A stretch of 64,000 bases of DNA from Zootoca vivipara (lineage: Eukaryota), in contig NC_083276.1 in assembly GCF_963506605.1 (NCBI RefSeq), positions 82,398,001 through 82,462,000 of the forward strand, written 5' to 3'. The translations under genes were made by a program, and so were the position numbers. A model generated the notes under the pieces. That model was not told where the DNA came from, did not search any database, and worked only from the letters and a program-made list of their open reading frames with translations. Positions 1 through 64,000 of this stretch are shown piece after piece (position 1 is the stretch's first letter; each line of letters opens with the position of its first letter).

Positions 1-46
1 TAATGTGACAAAGAAGTGGAATCTGAGGGTCCCCTAATACAGAATA

Positions 47-288
47 CAGTGGTACCTCTGGTTAAGAACTTAATTCGTTCCAGAGGTCCGTTCTTAACCT
101 GAAACTGTTCTTAACCTGAGGTACCACTTTAGCTAATGGGCCCTCCCGCTGCTGCTGCGCCGCCGGCACGCGAGATATGTTCTCATCCTGAAGCAAAGTT
201 CTTAACCCGAGGTACCACTTCCGGGTTAGTGGAGTCTATAACCTGAAGCGTTTGTAACCTGAAGCATTTGTAACCCGAGGTACCACTG
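47..288. mobile_element. Tc1/mariner-pogo (Tigger-like) MITE
   Basis: TIRs CAGTGGTACCTC...GAGGTACCACTG flanked by TA at 45-46 and 289-290; no ORF. Confidence 0.85.
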
Positions 289-619
289 TAGTACTGACTC
301 AATAAAAAAGGAGTGTTTCTTCATTGCTTATTGGTGTCATCTTTCACTCTCTCTTCCCAATGAGTAAGTTGAAGCATGAGATAGAAATTGGCAGGAAACC
401 AAGTGGCAGAAATGAGCCAATTCAACCAGTGAGCCTGAACATCAACAGCAAAAAACAAAAAAACCAAAACCAGCTTTGCTTCACTGGGAGAACAATCCTA
501 TACATGTTTCCTCATGGGTCAGCCCTACAGTTTACAACGCAGCTTACACCCATGTGATGATAGGCAAATTTGCCGATTTCAGTTTCTCATTTCTCCACAC
601 TTACAAATTGATGTAGAAG

Positions 620-709
620 CATAGCTGCCAAGTTATCCCTTATTTTAAGGGATTTTCCCTTATGCTGAATAGGCTTCCTCGCAAGAAAAGGGAAAACTTG
701 GCAGCTATG
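620..709. mobile_element. 90-bp hAT-type MITE (CATAGCTGCCAAGTT family)
   Basis: 15-bp TIR CATAGCTGCCAAGTT/AACTTGGCAGCTATG; same family as 32944-33033 and 38091-38180; TGTAGAAG on both sides (right copy offset by 2 nt). Confidence 0.8.
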
Positions 710-1761
710 ACTGTAGAAGGTTGTTGTTTTTTTAATGTGAATTAGTTTTTAAAGTGCTCATGGAAATTCATCAGCATTTTAGTGTGGATTTATTCGAATA
801 TACACATAGTTGCAAAGTGATTTCCCTTAATATAATGCACATTTGTATGCTTTTCACCAATATATGCGTTTCATGCATACCTCACCACGCGCGTGCGCGT
901 GCGCACACACGCACACACACACACAGTGAGAGAGAGAGAGATTACTTGCCTGGGGAACTGCATTGCAAAATTTGCAGAAGTGTAAATTCTGAAGGATGTC
1001 TGTATTTTGATCCTTGTGTTGTTTCAGAAAGTGCAGGTTAGTTAGATTCCCCTTTAAAGAAGATCCCCTTTAAAGGAGAACTGAATCAAATTTCTCCCCC
1101 TTCCCTACTCCTTGTGCACAGGAATACAACATGAAAGGGCCAATTCATGCTTTTAGTTGCAGAACAGATATGCTGGCAAACTCATACAATGTCAAGTAAA
1201 TGAAGATTAGTGATGACCAGGCTCAGTCACTGAAACACAAATGAAATGAATTGGACTTCTTGTCCTTTTTTGTGAGCTCTCACAACCACCCTTCAAATAA
1301 TTTATTATCTAAGGCTGGGTTATAATGGGGGTGTATGTGGTTTCCTCCCCTGGCAAAAATCCCACTCACCATTTGTGATTAGGGCCCCTTTTCTCCTGAG
1401 GCCATTACAGAGAGAAGTCCCAACAATTTAGGCAGGCCCCACTCATTGAGGAGGCAGTCCTTAGCTCCCTGCTCCCCATTCCAGAGGCAACACTATAACT
1501 GGTGGCTACTGCTACTGAAAATGGCTGCAGCTTTACTGTGGCTCTTTTCATCAAATTGCCCGTCTCCCACCAGTAACAGTGGCAATGCCACTCTGATCTG
1601 GCTATGTGACGATGTCACCAAAAGCAAAGCAAACTAATTCAGACCTTTACTTGCTCTCCATCAGTTGTGCTTGCCCTCAGTGGGCAGCAACATCACCATT
1701 GCTAGGATGGCAAAGGGCAATTTTAAAGGGGAACAAAAATAATGGCCAAGTAACACCTGTT

Positions 1762-2573
1762 GGGGCGCTGTGGGTTAAACCACTGAGCCTAGGGCTTGCC
1801 GATCAGAAGGTCGGTGGTTCGAATCCCCGTGACGGGGTGAGCTCCCGTTGCTCGGTCCCGGCTCCTGCAAACCTAGCAGTTCAAAAGCACGTCAAAGTGC
1901 AAGTAGATAAATACAGCGGGAAGGTAAACGGTGTTTCCGTGTGCTGCTCTGGTTTTTGTCATGCTGGCCACATGATCTGGAAGCTGTACGCCGGCTCCCT
2001 CGGCCAATAACACGGGATGAGCGCCGCAACCCCAGAGTTGGTCACGACTGGACCTAATTGTCAGGGGGACTCCTTACAGGGACCCTCCCCCAGTCATCCT
2101 GACCAGCACTTCGCCCAGTGACAGCGCTAGCAGCAGGTCAGGAGAAGGGAATGAGGAATGGAGCGGAGTGGAGAGGGGGCTCCAAGACATGTCAGAGCCT
2201 CGGCACCGACCCAGCTGGCCAGAGGAGGAAGGACAGCGCAGCAAGGTGTCGGAGCCTCAGGAACACTCCAGCCAAAGGACGGGAGAAGGAACGCAGCCCC
2301 TTCCGGCGCCCGAATTGAGGCGCGCGCCCACACGCAGGGCTAGGGGGCGGCGCTTTGGGGTGCCCAGGCTTTTATGCTGGTCCAAGGCGCGACGGAAGCC
2401 ATTGCTGGGTTCTGAATCAGACTAGGCAGTCATGTTTTCTGATCTCTCTGCACTGTAAATATTATGCCCAATAAAGCTCTTGAGGACAGAGCAGGCTGGA
2501 GCGTCTTTACTCGAGAGTAGCCGCAACAATCCCCTGACACTAATGGTCAGGGGTCCCTTTATCTTTACCTTTA
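1762..2573 (+). mobile_element. Sauria SINE (Squam1-like), interrupted by a solo LTR
   Basis: tRNA-like head (GGCGCTGTGGGTTAAACC...GGTTCGAATCC), body GTGCAAGTAGATAAATA, tail GGTCAGGGGTCCCTTTATCTTTACCTTTA resumes at 2545. Confidence 0.85.
2059..2539 (+). mobile_element. Solo LTR (481 bp)
   Basis: TGTCAGGGG...CCCCTGACA termini, 5-bp TSD CTAAT (2054-2058, 2540-2544), AATAAA near 2470. Confidence 0.8.
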
Positions 2574-3534
2574 ACAGTAAAGTCCAGCTTAAAGAACCAC
2601 AAGGAGGGAGAGGGTCAGGAAGCCTTGAAACCGCTCATCAACAACACCTGAACCACAACAGATTGAGCAGGCACACAGGTCACATTCCTTCTCACTATGG
2701 TGAGACACCTTTCTATTTAAATTATAGCAAACTGTAGTAATTATTTCTATCTGTGTGCATTATTTTTTGCCTGCCTCTTTGATGATGCATATGGACCTAC
2801 CCTAAATATAGTCACATGGGGATCTCTCAACCCCCTGAAACACCCCCTTTTACACCAAATTGTCCACTGGGAAACATTTAGGCCCATTCCTAACTGTGTG
2901 TGACATATATTCATGATGCACTCATGGCAATTCAGAAAATGATTAGAAATGTGTCTCCAGGTCCAGAAGGTGATCACTGGCAGTACAAACCACAGGTCCA
3001 TCTATTCCAGCATTGTGTTTTCAGTAAGATGCTTCTGAGCATGAAAAGAGCAATTTCTGAATAAAGCTTCAGTGAAAATACTATTTTATATTGCCCCAAT
3101 AAATTGTTTATAGGAACTCTTATCCAGAGCACTTACATTGTTTTCATGATAACTGAGAGAAACTTTATGACCGTGATCCACAAATCATATGACTCACGGT
3201 GTATCTATTTGAAAATGTCTTCATCACCTCTTCCAAAAGATGTAATGTTGTCCAACTTTTCCATTAGAAAGCTGCTATGTCCCACTAAACATCTAAATAT
3301 CACTGGTTAAGCAAATGGTTTTTAATGAAGTAATGATCACCTGCAGAAATGAATTGAAGCAATATAATTAGGATCACCATATTTCAAATGGTGAAAATCC
3401 AGCCAGAAAAGTTGCTGAACTGCTGCTTCTCCCTTTTGCCAAAGTTGTTTTGCTTTTTTGAGTTTTGGCCCAATTTGTTGGGCAAACTTTTTGAAGTTTT
3501 TTGAAGGGAAATCGCCAAAAACAATATTGCCGAC

Positions 3535-3650
3535 ACGGGTTGCCATACATCTGGATTTTCGCAAATATTTTTGCGATTCCTACCCAGACACTGCTTCCAA
3601 ATGCAGTATTCCAGATATGTCTGGGAAATTCAGGACATGTGGCAACCTTA
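3535..3650. mobile_element. Degenerate hAT-like MITE
   Basis: Imperfect TIR GGGTTGCCATAC / CATGTGGCAACC; a similar terminus recurs at ~60672. Confidence 0.5.
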
Positions 3651-3768
3651 AATATAATACAACCACAAGTACTGTAAAGGGTTAGCATTCTGTTGTGGTG
3701 GATCCATAGATTCAAATCTGTATGGCAAGTGGTGGTGTTTATGCCGCCAATAATAAATGGAAATCTTG

Positions 3769-4737
3769 CTATCGACCTCTGAGTACCATCACTTTCCTTT
3801 GCAATATTTTGCCGAGGGTATCCTTCACCTCTTCATTTCTCAGGCTGTAGATCAATGGGTTCAACATGGGGAAAATAACAGTATAAAACACTGAGATTAT
3901 TTTGTCTGTGTCCAGAGCATAGCTGGAGCTTGGGCGCAAGTATGTGAAGAGAAGAGTACCATAGTACAAAGTGACAGCCGTCAAGTGGGACGTGCAGGTG
4001 GAAAAGGCTTTGTGGCGGCCTTCTGCTGAGTGGATCCCTAGGATGGTGCAAAGGATGTAGGCATAAGAGATGAGGATGAACACAAAAGTGCTCGTTTGGA
4101 TGAATCCACAAAGGGCAAAGAGCAGGATTTCATTGAAGTGGGTGCTGGAGCAGGAAAGGGCCAACAGAGGAGGGATGTCACAGAAGAAATGATTGATGAC
4201 ATTGGAATTGCAGAAGGAGAGATGAAATGTAAAGTAAGTGTGCAAAAATGAGCTCATGCCGCCTGTGAGATAGGAGCCAGCAACCAGACAGACACAAACC
4301 TTGCGTGACATGAGAACTGGATAAAGCAGCGGGTTACAAATGGCCATGTAGCGGTCGTACGCCATGGCAGCCAGCAGGAGGCATTCCGCATCTGCAAAGG
4401 AAGCAAACAGATACATTTGCGCAATGCATCCTGCAAGCGAAATAGTTTTCCTTCCTGTTAAGAAACTGCCCAGCATCTTGGGAGTAATGGCAGAGGAATA
4501 ACTGAGGTCTAGGAAGGCCAGGTTGTTCAGGAAAAAGTACATCGGACTGTGCAGAGAGGGACTGATCCAGATTAATGTGATGATGCCGATGTTCCCCACC
4601 AGGGTAGCCACATAGATGGCCAGGAAGAGCACAAAGAGGACTACCTGTGTCTCTTGGTGATCTGTGAAACCAAGGAGAATGAACTCAGTCACTGTTGTCT
4701 GATTCCCCTTGACCATTGCTTCTGTTTTCATATTCAT
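3769..4737 (-). CDS. Olfactory receptor, class II, OR5-like (intact); true start may be the Met of MVKGNQT
   Basis: 322 aa 7TM with [46 protein letters not shown]-terminal NQT sequon; splice acceptor TCTCTTTCAG at ~4834 on minus strand. Confidence 0.97.
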
Positions 4738-4998
4738 ATATATGGAAGCAGCACTTGCCGATCTGAGTAGGGAGATGGCAGAGAAGTTGCTCTAAGAGCA
4801 GGTCTCCCTTCAGATTTCGTCTGTTCCCTGTATCTGAAAGAGAAGGTGAATGTGCTTAACAGCCCATCCATTCTGAAACGCTGCTTTGTATAATCACCGT
4901 TTATCCAACTGAAAACCTTCACAAGCGTTGTCATAAGGGTAATAAAAATGATTGGCTCTATTTGGCATAAAATGAATATATTCAAGTTGTGCCTATAG

Positions 4999-5134
4999 CA
5001 GGCACCCTCAAACTGCAGCCCTCCAGGTGTTTTGGCCCACAACTCCCATGATCACTAGCTAACAGAACCAGTGGTCAGGGAAGATGGGAATTGTAGTCCA
5101 AAACATCTGTAGGGCCGAAGTTTGGGGATGCCTG
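4999..5134. mobile_element. hAT (Charlie-like) MITE, 136 bp
   Basis: TIR CAGGCACCCTCAAACT / AGTTTGGGGATGCCTG; near-perfect 8-bp TSD GCCTATAG/GCATATAG. Confidence 0.8.
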
Positions 5135-5449
5135 GCATATAGTGTTTGGAGATGTGAATAAATTGAGAATCAGGAGCTTTACAAATCCTGAAAAACCTGC
5201 TTGCCGAAGGCAAAAGGGAGATGAGTCCCCATGTGCCACATGTAACAGCAATGTCTGCCGTTAATGTCCTATGATACACACACGCACAACATTTCTGGAT
5301 TACTTGCACTCAATAAATATAACACAATAATACAGTGCTCCATTATGCAATGTGTTAGATTTAAAACTTGTATTAAATCAGAAAAAAACTTTCAAAATTA
5401 AGAACACCATTCAGTAGAACAGAGTTGGGGACGTTGTGGCCCTCCAGAT

Positions 5450-5585
5450 CAGGCATCCCCAAACTGCGGCCCTCCAGATGTTTTGGCCTACAACTCCCAT
5501 GATCCCTAGCTAACAGGACCAGTGGTCAGGCATGATGGGAATTGTAGTCCAAAACATCTGGAGGGCTGAAGTTTGGGGATGCCTG
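5450..5585. mobile_element. hAT MITE nested in an older related MITE (~5420-5695)
   Basis: TIR CAGGCATCCCCAAACT / AGTTTGGGGATGCCTG; perfect TSD CTCCAGAT (5442-5449, 5586-5593). Confidence 0.88.
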
Positions 5586-6079
5586 CTCCAGATGCTGCTG
5601 TACTACAACTCCCATCATGCCTGACAACTGACCAACTGGGGCTGATGAGTGTTGGGAGGCCAGCAACCTATGGGGCCCCAAGTTATCCACTTCTGCATTA
5701 AACTTGTTAATTTCAAAAAGGAACTGCGAGATGAGAGGAGCAATAAAGCCGAATGGCGGGAGGGAGGGAAGTCGCAAGCTCGGCAGAGCGAAAGGATTGA
5801 GAAGGGTGAATTTAAGATGTAATGTAATTTGTTTTGTTTATTTGGAAAATTTAATGAAATTTTTTTTAAAAAAAAAACTATAAACCAGCAGGAAGGTATT
5901 TACACAGTCACAGCTTTAAAACAATAAAACAGATTTTAATCAGTGAAAAACTAATGGGGACAGAGGGGTGTATGTGTGTGCATTTAAAGTACCTGTATTT
6001 TTTAATACTATGGTACTTCCCTGCTCCTTACTTTGCTCTATCTTTCTCTCAGTATAAAAGCACGATTATGCACATATAA

Positions 6080-6083
<4 letters not shown>

Positions 6084-6130
<47 letters not shown>
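6084..6130. repeat. (TA)n microsatellite
   Basis: Directly visible. Confidence 0.95.
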
Positions 6131-6131
<1 letters not shown>

Positions 6132-7300
6132 TCAGAGCAAAGAGAGCTTTACAGCACAATCTTAACCACGTATATTTAACAGGAAGTCCAAAGTAAGCAG
6201 GGTTAGTATTGCAGGTTGAGCTATCTTCTGCTTTCTTAAATAATCCCTCACTGCCTCCCAAAAGCTGCTAACAAATCATGATGATATGTGCAGTACTGTA
6301 CTTACTTTCAGAACATAATGACTATCACTAGAAAAATGGAAGGAGGAGTGACAAATTCCGGGGGTATCTGCAAGAAAGAGAAAGTTTTAGCGTTTTGTGC
6401 ACATAACAGTCCATATAACAAGTTCACCTTTTTTAAAAAAAAAATCCAGGTTAACCAATCGAAAGAGCTGTTTCTGTTTCTTGATTCCCTGTTCACTTGG
6501 TCCACCGTAGCTACAGAGACTACTTCATAAGGGAGGGCACCCATATCCAGCCACTGTGTAAGAACTCGAAGGTAAATCAGCTTCGCCGTGAGGAGTTTCT
6601 GTGAGGAGTTCATTGTGAAGAGTTTCACTAACTTAGCTGAGGGGTACATAGCGAAAATATGTCGTTTTGCTTTGGGGTTGTATTTTGGCACTGTGCTGAT
6701 TTTAGGTGAGCTGCCTTGTGTACTTCAGTAGAAAGAGGGTATAAAATCTTATTATTTATTTATTTATTTAAAAACATTTCTGAGCTGCCTATTATTTCAA
6801 AATACAATAAAACAGAGAATACATTAAAAAAAACAAAGCTGCAGCATAAAACCGGTAAAGGGAAATGATAAAAACCGGGAAATCAGTAATAATGGGCTCC
6901 GAACATATGGGTTTGTTTGTTTAAAAGCCTGAGCAAAATGTTTTAGCACTTCAGCATCTGAAGAAACTTGGGGATAATGCTTCAAGTACTGTATTATCAG
7001 AGAAAATAATATGACTAAGGTGCTCCCTCTGGCCTTTTCTCTCCTAGTTTCTGCCCTGTGACAGGCTTTTGCTTCCATTGCCATCTGCACTTTGAGGAAC
7101 ATGAATGCCGTAGCAGAAGGAATATATCCTTCAGTGTCTACTAAGAATGCAGATACTGTACCATTCTTACTTCACATCGAAGCTTACAGAGAGAAAGTGC
7201 AGGGTCTAGGGATAACTAATCTATGCAATGCTCTCATAAGAATTCACACCAAACTTGTTGGATCGGGTTGGAACTATGGCCTGGAGAACTTGCATCATAG

Positions 7301-7372
7301 CATCATAGAATTGTAGAGTTGGAAGGGACCGTGAGGGTCATCTAGTCCAACCCCTTGCAATGCAGGAATCTT
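7301..7372 (-). mobile_element. CR1-type 3' end fragment
   Basis: CATAGAATTGTAGAGTTGGAAGGGACC...TCTAGTCCAACCCC resembles the CR1 tails elsewhere in the window. Confidence 0.6.
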
Positions 7373-8025
7373 TTGCCCAATGTGCCCTGAGATTAAGAGA
7401 CTCGTGCTCCATCTTTGGCACTGGAAAACATACTGCCTCTGAAAAGTGGGAGCAGTAATCTAGTCCATAAAGTGCTCATTGTAAGATTATGAAACACTGT
7501 GCAATTTAAAAGTGCTATACGGTAAATGATGAGGCACTCTCTGCTTCAGCATTAGGGCATATAATACTATCGCAATATATAAATATATAGCAATGGCAGA
7601 GCAGGGGGAGAGAGGCATGATAATCACCTTGTCTGCCTTTTATTTAATTTTAAATATAGGTAAGCATAATTTTAATATAGGATTATCAACAAATTTAATA
7701 TAATTTTAGCTCTTTAACCAGTTAGTCAGTTTCATTAAAATAATGTAATGTTACCCATACTTCATTATTCTTTATTATTATTACTCTTATTTATTAATTG
7801 ATGTATTTATATACCACCATCTCATAAAATATCAGGGCAGTATGGTGCAATATAAAAACATAAAAACCATTAAAGGTAATACAGAGCAATCATTAAAATG
7901 ATTGGCTACTCAATAAAATTCTAAACAACTGCATAGGCCTGTTCACATAAAAAGGTCTTCAAGAGACATCTGAAAAGTCAAAAGGGAGGATGCCTGCCCA
8001 ATCTCTGTTTGAGAGTGTTTTACAG

Positions 8026-8230
8026 TAGGCATGTCCAACAGGTAGATCGTGGGGTGTTCCTAGTAGATGCTGGTAGATCTTTGGCCCCTCAGTGAGCTCC
8101 CCCCCCCTCAAAAAAGGGGGGAACTATTTTTGACTTCCTAAAAAAAGCTCAACAACTTTGCCTCTCCCAAAAAGCTCAACAACAATGGGTAGATCACTGC
8201 CAGTTTTTGTATACTGTGAGTAGATTGCAG
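8026..8230. mobile_element. hAT-like MITE fragment
   Basis: AGGCATGTCCAAC terminus; inverted relative of 9282-9477 (shared GTAGATCACTGCCAGTTTTT and AAAAAGCTCAACAACTTTG). Confidence 0.6.
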
Positions 8231-8965
8231 GGAGTTGTTTTGCAGCATAGGACCAATGACACTAAATTAATGGCTTCTGTGTGAGGTCAGTCAAGCCTCT
8301 GTAACATTTCGTTTATGCATTGCTTCCCATAAAACATCCCATAGTGATTTTACAAGAAACACAGGTTCTTTTTCAGATATTCTTGCAATGTAACTTGAAT
8401 TTAATGTTAGAAGAAAAAGTTTTCCTTAACTTTCATTGATTCCCTTTTATAGAAACCTGTAGCAACTAAATTAGCCCCCCTAATAACCTCTTGGCTCCTC
8501 TGACACATTTGGCTCTTGCTAATTCAAGTTACCAACCTTCACTCAATCAACTAACAAACTTTAGTTGATATATCTACCAATCAAGTCTTCAATCCTATTG
8601 AAATTATATTTTGCGTTAGTACAAGAGCTTCAAAAGATACTTTAAGAAAGCAACAGTGCTGTTTTGAAATATTCCAAAGGAGAATATCTTTCTCATCACT
8701 TTCTCAAACTTTGGCACAGATGCTTAACTCAAAGCTTCTTATTTCTCTGACCAACTCATCACCAGCCCTTTTGTCCCTTTACATTGGAGAAATGATCATA
8801 CCTGTTAGATAAGATGGACGACGACCATTCTCTATTCCTGAGGATATGTCAGACAGAGTTGGTGGTTTCCTTCCATCCAACATAATGCCACTTTGAAAGC
8901 GAGATAAACTCATTTCTCTGTCTTTCAAGACAAGACCTGTTGGGAAAATTAAAATGCCCTTTGCA

Positions 8966-8988
8966 TCTCCTGGGGAGTTGCTTAATGA
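8966..8988 (-). promoter_or_regulatory. Candidate OR promoter module: O/E (EBF) site plus homeodomain site
   Basis: TCTCCTGGGGAG (rc CTCCCCAGGAGA) followed 5 nt later by TAATGA, upstream of the minus-strand OR at 4737; candidate donor CAG|GTATG at ~8800. Confidence 0.45.
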
Positions 8989-9281
8989 CATGCAGAAAAG
9001 TGGCCTTGAAAAGTTAAGTAAAGTTCATAGTATTTTGACTAACATTTGGTAGGGAAACTTAGCAAACTGCAAAAAAGCAAAATCAAAAACACAGTACTTT
9101 CTTTAAAAGCACAGACATTTGTTGCCTGACGTGAAGATGAGTAAAGAACCCATTTTGATGGAACAACCTGAGCACCTTATTTTGCTAAAAGGGAAATAGT
9201 GCCTGTCATTTTGGTTGTCAAGCTAGTTGGCAAGAGGGAAAGAGACACCATATAAGGTCCCTTTGAGTAAGTCATCCATTA

Positions 9282-9477
9282 CAGGCATGTCCAACTTTCA
9301 AGAGACTGAGATCTACTCCCACTATTAAAAAAAACTGGCAGTGATCTACCAAAGTTGTTGAGCTTTTTTGGGGGGAAGTCAAAGTTAGTGGGGGAGCAGT
9401 GATCTACCACAATCTACCAAAGACCCCCCGCAACGCGATCTACCAGTAGATGATGATCTACCTGTTGGCCATCCCTG
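9282..9477. mobile_element. hAT-like MITE
   Basis: TIR CAGGCATGTCCAAC / GTTGGCCATCCCTG. Confidence 0.65.
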
Positions 9478-10267
9478 CATTATGGCATGCTGGGGGGGGG
9501 GGGTCCAGATCTTATATCCATCACAATGGTCTCTCTAAACTTATTGCCTGACCTGTGTACTCAGAATTCCTGCTCACTTAGAACAGGGATGGGAAATCTT
9601 TTTTTCAATCTGAAGGCCACATTCCCTCCCTGACAAGCTTCTGGGGGCCATATGCCTGTGGTGGATTGGGAACAGAGGCAAAAGTATGCAGAGCAGTGAA
9701 TGTGATTCCTCACATGTGTAGTAAACTTCTTCCAGCCCTGCAAAAGTCAGGAATTTCTACACACCCAGCTACACACCTCTCCATTTTCCTTTCAGGCAAG
9801 CAATTGGCTTTATGAAAGTTTGAGGAGTCATCCCAGCCAGGCCAAAGCCCCAACAGTCCTACCAATGACATCCCATCTACTTTGCACTTGATTTAATTAT
9901 TTGTGGCTATGTTCTTACATTTGTACTCCATAAAACCCAAGGTGGCATAAATGCATTTTGCAGAGGTCACCTATTCAGGTACAACCATATCTAGACCTGC
10001 TCAGCTTTATCAAATGGCTCCATGTGCTTTCCCAGCCATAGCCTAGGACCATTGTAAATTGACTCTTCACTTGACTTATTACTATTATTCATTAATTTTT
10101 TTATACCACCTTTCATCCAAAGATCACAGGGTGATTTACATGATCAAAGTATAAAGACTTGTGGGCTAGAGGTTCCCCACCCCTTTCAGAAAACCCAAGT
10201 GTTGTATCCAACATTAGTTGTATTCAGAGTAGAACTATTGAATCAAGTCATCCCAATCTCTGTCAAG

Positions 10268-10398
10268 CATAGAATCATAGATTTGGAAGAGACCACAAGG
10301 GCCATCCAGTCCAACCCCCTGCCAAGCAGGAAACACTATCAAAGCATTCTTGACATATGGCTGTCAAGCCTCTGCTTAAAGACCTCCAAAGAAGGAGA
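10268..10398 (-). mobile_element. CR1 LINE 3' end, 5'-truncated
   Basis: Near-identical to the tail of the RT-encoding CR1 at 18093. Confidence 0.85.
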
Positions 10399-11175
10399 CA
10401 GTAGCAAGAGATTCCAGGGTTCTTGACAATTCACCAGGGTTTGTGTTTCTTTGGAGGAAGTGAGGCACAATGGAGGCTAGTGTCTTTAGGAAGTATGGTT
10501 TTTACACACATATTTACCACCTGAGTTTTATGGAGAGTTCACAGCATTTGCATCTCTAGAGGGCCTTGTCCTTCCCAACAGTGCAGCATTGGATTCAGAA
10601 GCATGCTAAGCACCAAACTTGTGTCTGTCTGTAACAGCCTGCTCCAGCCAGCCAGCATGGCGGCTGCCCTTCAGTCCTGACATGGAGCTCTGCCCACTTC
10701 CTCCTCCTGTTTCCTGGTGGTATCTGTGGAAAACAACCCTTCCGCTTCCAGCATCCCCAGCCTCTGTTGCCTCAACCATGGCAACCTCTGTTTCTCTTTT
10801 TAAAAAATAATAATAATAATAATCAATTTTTATTAAATTTTCACTTACAAATCAATCATATCAAACCAATTATTCCAAATTGTACAAATATATACCTATT
10901 AAACCAAATATTATGCCAAATTATAAAAATTTTGCTTCCCCATGCTTCAAATTCTGAGGGTTCTGATTATCGATAATTGCTGCCATTCTAAGCAAAGTTC
11001 CAAGTTCTTTCCAGTCATTTTAATCCAACATAGTCCAGATCTTTTCCAACAGTTCTAATAATATTGTTCTCTTCCTCTTATAGATTCATAGAGTTGGAAG
11101 AGACCACAAGGGCCATCCAGTCCAACCCCCTGCCAAGCAGGAAACACCATCAAAGCATTCTTGACATATGCCTGT

Positions 11176-12008
11176 TGTGACGGATTGGCCTGGTGGGCAA
11201 AAGAACCCCAGGGTGCAGAGAGTTAAACCCCAACCTCCTGGATAAATGACGCATTCCATTCCTGAGGGGCGGGACTGCCAGGAGTTTAAAAGGAATGGGA
11301 GGCAGTTAATTCGGGGGAGAGGGTTGTGGGAGCGAGGGAGAGTGTGGGTAGGCGTAGGAGATCTTAAAGTGTTCTGAGGAGTTTAATTGATTTATAGTAT
11401 CTAGCCATTGTTTATTGAAACTAAGAATATGATCTAAGAGCCTGTACACATGAAACCATTACGCGTTTAAAAGACCTCTAGTAATAAAGCTTTCTTAAAT
11501 GTTAGTGGATGTGCTTAGTTATTCCAGCTGGGTATCTAATCTCACAGAAGTGGTGGCTCAGTAGAGGACAAAACTTACCTCGGGAATAGAGGCAACGGGT
11601 TGTGTCTTAGAGTTACACGGAGGAGGCTTAGGAGGCTAACCTGGGGTGCTACAAAGTTGCCAGAGTGGAAAGGGCAAACTTTTGCAGTGGGGAATCAATC
11701 TGACTGAGACCCTTTACTGTAGGCAAGAGGTTAGTCTGTCAAACAGCCTAGAGTTTATCATGATACCGGGCCATGTAAGCTGGAAGACTCTCTTTACTAA
11801 GAAACCCAAGTAACAGGGGTTTATTTTAAGGCAGCAGGAGAAGTGGGGGGTGGTGGTTTCACCCCGGATTCCTGTGTCACATTTTTAGTAATAGAGAGTG
11901 AGGACATTTCGTCACATATTAAGAAGGATCCCCGAAAGTTTAGTGACAACGCCGGGACTGGGTTTGCCGCATATTAATTGGTGGCAAAGTCCTTCTGGTT
12001 TCGTCGCA
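11176..12008 (+). mobile_element. Solo LTR (833 bp)
   Basis: TGTGACG...CGTCGCA termini, 5-bp TSD CCTGT (11171-11175, 12009-12013), TTTAAAA at ~11285 and AATAAA at ~11483. Confidence 0.82.
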
Positions 12009-12475
12009 CCTGTCAAGCCTCTGGTTAAAGACCTCCAAAGAAGGAGACTCCGCCACACTCCTTGGTAGCAAATTCCACTGTCGAACAGCTCTTACTGTCA
12101 GGAAGTTCTTCCTAATGTTTAGGTGGAATCTTCTTTCTTGTAGCTTGAATCCATTGCTCCGTGTCCGCTTCTCTGGAGCAGCAGAAAACAACCTTTCACC
12201 CTCCTCTATATGACATCCTTTTATATATTTGAACATGGCTTATCATATCACCCCTTAACCTTCTCTTCTCCAGGCTAAACATACCCAGCTCCCTAAGCCG
12301 TTCCTCATAAGGCATTGTTTCCAGGCCTTTGACCATTTTGGTTGCCCTCCTCTGGACACGTTCCAGCTTGTCAGTATCCTTCTTGAACTGTGGTGCCCAG
12401 AACTGGACACAGTACTCCAGGTGAGGTCTGACTAGAGCAGAATACAGTGGTCCTATTACTTCCCTTGATCTAGAT

Positions 12476-13503
12476 CAGTGGTTCCCAACAGGTGGTCCGG
12501 GGACCCCCAGGGGTCCGCGAGCTATGCCAGAGGGGTCCGCAAGATGCTATTAGAATAAAAAATATATTAAATATATTTCGTATGATAACAGATTTTTTGT
12601 TTTGGCCGCTTCCTGCATGAGCCGAGTCTAGCACAAAACTAGAATTAGATAGAGGCAGTAGTTCTGCTGTATGCCGTTAGGTGGCGCTTTACAAACACTA
12701 CTGTTTTGCAAAGAGGCAGCGTGCGCATTCTACTAACGCTCACCTCCCCAAGATTCTTTGCGCGCGTCAGCTTCATTTGTGCGCTACTGCGCAGGTACCC
12801 TGTCTTAGGTACCCTGTCTTCTCCATTCCCCTCCCTCCTCCCTGGCGCGAGCTGCCTCTTTGCAAAACAGTAGTGTTTGTAAACAAAGCGTTGTTTTTCA
12901 CGGAAGCTACAGTTTGCGTAGTTAAAAATGGACCGTTGGTTAAAAAGCGGTTCGTTAAAACTCCTCCTATGGTGCTGGAGGAGACTCTTGAGAGTCCCAT
13001 GGACTGCAAGAAGATCAAACCTATCCATTCTGAAGGAAATCAGCCCTGAGTGCTCACTGGAAGGACAGATCGTGAAGCTGAGGCTCCAATACTTTGGCCA
13101 CCTCATGAGAAGAGAAGACTCCCTGGAAAAGACCCTGATGTTGGGAAAGATTGAGGGCACTAGGAGAAGGGGACGACAGAGGACGAGATGGTTGGACAGT
13201 GTTCGCGAAGCTACGAACATGAGTTTGACCAAACTGCGGGAGGCAGTGCAAGACAGGAGTGCCTGGCGTGCTATGGTCCATGGGGTCACGGAGAGTCGGA
13301 CACGACTAAACGACTAAACAACAAAAACGACAAAGGCCTACAGATGAAGAGGAAGAACTGTAAAAAACGTATAAATATAAAATATAAAAAGACTCTTAAT
13401 TTGGCTCTCACTTTTTAATTTTAGGATTAGGAATTAATGGGGGTCCTTGTCACAATAGCGGCTCGATGAGGGGTCCTCGAGAAAATTTTGTTGGGGACCC
13501 CTG
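12476..13503. mobile_element. Non-autonomous hAT transposon
   Basis: TIR CAGTGGTTCCCAACA / TGTTGGGGACCCCTG; perfect 8-bp TSD ATCTAGAT. Confidence 0.88.
12968..13324 (+). mobile_element. BovB/RTE LINE 3' fragment
   Basis: Encodes LWCWRRLLRVPWTARRSN...RTRLND; ACGACTAAACAACAA tail. Confidence 0.92.
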
Positions 13504-14916
13504 ATCTAGATGCTATACTCCTATTGATTATCACAGCCTCTGAAATGTTTTCAAGCAAGATTTACCACAAAGCCTATGTTTCTGTGAGGATTTTCCTGTC
13601 CAGCTTCCCCATAAGTCCTTGCATTCTTTTTCCAGACTGGAATGTTTTCCAAGCCCCACCAACCGTTTTTCACGGACAGACGCCATCTTAAAGATCCAAC
13701 AAATCATGTCCAAGCTTCTGCTTGTTAATTCCTCCGGTTGCGGATTCACAGTCTTTCCGGGCAGGGTCAACCAAATCCAGATATTAATACACATCTTATG
13801 ACAAACTCATGGCTCCCCCCGCCCCTTAACTGCTCTCACTCCCCGGCCTCCATTTTTAGCGAGCTCAATTAAAAGTGTGTCACAAGTCGTAAATCTTCTT
13901 AAAACCGTCCACAAAGAATTTTAACAAACTCCAGCTGTTGATGTAACCACCTTAGGGAAGCTTTCATCTTACAGGCTTATCTAAGCAAATTCAAATAAAT
14001 CCTCTATTGTATATATTTCAACATCCATACAGTTTATATTTTTATAACTTCTCACTTGTTCTATCCAGGGAAGGTGTTAAGTGTAATCTTGAAACATAAA
14101 AATAAAAGAATTCACTTCCCTTTCTGTTCAGTCCAACGTAGTACTTTCTTTCTTTAATACAGTATTTCCTTGACTCTTTTGTCTCTCAAAGGCTGAATTT
14201 CCTGGCAGTATTCTCCTCATCTTCATTTGAAGCATGTCCATGAATTTAAATCCAATTATTCCTCTTAAATCATGGACTCGTGCACGAAGAGGGTGGCCTC
14301 CAAGAGTTCCGGCCCCCACGGGTGCTCGGTCCAGGCCCAGGCCCACCCCCGAAGGGTCGGAGTGGGTTAAGGGGCATCAGCGGGCCAGCGGGCCCTCCCA
14401 TCCTCCCGGGAGGGTAGGGAGACTGCCTACTCACCAAGCAGCCGCCAAATTTCCCCATGGGAGTCGGGAGAGATGTTACGGGTCAGCCATTTCTCTCGAC
14501 GAGCACGAGCGGAAGCCGGCAACCTCTGTTTCTCAAGTCCACTGCAAAAGGCTTTTGACTTTTTTTTTGCTACTGCTTACATCAGAGGTAATCCTATCAA
14601 CCCCAAAAGCTACTGGGCAGAGATCCTGATGTTCTGCCAATGGCTTGCCATTATCAAACAAAGCAGGCCTTTATCAGCCTTTTGTTTCTTCAATGAACCA
14701 CCCACAGTGAGCCTCATTTGGAAGCTAGCTAGTATTATTTCCAGCCCTTGCTAAATTCATGAATTTATGAGTTTGCTCATGAATTTCTAACCCTTCACTG
14801 AATGTAGAGGTTATTGGGGGGGGGATCTCACCTCCCAAAACTCATAACAGTAACTTAAAACCATTTATTTCAATGGGTCTACTTTGAGTATGAAGCATCT
14901 GAATATGTCTCCAATT

Positions 14917-14986
14917 CATAGGTGTCAACTTTTCCCTTATTCTGAATAGGATTCCTCGTGAGAAAAGGGGAAAGTTGACAGCTATG
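14917..14986. mobile_element. 70-bp hAT MITE (variant of the CATAGCTG family)
   Basis: TIR CATAGGTGTCAACTTT / AAAGTTGACAGCTATG; perfect TSD CTCCAATT. Confidence 0.82.
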
Positions 14987-14994
14987 CTCCAATT

Positions 14995-15157
14995 ACTACA
15001 AATTTACTTGCTCAGATTGTCTTTCTGTGACTCCAACATCATCAACCATTTCTTCTGTGATATCACTGTTTTGCTGGAACGTTCTTCCACAAACACTTAC
15101 ATCAATGAACTATGTGTTTTCGTGTTGGGTACCTTTGCTGAAATGAGCATCATGGTG
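14995..15157 (+). pseudogene. Olfactory receptor relic (ECL2-TM5 only)
   Basis: [23 protein letters not shown]...YINELCVFVLGTFAEMS; resembles the same segment of OR 19761-20708. Confidence 0.85.
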
Positions 15158-15402
15158 TTTAAAACTGGGGGCAGGGACAAGAATATGCCCATGTTTACAA
15201 TACTGTTTGGTCCAATAAAATAAACAATCTCATCAGTTATATGCCATTATTTCACTGGGAATTGATATTGGGATGTATTTCCACCGAAAAGGGTGGTTTA
15301 GGGAGCGATCCTAAGCATGGGGAGCTAGCATAAGTTGCACTGCCTTAAGTTTTTCAGGGATATATATCCAACTCTGTTTCCAGGGGTAAATATTATCAAG
15401 GC

Positions 15403-15562
15403 ACTCCTCAGTGGTAGAGCATCTGTTTTGCTTCCAGAAGGTCCCAGGTTTAATCCCCAGCATCTTGAGGAAGGGTGGCAGAGACTCCTGCTTGAAACCC
15501 TAGGGAGCTACTGCCAGTAGATGTAGACAATACTGAATTAGAAGAGCAAATGGTTTGAGTAC
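15403..15562 (+). mobile_element. tRNA-derived SINE (Squam2-like), degenerate
   Basis: CTCAGTGGTAGAGCATCTG...GGTTTAATCCC A/B boxes; GTAGACAATACTGA body. Confidence 0.65.
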
Positions 15563-16321
15563 ATCACCGTCTTATGTCAATGTGCTTTCTACTTTAAGGC
15601 TGTACTTTCGCCACCGTTATGGAGACAGGCATTACAGGAAATTCTGCTATATTAATTTTGTTTCATTGGGGCTAAACGGCATTCCTGCAGGTATGTGAAC
15701 CTTCTTGAGTGATAAGAAGGGAATTGGGCTCATTTCCACGCCCTCTGTTTAGATTAAGGATTCAGCTCAATGCCTTTATCCACCAGCAAGTTTACCTCAC
15801 ATTTGTTGTGAGGTAAGCAAAACCTCCAAACCAGCCCAATTTGACTGTAGGCAAATTCTGTAAGCTGTTTCCTCCTTGGCCCCAAATATGGTGACCGAGT
15901 AACTCCACAGCAAGGCCATTCACATGTATTGCCCACTTACCTTTGGGCAGGGGCAAAACATGCAAGTTGGGTGGGTGGGACATCCGTTGACAACGGTGCT
16001 GCTGAGCATAAGCACATGGCTAGAACTGCAAAGCAGAAGTAAAAAAAAAGTACAAAAATTACTTTGGAGTAAAAGAAGCATTTCGCAAGCAGGGACAATA
16101 TTCACAAATACCTTTGAGATCAATTACCTTTCTACCATTGGGAGAAACTTTAATTGTGTTGTTTAGGTATCAGAGATATTTTTGAAAACTTCCCGTAATT
16201 TGCCTCAAATCTCTCTATGATACACATAAGTAGTTCAGAAAAGCACGCCTTCATTTCAGGAATGATTTCTTAAGCAACTGGATATCTTCCATTTCTTCTA
16301 CAGGTAATTCTCATAGCATTA

Positions 16322-16537
16322 CAGTAGAACCTCTACTTACAACTGCCTCCACTCACGGACGTTCCAAGTTGCGACCGCGGCAAACCCAGAAGTAACCGCA
16401 GCGATCGCCGTTTGTGATGCTCAGAAGTGGGCAATCGCCGCTCATGCCTGCGCACAACGGCGCCTCTCCCAGCGACCCATTTCGCCATAAGAACAGGCCT
16501 CCAGAACGGATTGTGGTCGTGAGTAGAGATTTCACTG
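16322..16537. mobile_element. Tc1/pogo-type MITE
   Basis: TA|CAGTAGAACCTCTACT ... AGTAGAGATTTCACTG|TA. Confidence 0.75.
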
Positions 16538-18092
16538 TAGGGACTATTCTCTTTTCGGGGTTATCCAGCAAACCACCATCCATGACTGACGGTCCATGGT
16601 CAACTTGGTGAGTCACAAGTAATGCAGCTGGGGCATCTCCTACATTGTTCAGAGTCAGGTTTCCCTCATTTGTCATAGTGGAATACTAGTTTGAAGGCGT
16701 ATTATTGAACTCATGTTTAAATAGCAAAGACAGGGATTTTGAAAGCAATGCAGTAAGAATAGGAATGCTTAAGGAATTTGATTGTTTCAGACTTACATGT
16801 CTAGTACTAATGGGAGAATTTAAAGTCAACTATCCACATCCTCAGATATTGTTGTTCAGTGTTAGCACCTCAGTGCTAAACAATATGCACTTTGCAAAAA
16901 CATACATTTAAGAATACTCATTTAAATGCAAATTTGTGTGCATATTTCTTTTAAAAATGCAAATTAAGACAGAAACAGGAGGGGAGGGACTTGTTGAACA
17001 TATGTGGAAGTGCCAGTTACCAGAAATAGACTGATTTGTGCCCTCCAAAATATGATCTGTTATATTTCACACAAGATTCATATTTTCTGAATAATAATAA
17101 ATAAATTTGTTTTGTGATGTCATTAGTACTTTTGTGATGTCATTAGTAGTTTTGTTGAATATAAAAGCCAAGCAATAAAGAAACCTATAGCCATGAATGA
17201 ACTTTCTGTTTCTCGTGTGGTTAGGAGGGTGGTTCCAAGGGTTAGTGTGGTTAGGAAAGTGGGGAAACACTTGGAGAATGTGTGGTTCTTTAATTCTACT
17301 GTTCCAATTTTGAAAACTTAAGAGCATTTTCCTAACTCTCACTGGAGTGATCTGTGCAGAGGGCCAACATTGTTCAAACTAGAAGAAACTTTGGCATATC
17401 TACTTATGTAAATGTGAGGAGACATAGAAGTGAGGTTCAATCAGGGAGCGTGATCTGGGTCCATGATGGAGACACTTGTCAAAGAGAAAGAATAATGCTC
17501 AAAGGGAAGAGTTAGGTAGAAGATCTTGAGGAATAGAAATGGGATGAAGAGCTATGGGGAAAGAAAGAAAAGCGTCTGGTAGGACAAAATGAGGAGTAGT
17601 GGAGCTGATGCCAGTCTGCTGGGGTCCATAGTCAATAGTGGAGAGAACTTCACCTTCCAGAGCAGTGTAAAATTCAGATGCAGGGAGCATTGAACTAGAA
17701 GATAAGAGAATGGGTGCCCCAACAGTTAAGGAGGCTCTAACACTCCAGTCCTAGAGGACTATGGAAACTAGGGGTCAGAGACTCAGCTATACAGCTGCAA
17801 ATAAAACGTTTTAAGTGTGTTGTAATGTGCAATATACAAATGTGACACTAGATAGCGACTGAGCTATGGCAAATTCAATGTATTTTTTTAAAAAGCATTT
17901 TCACAGTGTGCTTTTTTCAATGTCCACAAGGCTCACTATTGTAACTTAAAACAATAAATTGTTATGAGCTAGAATGGTGTCAAAGTTGTATCATTTGAGG
18001 GTATTTGGAATTTGCATGACATGGAACTTTCCCCAGCAGCCTGCAGAGGACATGGTATCATTCTGACATTTTATGTACTTCTAATGTGGTGA

Positions 18093-19260
18093 AATCATAG
18101 AATCATAGAGTTGGAAGAGACCACAAGGGCCATCCAGTCCAACCCCCTGCCAAGCAGGAAACACCATCAAAGCATTCTTGACATATGCCTGTCAAGCCTC
18201 TGCTTAAAGACCTCCAAAGAAGGAGACTCCGCCACACTCCTTGGTAGCAAATTCCACTGTCGAACAGCTCTTACAGTCAGGAAGTTCTTCCTAATGTTTA
18301 GGTGGAATCTTCTTTCTTGTAGCTTGAATCCATTGCTCCGTGTCCGCTTCTCTGGAGCAGCAGAAAACAACCTTTCACCCTCCTCTATATGACATCCTTT
18401 TATATATTTGAACATGGTTATCATATGACCCCTTAACCTTCTCTTCTCCAGGCTAAACATACCCAGCTCCCTAAGCCGTTCCTCATAAGGCATTGTTTCC
18501 AGGCCTTTGACCATTTTGGTTGCCCTCCTCTGGACACGTTCCAGCTTGTCAGTATCCTTCTTGAACTGTGGTGCCCAGAACTGGACACAGTACTCCAGGT
18601 GAGGTCTGACCAGAGCAGAATACAGTGGTGCTATTACTTCCCTTGATCTAGATGCTTGATCTAGATTGATGCAGCCCAGAATTGCATTGGCTTTTTTAGC
18701 TGCTGCATCACACTGTTGACTCATGTCAAGTTTGTGGTCTACCAGGACTCCTAGATCCTTTTCATATGTACTGCTCTCAAGCCAGGTGTCTCCCATCCTG
18801 TATTTGTGCCTTTCATGTTTTTTTGCCTAAGTGTAGTACTTTACATTTCTCCTTGTTAAAATTCATCTTGTTTGCTTTGGCCCAGTTGTCTAATCTGTTA
18901 AGGTCATTCTGAAGTGTGATTCTGTCCTCTGGGGTATTAGCCACCCCTCCCAATTTGGTGTCATCTGCAAACTTGCTCAGGATGCCCTCAAGCCCATCAT
19001 CCAAGTCATTGATAAAGATGTTGAATAAGACTGGGCCCAAGACAGAACCCTGTGGCACCCCACTAGTCACTACTCTCCAGGATGAAGAGGAGCCATTGAT
19101 GAGCACCCTTTGGGTTCGGTCAGTCAGCCAGTTACAAATCCACTGAATGGTAGCATTGTCTAGCCCACATTTTACCAGCTTCTTTACAAGAATATCATGG
19201 GGCACCTTGTCAAAGGCCTTGCTGAAATCAAGATAGGCTATATCCACAGCGTTCCCTTCA
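18093..19260 (-). mobile_element. CR1 LINE, 5'-truncated, with RT domain (frameshifted)
   Basis: ORFs 18813-19367 ([26 protein letters not shown]) and 18167-18796; (ATTCTATG)n-type tail. Confidence 0.95.
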
Positions 19261-19760
19261 AATTGTCTGCAAGGCCAGTGAGGAATCTGTTTGACCTTAT
19301 GCTCTTGGCTGAGTTTGACATCCAACAACAAATCTGTACAAGGTAACCCAAACTCAGTTCTGAGCAAGCATCTAGACCACTGCTCTTGCCAAATTCCATT
19401 TTATTTGAGTTGTGATTCCATCTAGTTGAAGCAGGAATGTGAAGTAGCCAAGAGCTCTAAGGGCATCAATGGCTCACTTTAGCTGAAATAATTGATTTTA
19501 TGGAATTTACAGTGTGTCCAGGTGATAGATGGGTCAATGGCAAAACCAGATTAAACTGCCCCCCACCATATATCACTTTATAAAAAGTCTCCAGTTAATA
19601 AAGGTCAAAGAGGACCATACACTCCCAGCCAAACAATTGTAGCTCACACAGTTCAGCTACTTAGGTTAGAGAAAAGGACACAAAAAAGAGGTTAAAATGC
19701 TATGGTGCCCAATATCTAATAATGAAATCTCGCTTTGTTTTTCCTAACAGGAAAGTGTGA

Positions 19761-20708
19761 ATGAATCCAATAGCTAAAGAAAATGACACCATGGCAACCA
19801 GCTTCAATCTCTTTGGACTAACAGAAAATCTGGAGCTGTGGCCTCCACTCTTTGTAGTCTTTTTAATAATCTATATTGCCACACTGGTGGGGAATCTTGG
19901 GATGATTATATTGATCTGCATAGATCCTCAGCTGCACACCCCAATGTATTTTTTTCTCAGCAGCCTGTCCTTTCTAGATGCCTGCTATTCTACCACCATC
20001 ACACCTAATATGCTGGTGAATTTTTTAGTAGAAAACAAAAGCATCACTTATGCTGCCTGCATTGCACAATATTGTTTCTTTGCAATCTTTGCCACTACTG
20101 AGTTTTTTCTGCTGGCAGCCATGGCGTATGACCGGTATGTGGCTATCTGCAACCCTCTGCTCTATGCTTCTGTGATGACCAATAAACTTTGTGCAGGTCT
20201 GATAGCAGGATCCTACCTCTTGGGTATTGTGAACTCCCTGATTCAGACGGGTGGCTTGTTGAGACTGTCCTTCTGTGGTTCCAACGTCATCAATCACTTT
20301 TTTTGTGATCTCACGCCCCTTCTGAAACTGGCCTGTAATGATATCTACATAAACGAGATGCTGGTATTCATTTTTGGTAGCCTGTTTGAAATGAGCACCT
20401 TGCTGGTCATTATAATCTCTTATGTATTCATTATTATAGCTGTAGTCAGGATCCGCTCTGCTGAGGGGAGGCATAAAGCTTTCTCCACATGTGCCTCCCA
20501 CCTCACAGCAGTGGCCATATACCATGGGACCATTCTTTTCATGTACTTCAGACCCAGCACCAGCTACTTTCTTGACACAGACAAAATAGCCTCTGTGTTT
20601 TACACGGTGATAATACCTGTGTTGAATCCTTTGATCTACAGTCTGAGGAACAAGGATGTAAAATGTGCTCTAAGAAAAGTGATTCAGAGAAAAGTGGTAT
20701 TTCAATAA
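19761..20708 (+). CDS. Olfactory receptor, class II, OR5-like (intact)
   Basis: 315 aa, [45 protein letters not shown]; acceptor TTCCTAACAG ending 19750. Confidence 0.97.
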
Positions 20709-21072
20709 ATATCTCTTTTAACAGTGACAAAGTATAGGTGGGCTGGGCCACCCATATGCCAATAAAATCTTGAGGCATGGCCTTATATCAACTGAACATA
20801 CTGGAACGTTTCCAAATGTATTTTGGTGTTCTATACCAGTAGAATAATAAAATCCTTGCAATGGTATCTTTTTCCAGCCCACCACATATACCTTAAACCT
20901 TCCTGTCTATGGACATCGAGGGACATGGAACTTCAGGTCCAGCATTACCCTACAAAGAACTAATCAAATGCCAATCATCTTGTCAGGAGATGAGGGAATT
21001 GAGAAGGTGTATATTTCAGAATTCCCTGGATGTGTTAAATGCATACATTGTGCTTTCCTTCTCTGTTCAGTC

Positions 21073-21929
21073 TGTCATAGGCCTCTCAGTTTCATCAGGA
21101 TCTAGCATGGTTTGGCAGTCCCAAATGGAAGAAGAAGAGTTTGGATTTGATATCCCGCTTTATCACTACCCTAAGGAGTCTCAAAGCGGCTAACAATCTC
21201 CTTTCCCTTCCTTCCCCCACAACAAACACTCTGTGAGGTGAGTGAGGCTGAGAGACTTCAGAGAAGTGTGACTAGCCCAAGGTCACCCAGCAGCTGCATG
21301 TGGAGGAGCAGAGACGCGAACCCGGTTCACCAGATTACGAGCCCTCCGCTCTTCACTACATCACACTGGGGAGAGGAGCAGAGAGAAGAAGCGGTGGAGG
21401 TTGAACCTTGAAGGCTGCCACCCGGGAATGGAAGATGGTGGTTCTCCTCTTGAGACTCTAGATATCAGGGAGAGGGAGAAGCAAATCTGCTGGCTCTCTC
21501 CACTGCCCCTCCTGTGAAGCACAGAGTTTCACTGGGGAAGGGGGAGCACTTTGGCCAGCTTATAGGAGGGACTGAGCAGAAAGAGGTGGCAGTGAATCCA
21601 GAGTCTGAGGGCAGGACACAGTGAGCCCACACATCAACGTGAATGGATCATACATTTGTGCGCACAGAAATCTTGTAAGGCAAGAAAGTCTTTTGTGTGA
21701 GCTTGCCCTGTCTTTAAAATCTTGGTGGGAGGGGTGTGGCAACTGTTGGGACATCTTCATTGTTTCCATTCAAATGTGTACCTTTCGTCTAGCCCTTGTA
21801 CCTTGGAATCATGATTTGTGGGCCCTGTGATTGCTGCTGAACCTCTTTTGTTATTAGCCTGAATAAAGGTATCTTCCTTACTCTCAGATAAGAACCACCA
21901 TTACCGTGTTTTGGTATGGGAGCATGACA
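21073..21929 (+). mobile_element. Solo LTR containing a SINE
   Basis: TGTCAT...ATGACA termini; 5-bp TSD CAGTC (21068-21072, 21930-21934); AATAAA at ~21862. Confidence 0.75.
21128..21369 (-). mobile_element. CORE-type SINE (Squam3-like)
   Basis: tRNA head, GGGTGACCTTGGGCTAGTCAC core, (CTT)n tail; second copy at 62818. Confidence 0.82.
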
Positions 21930-22090
21930 CAGTCCTCCCACGGCTGTGAAATGCACATCATTTGCTATCAACAATGGGATTCTGCCCTTAGTGGTTGGGC
22001 AACTTGACATGGTTAAGTTACTTCAGAGCAGAAACTAAACCAAAAGGGGTGACCATGAAAGTAGCAGCTGCATTGCTAAGAACAAAAAAA

Positions 22091-22431
22091 AAAGGTAAAA
22101 GGTAAAGGAGCCCTGAATGGTTAAGTCCAGTCAAAAGCGACTATGGGGTTACGTCGCTCATCTTGCTTTCAGGCTGAGGGAGCAGGTGTTTGTCCACAAG
22201 ACAGCTCTCCAGGTCATGTGGCCAGCATGACTAAACCACTTCTCGCACAACGGAACACCGTGACAGAAACCAGAGTGCACGGAAACACTGGCGTCCTTTC
22301 AAACTGCTAGGTTGGCAGGAGCTGGGAGAGAGCAACGGGAGCTCACTCCATTGCGGGGATTCAAACTGCCACGCTTCCGATCAGCACATCCAAGAGGCTC
22401 AGTGGTTTAGACCACAGCACCACCCGTGTCC
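22091..22431 (-). mobile_element. Sauria SINE
   Basis: AAGGTAAAAGGTAAAGG tail and reverse-complement tRNA head. Confidence 0.85.
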
Positions 22432-22642
22432 TCACTAAGAACAAAAGCAGCATACTTGACTGCCTCAGCTAACACCCTATGGTTGGAAATAGGAGCAGAA
22501 AAGTTAAGCTCCCCATTACAGACATGCAGGAATGTGTCAAAAGTTGTAAAGATTAGAAGACAGCAAAAACTAGCGCAACTTCATCAAAAAAATGAAACAC
22601 CACACACAATTGAAAATGCCATTTAAAGTGAATCCTTTAGAT

Positions 22643-22778
22643 CAGTGGTCCTCAACCTTGGGCCTCCAGATGTTTTGAGACTACAATTCCCATCATCCCT
22701 GACCACTGGTCCTACTAGCTAGGGATCATGGGAGTTGTAGGCCAAAAACATCTGGAGGCCCAAGGTTGAGGACCACTG
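22643..22778. mobile_element. hAT MITE, 136 bp
   Basis: Long TIR CAGTGGTCCTCAACCTTGGGCCTCCAGATGTTTT; perfect TSD CTTTAGAT. Confidence 0.9.
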
Positions 22779-23275
22779 CTTTAGATGTTCAGCAGGTCTT
22801 GGTCAAGCAATGTAGTGGGATTAGGGGTCTGCATGCTGATGCACATCAGTGTCTTTAGCAACACCTGTGGGAGGTCATATGTGCACAGAAAACCCTTCCA
22901 AGAATGTGTCTCTCTCTTGCAGGATTTGAATGACTGAATGCACTGCAATATCCCTATGTGTGTTGAGAGAATTTCTCTCATAGTGATACATGGGAGATCC
23001 TTACACAGACATGGTAGATATGACATGCAAGGAGAGTTTCTTGAATCTATGAAGGAAGAGAAGCCAAAGTCCTATCCAGTCCTAAACTTCATGCTACAGC
23101 CCTTTAGACCAATTAAATACAAAACAGTACAGATTGCCCAGTCAAATTGTATTGTGGAGACTGTGTCTGATTCAAGACACTGTAGCACATACACCACCAC
23201 CATTTGTGTAATTCAGACAGTTGGAAAGGATCCAGCTCTGCCATTGTTGGACTCTGGTTCAAGTGCAATGGAATA

Positions 23276-23527
23276 CAGTGGTACCCCGCAAGACCAATGC
23301 CTCGTGCAATGAAAAACTCACAAGGTGAAAGTGTTTTGTGTTGCGCAAGGCGTCTCACAAGACAAAGTTTCCTATGGCCACGCTTCGCAAGACGAATAGG
23401 AACACATTGATTAAATGGGTAGACCGGGTAAACCGGATAAATGGTCAACCATGCTTTGCAAGATGAATTTTTTGTTATACAAAGTGACTCACTGAACAAA
23501 TTAATTTCGTCTTGCAAGGTACTACTG
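23276..23527. mobile_element. Tc1/pogo (Tigger-like) MITE
   Basis: TA|CAGTGGTACCCCGCAAGAC ... GTCTTGCAAGGTACTACTG|TA. Confidence 0.8.
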
Positions 23528-24011
23528 TACATTCCCAATATCAAAGGCAGTTTTAGGGTAGCATGACCAGTTTGGCCACACTGGGCACCACAACAATGCT
23601 GTAGAAAACAGCACGAGAGGCAGGGGGTGCTGAATTTTAGCATTGCACAGGACACCACTGGAATTTGAGAGCCCAAAGTCCGCCATTGCCCATATGGCAT
23701 ACATAAAACTGAGAAAATTATTTATATGTCATACTGAAGACTGGGCTAACACAAATATTGATTATGGAGTTCCTTGTACTTTGAAGCATGGACAAAATAA
23801 ATTATGAGGAAAGGTATGTTCATTATTTATATTCAACTAGAGGGGGGGGAAGAACAGCAATTCAGTTTTTAATTAACTTTAAAAAAGCAGAGCTTTTTTA
23901 AGAGCTCCCACAAGTGTACTTTTTAATTATTTTCTCTGAGACTAGAGTTGCTTCAGGGATTTCATTAAAAATAATAAAAATCCCTCTCCCATCATAAACC
24001 ATTGAATCTGG

Positions 24012-24152
24012 TTACAGGTAGGTAGCCGTGTTGGTCTGGATCGAAGTAAAATAAAAAAATTCCTTCAGTAGCACCTTAAAGACCAACTAAGTTTTTATTT
24101 TGGTATGAGCTTTCGTGTGCATGCACACTTCTTCAGATAGAAGAAGTGAATC
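24012..24152 (-). mobile_element. Penelope-like retroelement terminal-repeat fragment
   Basis: 13-bp flanking duplication CCATTGAATCTGG (23999-24011, 24153-24165); carries hammerhead motif, then AATAAA and TTAGTTGGTCTTTAAGGTGCTAC; short 5' inversion. Confidence 0.75.
24104..24139 (-). ncRNA. Minimal type I hammerhead ribozyme motif
   Basis: Minus strand UAU-CUGAAGA-A-GUGUG-CAUG-CACAC-GAAA-GC-UC-AUA: both conserved core boxes, perfect stem II, minimal palindromic stem III, 3-bp stem I. Confidence 0.75.
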
Positions 24153-24694
24153 CCATTGAATCTGGGATCAACTGTCCTGTAAAAAATTGTGCAGTGATGC
24201 TGCCATGCACTCATTCCAGCCTCCTGGTAAAGGTAGACTGCCTTCCTCTATTCCTTGCAGATGGTGTCAGCTGTAGCTGGGACTTCCAGATTTCATTTGC
24301 ATGTTTTAAGGTAGCAGCAAGCAAATTGCATTCAGTGTTTGTTTTCCACTGCAAACTGAATGATAATGAAGATGTATGTGATTCATGCCCAAACCTGACA
24401 AATCCAACAAAGGTGCTGGTAAGAACAGAGTTTGTTTGCTTATTTAGTTGGAGTCTATATTTCCTTGGACACATATTTTGAATCTATTCAATTAGTACAT
24501 TGATTGTTAAAGTCCATTCTGATCGTTTTAATGTTTATGTAAAAAATATGCTAAATTTCTGGTTTCACTATGCTGGCTGTTTAGCCGTAATAATAAACAT
24601 TCATTCAGTTTGTTCATTTTAAAAAAATACTTTCCTTGAACGGGTATGTAATGTTAGAATTACAAGGGCATGAAAACATAAGTAGACCCATTGG

Positions 24695-24990
24695 GTCTAG
24701 TCGTGACTCATTGGCCGAGGGAGCCGGCGTACAGCTTCAAGGTCATGTGGCTAGCATGACAAAGCCGCTTCTGGCGAACCAGAGCAGTGCATGAAAACAC
24801 CGTTTACCTTCCCGCTTGGAGCGGTACCTATTTATCTACTTGCACTTTGACGTGCTTTTGAACTGCTAGGTTGGCAGGAGCTGGGATCGAACAATGGGAG
24901 CTCACCCCGTCGCGGGGATTCGAACTGCCAACCTTTTGATCGGCAAGCCCTAGGGCTCTGTGGTTTAACCCACAGCGCCACCCGTGTCCC
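24695..24990 (-). mobile_element. Sauria SINE
   Basis: Reverse complement of the 1762-2050 SINE. Confidence 0.85.
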
Positions 24991-25778
24991 CTGAACATAA
25001 GTACCCATCAGCAAATGTGAGTTCCCTAATTTGATGAAATATTGCAAATGGGGGGTTATAGGGGTAAATCAGAAGATAGAGATTCTTAACTATTTCTGTG
25101 CCCCACCCCCAATTCTTCCCTTCAAGTTTCCTTTCAATATGTCATTCCCTTGGATTACGGTAATTTCCAGTCATGTAGTCCAGCTGAAGGGAAACCAGGA
25201 TAAAATGACTGCCCCATATCCAGTTCCTGCTTATTTCCCCCTGTAAATTAGTATTATGAAGAAGACAATAGTTGAATACCTTCTGTTTGCCTCATAATGT
25301 GTAGCTCTGACAAACAAAAATTTGGTATGCCTCTAAAAGAAGTCTTATTTTCATTATTTCTCCTAATACACATGTTTCCGGGAGAATTCCTCCTAATTAA
25401 TACACACACACACACTTTTACAAAGCCATTTCCCTTGCTATTATGCTTTTTTGCATGTTACTTTAACAAATATATGGATTTTTATACACACCACCCTAGT
25501 ACAGGATTTATTTGTTACAAAATACTTGACTGGATAACTTCATTGCAAGATTCAGAGAAGTGCAAGTGCTGAAGTATGCCTGTGTTTTGGCTTGCTGATT
25601 CTTTTGGAAAATGTGAATTAGGTAAGCTCACATTTAAATGTGATGCAACAACATATAACTCTTTAAGTCTTTCTAGTGGGTTGGTTACTGTGCTACCAAC
25701 AGTGCTACCAATCAGAAGTGATGACCCTCTTCTTTTCATTGTGTTTACCAGGTGCAAGTATCATGTCATCACAAGTAA

Positions 25779-26708
25779 ATGGCTGTAAACAATTACACTA
25801 TGGCGACTGAATTCATCCTTCTTGGACTAACAGATCGGCCGGAGGTTCAAGTTCCCCTCTTTGCGATATTCCTGTTGATCTATATTCTGACATTGGCTGG
25901 GAATATGGGGATGATAGTACTGATCAGGGTTAGCCCCCGGCTTCACACCCCTATGTATTTCTTCCTTAGCAATCTTTCTGTAGTTGATCTCTGCTATTCT
26001 TCCATCTTTGCCCCAAGGCTGTTGATGAATTTAGCACAATCTAATATCATTTCTTATGCGGGATGCATCACTCAGCATTGCTTCTTTGTAGTGTTTGTGA
26101 GTACTGAAGCCTTCCTCTTAGCTGCAATGGCATATGACCGTTATATTGCCATATGTAACCCCCTGCTCTATACTGCTATTATGTCCAAAAGTGTCTGCAT
26201 TTACTTAGTAGCAGGGGCATACTTTGGGGGGATATTGAATTCCATCATACATACTTCTGGATTGCTGAGGCTATCATTCTGTGCCCCTAGTATAATCAAC
26301 CACTTCTTTTGTGATACCCCAGCTATGTTGAAAGTTGCATGCTCTGATATCCATATCAATGAACTTTTGTTGGTAACCTTCTCTGCGACAGTTGCTATTT
26401 CTACACTCCTGATCATTGTAATCTCTTACCTCTACATCCTCTCCTCTGTCATAAAGATGCGCACTTCTGAGGGCAGAATCAAAGCCTTCTCCACCTGTGC
26501 TTCCCATATGACAGCTGTGACTTTGTTCTATGGACCAGTAAGCTTAAGCCACTTGCAGCCCAGTTTCATGTACTCTGTAGAACAGGAGAAGATCTCAGCT
26601 GTGTTCTACACCCTGGTGGTCCCAATGCTGAACCCATTAATCTACAGCTTGAGAAACAAAGAGGTAAAGGATGCTTTGAAGCAAGTGATCAATTGGCAAA
26701 AGAAATAA
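25779..26708 (+). CDS. Olfactory receptor, class II (OR5J-like), intact
   Basis: 309 aa, all OR motifs; ECL3 [12 protein letters not shown] recalls mammalian OR5J. Confidence 0.96.
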
Positions 26709-27604
26709 TCTGAGTCTCCTTGCCTCAGAATGGTTTGGACTGCAGGGGTGGGCAATCTGTGGACCTCCAGATGTTGGGCCATAGCTCATATCTGTGGCCA
26801 CTGGGCATGCTGACTGGAGCAGATGGGAGTATCCAACAATATCCAAAGATTCAAAGTCAAAGATTCCCCATCCCATATTCAGTCATTTCTTTTGAATGAG
26901 TTGGAGGTCAATTGTGGAGAGGAGATATTGTCTTAATTTGTCTGATGTACAAATATGATGTATAAATTAAATAAAATGGAGGGAAAATAAGCTGGTGTAG
27001 AAAATGCCTTTGTTTATTCATTTCATTTCATTTGGTTATCTCCTCCCAAGAATTAAGTGCTTCCCAAGGCAATGCACATGAAATACAAAAGCAAAATTCA
27101 CATTTTAAAACAAACCAGTGAAACAATCCCATATTTTAAAATCCAGCTGTCCAACATAATATCAGGAAAGCAGCATAATGAAGCCACCAAGGCCAGGCCA
27201 CACAATCAGATACCCAGCCACAATTTGTTCCTGAAAGGCAAGGCAAAAATATAGTTTTTACAGCCAGTAATGGAACCTACCTAACATCACATGGAATAGT
27301 GTGTCTGCGTATCTACTGTATATAATATTACTGTTTACTTGATTTAAAGAACAACAACCCTCTAATCTAAAATATACATTAGAAAAATACAGTCTGTTCC
27401 AATCACAGTGATTTAAGGGAGAAATAAACAGAGTCGTTCTTCATGTGGAGCAACCTTCTCCTATGTTTTGGCAGTGAGAGAATAGTGAAAGCAGAAAGCA
27501 GAGTGATAGCACTCTTCGGGTGGCTTGTTTCTTTCCCAAGTGCTCTTTTTGCTAACAGATCATTAGAAAGCATGGCCTTCTCATTCTTTCTCATTCAGCT
27601 TTGG

Positions 27605-28103
27605 TGTCAAGGTTTCGGTGAATCCTATCACTCCCTCAGGGGCAGCAAAGAAGCAGAAAGGAAAGAGTTCTTACCAATCAGTTTATTCAATAATCACAGC
27701 GAGAGACAAAGGACAGCATCTCTCTCCTAAAAATGGCATTACTCCATGTAAATCCCCCCTCACGCTTCATCTCTCTCATACTACGTCATCCACGTGCCAG
27801 TTGGACTAGGATTTCTGTCTCTGAGCTTTCTGTTTAGCTACTCTCGCAGCACTCCTAGTCCCGGGAGAGGCGGGCTCAGGAATGCTCTCCAAAGACACTG
27901 AGTCTGCCGGCTGCCTCTCTCCTGGTGCTTCTCTTTCTTCCTGCTGTTCCTCTTCTAGTATTTCCCAGCTTCTGTCCTCTGCAGCCTGTGAACCATGCCC
28001 TTCTGCAAACCACTGCTCTAAATCTACACTGTCCTTCTGTTCTCAGGAAACTTCAGAAGAAAGGGGCAGCCCCTACCATTCCTTCTCAGTCCAGCCCCTG
28101 ACA
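27605..28103 (-). mobile_element. Probable solo LTR
   Basis: TGTCAAGG...CCCTGACA termini, TTTATT at ~27682; TSD imperfect. Confidence 0.5.
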
Positions 28104-28299
28104 TTGTGTGTGAGTGCTCAGGTTCAAGTGTCTTGGATTCTCATGGTTTCCAGTTGGTGGACTCAGAAAATTTTTCAGAAGGAAACACACCAATCTAGGT
28201 GGTGATATTCCGCCCCCCCCCCCCATGAAGAAGTAGCCTTCTGTGCTCATATCCCTGGCTACACAAGAACCTCTGAACAGTTGATTTTTTGTTTTTACC

Positions 28300-28580
28300 A
28301 TCCCTGATAACTGGGTGTCACCAACAATGGCAAATTTGGCCTTCTCACTGCTTACCTCTGATTTCATTTATGAACAGATTTAAAAGCATCAGTCCCAATA
28401 CAAATCATTGTGGAACCCCACGCCTTACTTCTCTTCATTGTGAAAACTTCATTTATTTCTACTTCTTTCCTCCAATTCCGTTACCAGTTACTTATCCATA
28501 AAAGCACTGGTCATCTTATCCCATGACTTACTCAGAACTCAGTGGCGATGGACTTTACGAAAGGTTTTTTTAAAGTCCTT
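28300..28580 (-). mobile_element. Old CR1 RT fragment
   Basis: Degenerate similarity to the RT segment at 18950-19220 (GTGTCA..CAAAT, CAGTCCCAATAC..TGTGGAACCCCAC). Confidence 0.5.
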
Positions 28581-29018
28581 TGGGTAAAACTCTCACAGCA
28601 TCTGGTGCTTCCAACAGGAACACAGAAAAGCACAGACAGGCAAAGAAGATGGTGGATCCCTCTGCCTCAGTGCTGCAGATGACCCAAATGCTTACAGGCC
28701 AAGGATGAGGCTAGCAAAGGAAGCAGTAATACTGTTTATGTTAGACTAAGAGAGGCGGGAACCTGAGCATAAAAATGTAGGAGAAGCCCATGGGAGGGTC
28801 CTGTGATGAACCAGGCTCCTGAGTTGTAGGGACAAAGGGCTCACAAAGTCTAATCTTAAACAAAGAGGGTCTGGGATTCTGAGGAACCTCAAAAGGGATG
28901 AGTTTGAGGAAAGACTGTAAAGTGTAACAGGATCGAAGAGATTTAAATAGATACTTTAACAATGGATACAGAAAGTTATCTCACCAAATCAGTTTTATCT
29001 CAAATGAAGTTTGACTAC

Positions 29019-29957
29019 TCAACAAGTAAAGATCTTTCTGCCGAGTGCCCTTTTCACAGCTTCCTTCACTTCCCTGTTCCTCAAACTATAAATCAAAGGG
29101 TTTAGCATAGGGATCACCAGTGTATAAAACACTGAGATAATTTTGTCTTGGTCCATTGTGTAGCCAGAGGTAGGCCGCAAATACATAAAGATCAGAGTTC
29201 CATAGAAGATAGTGACAGCCATGATATGGGATGCACAGGTAGAGAAGGCTTTGCGCCTACCCTCAGCAGAGTTGATCTTTAAGATGGTGGTGACAATGGA
29301 AATATAAGACACTAGGACAATCAAGATAGTACTCATGACAACTATTGTGGACAAGGTAAAATGAACAATGTCTGTACTGTGGATGTCAGAGCAGGACAAC
29401 TTCAGGATTGGAGGGATATCACAGAAGAAATGATTAATTACATTGGAGCCACAGAAAGACAAACTAAATATAAAAATTGTCTGTGCAGTGGAATTCACAA
29501 AACCAGTTACGTATGACAAAATGACAAGCAAGATACAAAGTCTCTTGGACATTGCGGTGTGATAAAGTAATGGATTGCAAATAGCCACAAAGCGGTCGTA
29601 GGCCATCACACCCAAAAGACAACATTCATTTGTTACAAAGATACAGAAAAAATAAAACTGCACAGCACATTCAATGAAGGGAATGGTTCTGTTTTCAGAT
29701 ACAAAGGTCATGAGCATCTTAGGGGCAATGACTGATGAATAACCAACATCTACAAGGGACAGGTTACTGAGAAAGAAATACATTGGAGTCTGAAGTCGGG
29801 CATCAATCCAGATTAAAAGAACCATCCCAAAGTTCCCCACCAGGGTGGTGATATAGATACCAAGGAACAGGACAAAAAGAGGAATCTGCAGCTCTGGGTG
29901 ATCCATGAATCCCACCAAAATGAATTCTGTCACACTGGTATGATTCTTTCTTTCCAT
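29019..29957 (-). CDS. Olfactory receptor, class II, OR5-like (intact)
   Basis: 312 aa, [45 protein letters not shown]; acceptor TCTCTTTCAG at ~29978. Confidence 0.97.
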
Positions 29958-30701
29958 TTATGTTCTTTTGTTCTCCACTGAAAGAGAGAAGGAGCATTTA
30001 CAATTAAATGAGCACCAGCATTAATAGTTCTTCAAGACAAGTTCATGCACACTTGCTTGCTCTCTGGTTTTTCAATAATTCTACCCCCTTATTTGATTAC
30101 TGCATTCCAAATACCTACTGCGTGATGCACCTCAGTAGGTTCCACAACACTCATTAACAGTAGCAGTTTTGTTCCTTCCACTAGAGCTTTTGTTCCTTCC
30201 ACTATCGTTTAGCTGCAATGAGTTTTCTTTCTGAGTAAATATTATTGGGATGGAACTGTAATGGTATTTTACTGATCTGTGGCAAGTTGGAAAAGAGAAG
30301 GGAAATTAAGTTTCATTAAAAAGTCAGTGAGAGTCTGTTTTTCTGAATATTGTATGTTGGGGTGAAGAACAGGGGACGTCTACCAGATGCATGCCTTGTT
30401 TGTGAGCTTCCGAGAGGCATTTCCCTGGTCACTGTTTGAAGCAATATGTTTGATCTCAGCCAGCCAGGTCCTTCTTCTGTTCTACATCCTGTTCTACATT
30501 TCCAGTACCTTGAAAAATGTTCAATACATTACGTATTGAAAGTTCAATAGATGTTTTATGTGATGTTCTTAATACATAAGAAGGCTGTAGTATAAATGTT
30601 CTGATACAATAAATGAAATAAGATGCTGCTCTTTCACTATAGAAGGGCTTCTGAATAGTGAGACCAGGGACCTAGAAGGTGCAGGACTAGTCCAGTCTCA
30701 T

Positions 30702-31130
30702 CAGTGCTGACCTTAAGGCAATTGGAGCAATTTGGCCAAATTGGGCCCTGCGTGCTGCTCCTAAGGGGGCCCCCGCACCAGGGCCATCTAGATGGATTTT
30801 ATTTATACAGTGGTACCTCGACAACCGAACGATTCGACTTCCGAAGGTTTTGACTTCCGAAGTCAACAACTCCGGAAGTCTTTTCGCTGCGCACACGTTC
30901 TGCATTCTGCGCCTGTGCAAAGTGGCCCGTGTGGCCGGTGCATGCACAGAAATGGCACTTCGACAACCGAATACTTCGACTTGCGAAGACGGCTGCAGAA
31001 CGGATCATCTTCGTAAGTCGAGGTACCACTATATCTATAAGATTTTGCTGACTTTGGCTGTGAACTGGGGTCCTAAAAAAAAATCAATTGCACCCCACTG
31101 CTTCAAATTGGGCCCCACTGGCTAGCCCTG
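30702..31130. mobile_element. Non-autonomous hAT element
   Basis: TIR CAGTGCTGACC / GGCTAGCCCTG; perfect TSD AGTCTCAT. Confidence 0.8.
30808..31031. mobile_element. Tigger-like MITE nested in the hAT element
   Basis: TA|CAGTGGTACCTCGAC ... GTCGAGGTACCACTA|TA. Confidence 0.82.
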
Positions 31131-31534
31131 AGTCTCATAGTTGCTGGGCCTGAGTTGCCCTGCCCTTCCAACATTCAGGAATAATCAACTGGAGTGGTAG
31201 TGGTGGTGGTGGTGTAGATCAAAGCTGATGCACAGAAGATATTGGACATATATGATTTTCATATGTTACCATATGAAACATGTATACATGTCTTATGTCT
31301 CAGTAGGGTGTTTCTTTCAGAGTACTATACTTTCATGAGAAATTAATGTGCTTCAATTGACTTGTGCTGCTGTATAATGTCAGAATGATTTTTCCTAGTT
31401 TCATCTAGTATGGAACTGGGAATCTATCCATCTCCTTTCTGTTGCTCCATAAACTTTTCAAGGCAAGGCACAGTTTTCTCATTTTTTCTTTGGATATAAG
31501 GAATGGAAAGGTTTGTATGTATCTCTACGGAGGG

Positions 31535-31702
31535 AGGCGGTGGCCTCTGAATACCAGTTGCTGGAAATAAAAAGAGAGAGTGCTGTTGCCTTCAAGACCT
31601 GCTTCTTGGTTTCCAACAGCCATCTGGTTGACCACTGTGAGAACAGGATGCTGGACTAGATGAGTGACTGGCATGCTCAAGCAGGCTTTTCATATGTCCT
31701 TA
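31535..31702 (+). mobile_element. Old LINE/SINE 3' end (CR1-type tail)
   Basis: CATCTGGTTGACCACTGTGAGAACAGGATGCTGGACTAGATG...TATGTCCTTA; a related fragment lies at ~30410-30485. Confidence 0.55.
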
Positions 31703-32943
31703 CTTAAAGCTTGCTCTGAATGCCTAGTGTCAGTATTCATGAATACATAATAGCAACAAAAACAAAATCCACTCATGCACTTCCATTTGCAGAAGGCTCT
31801 TTGATATAGCAGAAGCCTTGACTAATGGAAGCAGTTTCCTTCTATTTCTCCCTGCAACCTTCTCTACCACTTGCAGTGCTGATTTGGGGTGTCCCCCAAT
31901 CTTTTGGAGCAGAGTTTTGGAAGGCAAAGGGGGAGGCATGGAAGATTTCTGAAAATTACTTCCTACCCCTCTTCTGTTCGTGGAAGCCTCTTTTGGAGAG
32001 GGGAGACTGCAGCACTGGGGAGTGGGCAGGCTGGCGAGGCCCCCTAGATTTAGAGGCCCAAGTTGCCCTGCCCTCACATGAAGTCTTGGGTTTGCAATTT
32101 TGGGAGAGGGGAGACTGGGCGGGCTAGCGAGGCCCCCTAGATTTAGAGGCCCTAGGCTTCAGCCTACTTAGCCTACTATACCATAAATCAGGCACTGCCC
32201 TCTGGTGCTTCCTCCTCCTCTCCCATGATTTCCCAACTTTCCTCCTAATCTGCCTCTGAGCTGTGACCTCTCTCAAACCCCTTTTGTAAATCTAAACTGT
32301 CTTCCTCTTCCTCCTCCCTGGAAGGGTCAAGCTGGGGAGGCGGTCTCCACCATTCCTCCTCTGCCCAGTCTCTGGCACGGTCGCATTCATAGGAAAATGA
32401 TTCCAAAATGCTCAGCACATTTTACAACTGTAAAATGTAAAACTCAGCCACCCAAACTGTAAAACTCAGCCACCCAAAAGCCCAACTCGAAAACAGAGAG
32501 CAGTGTTTGAGAGTAACTGGCACAATGGACACACCTGGCTGAAATACTCTGTTTCTAGTGACAGGGTTCTCTGCTACCCTCGTAGAATATATTTCATATA
32601 TAAATACTGGAAATGAATCCTCTTTGTCAGCGATTTTAACACCTGGAAGACTGCTTTGGAGAGCAAAAAAAAGGACTGTAAAAACAATAGCTGCTATAGT
32701 ATAGCAAACAGTATGGGAAGATCACAAACAGAGGTAAGAAATGGGGAAAGAGATTCACACCCTATTTGTTACTGAGCAGATAGGAATTATTTCACCAATA
32801 TGGTGGAATGCATGGACCAGCCCTCATATGGCTAGAGAACAAGTGTGAAAATGGAATAAAATACTCTTCTGTATTCACCATTCTGGGGATTTTTTTTAGG
32901 CTACTGAATGTCGCTCTAAGCAACAATGCATGTGTGTGTTTGT

Positions 32944-33033
32944 CATAGCTGCCAAGTTTTCCCTTTTCTCGCGAGGAAGCCTATTCAGCATAATGGAAAA
33001 TCCCTTTAAAAAAGGGTTAACTTGGCAGCTATG
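32944..33033. mobile_element. 90-bp hAT MITE
   Basis: 15-bp TIR; perfect TSD GTGTTTGT. Confidence 0.88.
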
Positions 33034-34907
33034 GTGTTTGTGTGTGTGTGCGCACACACACACACACACACACACAGACACAAAGATGTGCAGGTGTGTT
33101 GTAGTGGGGCATGGATTACAATACATGTTATGATAGTTTGCTACACACATGCACATTACAGCAAAATTTATGGGGCCCCATAAAGATAAATTTACTGGAC
33201 ATGCCCCTGGAAGGCAGTAAATGCACAAAAATCTGTGGTGAAATGTGCATGTACAGGGCACTGTGCAACATTCAGAAATACAAACAATAAAGGATGAATC
33301 AGTGGGGGAATTCTCCAGTTCTGAAACTTTAAAACCTGAGGAGAAATTTAGATGAGAAATACAGAGGCACCCCAGTATATTGGTTGCTCCCTAACATCCT
33401 TCATTGAGTTAATGTGATGCTGCTTGGCAAATGGCCTTCAAACCAGCAGCCCTCCCCATGCCTTTAACTCTAATTGAGTTCTGCTTAGAATTACAGTTAC
33501 TATAGTTAGTACAGTGTCACTAAAGTTAAACTCTGTTACATTCCATGTTACATTCCATTTTACCTGCCCCCTTGAAATAAGCTGGAGCAATGTTTGAAAT
33601 ACATTCTAGTTTTTTTTGGGGGGGGGGACCTCCTAATAATAACCATGTTATTTCTAACATTGTATAACTGCAAAATACCAACATGATGTCCATACAAAGA
33701 TGCAGTACTAATCCAGCATTTCTATTCTTGCTGCTTATTTATTCCTAAAACAAATAATATGTGGCACTCCCCTCCTTTGCCATCGACCCCTCTTTGTCCC
33801 ATTTGCTACTGAAAAGTTTTAAGTATCAATATAAATATCCTTTCTAATCCAGGAGTTTTACACAAATTTTGAGCTGGGATATTTAGAAAAGTAGCACTAA
33901 ATCAAGTTCAACATAGCACTAAGCAAATTGTTCTAGTAGCAAAAGGATTTCCCCCTGCATATTGGACCATTCTCCCCATTTGCTCCCTCTGTTAGCTCCC
34001 TATATCTGTTTTGAATTTCTCCCCCCCCCCCCCGGAGCAGATTTCGGGATGACATGGAGGAAGGAAAGTCCCATTGCGCTAGTGCTAATCCTTGGATTCA
34101 AATATTTAGTTCACTATCACCAGTAATATTTCCAGTTTAGTGGAATATTGTACTCAGTGCAATTATAAATAACTTCAAGATTGTTCTTTAGGATTGAAAT
34201 GAGAATAAGTATTTTTGCAATCTATTTGATTGCAGCTTCCCCCTCCTGCTTGCAGCTCCCCCTGCTCCTGCAGCAAAAATATTCATATAGGACATAAAGT
34301 AAAAACATCCCTGATTATTGGCCATGCTGGGTCATGTTGAACACACTATCTGGAGAGCCACAGGTTCCCTGTCTTTGTTTTAGAAGAAAAGATATCCCTG
34401 TGTTACAACTAGTCTGGGGAGATAGCCAGCAGTAGGTGAAGGAAGCCTGAGTAAAATTTGTTTGAATGATTTCTACAAGCATCCTCTCCTGGCAATTGAC
34501 CCAGCCCTCTCACTTTCAACTCCATTTCAAGAAAGCTGGGATAAATTAACTCACCCAGGAAGAGTGTCTGTTCTCAAAACATTCCTGCACAATACAGCAT
34601 AATGTGTTATTTCCATGAGGCATTTGTATTTGATATAGTTTAATGGTTATTTGAGGATGCGATTCGGAACAATATGAATTTTGGATGAGGCACATGATGC
34701 TCTTCAGTTATTGTTCATGCCTTTGGGACCTAATCACATGAATGCATGCCTCCTCCAAAGATTATTGCACAACGTCAGCTTTAATGAGTTTCAAAGAAAA
34801 CTCATGAACTGATGAAATAGTTTAACTTTTAAAGGTCTCTAATGATTCCTGAGAGTTAGTAATGCCAGCAATGATCCATCTTGTTTTACTCAAGTTTACG
34901 TCAATCA

Positions 34908-35298
34908 ATTGATGCCGAAGAATTGATGCTTTTGAATTATGGTGCTGGAGGAGACTCTTGAGAGTCCCATGGACTGCAAGAAGATCAAACCTATCCATTC
35001 TTAAGGAAATCAGCCCTGAGTGCTCACTGGAAGGACAGATCGTGAAGCTGAGGCTCCAATACTTTGGCCACCTCATGAGAAGAGAAGAATCCTTGGAAAA
35101 GACCTTGATGTTGGGAAAGATGGAGGGCACTAGGAGAAGGGGACGACAGAGGACGAGATGGTTGGACAGTGTTCTCGAAGCTACGAACATGAGTTTGACC
35201 AAACTGCGGGAGGCAGTGCAAGACAAGAGTGCCTGGCGTGCTATGGTCCATGGGGTCACGAAGAGTCGGACACGACTAAACGACTAAACAACAACAAC
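34908..35298 (+). mobile_element. BovB/RTE LINE 3' fragment
   Basis: RT C-terminus ORF 34958-35287, (CAA)n tail, 10-bp TSD ACGTCAATCA. Confidence 0.93.
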
Positions 35299-36260
35299 AC
35301 GTCAATCATCAGCCAGCCAGTTTCTAATGTTTAAATCATACAGTAGATGATTTTAACTCAGATGATTTTGGGGTCCTGATGAGGCTCACCCCAGTCTGTT
35401 GGGATCCCCAATCTCCTTTCAGCTCCTTTCATTCTACTAGAGACTCTCCAGCATATCTCCTTGGGACTCATGAGAAACATACCCTTACCCCTTAATATAC
35501 CAAATTCATCTTTTTTTTCTCTGCAGAAGAGAGCCACCTGATGATACCATCATGTCAGGAAGTCTGCTCTGTATGATATAGGAATCAGATCTTGACTGTG
35601 GCAGCATCTACCCTTTGGAATGCAGACGGGGCTGTCTCTACTTTTTTTTGGTGTTGATTGAAGACCTTCCTTTTCCAACCACCCTTTATCTCAGTCTCTG
35701 TCTATATTGGCTGTGTAAATGGTTTTATATATAAAATTCTAAAAAAACAAACAAAAAACCCCTTTTTATTGTGAAATTGTTTTGAGATATTTTATGGATA
35801 GTAACTCATGAATAGGTTCAAATGCATAAAGAGTTGATGAAGATTTGCATAGGCATTGCTAGGATTTCATTGCTCTTACTCAGCTAAGTGAAACTAGTGG
35901 AAGGCTAGAACTTAAATTAGCAATCCTGCTCACAGATATTGCAGCTGAAATCAATGAGAGCTTACTTTTGCAAAGGTGCATAGAAAATATCATCACTCAG
36001 GTGGCCTTGAACCTTCTCTGCTGCCCACAAGTTGCCCTTCTGGACTTGAAAGAAGCATCCTATGATAAGCTGCATTGTCTGCTTGGTTGTAGTATGTGTG
36101 GCACTCATGGCAATTTTCCTGATTTGCAAATGTGCCCAAGAAAGTTGCCAGCCCCTGGCATATAGGAATTGTAAAGAAAGCAAATCCAACCATTATCTGC
36201 TTACTATATAACTGTGGATCCTATATATAGGATATATATAGACCTTATTTGGGCTAAATT

Positions 36261-36511
36261 GTGACAAAAAAACCAGACTAATGTGACAGAATTTGTTTTC
36301 TTGGGCTTTACAGAGCACCCAGAGTTCTAGATGCTCCTCTTTTAGGTGTTTCTGTTCATTTATGTTGTGACTCTTCTGTTTCTATTCATTTATGTTGTGA
36401 CTCAGGATGGATTGGCAACTTCATACTCCCATGTACTTCCATACTTCCTCAGCAACCTGTCTCTTTTGGATGTTGCCTGTATAATGACCTTTTCTCCCAA
36501 AATGTTGATAA

Positions 36512-36547
<36 letters not shown>

Positions 36548-37330
36548 ACTTTATTTGACAGACAACATTAAATTACACAACATCCCACATTACACCATAA
36601 TATACTACAGAATACAACAATACAGAATACAAAATGTTGATAACTTTTGTGATGGAAAGCAAATCTATTTCGTTCAATGAGTGTGCAATCCAGTTCTCCT
36701 TTTTCTGCATTTCTATGTCCAGGGAGTGTGATCTCCTGGCTGCAATGGCACATAATCACTTCACAGGCATCTGGAGCCCATTGCTGTATACAGTTATCAT
36801 GTCCAGAAGACTCTGCATTTCTTTATTATGGTTGCATATACCTGTGGCATTGTGTATGCAGTTGTTCAGGCAATTTTCATATTCAGTTTGATATTCTGTG
36901 GCTCCAATGTCACTAGTCATTTCTTCTGTGATGTGCCCCCATTCTGAAACTGTCGTGTTCTAACGCCTATTTTACCCATCTTGTACATTTCATCTTCTCC
37001 ACCATTATTTTGTCAAGCACCATCTTAACCATTCTTGTTTCCTACATAGACATCCTGGCAGTCATTCTCTAAATCAATTCTACAGAAGGTCGATGCAAAA
37101 CCTTCTCCACTATTGCTTCCCACTTGACTGCTGTGACCATTTTTTGGAACTGCCATATTTGCATATGTAAGACCTGATTCGAGGTTTGCAGTTGCCCATG
37201 ACAAAATCATCTCTGTGTTCTACAATCTAGTAATTCCTATGCTAAACCCCCTGATCTACAACGTAAGGAACAAGGAAGTGAAGGTTGCTTTGAAGAGGAC
37301 TATACAAAGAAAAAAATTCTTCTCAATAGA
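36261..37330 (+). pseudogene. Olfactory receptor pseudogene
   Basis: NVTEFVFLGFTEHPE, YFLSNLSLLD, AMAHNHF (eroded MAYDRF), [16 protein letters not shown]; lost ATG, two TAG stops, ~30-bp tandem duplication, frameshifts and an insertion. Confidence 0.92.
36513..36629 (-). mobile_element. Short 5'-truncated non-LTR insertion within the pseudogene
   Basis: 15-bp TSD CAAAATGTTGATAAC (36498-36512, 36630-36644) and (ATT)n tail. Confidence 0.8.
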
Positions 37331-38090
37331 AGCTTTGCTTAGGGACTGGTACGTAAAAATAAAACAAACAAACAAACAAATGGTTCCGTAACAGAACACT
37401 ATCAGCACAGTGATTTTGAACCTGAAGATTTTTTTATGTGCCATTCAAGCTTGCAAAGTTAGCAGCTATCAATTCTCAAAATCAGTAATGGGTGTGTGCT
37501 TGCATCCACATGCATGTGTCCTTTTACCAAGTCAGTTTCAGGAACTCTACTTCCTTGTCACTCACAATCAATTGATATGATCCAAAGATGTAAATTCTGG
37601 GCATACCTAAATTTAAATGGTTGAAAATATGTTCTGAATACTGAAATGAGTGGCATGGGGACAGTATTGTTTCAAACCAATTATGGAAATAAACTCCCAG
37701 CTTGCATGTCCTCAGGTGTGACTATGCAAAGAGGTCATACTGGATATTTTAATGATATGGGTTTCTCTCCTGAGAATTTCAGCAATTCTGTTTCTAGCTC
37801 AATACCGAACCATATAAAGTGAGAAATTCTATCCACATTTCCTTGTTTTTTTAAGCTTTGGGAAGGACATCTTGTGATTCACAGGTAAGAGTTCTTTGAC
37901 TATTTCTTCTTATTATGGTTGACACGTGAAATATTGGCCAAAAAAAGTTCTCTGGCATTCAGAAGTATAAGCAGCTAAATTGTCTGGAAGCTAAACAAGT
38001 TTTCAGTAGCCACCAAAGATGGGTAGGGGTTGGAAGCCCTTTTGTGATGCTGCATTACAAATCTCTTGCAGGTGTCCCAGGGATCTACGC

Positions 38091-38180
38091 CATAGCTGCC
38101 AAGTTTTCCCTTTTCTCACGAGGAAGCCTATTCAGCATAATGGAAAATCCCTTAAAAAAAGGGATAACTTGGCAGCTATG
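38091..38180. mobile_element. 90-bp hAT MITE
   Basis: 15-bp TIR; perfect TSD ATCTACGC. Confidence 0.88.
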
Positions 38181-38695
38181 ATCTACGCACTCAAAGCTGA
38201 TCTTCAGATGAGCGAGGTACGAACATCACATAGATCCATCCATTAATTATCATCCATTTATTAATCTAGAAGTTTATTAATCCTTTTGGCATTGCCAAAG
38301 TCCAACCCATGCGAAATCACTTTAAAATCAAGGGGATCATAATTGGTGCACTATCTTTTTAATCATCCATTTATAATAGCCCCTTATTTATCTATATAAA
38401 TTCACTAAGGACTGCTTGGGTGCTGCAGAGCTATTTATTTCTTTATTGCCTACAGCAGCCTTGGCAATAAATAAGGAGAGGCTTTTCACAGGTGGGAGAG
38501 GAGAAGCAATTCTGGGACTCACAGCCACAATCCTGGCATTCTTTAAAAAAAAAGTGCTGGATGCAACCAGTGCTGAAATAATTTGAAAGGCTAGATTATC
38601 CACATTGCCCAGCTGCAATGGTGCAACAGGTTCTTATTGGCATCTTATATTTGCACTGTAAAATTTGGGAGCACGGAACTTAGTGGAATTTGCTA

Positions 38696-38853
38696 CCAAG
38701 GAGTGTGGTGGAGTCTCCTTCTTTGGAGGTCTTTAAGCAGAGGCTTGACAGGCATATGTCAAGAATGCTTTGGTGGTGTTTCCTGCTCAGCAGGGGGTTG
38801 GACTGGATGGCCCTTGTGGTCTTTTCCAACTCTACAATTCTACGATTCTATGA
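38696..38853 (+). mobile_element. CR1 3' end
   Basis: Reverse complement of the 18093 CR1 tail, ending GATTCTATGA. Confidence 0.87.
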
Positions 38854-38904
38854 CTTACTCTGATGTGAATGTGTTTAAGGATTGCAGTCTTAAATTCACA
38901 GAAT

Positions 38905-40400
38905 AAAATTTTTTTTAAAAAATTATTAAATTTTTATTCACTTTTCTCAGTCAGGCCCCCTACTGCCCCAACAAGAACCCCTTGGTTTTCCTTTATAACC
39001 TCAACCAGTTCCACTGTTTTTTCCATTTTCACCACTTTCCCTTCCAGGGCATTTACTTTTTCATCTAGTTTGTCAAACTTCTGGGATAGAGCCTCCTTAG
39101 AGTTCTCTATATCTGACCTAACTTCCAAAAATTGTCTATTCACAGTTTCCTCCAACCCTTTCCTAAATTCTGCAAAATGTAAAGTCATAAATTCTGCAAT
39201 GTCTGGCTTAGCTGCTTTTTCAATATCCTCTTGTGCTGACGCTCTTTTCTTTTCAACTATTTTCTGTCTTACTGACTCCTGTTTAGGTTTCTCTGCCATG
39301 TCTCTTCTCAAAACAATTGCTTCAAAACACTTCTAACTCAAGGTCACTTCACCACCTTATCTCTTTCTCACCTTTAGGCTTATGTGTGGAAATTCCCCTG
39401 CAGGCCCAGTTTCAACTCAGTTATATACCAATCTATGTCAACAGTTTAGCCTTAAACCATTCATAAGTAATCCAAAAAAATATAAAAGAACCACATATAT
39501 ATGTACAATCTAAAGAAAGAAAAAAACCTGGAGATTATCACAGTCACGAAAGAATGTTGTAGTATTTCCTTTAGTGATGGTTGTTGCTTTTAAGAACTCT
39601 TGTAGTATATTGTATTCCAAAGTTCTCCAACTGTTGCTTGGGATCCAATATTCTTCAGATGAAAAATTAAAATTGTAATCAAAATTGTATTTATAATCCA
39701 AATGTTATTTGTAATCTGAATGGTATTTATAATCCAAAATATAATGCTCTCCTCAGTTGTAATTCCAATATATGACCCTGCTCATTTTTAATCTTTTTTC
39801 TGTCCCTACTCCCACTCTCCCAGGCACTCGTCCTCCCTGAGATTTCTCCCAGTTATGGAAGAGTGTTCTCCTGTTGAGCTTTGGTAGGTTTTTGCAAGAT
39901 CCAGGGTCTTTTTAAATTAATTTTATTTTTTTCTCAATCTTTAAAGCACTTTCATTCATAAAAGTAGCTTTGCCATTCATAAAAACTGAGGATACTCCAG
40001 TCCATTCATATAAGTTCCATTTAAAAGTTCAGAAAGACAACAGCTCAATTCTTTGTATCCAACAGAGAAATGGGTTGCTAAAAGTTAACTAATTGAAGCT
40101 AAAAAAGTAACAACAGACTGATGTGTTTCCAAATGCCTTTGATCTCATTCACAAGTCCTTACTGCAGAGTCTGTCTTTCAGAAGACGGAAGTTGACTTCC
40201 TTTTTAGTTTCCGTCTTTGCGGAATTAAACTTAAACACAAATTCTTCAATTTTAGAATCAAAAAGTTTGGCAATAAGTACCTTATTTCAGAAAGGCTGCT
40301 GCTTCAGGTGGCGATTCGTGGTTTTGGCTGTGATAGCACTGTGAGCGAACTCAAGCCGCTTCTCTCGCCACCCACCCCACACACACTGCCGATGCATCCT
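38905..40400 (-). mobile_element. L1-like 5' fragment (5'UTR plus ORF1 coiled-coil N-terminus)
   Basis: ORF 38934-39311 with heptad pattern (LSQKFDKLDEKVNALEGKVVKMEKTV); A-rich minus strand; GC-richer 5' end; boundaries approximate. Confidence 0.55.
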
Positions 40401-41006
40401 TATGTGAAAGGATGGAGGCTGCTTTTCCAAGCAATCTAGTCATTATGAGACTGGTCTTCCCCCCAAATAAAGGTTGCTTCAGTGAATTTTCTTATTCATT
40501 TCACATCAATGTCTAGTGAACAAGTTCATCAAAGCAGAAACCGTGTTACTGTTTCTGACAAAACAATTAAATAATAATAATAATAATAGACTTTTCTCAG
40601 TGTCCCACTTAGGATGGGACAAAATAGAAGGTATTCCCAGTGGCTGCACTCAGGTTAGGAAACCCTGAAATCATTTTATTTTTATGATTTTTTTTAAGGT
40701 GGCCCTGTCCCTATTATGCAATTGTTTGATGTTGTATTGTGAAATTGAAATGTTTCATTATGTACCAGATCAATCACCTCACACTTCATCTTACTAGAAA
40801 GTCCATACCATATGACATAAGAATCAGGCTTTTAGTGTGATGGTACCTACCCTTTTGAACTTCCTCCTATTACACATCAAGCAGGGCTCATCTCTATTGC
40901 CTTTTCACAATATACTCCTGACAGATGTAGAAAAGCAAAGATGTTGTTGACCTTGACTGTCACATTATGCTAATAATTATTTTTATTCCATTATAGAGGA
41001 ATAATA

Positions 41007-41942
41007 ATGAAGCAAAATCGCACTTCTGTAACAGAATTCATCCTTGTAGGATTCATGGACCACCCTGACCTCCGAGTCCCGCTCTTCTTCTTGTTCCTGA
41101 TCATCTATGTAGCCACAATAATAGGCAACCTTGGGATAATCATAATAACCAGTGTGGATGCTCGACTCCACACCCCAATGTACTTTTTCCTGAGAAACCT
41201 CTCCATTATCGATATTGGTTATTCAACTGCCATTGCCCCCAAATTGCTGACAACCTTTGTGGCAGAGAAGACAACCATTTCTTTCAAGGGATGCACAGTG
41301 CAGTTTTTCTTTTTTTGTCTGTTTGTGACCACTGAAGGCTGCCTTCTTGCTGTGATGGCATATGATCGCTTCATAGCCATCTGCAACCCACTGCTCTATT
41401 TTTCTGTTATGTCAAATAAGTTGTGTGCCATATTGGTGGTGGTTGCATATAGTTGTGGCTTGGCAAGTTCAACTATCCATACTATTTTCATATTCAATTT
41501 GTCCTTCTGCAGTTCAAATGTCATTAATCATTTTTTCTGTGATGTTCCTCCTATACTCCAGTTGTCCTGTTCGGACACCCATGTCATTCGCACTGTGCAT
41601 TTCGTTTTATCCACTGTCATTGCACTGACGACTTTTCTCATTGTCTTGGTCTCCTACATTGCCATAGTTTTTGCTATCATGCAGATCCACTCTGCCCAGG
41701 GTAGATACAAAGCCTTCTCCACCTGTGCTTCCCACTTGACCACAGTCACTATCTTCTTTGGAACCATCATCTTCATGTATATACGGCCTGGCTCCAGTTT
41801 TCCAAAGGATCAGGACAAAATAGTTTCTGTGTTCTATACTCTCGTGACATCCTTGCTCAACCCTCTCATCTACAGCCTAAGGAACAAAGATGTGAAAGAT
41901 GCTGCATGCAGGATAGTAGGCAAGGTGACATTTCTGAAGTAG
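41007..41942 (+). CDS. Olfactory receptor, class II, OR5-like (intact)
   Basis: 311 aa, [43 protein letters not shown]; acceptor CCATTATAG ending 40996. Confidence 0.96.
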   Translation: MKQNRTSVTEFILVGFMDHPDLRVPLFFLFLIIYVATIIGNLGIIIITSVDARLHTPMYFFLRNLSIIDIGYSTAIAPKLLTTFVAEKTTISFKGCTVQFFFFCLFVTTEGCLLAVMAYDRFIAICNPLLYFSVMSNKLCAILVVVAYSCGLASSTIHTIFIFNLSFCSSNVINHFFCDVPPILQLSCSDTHVIRTVHFVLSTVIALTTFLIVLVSYIAIVFAIMQIHSAQGRYKAFSTCASHLTTVTIFFGTIIFMYIRPGSSFPKDQDKIVSVFYTLVTSLLNPLIYSLRNKDVKDAACRIVGKVTFLK

Positions 41943-42122
41943 CCACTCTGCAACTGCTCATTTCCACAGTACTGATTCAGACTCATCCTGCCTCCACCAT
42001 CATTGCCATGAGGGCATGAATTCCCCCTGTCCAGTTACCCCACAGCAAATCCGGTAACCCAAAAGCAAGCCACTTTTCCTGTTACTGTTGATGCTACCTG
42101 TAACACATGTGACTCTTTAGGG

Positions 42123-42258
42123 CAGGCATCCCCAAACTGCGGCCCTCCAGATGTTTTGGCCTACAACTCCCATGTTCCCTAGCTAACAGGACCAGTGGTC
42201 GGGGATGATGGGAATTGTAGTCCAAAACATCTGGATGGCCGAAGTTTGGGGATGCCTG
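42123..42258. mobile_element. hAT MITE, 136 bp
   Basis: TIR CAGGCATCCCCAAACT; perfect TSD CTTTAGGG. Confidence 0.9.
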
Positions 42259-42731
42259 CTTTAGGGACTTGTTTTGAACCAGTGATGTTCAGTTAAATTC
42301 TTTGTGTTTGGGCTTCTGTGTGTGAAATATGAAAAGCCAAGGTAGGTTCATCACACACACACGGCTCTTGGGATGAAATACACTGACCTTTTAAAAAATG
42401 AGTTCTTTGTTGGTCATGTTCTCCATTTATTCTGAAAGTCTGGATCCATGCCCTTGGGTGGTATTGGATTTGGGGAGTCCACATGGGATGCACAGGGAGA
42501 GGAGAGGGTCAAAATCCATGCACTAATGAGACATGTTAGTTGGATACCACCCATTGTTAAGTTTCCAAATGTGTTGAGAATTTTTGTTTTCTCCCAAAGC
42601 TTCCTGAATTAGTCCATTCTAGTTCTACAGTTTCAAATTCTTGTTGGCTTTGCGTATTTAGCATTGCTTTATGATTTGTATTCTGTTTGATATTCTGTTT
42701 TTGTACACCACTCATGTATTCTTGGAATGTA

Positions 42732-43095
42732 AAGGTAAAGGTAAAGGGACCCCTGACCATTAGGTCCAGTTGTGGATGACTCTGGGGTTGCAGCGCTCAA
42801 CTCACTCTACAGGCTGAGGGAGCCGGCGTTTGTCCGCAAACAGCTTCTGGGTCATGTGGCCAGCATGACTAAGCCACTTCTGGTGAACCAGACAACACAC
42901 GAAACACTGTTTACTTCCTGCCGGAGCGGTACCTATTTATCTACTTGCACTTTGATGTGCTTTCGAACTGCTAGGTGGGCAAGAGCAGGGACCGAGCAAT
43001 GGGAGCTCACCCCATCGCAGGGATTCGAACCGGTGACCTTCTGATCGGCAAGCCCTAGGCTCAATGGTTTAGACCACAGCACCACCCACGTCCCT
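42732..43095 (-). mobile_element. Sauria SINE, full length
   Basis: (AAAGGT)n tail; 13-bp TSD TTCTTGGAATGTA. Confidence 0.9.
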
Positions 43096-44607
43096 TTCTT
43101 GGAATGTAGACTGGTTAAATAAATTTTAAAAACCCAAGAAGTGAACTGGTGCTCTAGATCTGAGACAACATATTACTTTGTAGTCATCTACTATTCCCTA
43201 GTGGAGGTGAAGTGAATGTTGCAATCCCAGTTATATCTTAGTTAGAAAGTCCCATGGGGCTATGTCCCTAGTTTCCAAGGAATCATATATAAACATATCT
43301 TGCTAATTCACACAGTAATACGCTTGTAGTCATGAAATGACTTTTCTTTCCACTGGCAAGAGTTACCAGCTTGGCTAATAAAGCTGAAATAGATACCATC
43401 ATAATTTTTTCTGCATTTTTGTTATGTCGGTAAGAGATATTGCATTCAATTGAAGCAACTATTTAAAAGCCTTTCATTTTGACATTTGCAGCAAACTGAC
43501 ACAAAATCTTTGGGGGGGGGAGAGTCAAAAGAAAGAACCTATGCCCAGTTGTATTTGCTTAAACATAATAGAATATAGAGTATTATGCTCAGAAGTAAAT
43601 CTCATTGAGTTCAGCCATATATGCCCCCCTAATAACTGCAGCCTGAATTATTGAAGCTTGTTTTATTGTCCAAGATTCAAGAATAGCAAACTGGCGTGCA
43701 GGGGGTATGGATGGAAGCTGCTGCAAAAGATATTGGAAGCAAGTCTTTCTAGGAAGCAGCAATATGGGTATGTAACCATATGAAACATGCACTTGAGCTG
43801 GTTGTTTCTGAGTACTATGCTTAAATGAGAAATGAATGGGCTTCAGTTAAGGATTTCTGATTTCGAGGGTGTGTGCCAATCTGATCCCACCCAACTGCCA
43901 TGTATACTCCAGAAGGCTGTCTACCAGGTAATGTGCGTCTCACTTGGAAAAAATGCTTCTCATACCTGCACCGTCCAGGGGTCCTTTACATCATGTGCTG
44001 ATTATGACCTGATGACTCATGCCTAAGCTCAACAATGGCTGTCATTTAAAACCATTTGGTGGGATTCAATGAATAACTCCCATGAACAGGAGCCCATTTG
44101 ATAAATTCCATCTTCACAATGGGGGTTTCTCCCTCTCCTCCCCTATAGCCCTGGTAAGGAGAACCCCCAAACTGCACACAGTGGGAAAGGGGATAGAACA
44201 TCCTTTCTAGCAAGCTGATGTACTTGTCATGACAGAACATTCAGAAGAACCCAGGACTTAATTCCTCCCATTGTGCTTCAAGTCATGGAAGGTGATATTT
44301 TAAAAGATTGTCATGGTTTCTGATCCCTTCTGAAATTTTCATACAAGTCATCACTTGATTGTGCATTAATTAGCCCCGATGCTGGTAAAGATAGTCAAAA
44401 CTAGGGGTAGATGAGAATTTTGCTTGGATTTTAATGAGAAACCACCCAGTTTGCACTTTTCAAACCAATATGATAGTCAAAAACTTTAGACCAAATCCAC
44501 CCTGCTCTGAATTTTGTGATGCAGTTGTTCCACCAAATAATATGTACAAAAATGCATAATTACATTACTGAAAATAACAAAGAGAACTGAATTAGGTGAA
44601 GTCACAT

Positions 44608-44611
<4 letters not shown>

Positions 44612-44662
<51 letters not shown>
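44612..44662. repeat. (TA)n microsatellite
   Basis: Directly visible. Confidence 0.95.
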
Positions 44663-44667
<5 letters not shown>

Positions 44668-44801
44668 TGAATGCAAAAATGTGTTTATTGAAAGAAATTC
44701 ACACTAAAATGCTGGCACATTTTCATGAGAATTTTTAAGAATAAATAAATAAAATTACTTGTTTTTTATTTGCTTTTTGCTCTTCCTCCTAGGGATAAAT
44801 T

Positions 44802-45737
44802 ATGGAGTACACAAATCAAACCATGGTTACTGAATTCATCCTTCTGGGCTTCATGGATCATCCAGAGTTGTGGACTATTCTCTTCCTGGCATTTCTCTTG
44901 ATCTACATTGTCACAGTCTCAGGAAATCTTGGCATCATCATCCTAGCCGCTCTTGATGCAAACCTTCATACCCCAATGTACTTTTTCCTCAGCAACCTGT
45001 CCTTGGTTGACGTTGGCTATTCCACCACTATCGCTCCCAGGTTGCTGATGACCTTTCTACAAAAGAATAGTACTATTCCATTCACAGAGTGTGCTATGCA
45101 GTTCTTCTTTTTCTGCATGTTTGCCACAGTTGAAACTTGCCTGCTAGCTGTTATGGCTTATGATCGCTTTACTGCCATTTGCAACCCATTACTCTATTGT
45201 GCTGCCATGTCTAAAAAGGTCTGTCTGGTGTTAGTAAAAGGTGCATATATTTGTGGATTTGTGAATTCAGCTGTTCAGACATCATTGATATTTAGCCTGT
45301 CCTTCTGCAGCTCAAATGTTATCGGTCATTACTTTTGTGACATCCCTCCCATCCTGAAACTTTCCTGTTCAAGCACAGAAGTGGCTAACACTGTACACTT
45401 TATCTTATGTACTGTGATAGTCGTGATCACTTTGTTGATTATCCTCATCTCCTATATCTACATCATTTTTGCCATTCTGCGGATTCGCTCTGCCCAGGGG
45501 AGACACAAAGCCTTTTCCACCTGTGCCTCCCATCTCACGTCTGTCACAATCTTCTATGGAACCATCATCTTTATGTATATGAGGCCCAATTCCAGTGTCT
45601 CAAAGGATGAAGATAAAATTGTTTCAGTGTTCTATACCCTTGTGATCCCGATGCTAAATCCATTGATCTACAGTCTGAGAAATAAAGATGTAAAGGATGC
45701 TTTCATAAGGATGAGAGGGAAGATGACATTAAATTAA
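44802..45737 (+). CDS. Olfactory receptor, MEYTN subfamily copy A (intact)
   Basis: 311 aa with all OR motifs. Confidence 0.97.
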
Positions 45738-45838
45738 TGCATTCCCATTTCAAGATGAGTTTCAGTTTCCAATAGATATGAACCAAGAAATAAAATGTGT
45801 ATTTGTTTCATGTGTGTGTGTGTGCAATTGTCCTAGTG

Positions 45839-46450
45839 CAGTGGTGGTGAACCTTCTGGAGATCGAGTGCCCAAACTGCAACCCAAAACCCACATATATA
45901 GCGCAAAGTGCCAAAATGGCACTTGTGGGATAAACAAATGAATATACCTTTATTTTTTGTGTATAACATGCCCCCAGAGTTTTTGAGCTTTTGGGGGGAG
46001 GATTGCTCAGAGTTGTTGAGTTGTTGAAGCTTTTGGGGGGAGGTGGTTTTGCAGAAAAACAGTCACACAGAGGAAAGAAGCAGAAGCAGCCGATAGTTTC
46101 AATGCTTGACGGAAGGGAGCAATCAACAAAAAACCTTGACTCAGCAACCAACCACATGCACCTTTTCATTTTCCTACACAAACAGTTTCACACCCACAGC
46201 AGTGGGAGGGAGGTAGCGCTGCGGCCAGAAACCAGCTGCTTGGTGGGAACGCTACTTTCCCCCAACACTGCTGCAGTCAGAAAGTGCTCTAGGGAGCATT
46301 TCCACCCTGCAATGGCAATGGCGGGGGGGGGGGGCAGCTGTACACTTTTGCAACAACCTAGAATGGCACTACTGGGGCGATGGCACACGTGCCCACAAAG
46401 AGGGCTCCACATGCCCACTCTGGCACGCGTGCCATAGGTTTGCCTCCATT
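45839..46450. mobile_element. Non-autonomous hAT-like element
   Basis: TIR CAGTGGTGGTGAACCT / AGGTTTGCCTCCATTG; duplicated copy at ~58849-59371. Confidence 0.65.
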
Positions 46451-46489
46451 GTCCTAGTGGGTTGCTTTTTTTGCCTATTCCTCTCTGAG

Positions 46490-47160
46490 TAGTCAGTAGG
46501 TGGCATGAGTATTCCACAGCATGGTTGGCTGTCATCTGTCGGCCCTGGGAAACAATGGATGAGTGTGCCTTCATGAGTGAAGTCAAACTGCTGGAGATTT
46601 ACAGCACCTGCTTTGGCTGTAGAGACAGATCCAGGCGAGGCATGTTTTGTTGCATCTGAGGCAGATGAAGACATCTGGTTTTGCTGCTAAAGATGCACCA
46701 TGGCGTCCCTTCTTTCTGCACTCCATCAAGTGGTGCTTCCTCCTCTCATCCCTGCTGTGAATACACATCCTGACTGTCTTTGGGCACTATGGCCACCTGC
46801 AAGGGGTCCCCACACAATAGGGTTAATGTTGCCAGCCTTCACGTCATGTTTACAGACATCTTTCACAACACAGAGTTGGTCTGCCAATTGGCCTGGTGCC
46901 AGAAGCCAGCTCCCTTTGCAGCATGTCCTTGGGGATCCTGTCGTTTTTCATTCGGTGGTCATGACCAAGCCAGCACAGATGTCACTGAGGGATTCTGGGA
47001 GGGTGAATGTGCTGGGAATGTGGGTTTGGAAGACCACATCTTTGTTTGAGACTCTGTCCTGCTTTGCCATGCCCCAAATCTTCCTGACGCATTGCATTTG
47101 GGAGGTGTGGAAGACTTGCTCCTGGAGTGTGTAGGTTGCCCTCCCCTCTCATGGCATGTA
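46490..47160 (-). mobile_element. Old RTE-type LINE 3' fragment
   Basis: Degenerate C-terminal CxxC zinc-finger-like text (FICLRCNKTC...LYSQSR); copies also at ~53515-53810 and ~59410-59724. Confidence 0.6.
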
Positions 47161-47176
47161 AATATGTTGATTCAGT

Positions 47177-47707
47177 CATAGAATCACAGAATAATAGAGT
47201 TGGAAGAGACCACAAGGGCCATCCAGTCCAACCCCCTGCCAAGCAGGAAACACCACCAAAGCATTCTTGACATATGCCTGTCAAGCCTCTGCTTAAAGAC
47301 CTCCAAAGAAGGAGACTCCACCACACTCCTTGGTAGCAAATTCCACTGCCGAACAGCTCTTAGTGTCAGGAAGTTCTTCCTAATGTTTAGGTGGAATCTT
47401 CTTTCTTGTAGTTTGAATCCATTGCTCCATGTCCACTTCTCTGGAGCAGCAGAAAACAACCTTTCACCCTCCTCTATATGACATCCTTTTATATATTTGA
47501 ACATGGCTATCATATCACCCCTTAACCTTCTCTTCTCCAGGCTAAACATACCCAGCTCCCTAAACCGTTCCTCATAAGGCATTGTTTCCAGGCCTGTGAC
47601 CAGTTTGGTTGCCCTCTTCTGGACACGTTCCAGCTTGTCAGTATCCTTCTTGAACTGTGGTGCCCAAAACTGGACACAGTACTCCAGGTGAGGCCTGACC
47701 AGAGCAG
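47177..47707 (-). mobile_element. CR1 LINE 3' fragment
   Basis: ORF 47184-47711 [14 protein letters not shown]...; near-identical to 18093-18617. Confidence 0.93.
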
Positions 47708-48601
47708 TCACTTTGGACGGTGAGGTGTAGGAAGGATGTAGGAAGGAGTTTTAACCTAGATGATCTCCTTAGGCACCTTTTGGGGTGAAGGGATGCCCCT
47801 GAAGCTGACTCTTGGGACTCTGGGGCCCTGGAGCTGCATAGGGAACACCTATGAGACCAACTTGCCTCATCTGCTTGCAGCTCTGGGACCCTGGGCTGGA
47901 GTAATGCAGGGGAAAACTGCTTATTTGCCTTCAGGGTGTGGCCAGATAAAATGGGTAGGTGGTACCGCCACATCTCCCAAAGGCAAGGGTTGGGTTCCCT
48001 TATGGGTTTCAGGCTTTGCCTGGTGTTTGTAGTTAATTTCTGCACGGAGAGGGGTTTCGATTGGTTTGGCCATCAGGTCACCCTCACAATACTCACAGAT
48101 ATAAATGGTGGAATGCTTGGGCTGGGAGTGAGTGCTTTATTTCCTGCTCAATGTTACCTTCTTTAAATTATTTTTAATAATATTCTTCTTTTATTTCTTA
48201 AAAAAATTCAACTTCACTTTTTAAATATAAATCAAAGCCATCATGGTTTGCAGAGAATTATAAAATTGTTAAGACAATGAAAACAGTTCACACTACTAAA
48301 ATTATGGTTAGCACTCAGGTTTAATAATCTGTTAAAACCAACAGACGGACCATATAAAATTAGTATAAAAAAGAAGCAACCCAGACTAAAACACAGTAGA
48401 ATAAAATGGATTGGCTGCCAATCTGAACTTTAAAAGGCCCTGTCTTGCATCCCAACCAATCATTCTTCTGGATAGGAGACACATATTGAAAGCCTCTGAA
48501 ATTGAGCACAGTCAATGCACAGGACTGCGTTTCTTTGCCACGGACCAGCATAGAGCAATATTACAATCTCATCTTGTTACCATTCTTCTCAAATATTACT
48601 G

Positions 48602-49125
48602 TTTTTGTTGTTGTTGTTTAGTTGTTAAGTCATGTTCCGACTCTTTGTGACCCCATGGACCAGAGCACGCCAGGCACTCCTGTCTTCCACTGCCTCCCGC
48701 AGTTTGGTCAGACTCATGCTGGTAGCTTCGAGAACACTGTCCAACCATCTCGTCCTCTGCCATCCCCTTCTCCTTGTGCCCTCAATCTTTCCCAACATCA
48801 GGGTCTTTTCCAGTGAGTCTTCTCTTCTCATGAGGTGGCCAAAGTATTGGAGCCTCAGCTTCAGGATCTGTACTTCTGGTGAGCACTCAGGGCTGATTTC
48901 CTTCAGAATGGATAGGTTTGATCTTCTCGCATTCCATGGGACTCTCAAGAGTCTCCTCCAGGACCATAATTCAAAAGCATCAATTCTTTGGTGATCAGCC
49001 TTCTTTATGGTCCAGCTCTCACTTCCATACATCACTACTGGGAAAACCATAGCTTTAACTATACGGACCTTTGTCGGTGGGGTGATGTCTCTGCTTTTTA
49101 AGATGCTGTCTAGATTTGTCATTGC
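48602..49125 (-). mobile_element. BovB/RTE fragment (unit 1 only)
   Basis: ORF 48625-49122; TSD CAAATATTACT/CAGATATTACT; absent at the paralogous site ~54400. Confidence 0.92.
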
Positions 49126-49238
49126 CAGATATTACTCAGAAGGTTGAGGAGGGATCTTGCAAGGTTCACCCCAGCTGAAGCCAGCTCCAAAGTTGCATAG
49201 ACTCTCTGATGACTCTGCTTTGCTCTCCTCTCCTCTCC

Positions 49239-49286
49239 CAATTAACTCCCATTTCTGCAAAATATGGCATAGACTCTCCAGGGGGA
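49239..49286 (+). promoter_or_regulatory. Candidate homeodomain plus O/E sites upstream of OR 50796
   Basis: CAATTAA and CTCTCCAGGGGGAG; both retained in the paralog at ~54515-54562. Confidence 0.4.
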
Positions 49287-50273
49287 GTTGCATCTTCCCC
49301 TCCCAGTGGACTTGAGTCTCCAGGGTGAGAGCAGGTGAAGGAAAATAACTGGGCTGGTCTCAAGTGGAGGAAGAGGGGGTTTTTTTTAGTGTTCATGCAC
49401 ACCTGGCATGAGATGCAGGGCTGTAAATCAAGCAGAGCGCATTGAAGAACTGGGGTGGTAGGAGCCTAGGACTGCTGCCTTTGCCACCTACAGCATCTCC
49501 TGGATGCCCTGTGGAGTCTGCAGTGCTGAGAGACAGGACTGGGGGCTGGAGAGTCTGCAATGGAGGAGGTGTTTATTATTATTTTTATTTCAAGTGGAGA
49601 CCACAGGGGTCATTTCAAGAAGAAGTGCATGGGGTTTAAAAACTAAAATCAGAATTGAAGATATAGCTACTGTATATTGATTCACAAAGGGAGCTTCAAC
49701 TAGCCCAGTTGTATGTTTTGGCTCCCAACAGCTGTGCTTTTTAAACATAGTGCTTGGGTAATAAATTGTGTTGTTGTGTAATGTAGACATTTAGAAATGT
49801 CTGCTTTTGGTGTGAAAAGAGGTCCTTGCCATTGTTATTTTGGTGGACTACAATTCCCATCTTAAACACAGACTTTGAGGAATAAATGTGTGTGTTTCAG
49901 TTTAAAACAGAGGCTGGGTAGGAGTGCTTTAGTCGAAGTGCAGTGCTTGGGAAATTCTGTTTTGATATCCAGTGCAGTCTTCCAATTGTTAAAAACACTG
50001 ACAGAGAAAGTTCCATTATTTTCCCTTTCTATATATTTAGCAAAAATAGATGTCACTGGAGACAGACTTTTACAACCCGGAATATTCATTGTTCCAATTA
50101 CCATTAAACATTTCATTCATGGTTTCAGCCAACAGGAGACTGAATCACTGTGACATACTAACATGCAGACACTCTTTGTGTATTCAGGGAGTAAAGAATG
50201 TCAGGACTGCGACATTCAGGACTGTGACAGATGTGGTCCTCATGTGACTCTAAGTCCATAGGACATTCCCGAG

Positions 50274-50776
50274 GTAAGACTTCCTCACTAGACAATGCCT
50301 TCCATTAGCCTCCTCAAGTACTTTTGCCTGCCTGGAAGGTGATATTGAATTATCCCACTGAGCTTCAGGTTATGGGAGGTGATAGGAAGAATTGGTCCCA
50401 GATTTTTGAGTGGATTTCTGAGGTGCACTAGCGGTGGAGGTTAAATTAAATTTTGTTTACATTAAATGACTTAATTTGTACTTCTTGAACCAACATGCAA
50501 ACCAAGATTTAGCTATCCTTAGAAAAGGGGGACTTCCCTGATTTTTATGATGCCACGTTCAAAAAAGAACATTAGGTACAAATATGCATATATTAGTGAA
50601 AATAACATTCAAAACTGGATTACATTGGGGGGAAATCACTTCAAAAAATTTGACATATTAGTCAAAAGTGCATAGAAAAATGTGCTTATGATAAGAGATT
50701 TGCACTAAACTGCTAGGAAATGTTCATGAGGATTAAAAATATATACATGTTTCAGAATTTCATTTTCTTCCTACAG
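50274..50776 (+). other. Predicted 5'UTR intron of OR 50796 (paralog 55550-56042)
   Basis: GAG|GTAAGA donor and TTTTCTTCCTACAG acceptor, both conserved in the duplicate. Confidence 0.6.
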
Positions 50777-50795
50777 GGAAACTTTGGAGTAAATA

Positions 50796-51737
50796 ATGGA
50801 ATACACGAACCACAGCATTGTGACTGAATTCATCCTTCTGGGCTTCATGGATCATCCCGAGTTGTGGACCATTCTCTTCCTGGCATTTCTCTTGATCTAC
50901 ATTGTCACAGTCTCAGGAAATCTTGGCATCATCATCCTAGTCGCTCTTGATGCAAACCTTCATACCCCAATGTACTTTTTCCTCAGCAACCTGTCCTTGG
51001 TTGATGTTGTTTATTCCACCACTATCGCTCCTAGGTTGCTTATGACCTTTCTACAAAAGAATAGCACTATTCCATTCACAGAGTGTGCTATGCAGTTCTT
51101 CTTTTTCTGTATGTTTGGCACAGTTGAAACTTTCCTTCTTGCTGTTATGGCTTATGATCGCTTTGCTGCCATTTGTAACCCATTACTCTATTTTGTTGCT
51201 ATGTCAAAAAAGCTCTGTCTGGTGTTAGTAAAAGGTGCATATATTTGTGGATTTGTGAATTCAGCTGTTCAGACTTCATTGATATTTAGCCTGTCTTTCT
51301 GCAGCTCAAATGTTATCGGTCATTACTTTTGTGACATTCCTCCCATCCTGAAACTTTCCTGTTCAAGCACAGAAGTGGCTAACACTGTACACTTTATCTT
51401 ATGTACTGTGTTAGGTATGATCACTTTGTTGATTATCCTCATCTCTTATATCTACATCATATTTGCCATCCTACGGATTCGCTCTGCCCAGGGCAGACAC
51501 AAAGCCTTTTCCACCTGTGCCTCCCATCTCACGTCTGTCACAATCTTCTATGGGACCATCATCTTTATGTATATGAGGCCCAATTCCAGTGTCTCAAAGG
51601 ATGAAGATAAAATTGTTTCCGTGTTCTATACTCTTGTGATCCCCATGCTAAATCCATTGATCTACAGTCTGAGAAATAAAGATGTGAAAGATGCTTTCAT
51701 AAGGGTGAGAGGGAAGATTTCATTAAGATCTCATTAA
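50796..51737 (+). CDS. Olfactory receptor, MEYTN subfamily copy B (intact)
   Basis: 313 aa with all OR motifs. Confidence 0.97.
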
Positions 51738-52022
51738 ATTAAGTCAGTTATTGTTCAAGATGAGTTTGAGTTTCCAATTGATAATAATCAAGAAAGTGTG
51801 TATTTGTTCCATTTTTGTGTTTGTGTGTAATTTCCCTGGTGGGTTGCTACCCCCCCCATTCCACCCTTAATAGTCAGTAGGTGGCATTAATAGTACATAC
51901 CATGGTTGGCTGGCATCTATGTGTTTTAGGAGACAATGGATGAGTTTGTCCTCAGGGGTGAAGTCAAACCGTTGGAGAGTTACATCAGGCGGTTGGACAT
52001 TGGGGAGGTCCAGATATTGGGT

Positions 52023-53129
52023 TGTTGTTGTTTAGTCGTTTAGTCGTGTCCGACTCTTCGTGACCCCATGGACCATAGCACGCCAGGCACTCCTGTCTTG
52101 CACTGCCTCCCGCAGTTTGGTCAAACTCATGTTCGTAGCTTCGAGAACACTGTCCAACCATCTTGTCCTCTGTCGTCCCCTTCTCCTAGTGCCCTCAATC
52201 TTTCCCAACATCAGGGTCTTTTCCAAGGATTCTTCTCTTCTCATGAGGTGGCCAAAGTATTGGAGCCTCAGCTTCACGATCTGTCCTTCCAGGGAGCACT
52301 CAGGGCTGATTTCCTGAAGAATGGATAGGTTTGATCTTCTAGCAGTCCATGGGACTCTCAAGAGTCTTCTCCAGCACCATAATTCAAAAGCATCAATTCT
52401 TCGACGATCAGCCTTCTTTATGGTCCAGCTCTCACTTCCATACATCACTACTGGGAAAACCATAGCTTTAACTATACGGACCTTTGTCGGCAAAGTGATG
52501 TCTCTGCTTTTTAAGATGCTGTCTAGGTTTGTCATTGCTTTTCTCCCAAGAAGCAGGCGTCTTTTAATTTCGTGACTGCTGTCACCATCTGCAGTGATCA
52601 AGGAGCCCAAGAAAGTAAAATCTCTCACTGCCTCCATTTCTTCCCCTTCTATTTGCCAGGAGGTGATGGGACCAGTGGCCATGATCTTGGTTTTTTTGAT
52701 GTTGAGCTTCAGACCATATTTTGCGCTCTCCTCTTTCACCCTCATTAAAAGGTTCTTTAATTCCTCCTCGCTTTCTGCCATCAAGGTTGTGTCATCTGCA
52801 TATCTGAGGTTGTTGATATTTCTTCCGGCAATCTTAATTCCGGCTTGGGATTCATCTAGTCCAGCCTTTCGCATGATGAATTCTGCATATAAGTTAAATA
52901 AGCAGGGAGACAATATACAACCTTGTCGTACTCCTTTCCCAATTTTGAACCAATCAGTTGTTCCATATCCAGTTCTAACTGTAGCTTCTTGTCCCACATA
53001 GAGATTTCTCAGGAGACAGATGAGGTGATCAGGCACTCCCATTTCTTTAAGAACTTGCCATAGTTTGCTGTGGTCGACACAGTCAAAGGCTTTTGCATAG
53101 TCAATGAAGCAGAAGTAGACGTTTTTCTG
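52023..53129 (-). mobile_element. BovB LINE, 1.1-kb 5'-truncated, open RT frame
   Basis: 336-aa ORF with GVRQGCILSP and LRYADD; TSD GATATTGGGT; absent at the paralogous site ~57285. Confidence 0.96.
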
Positions 53130-54204
53130 GATATTGGGTAGAGGGCAGCTTTGTAGCCTCTGCCTGCCCCTCCTTGGTTAAGGGTATTTTGTTAAAGGGA
53201 TTGGGGGGGTTGGCCTATAACTGACGCCCAGACGAGGTCTGGGCTCATATCACACCTATAACAGGGACCCCCCAGGGGGACCCCCTATCTGATGTAGGCC
53301 ATAGGCCCACTCCCCATGGTGGTCTACCATTAGATGCATTCCCAGCAGATGGGCTGGAGTGATTTAAACTGGCTTCACCCAATGTTTATGAAAAATAACT
53401 CACATCTGTAACTAATAAAAGTGGTGGCCTATTCATTCCACAAACTGTATATACTGTGCCCTGTCTATTTATTCACCCCTGGGGAGCTGTGGGTCCAGGG
53501 GTCTTGGCATGCAATTACAGCACCTGCTGCGGCTGTAGCGACTGATACAAGAGAGAGATGTTTTGTTGCATCTGGGGTGGATGAAGGCATCTAGTTTTGC
53601 TGCTCCAGATGCACCATGACATTTCTTCTCTCTGTGGTCCTCCCAGTGGTCTTTCCTCCTTTGGTCACGGCTGTAGATACATGATATGACTGTTTCCAGG
53701 CACTGTGGTTGTCTGCCAGGAATTCTCACATGGTGGGGTTAATGTTGCCAGCCTTCATGTCACGTTTGCATAATCTTTTTTAATGCAGAGCTGGTCATCC
53801 AATTGGCCTGCTTTACCTCTTGCTCAATGTTAACTTCTTTTATTTATTTAAAAAAAATATACTTCACATTTTAAATATAAATAAAGTCATCATGGTTTGC
53901 AGAGAATGGTAAAACTGTTAAAAGACAATGAAAACAGTTCAGACTACTAAAATGATGGTTAGCACTCAGGTTTAATAATCTGTTAAAACCAACAGAGGGA
54001 CCCATATAAAATTAGCATAAAAACCAGGGAAACTTGACTAAAACACAGTAGAATAAAATGGATTGGCTGCCAATCTGAAGTTTAAAAGGTGGGAATCTGG
54101 TGTTTCTTTCTGGAGAGGTTATGCTACAACCTGGGTGCCGCATTAGAAAAGGCCCTGTCTTGTATCACAACCAATCATTCTTCTGGATATGAGACACATA
54201 TTGA

Positions 54205-54247
54205 GTGGCTGGGGGAACCTGGCCAGATGGGCGGGGAATAAATAATA

Positions 54248-54296
<49 letters not shown>
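54205..54296 (+). mobile_element. Short LINE (L2-like) 3' end with (TAT)n tail (unit 2 only)
   Basis: GGCCAGATGGGCGGGG..ATAAAT plus (TAT)n, flanked by TATTGA; absent at 48485; related copy at ~60405-60472. Confidence 0.7.
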
Positions 54297-54299
<3 letters not shown>

Positions 54300-56061
54300 G
54301 AAAGCCTCTGAAGTAGAGCACAGTCAATGCACAGGATTGTGTTTCTTTGCCACAGACCAGCATAGAGCAATATTACAATCTCATCTTGTTACCATTCTGC
54401 TCAGAGATTAGAAAGAAAGTTGAGGAGGGAGTTTGCAAGCTTCATCCCAGCTGGAGTCAGCTCCAGAGTTGCATAGACTCTCTGATGAGTCTCTTTTGCT
54501 CTCCTCTCCTCTCCCAATTAACTCCCATTTCTGCAAAATATGGCATAGACTCTCCAGGGGGAGTTGCATCTTTCCCTCCCAGTTGACCTCAGTCTCCAGG
54601 GTTAGAGCAGATGAAGGAAAAGAACTGGGCTGGTCTCAAGAGGAGGATGAGGGTTTTTTTTAGTGTTCATACACACCTGGCATGAGATGCAGGGCTGTAA
54701 ATCAAGTAGAGCGCATTGGAGAAGTGGGGTGGTAGGAGCCTAGGACTGCTGCCTTTGCCACCTACAGCATCCCCTGGATGGCCTGGAGTGCTGAGAGACA
54801 GGACTGGAGGCTGGAGAGTCTGCAATGGAGGAGGTGTTTATTATTTATTTTTATTTCAAGTGGAGACCAAAGGGGTCATTTCAAGAAGAAGTGCATGGGG
54901 TTTTAAAAATAAAATCCGGATTGAATATATAGCTATTTTGATTCACAAAGGGAGCTTCAACTAGCCCAGTTGTATTTTTTTGCTCACAACAGCTGTGCTT
55001 TTTAAACACAGTGCTTGGGTAATAAATTGTGTTGTTGTGTAATGAAGAAATTTAGAAATGTCTGCTTTGGGTGTGAAAAGAGGTCCTTGCAATATTTAAT
55101 TTGGTGGACTACAATTCCGATCACATTCCATGTCTTAAACACAGACTTTGAGGAATATATGTTGTGTGTGTTTCAGTTTAAAACAGAGGCTGGTTAGGTG
55201 TGCTTTAGTTGAAGTGTAGTGCTTGGGAAATCCTGTTTTGATATCCAGTGCAGTCTTCGAATTGTTAAAAACACTGACAGAGAAAGTTCCATTATTTTCC
55301 CTTTCAATATATTTAGCAAAAATAGATGTCAATGGAGACAGACTATTCCAGCCAGGAGTATTCATTGTTCCAATTACCATTAAACATTTCATTCATGGTT
55401 TCAGTCTACAGGAGACTGAATCACTGTGACATGATAACATGCAGACACCCTTTGTGTATACAGGGAGTAAAGAATGTCAGGAATGCGACATTCAGGACTG
55501 TGACAGATGTGGTCCTCATGTGACTCTAAGTCCATAGGACATTCCTGAGGTAAGACTTCCTCACTAGACAATGCCTTTCATTAGCCTACCCTCCTCAAGT
55601 ACTTTTGCCTGCCTGTAAGGTCATATGGAATTCTCCCACTGAGCTTGAGGTCATGGGAGGCAATAGGAAGATTTGGTCCCTAATTTTTGAGGTCCACTAG
55701 CGGTGGAAGTTAAATAGAATTTTGTAGTGGAAATGACTTAATTTCTACTTCTTGAACCAATATGCAAACCAAGATTCAGCTATCCTTAGAAATGTGGACT
55801 TCCCTGAATTTTATGATGCCACGTTCTAAAAAGAACATTAGGTACAAATATGCATATATTAGTGAAAAGGACATTCAAAACTGTATTACATTGGGGGGAA
55901 ATCACTTCAAAAAAATTGACATATTAGTCAAAAGTGCATAGAAAAATGTGCTTATGATAAGAGATTTGCACTAAACTGCTAGGAAATGTTCATGAGGATT
56001 AAAAATATATACATGTTTCAGAATTTCATTTTCTTCCTACAGGGAAACTTTGGAGTAAATA

Positions 56062-57003
56062 ATGGAATACACGAACCACACCATTGTGACTGAATTCATC
56101 CTTCTGGGCTTCATGGATCATCCCGAGTTGTGGACCATTCTCTTCCTGGCATTTCTCTTGATCTACATTGTCACAGTCTCAGGAAATCTTGGCATCATCA
56201 TCCTAGCCGCTCTTGATGCAAACCTTCATACCCCAATGTACTTTTTCCTCAGCAACCTGTCCTTGGTTGACGTTGGCTATTCCACCACTATCGCTCCTAG
56301 GTTGCTGATGACCTTTCTACAAGAGAATAGCATTATTCCATTCACAGAGTGTGCTATGCAGTTCTTCTTTTTCTGTATGTTTGGCACAGTTGAAACTTGC
56401 CTTCTAGCTGTCATGGCTTACGATCGTTTCACTGCCATTTGCAACCCATTACTCTATTATGTTGCCATGTCTACAAAGTTCTGTCTGTTGTTAGTAAAAG
56501 GTGCATATATTTGTGGATTTGTGAATTCAGCTGTTCAGACTTCATTGATATTTAGCCTGTCTTTCTGCAGCTCAAATGTTATCGGTCATTACTTTTGTGA
56601 CATTCCTCCCATCCTGAAACTTTCCTGTTCAAGCACAGAAGTGGCTAACACTGTGCATTTCATCTTTGGTAGTGCAATAATCTTGATCACTTTGTTGATT
56701 ATCCTCATCTCCTATATCTACATCATTTTTGCCATTCTGCGGATTCGCTCTGCCCAGGGCAGACACAAAGCCTTTTCCACCTGTGCCTCCCATCTCACGT
56801 CTGTCACAATCTTCTATGGAACCATCATCTTTATGTATATGAGGCCCAATTCCAGTGTCTCAAAGGATGAAGATAAAATTGTTTCCGTGTTCTATACTCT
56901 TGTGATCCCCATGCTAAATCCATTGATTTACAGTCTGAGAAATAAAGATGTGAAAGATGCTTTCATAAGGGTGAGAGGGAAGATTTCATTAAGATCTCAT
57001 TAA
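56062..57003 (+). CDS. Olfactory receptor, MEYTN subfamily copy C (intact)
   Basis: 313 aa with all OR motifs. Confidence 0.97.
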
Positions 57004-57751
57004 ATTAAGTCAGTTACTGTTCAAGATGAGTTTGAGTTTCCAATAGATAATAACCAAGAAAGTGTGTATTTGTTCCATTTTTGTGTTTGTGTGTAATTTC
57101 CCTGGTGGGTTGCTCCCCCACCCCCATTCTACACTTAATAGTCAGTAGGTGGCATTAATAGTACATACCATGGTTGGCTGGCATCTATGTGTTTTAGGAG
57201 ACAATGGATGAGTTTGTCCTCAGGGGTGAAGTCAAACCGTTGGAGAGTTACATCAGGCGGTTGGACATTGGGGAAGCCCTGATTTTGGGTAGAGGGCAGC
57301 TTGTAGCCTCTGCCTGCCCCTCCTTGGTTAAGGGTATTTTGTTAAAGGGATTTGGGCGGGTTAGCCTATAACCGACGCCCAGACGAGGTCTAGGCTCATA
57401 TCACACCTCTAACAGGGACCCCCTATTTGATGTAGGCCATAGGCCCACTCCGCATGGTGGTCTACCATTAGATGCATACACAGCAGATGGGCTGGAGTGA
57501 TTTAAACTGGCTTAACCTAATGTTTATGAAAAACTACTCACATCTGTAACTAATAAAAGTGGTGGCCTATTCAATCCACAAACCGTATATACTGTGCCCT
57601 GTCTATTTATTCACCCCTAGGGGTGGGACCAGGGGTCTTGGCGTGCAATTACAGCACCTGCTGCGGCTGTAGCAACTGATACAAGAGAGAGATATTTTGT
57701 TGCATCTGGGGTGGATGAAGGCATCTAGTTTTGCTGCTCCATATTTCAAGC

Positions 57752-58130
57752 ACTTTCTTGTTCAAGCACAGAAGTGGCTAACACTGTGCATTTCATCTTT
57801 GCTACTGCAATAATCATGACCAGTTTGTTGATTATTGTCATCTCCTATACCTACATCATTGTTGCCATTCTGCGGATTCACTCTGCCCAGGGGAGACACA
57901 AAGCCTTTTCCACCTGTGCCTCCCATCTCACGTCTGTCACAATCTTCTATGGAACCATCATCTTTATGTATATGAGGCCCAATTCCAGTGTTGCAAAGGA
58001 TGAAGATAAAACTGTTTCCGTGTTCTATGCCCTTGTGATCCCGATGCTAAATCCATTGATTTACAGTTTGAGAAATAAAGATGTGAAGAATGCTTTCCTA
58101 AGGATGAGTGGAAACATCTCATTAAATTAA
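57752..58130 (+). pseudogene. 5'-deleted OR duplicate (end of ECL2 to stop), copy D
   Basis: Begins abruptly at ...[14 protein letters not shown]; TM5-TM7 in an open frame; TM1-TM4 missing. Confidence 0.92.
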
Positions 58131-58771
58131 GTCAGTTATTGTTCAAGATGAGTTTGAGTTTCCAATAGATAATAACCAAGAAAGTTTGTATTTGTTCTAT
58201 TTGTGTGTGTGTGTGTGTGTGTGTAATTGTCCTGATGGGTTGCTTTTTTTTTTTTTTTTTGCCCATTTCGCACTTAATAGTCAGTAGGTCACATTAATAG
58301 TACATAGCATGGTTTTCTGGCATCTGTGTGTCTTGGGAGACAATGGATGAGTTTGTCCTCACGGGTGGAGTCAAACCGTTGGAGAGTTACAGGGGGCGGT
58401 TGGACATTGGGGAAGTCCAGATATTGGGTAGACGGCAGCTCGTAGCCATAGGGAGTGGCCTATGACTGATGCCCAGCCAGGGACCAGAGTCATATCACAC
58501 CTTTAACAGGGACCCCCCAGGGGGACCCCCTATCTGATGTAGGCCATAGGCCCACTCCCCATGGTGGTCTTCCATTAGATGCATTCACAGCAGATGGGCT
58601 GGAGTGATTTAAACTGGCTTCACCCAATGTTTATGGTCTTTCCTCCTTTGGTCACTACTGTGGATACATAATCTGAGTGTCTCCAGGCATTAGTTGGAAT
58701 CTCCTTTCTTGTATCTTAAATCCATTGGTTTGGGTCCTAGCCCTAAGAGAAGGAGAAAACAACCTTGCTTC

Positions 58772-58795
58772 CAAGAAAGAAAATGTGTATTTGTT

Positions 58796-58838
<43 letters not shown>

Positions 58839-59724
58839 TGTCCTTGTGTAGTGGTGGTGAACCTTTTAGAGATCGAGTGCCCAAACTGCAGCCCAAAACC
58901 CACATATATAGTGCAAAGTGCCAAAATGGCACTTATGGGATAAACAAATGATTCTACCGTATTTTTGTGTGTATAACAAAAAATAGTCACACACAGGAAA
59001 GAAGCAGAAGCAACCGATAGTCTCAACGCTCGACGGAAGGGAGCAATCAACAAAAAACCTTGACTCAGCAACCAATCACCTGCATCTTTTTATTTTCCTA
59101 CACAAAGAGTTTCACACCCAAAGCAGTGGGAGGGAGGTAGCGCTGAGGCCGGAAACCAGCTGCTTGGTGGGAATGTTACTTTCCCCCAACACTGCTGTGG
59201 TCAGAAAGTGCTCTAGGGAGCATTTCCACCCCGCTATGGCAATGGCGGGGGGGGCAGCTGTACACTTTTGCAACAACCTAGAACGGCACTACTGGGGCGA
59301 TGACATGCGTGCCCACAAAGAGGGCTCCACGTGCCCACTCTGGCATGTGTGCCATAGGTTTGCCTCCATTGTCCAAGTGGGTTGCTTTTTTTGCCTATTC
59401 CTCTCTGAGTAGTCAGTAGGTGGCATGAGTATTCCACAGCATGGTTGGCTGTCATCTGTCGGCCCTGGGAAACAATGGATGAGTGTGCCTTCGCGAGTGA
59501 AGTCAAACTGCTGGAGATTTATAGCACCTGCTTTGGCTGTAGAGACTGATCCAGACGAGGCATGTTTTGTTGCATCTGAGGCAGATGAAGGCATCTGGTT
59601 TTGCTGCTAAAGATGCACCATGGCGTCCCTTCTTTCTGCACTCCATCCAGCGGTCCTTCCTCCTCTCGTCACTGCTGTGAATACACAACCTGACTGTCTC
59701 CAGGCACTATGGCCACCTGCAAGG
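58772..59724 (+). repeat. Duplicate of the 3' flank of OR copy A (45783-46804)
   Basis: Colinear from CCAAGAAA..AAAATGTGTATTTGTTTC to CACTATGGCCACCTGCAAGG. Confidence 0.9.
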
Positions 59725-60494
59725 CTGCTAATCTGAAGGCCCTGTCTTGCATCCCAACCAATCATTCTTCTAGATATGAGACACATATTGAAAGCCTCTG
59801 AGGTTGAGCACAATCAATGCACAGAATTGTTTTTCTTTGCCACTGAGAGCATGGATGACATTACAGTCTCATCATGTTACCATCCTGCTCAGATAACATC
59901 AGGTATTTTACAAAAAAATTCAAAAGAACCTGTCTTAGCATAGCTCCTTGTGTGACCAACTTCTTGCATCCTGTCATTGTGAGAATAGTCTGTTTATTCC
60001 TACTCTAAGCTTCCTCCTCTTCAATCATTTCCTTATTCCTAGAGGAGCTGTCCCCACTCATTCCTATTACTGCTAAGCTTACTCAGGAGTCTCTGACTAG
60101 ATAGTGCATGTTTTTGAATGGTTAAAAACTCCTGCACAAGCTGGACTACCAGTGATGTGTATCCTTTGGAGTGTATCACACACAGAACACCACTAGCAGA
60201 ATGATATGGCAGCTTGAGTGCCAAGCTAAAAATGCAAGCTGCATGTAATAGGTATTCAAAATCCTCTACTGAGACTGGGAAGAAGGGAGGGTGGGAAGAA
60301 TTTCAGCAAAGGAAATTCTCCAACCACATCAGTAAAAGATTAATATTTGTATCATCATTAAAAAAATTAATATGATGAATTATTGTATTTTAAAGTTTTG
60401 CTGGAAGCCGCCCAGAGTGGGTGGGGAAACCGAGCCAGATGGGCGGGGTATAAATAAATAAATAATAATAATAGTTGTTGTTGTTGTTGTTTCA

Positions 60495-60985
60495 ATCTGA
60501 CCTGAACAGACTGAACCAAAACTTACAAAATGAATTCCAATATAGAGAAATGTTAAGTTCTATACTTAGACAGGAAGAACCAGCTGCACGGATATAAGAT
60601 GGGTGGCACCTGGCTTACCAGTAGTACATGTTTAAAGGGTCATAATAGACAAGCTGAACATGAATTAATAGTAGGGTTGCCATACGTCTGGGAATCCCCA
60701 GACATGCCACTTTTGGGGGTTCTATGGGATCTCCAGAATGTGAGCAGATGAGGGCAACCAAGGTGATAAAAGGTCTGGAAACCAAGCCTTACGAGGAATG
60801 GTTAAGGGAGCTGGGTATGTTTAACCTGAAAAAGTTACACTGAGAGGTGATAGGATAGTCATCTTCAAATATCTAAATATCTAAAGAGCTGTCACGTGGA
60901 ATATGAAGCAAGGTGGTTTCTCCTTCTCTTGGGGCTAGGACCCAAACCAATGGATTTAAGTTACAAGCAAGGAGATTCCAACTAA
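60495..60985 (+). mobile_element. Degenerate CR1 fragments
   Basis: AGGGCAACCAAGGTGATAAAAGGTCTGGAAACC...GAGCTGGGTATGTTTA, as in CR1 ORF2. Confidence 0.75.
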
Positions 60986-61523
60986 GGCCTGGAGACAATC
61001 AGATGATGTATCCACAGTAGTGACCAAAGGAGGAAAGACCATAAACATTGGGTGAAGCCAGTTTAAATCACTCCAGCCCATCTGCTGTGAATGCATCTAA
61101 TGGAAGACCACCATGGGGAGTGGGCCTATGGCCTACATCAGATAGGGGGTCCCCCTGGGGGGTCCCTGTTAAAGGTGTGATATGACCCTGGTCCCTGGCT
61201 GGGCATCAGTCATAGGCCACTCCCTATGGCTACGAGCTGCCCTCTACCCAATATCTGGGCTTCTCCAATGTCCAACCACCTGATGTAACTCTCCAACAGT
61301 TAGACTTCACCCCTGAGGACAAACTCATCCAATGTCTCCCAAGACACACAGATGCCAGCAAACCATGCTATGTACTATTAATGCCACCTACTGACTATTA
61401 AGTGTGGAATTGGGGGGGGGGAGCAAGTCACCAGGAAAACTGCACACACACACACACACACAACAAATACACACTTTCTTGGTTATTATTTACTACTCAA
61501 ACTCATCTTGAACAATAACTGAC

Positions 61524-62459
61524 TTAATTTAATGAGATCTTTCCATTCATCCTTAGGAAAGCATTCTTCACATCTTTATTTCTCAGACTGTAGATGAAAG
61601 GATTTAGCATTGGGATCACAAGAGTATAGAACACGGAAACAATTTTATCTTCATCCTTTGAGACATTGGAATTGGGCCTCAGATACATAAAGGTGATGGT
61701 CCCATAGAAGATTGTGACAGACGTGAGATGGGAGGCACAGGTGGAAAAAGCTTTGTGTCTCCCCTGGGCAGAGCGAATCCGCAGAATGGCAAAAATAATG
61801 TAGATATAGGAGATGAGGATAATCAACAAAGTGGCTGTGACTATTGCAGTAGAAAATATTAAATGCACAGTGTTAGCCAGTTCTGTGCTTGAACAGGAAA
61901 GTTTCAGGATGGGAGGAATGTCACAAAAGAAATGATTGATAACATTTGAGCTGCAGAAGGACAGGCTAAATATCAACGAAGTCTGAGCAGCTGAATTTAC
62001 AAAGCCACAAATATATGCACCTATTACTAAGACCAGACAGAGCTTTTTAGACATGGCAGCAAAATAGAGTAATGGGTTGCAAATGGCAGTGAAACGATCA
62101 TAAGCCATAATAGCTAGAAGACAAGTTTCAACTGTGATAAATAAACACAAAAAGAAAAATTGCATGGTACACTCTGTGAATGCAATAGCATTGCTGTTCG
62201 CTACAAAGGTCATCAGCAACCTGGGAGCGATAGTAGTGGAATAGCAAACATCAACCAAGGACAGGTTGCTGAGAAAAAAGTACATGGGAGTGTGCAGGTT
62301 TGCATCAAGGGTAGCTAGTATGATGATGCCAATATTTCCTGACACTGTGACAATGTAGATCAAGAGGAACAGCAGGAAGAGAAGGGCCCACAGCTCTGGA
62401 TATTCCATAAAGCCCAGAAGGATGAATTCAGTCACCATGGTTTGATTTGTGTACTCCAT
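61524..62459 (-). CDS. Olfactory receptor, MEYTN subfamily copy E (intact, inverted)
   Basis: 311 aa with all OR motifs. Confidence 0.97.
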
Positions 62460-62817
62460 TATTTATCCCATAGTTTCCCTAGGAGGAAAAGCAAAAAGCA
62501 AATAAAAAACAAGTAATTTTATTTATTTATTCTTAAAAATTATCATGAAAACATGCCAGCATTTTAGTGTGAAATTCTTTCAATAAACACATTTTTGCAT
62601 GCAGTTTCAATTAATATATACCGTACATATTAGAGTGATTTCACCTAATTCAGTTCTCTGTGTTATTTCCAGTAATGTATTCATTTTTGTGCACCCTTCC
62701 CCCAATATATGCATTTTTGTACATTTTATTAGGTGGAAGAACTGCATCACAAAATTCAGAGAAGTGTAGATTTGGTCAAAGATTTGGGTTATCATATTGG
62801 TTTGAAAAGTGCAAACT

Positions 62818-63052
62818 GAGTTTGGATTTGATATCCCACTTTATCACTACCATAAGGAGTCTCAAAGCGGCTAACATTCTCCTTTCCCTTCCTCCCCCAC
62901 AACAAACACTCTGTGAGGTGAGTGGGGCTGAGAGACTTCAAAGAAGTGCGACTAGTCCAAGGTCACCCAGCAGCTGCATGTGGAGAATCAGAGACATGAA
63001 CTCGGTTCACCAGGTTACGAGAATACCGTTCTTAACCACTACACCACACTGG
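62818..63052 (-). mobile_element. CORE-type SINE (Squam3-like)
   Basis: Same sequence family as 21128-21369. Confidence 0.82.
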
Positions 63053-64000
63053 TGTACACCAGACAAGACAGTACAGGACAGACTTAGGACCTAAGAATGC
63101 AGGTTGTGCCAAAAACAGCAGGGTAAGGAGTAATTTCAAATGAAAGGCAGGAGGGGGTGCTGAACCCTATCTCTGCTCTCCACTTTCCCACTGCAAACTG
63201 CTCACACACCTGCTTTTCTCCGAGATGCAATTTGAGATTAGCAATTAATGACAGGATTCACCTAACCAGCCTTGTCAGAGGAAGACACAGACTTATACTT
63301 TTACACTTTCTACCCTCTTCTTCCTCAACACCCCAGAAATTGGCTCAAGGGGGTTGGGTAATCAGTACACTTACGAAAGAGACGGGGATCATTTCATCTG
63401 ACAAACTGCAATACTTGCACAGACAGAATATTTAGAAAAGTGTGGCATTAGCCTAATTCATTTTGCCCATTCACAACTAGGATTTTTTTTAAGTGGCTAT
63501 ACGTTTTGACAGGAGTGGATGATATCTGCAAACATAGTAGCCTCTTTCCCCAAGCAGCTTGGAATGATAAATGTAATTTTTTCTTGATTAGGCAAAATAC
63601 CAACAAAAATTGATATGTATTTCCCTAAAGTTTTTTAAAAAAAAATAAATAAATAACTTTGCAAATGTTGTGGAAACGGGGAAAACAGAATTAGTGACTG
63701 GAAAAAATAAGGCAGTAAGAAAAACTGAAATTGACATATTCACCAATGTCTAATTCTGACAAGTGTCACAAGTTTTCCCACATCATCCATATGTTTTGTT
63801 CACAAAACGTTGGTCTTTTAGAATATCCTTAATGAGCCCTATTACAGCAAAGGGGGAGCTCCATGTAGTCTTTCTAAATCCATCAAATTTGAGACTTCCA
63901 TATAATTTCATGTTTCTTTTCCCACATTCTTTTTACTTTTAATGTCATCATCTCTGCCACTTGAGTAAACAGAACTTTAAAGCTGGGGGAAATTGTGCTC

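What the first reader, a model, noticed from the sequence alone, without database searches (positions are those of the whole stretch)
24012..24152. Hammerhead ribozyme motif in a 141-bp Penelope-like insertion between two OR genes
Seen: minus strand reads UAU CUGAAGA A GUGUG-CAUG-CACAC GAAA GC UC AUA, then AATAAA; the insert is bounded by a 13-bp duplication CCATTGAATCTGG. Established: CUGANGA/GAAA/UH is the hammerhead core, and minimal type I hammerheads with a tiny palindromic stem III occur in the terminal repeats of Penelope-like elements, where they are thought to work as dimers. Inference: this is a solo, 5'-truncated Penelope terminus. Predicted cleavage is after the C of UC (between 24107 and 24106). 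An extra A lies between A9 and stem II. Stem I is only 3 bp here, so this copy may be inactive.
Basis: partly seen in the sequence, partly recalled or inferred. Interest (0 to 1): 0.7.

Follow-up and report, generated by a model that had tools for sequence, protein, structure and literature searches.

The report
Fresh Penelope leader insertion, crippled hammerhead
This is a 141-base insertion, absent from four other samples of the species, of the hammerhead-bearing end of a Penelope-type jumping gene, a known motif type with thousands of copies in this genome; it is likely a copy of the front of the element's capped RNA, and this copy is predicted to misfold and not cut.

Summary
Confirmed and largely ordinary. 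The motif, the 13-bp duplication and the predicted cut site are as described. Bases 24012-24139 are 128/128 identical to the pLTR of intact 3,030-bp tandem Penelope-like elements (901-aa RT + GIY-YIG ORF, Neptune-type linker). Four of 4 other samples carry the empty site, so the insertion is young and polymorphic. The family core looks selected: free position 7 varies in 1,610 copies, A6 and A9 in 49 and 40. The 'extra A' is a published feature. This copy lost the G of the family's 4-bp stem I, and a 9-nt inverted piece is predicted to sequester the core. One correction: family copies end sharply at that G (3,983 of 14,338; 70 of 100 listed carry an extra G), 31 nt after a TATA-like box. They are likely run-off copies of the capped 5' leader, not random truncations. 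The scan noted this before, in this genome (e1-9556134) and others. Cleavage is untested; no RNA end pile-up was seen at the cut site.

The parts
23999..24011 (.). Target-site duplication, copy at the element's 3' end; 24007-24011 also match the element's continuation (5-nt microhomology)
24012..24139 (-). 128-nt sense piece of the pLTR/5' leader of a Neptune-type Penelope-like element
   Evidence: 100% identical to 10 of 11 pLTR copies in L078-L082, 127/128 to the eleventh
24012..24047 (-). Optional ~36-nt 3' 'tail' (between the two clusters of family 3' ends); boundary approximate
   Evidence: tail concept from PMC11167929 and PMC8557442
24094..24099 (-). AATAAA, present only in some subfamilies; unlikely to be a conserved poly(A) signal
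24103..24106 (-). Hammerhead stem I, 3' strand (AUAC); last base unpaired in this copy
24107..24114 (-). GAAA, palindromic minimal stem III (AGCU) and U16.1-C17; predicted cut between 24107 and 24106
   Evidence: sequence; hammerhead numbering from established knowledge
24115..24128 (-). Stem II (5 bp, G10.1-C11.1) with CAUG loop; a perfect 14-nt palindrome
24129..24136 (-). CUGAAGA box plus the extra A between positions 9 and 10.1
24137..24139 (-). Stem I, 5' strand, cut to UAU; the family has GUAU, whose G is the inferred transcription start
24140..24148 (+). 9-nt inverted copy of element sequence (GAAGAAGTG on +); pairs with the catalytic box in the RNA model
24149..24152 (.). 4-nt junction filler, matching target-site sequence nearby
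   Evidence: sequence; origin inferred
24153..24165 (.). Target-site duplication, copy at the element's 5' end

Best explanation
The insert is a polymorphic mini-copy of the hammerhead-bearing leader of a Penelope-like retrotransposon with intact RT/GIY-YIG copies in this genome; it was likely made when the element's enzyme nicked the target, primed inside the element's RNA and copied back to within one base of its likely capped 5' end, and it is predicted not to self-cleave. Steps. (a) Shown: source family, 13-bp duplication, empty allele. (b) Inferred: staggered nicks 13 bp apart; priming about 130 nt downstream of the RNA start, helped by 5 nt of microhomology. (c) Inferred: the RNA starts at the G of stem I, 31 nt after a TATA-like box; the cDNA ran off one base short, folded back for 9 nt and was joined to the target with 4 nt filler. 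(d) Predicted: 3-bp stem I, no partner copy in the window and a 9-bp hairpin over the core leave this copy silent. (e) Inferred: in source elements the ribozyme is maintained by selection and works as a dimer or with the element's protein; a cut would remove a 34-nt capped fragment from the element's mRNA.
For: Identity to intact tandem units with RVT_1 (E 3.8e-12) and GIY-YIG above Pfam cut-off. Empty allele in 4 of 4 samples. TSDs of 12-14 bp in 59 of 81 long-tail copies with a 9-20 bp duplication (81 of 116 examined); junction microhomology >=3 nt in 28 of 81, 5-9 expected. 3' ends bimodal: 48 and 37 of 98 copies in two clusters ~37 nt apart. 5' breaks: 27.8% just before G-4, 9.7% at -3, 7.2% at -2, against 0.3-0.7% point-variant background; 28 of 30 inspected -3 breaks are true truncations; further upstream, 21 ends in 36 nt among 90 copies. 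Extra G in 70 of the first 100 listed at -4 against 21 of 100 at -2, both counted by hand; among 57 G cases only 7 could come from an inverted arm and 5 show TSD plus a lone G. TATA-like 8-mer at -35 in 57 of 58 copies where the strict motif matched (69 of 131 kept the upstream region). Core: N7 variants 1,610, A6 49, A9 40, extra A 101. Covariation across three families: 38 cells changed on both sides, shuffles 14.6. Folding: stem II pair probability 0.01-0.10 in this copy, 0.75-0.83 in an intact pLTR.
Against: No direct TSS data: three RNA-seq runs (about 6% of each read) showed no pile-up of read starts at the inferred start or at the cut site. 17 of 57 extra-G junctions were unresolved, 6 had the G as last TSD base and 18 sat beside inverted arms. 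This copy lacks both the G and the extra G, so its origin from the TSS class is statistical. Samples come from the first listed places on contig C1 and count both arms of inverted insertions (27 of 41 short copies). N7 variation reflects a few subfamily-level changes, and no matched non-ribozyme control positions were counted. Covariation rows were picked by patterns that fix part of stem II, and three related families are not independent; stem I paired in only 69% of cells. The modelled hammerhead dimer (-12.7 kcal/mol) is far above a competing palindrome duplex (-32.2) even for the intact copy. PMC11167929 reports priming without target homology for a Poseidon element.
Confidence: 0.72

Rival explanations
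1. Ordinary 5' truncation of the 3' pLTR of a long element RNA, with the RT stopping preferentially just after the ribozyme because the 14-nt stem II palindrome folds in the cDNA or the RNA structure stalls it; no link to a transcription start.
For: 5' truncation and inverted 5' pieces are standard for PLEs (PMC8557442 passages). 15 of 97 copies end inside the core or stem II. This copy has a fold-back piece and no extra G.
Against: A structure stall does not predict a one-base-sharp peak with an extra G in 70 of 100 or fixed TATA spacing; an RT would meet the structure at its 3' side, not after leaving it (inference).
Confidence: 0.2
2. The short hammerhead unit is itself a non-autonomous, self-propagating element (SINE- or retrozyme-like) amplified from short masters or circles.
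For: Tens of thousands of short copies; a 598-bp four-unit tandem array with a hammerhead in each unit exists in the genome (L031); a preprint derives animal retrozymes from PLEs (10.64898/2026.07.22.740005, part 1 and passages read).
Against: Short copies lack the upstream TATA-like box; their ends and junction fillers vary copy by copy; this one is solo and identical to autonomous elements; copies starting at the cut site are rare (84 hits, 18 of 30 truncated).
Confidence: 0.05
3. This copy is an active or host-relevant ribozyme that cuts transcripts in the olfactory receptor cluster.
For: All catalytic nucleotides are intact.
Against: Absent from 4 of 4 other samples; antisense to both flanking OR ORFs, 3.3 kb and 1.6 kb away; core predicted to be sequestered; only one family copy in the window.
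Confidence: 0.03

Closest known systems
Minimal type I hammerheads (min-HHR) in pLTRs of metazoan Penelope-like elements (Cervera and De la Pena 2014, PMC4209133; parts 1-2 of 4 read)
   Same: CUGANGA/GAAA/UH core, extra nucleotide between 9 and 10.1, G10.1-C11.1, palindromic 15.2-16.2, short helix I, mostly dispersed single motifs; reported in reptiles.
   Different: Stem II is 5 bp (7-8 bp in the Schistosoma families described); this copy has a 3-bp stem I and an occluding inverted piece.
Poseidon_Ac of Anolis carolinensis (Frangieh et al. 2024, PMC11167929; parts 1-2 of 4 read)
   Same: Squamate-type tandem PLE with pLTR hammerhead, two clusters of 3' ends 30-40 nt apart (tail), uncleaved RNA as the dominant template, no RNA-seq ends at the cut site.
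   Different: This family has the CX4CxxC linker absent from Penelope/Poseidon; its start codon lies downstream of the ribozyme, not in stem II; its 3' junctions show microhomology excess.
Adineta vaga Pen2a (Arkhipova et al. 2013, PMC3846280; passages read)
   Same: pLTR with a TATA box about 20 bp before an Inr-like TCACT, inverted pLTR, optional tail, 8-10-bp TSD, solo pLTRs.
   Different: The passages seen do not tie copy 5' ends or an extra G to the start site; TSDs here are mostly 12-14 bp.
Untemplated 5' G of full-length LINE-1 and SVA insertions (PMC4859970; two passages read)
   Same: Extra G at the 5' junction read as a copy of the m7G cap.
   Different: There it marks full-length insertions; here it marks ~130-nt leader copies, because priming is internal.

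Membership tests
Minimal PLE hammerhead (min-HHR) | CUGANGA, GAAA and UH boxes around stem II | tested here: met
Minimal PLE hammerhead (min-HHR) | Extra nucleotide at 9/10.1, G10.1-C11.1, palindromic 15.2-16.2 | tested here: met
   A, G-C and GC respectively
Minimal PLE hammerhead (min-HHR) | Helix I of 4-5 bp | tested here: not met
   3 bp in this copy; 4 bp in the intact family
Minimal PLE hammerhead (min-HHR) | Core conserved and stems covarying across copies | tested here: met
   caveats on relatedness and row selection apply
Minimal PLE hammerhead (min-HHR) | Self-cleavage as dimer or with protein | not testable with these tools
   no RNA end pile-up at the cut site; cut-site genomic starts only weakly above control
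Rfam hammerhead families | Covariance-model match | tested here: not met
   no hammerhead among 12 matches at E<=10
EN+ Penelope-like element | Single ORF with RT and C-terminal GIY-YIG, in tandem units forming pLTRs | tested here: met
   source elements L078-L082, 3,030-bp period
EN+ Penelope-like element | Optional 30-40-bp tail; inverted 5' pieces; variable TSD | tested here: met
Neptune clade | CX2-5CxxC linker between RT and EN (absent in Penelope/Poseidon) | tested here: met
   CNKPRCQLC in the ORF; criterion from PMC8557442 passages
Neptune clade | RT phylogeny groups with Neptune | not tested
   no reference set was on hand; Nematis not excluded by a tree
Non-LTR retrozyme | Tandem repeats with a hammerhead in consecutive units | tested here: not met
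   solo copy in the window

The most novel reading that the evidence does not exclude
The Neptune pLTR promoter starts capped transcription on the very first base of the hammerhead, so the ribozyme is a self-decapping switch on the element's mRNA, and the genome's tens of thousands of solo hammerheads are 'strong-stop-like' run-off cDNAs from internal priming sites to the cap, primed with target microhomology, rather than truncated 3' ends or a SINE.
Probability: 0.65. Interest if true: 0.5.

Novelty: new member of a known kind. Interest (0 to 1): 0.27.

Why it matters
The copy itself is a fresh, probably neutral insertion and a usable population marker. The family is more useful: an apparently active vertebrate Penelope-like element with intact tandem units whose copies record where priming starts and, likely, where the RNA begins. 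If the start site is stem I's first base, it explains why solo minimal hammerheads are so numerous in animal genomes and makes the open question of the PLE ribozyme's role testable: cutting would decap the mRNA, while uncut capped RNA is what gets inserted.

Tried and rejected
Rfam scan: no hammerhead model matched. One search translated a wrong frame; corrected. One search's 5' ends used one reference and an offset of one base; redone. crashed; redone, whose one-sided null was corrected. Cut-site footprint: 84 copies with a purine before the cut site (18 of 30 truncated) against 84 at a control two bases on (5 of 20 truncated), Fisher p 0.02, but several are inversions or small duplications sharing the first bases; judged inconclusive. 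No RNA holder of this locus was listed. RNA-seq laid on an intact unit showed high depth over the ribozyme region, mostly reads running on into unlike sequence (42-89%), and no end pile-up at the cut or inferred start; random-fragment libraries cannot settle either. A 3' splice site before stem I (as in Drosophila Penelope) was considered: some subfamilies have CAG there, this one has CAC, and no shared upstream exon was seen. AATAAA as poly(A) signal rejected. Lunse et al. 2017 (PMC5785218) is not held; I saw only its title in a reference list and a review's summary. Supplements of the cited papers, which hold reptile alignments, were not read and may already show this motif. Literature searches for a PLE cap/TSS link listed nothing that states it in the passages I saw; subscription papers are not covered.

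Full report
Observation. The minus strand at 24139-24103 carries TAT CTGAAGA A GTGTG CATG CACAC GAAA GC TC ATAC, and CCATTGAATCTGG flanks it at 23999-24011 and 24153-24165. The nearest long ORFs on either side that look like olfactory receptors (label from recalled motifs) lie on the plus strand at 19761-20708 and 25779-26708, so the motif is antisense to both and 3.3 and 1.6 kb away. The loose core pattern is at chance level in the window (5 matches, 5.86 expected) and Rfam has no hammerhead match, so the case rests on relatives.

Source family. A 19-mer from the motif has 27,805 exact matches in the own genome, control 0. Upstream of longer copies lies a GIY-YIG frame. A pattern from the ORF start gave 91 matches, several in pairs 3,030 bp apart. 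Five such regions hold tandem units with a 901-aa ORF (RVT_1 E 3.8e-12; GIY-YIG above cut-off). Window 24012-24139 is 128/128 identical to 10 of their 11 pLTR copies and 127/128 to the last. The ORF has the CX4CxxC linker that Penelope/Poseidon lack (PMC8557442 passages), so Neptune is the likely clade; no tree was built.

Age. Contigs of 4 of 4 other samples of the species (3 studies) join 23998 to 24153, skipping 154 bp with 13 letters fitting on both sides. The duplication is therefore a true TSD and the insertion is polymorphic.

Anatomy of the insert. From the element's 3' end: the first five TSD bases equal the element's own continuation (133/133 match); 128 nt of sense leader; a 9-nt inverted element piece; 4 nt filler. 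In the family, 81 of 116 long-tail copies had a 9-20-bp duplication, 59 of them 12-14 bp, and microhomology of 3 nt or more occurred in 28 of 81 against 5-9 expected. 3' ends form two clusters about 37 nt apart (48 and 37 of 98 copies; the short cluster is blurred by subfamily differences), matching the PLE 'tail' and the two internal RT start sites shown for an Anolis Poseidon element (PMC11167929). That paper found no target homology at priming, so the microhomology excess here is a difference.

Is the ribozyme real? Every feature of the published minimal hammerhead is present, including the extra nucleotide at 9/10.1 (PMC4209133). Against 14,338 intact copies, single changes number 49 at A6, 40 at A9, 101 at the extra A and 1,610 at the free position 7. 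This fits selection on source elements, though it reflects a few subfamily events and I counted no non-ribozyme control positions. Two older motif families were found; an 18-row alignment (window, L080, L007, L010 and 14 of the 37 loci, chosen by eye) gave 38 cells changed on both sides against 14.6 in shuffles, stem II 92% paired and stem I 69%. Row selection and relatedness weaken this.

This copy. The family stem I is GUAU/AUAC; the window copy lost the G. Its inverted 9 nt pair with the catalytic box: -12.8 kcal/mol against -5.5 for stem II alone, with stem II pair probability 0.01-0.10 against 0.75-0.83 in an intact pLTR. It is the only family copy in the window. It is predicted to be inactive. 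In the same model even the intact hammerhead dimer lies far above a competing palindrome duplex, in line with the weak or protein-assisted activity reported for PLE hammerheads.

How short copies arise. 43 of 97 sampled copies have their 5' end within -15 to +11 of C3. Genome-wide, 3,983 of 14,338 copies that reach G-4 break just before it (27.8%), 1,542 of 15,880 break at -3 like this copy, and 1,232 of 17,112 at -2; 28 of 30 inspected -3 cases are real truncations. Further upstream only 21 ends fall in 36 nt among 90 copies. The base before G-4 is G in 70 of the first 100 listed, against 21 of 100 at -2 (hand counts). In 57 G junctions (from the 30 loci plus 40 further G places fetched), 5 show TSD plus a lone G, 4 TSD plus filler ending in G, 6 a G as last TSD base, 18 an inverted arm plus G, 7 could take the G from an inverted arm and 17 are unresolved. 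A TATA-like 8-mer starts at -35 in 57 of 58 copies matching the strict motif, 31 nt before G-4; a TATA-Inr pair in a pLTR has precedent (PMC3846280), and an extra G is the accepted cap mark for LINE-1 and SVA (PMC4859970). I infer that the pLTR transcript starts, capped, on stem I's first base, and that short copies are run-off cDNAs from the internal priming sites. RNA-seq could not confirm this. Copies starting at the cut site are rare and only weakly above a control, so uncut RNA is likely the main template.

Prior notes. I wrote down the start-site idea before reading the scan's notes; the extra-G test was prompted by note e1-8159767, and note e1-9556134 reports the same result in this genome. 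These are not independent support.

Verdict. A real, young, probably silent copy of a known kind of motif from a new member of a known element class. Interest 0.27. The cap run-off reading is the part worth a specialist's time (probability about 0.65).

Noticed in passing
window 22643-22779: A ~137-bp near-perfect palindrome that scores below threshold against several unrelated miRNA models; looks like a MITE.
   Followed up: no
window 52032-53042 (-), 48625-49122 (-), 18167-18796 (-): Reverse-transcriptase-like ORF fragments of LINE type (RTE/BovB-like and CR1-like by recalled motifs).
   Followed up: no
window 3769-62459: Nine intact-looking olfactory-receptor-like ORFs of 309-322 aa on both strands, four of them closely similar.
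   Followed up: no
L031 (G000:C1:2777300-2779750): Four-unit 598-bp tandem array, each unit with an intact hammerhead, made by joining the ORF start to the GIY-YIG end through a short shared sequence; retrozyme-like and a natural dimer substrate.
   Followed up: partly
L078-L082: Near-identical tandem 3,030-bp elements with open 901-aa ORFs on contigs C1, C2 and C5, some with inverted partner arrays; the family looks active.
   Followed up: yes
L039-L047 and L118-L144: Two older, decayed minimal-hammerhead families with 6-bp stem II and different stem I pairs; link to an ORF not tested.
   Followed up: partly
L032-L035, L084-L086, L110, L112, L116: Head-to-head palindromic mini-insertions whose two arms both end at or inside the hammerhead, often one arm with and one without the tail.
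   Followed up: partly
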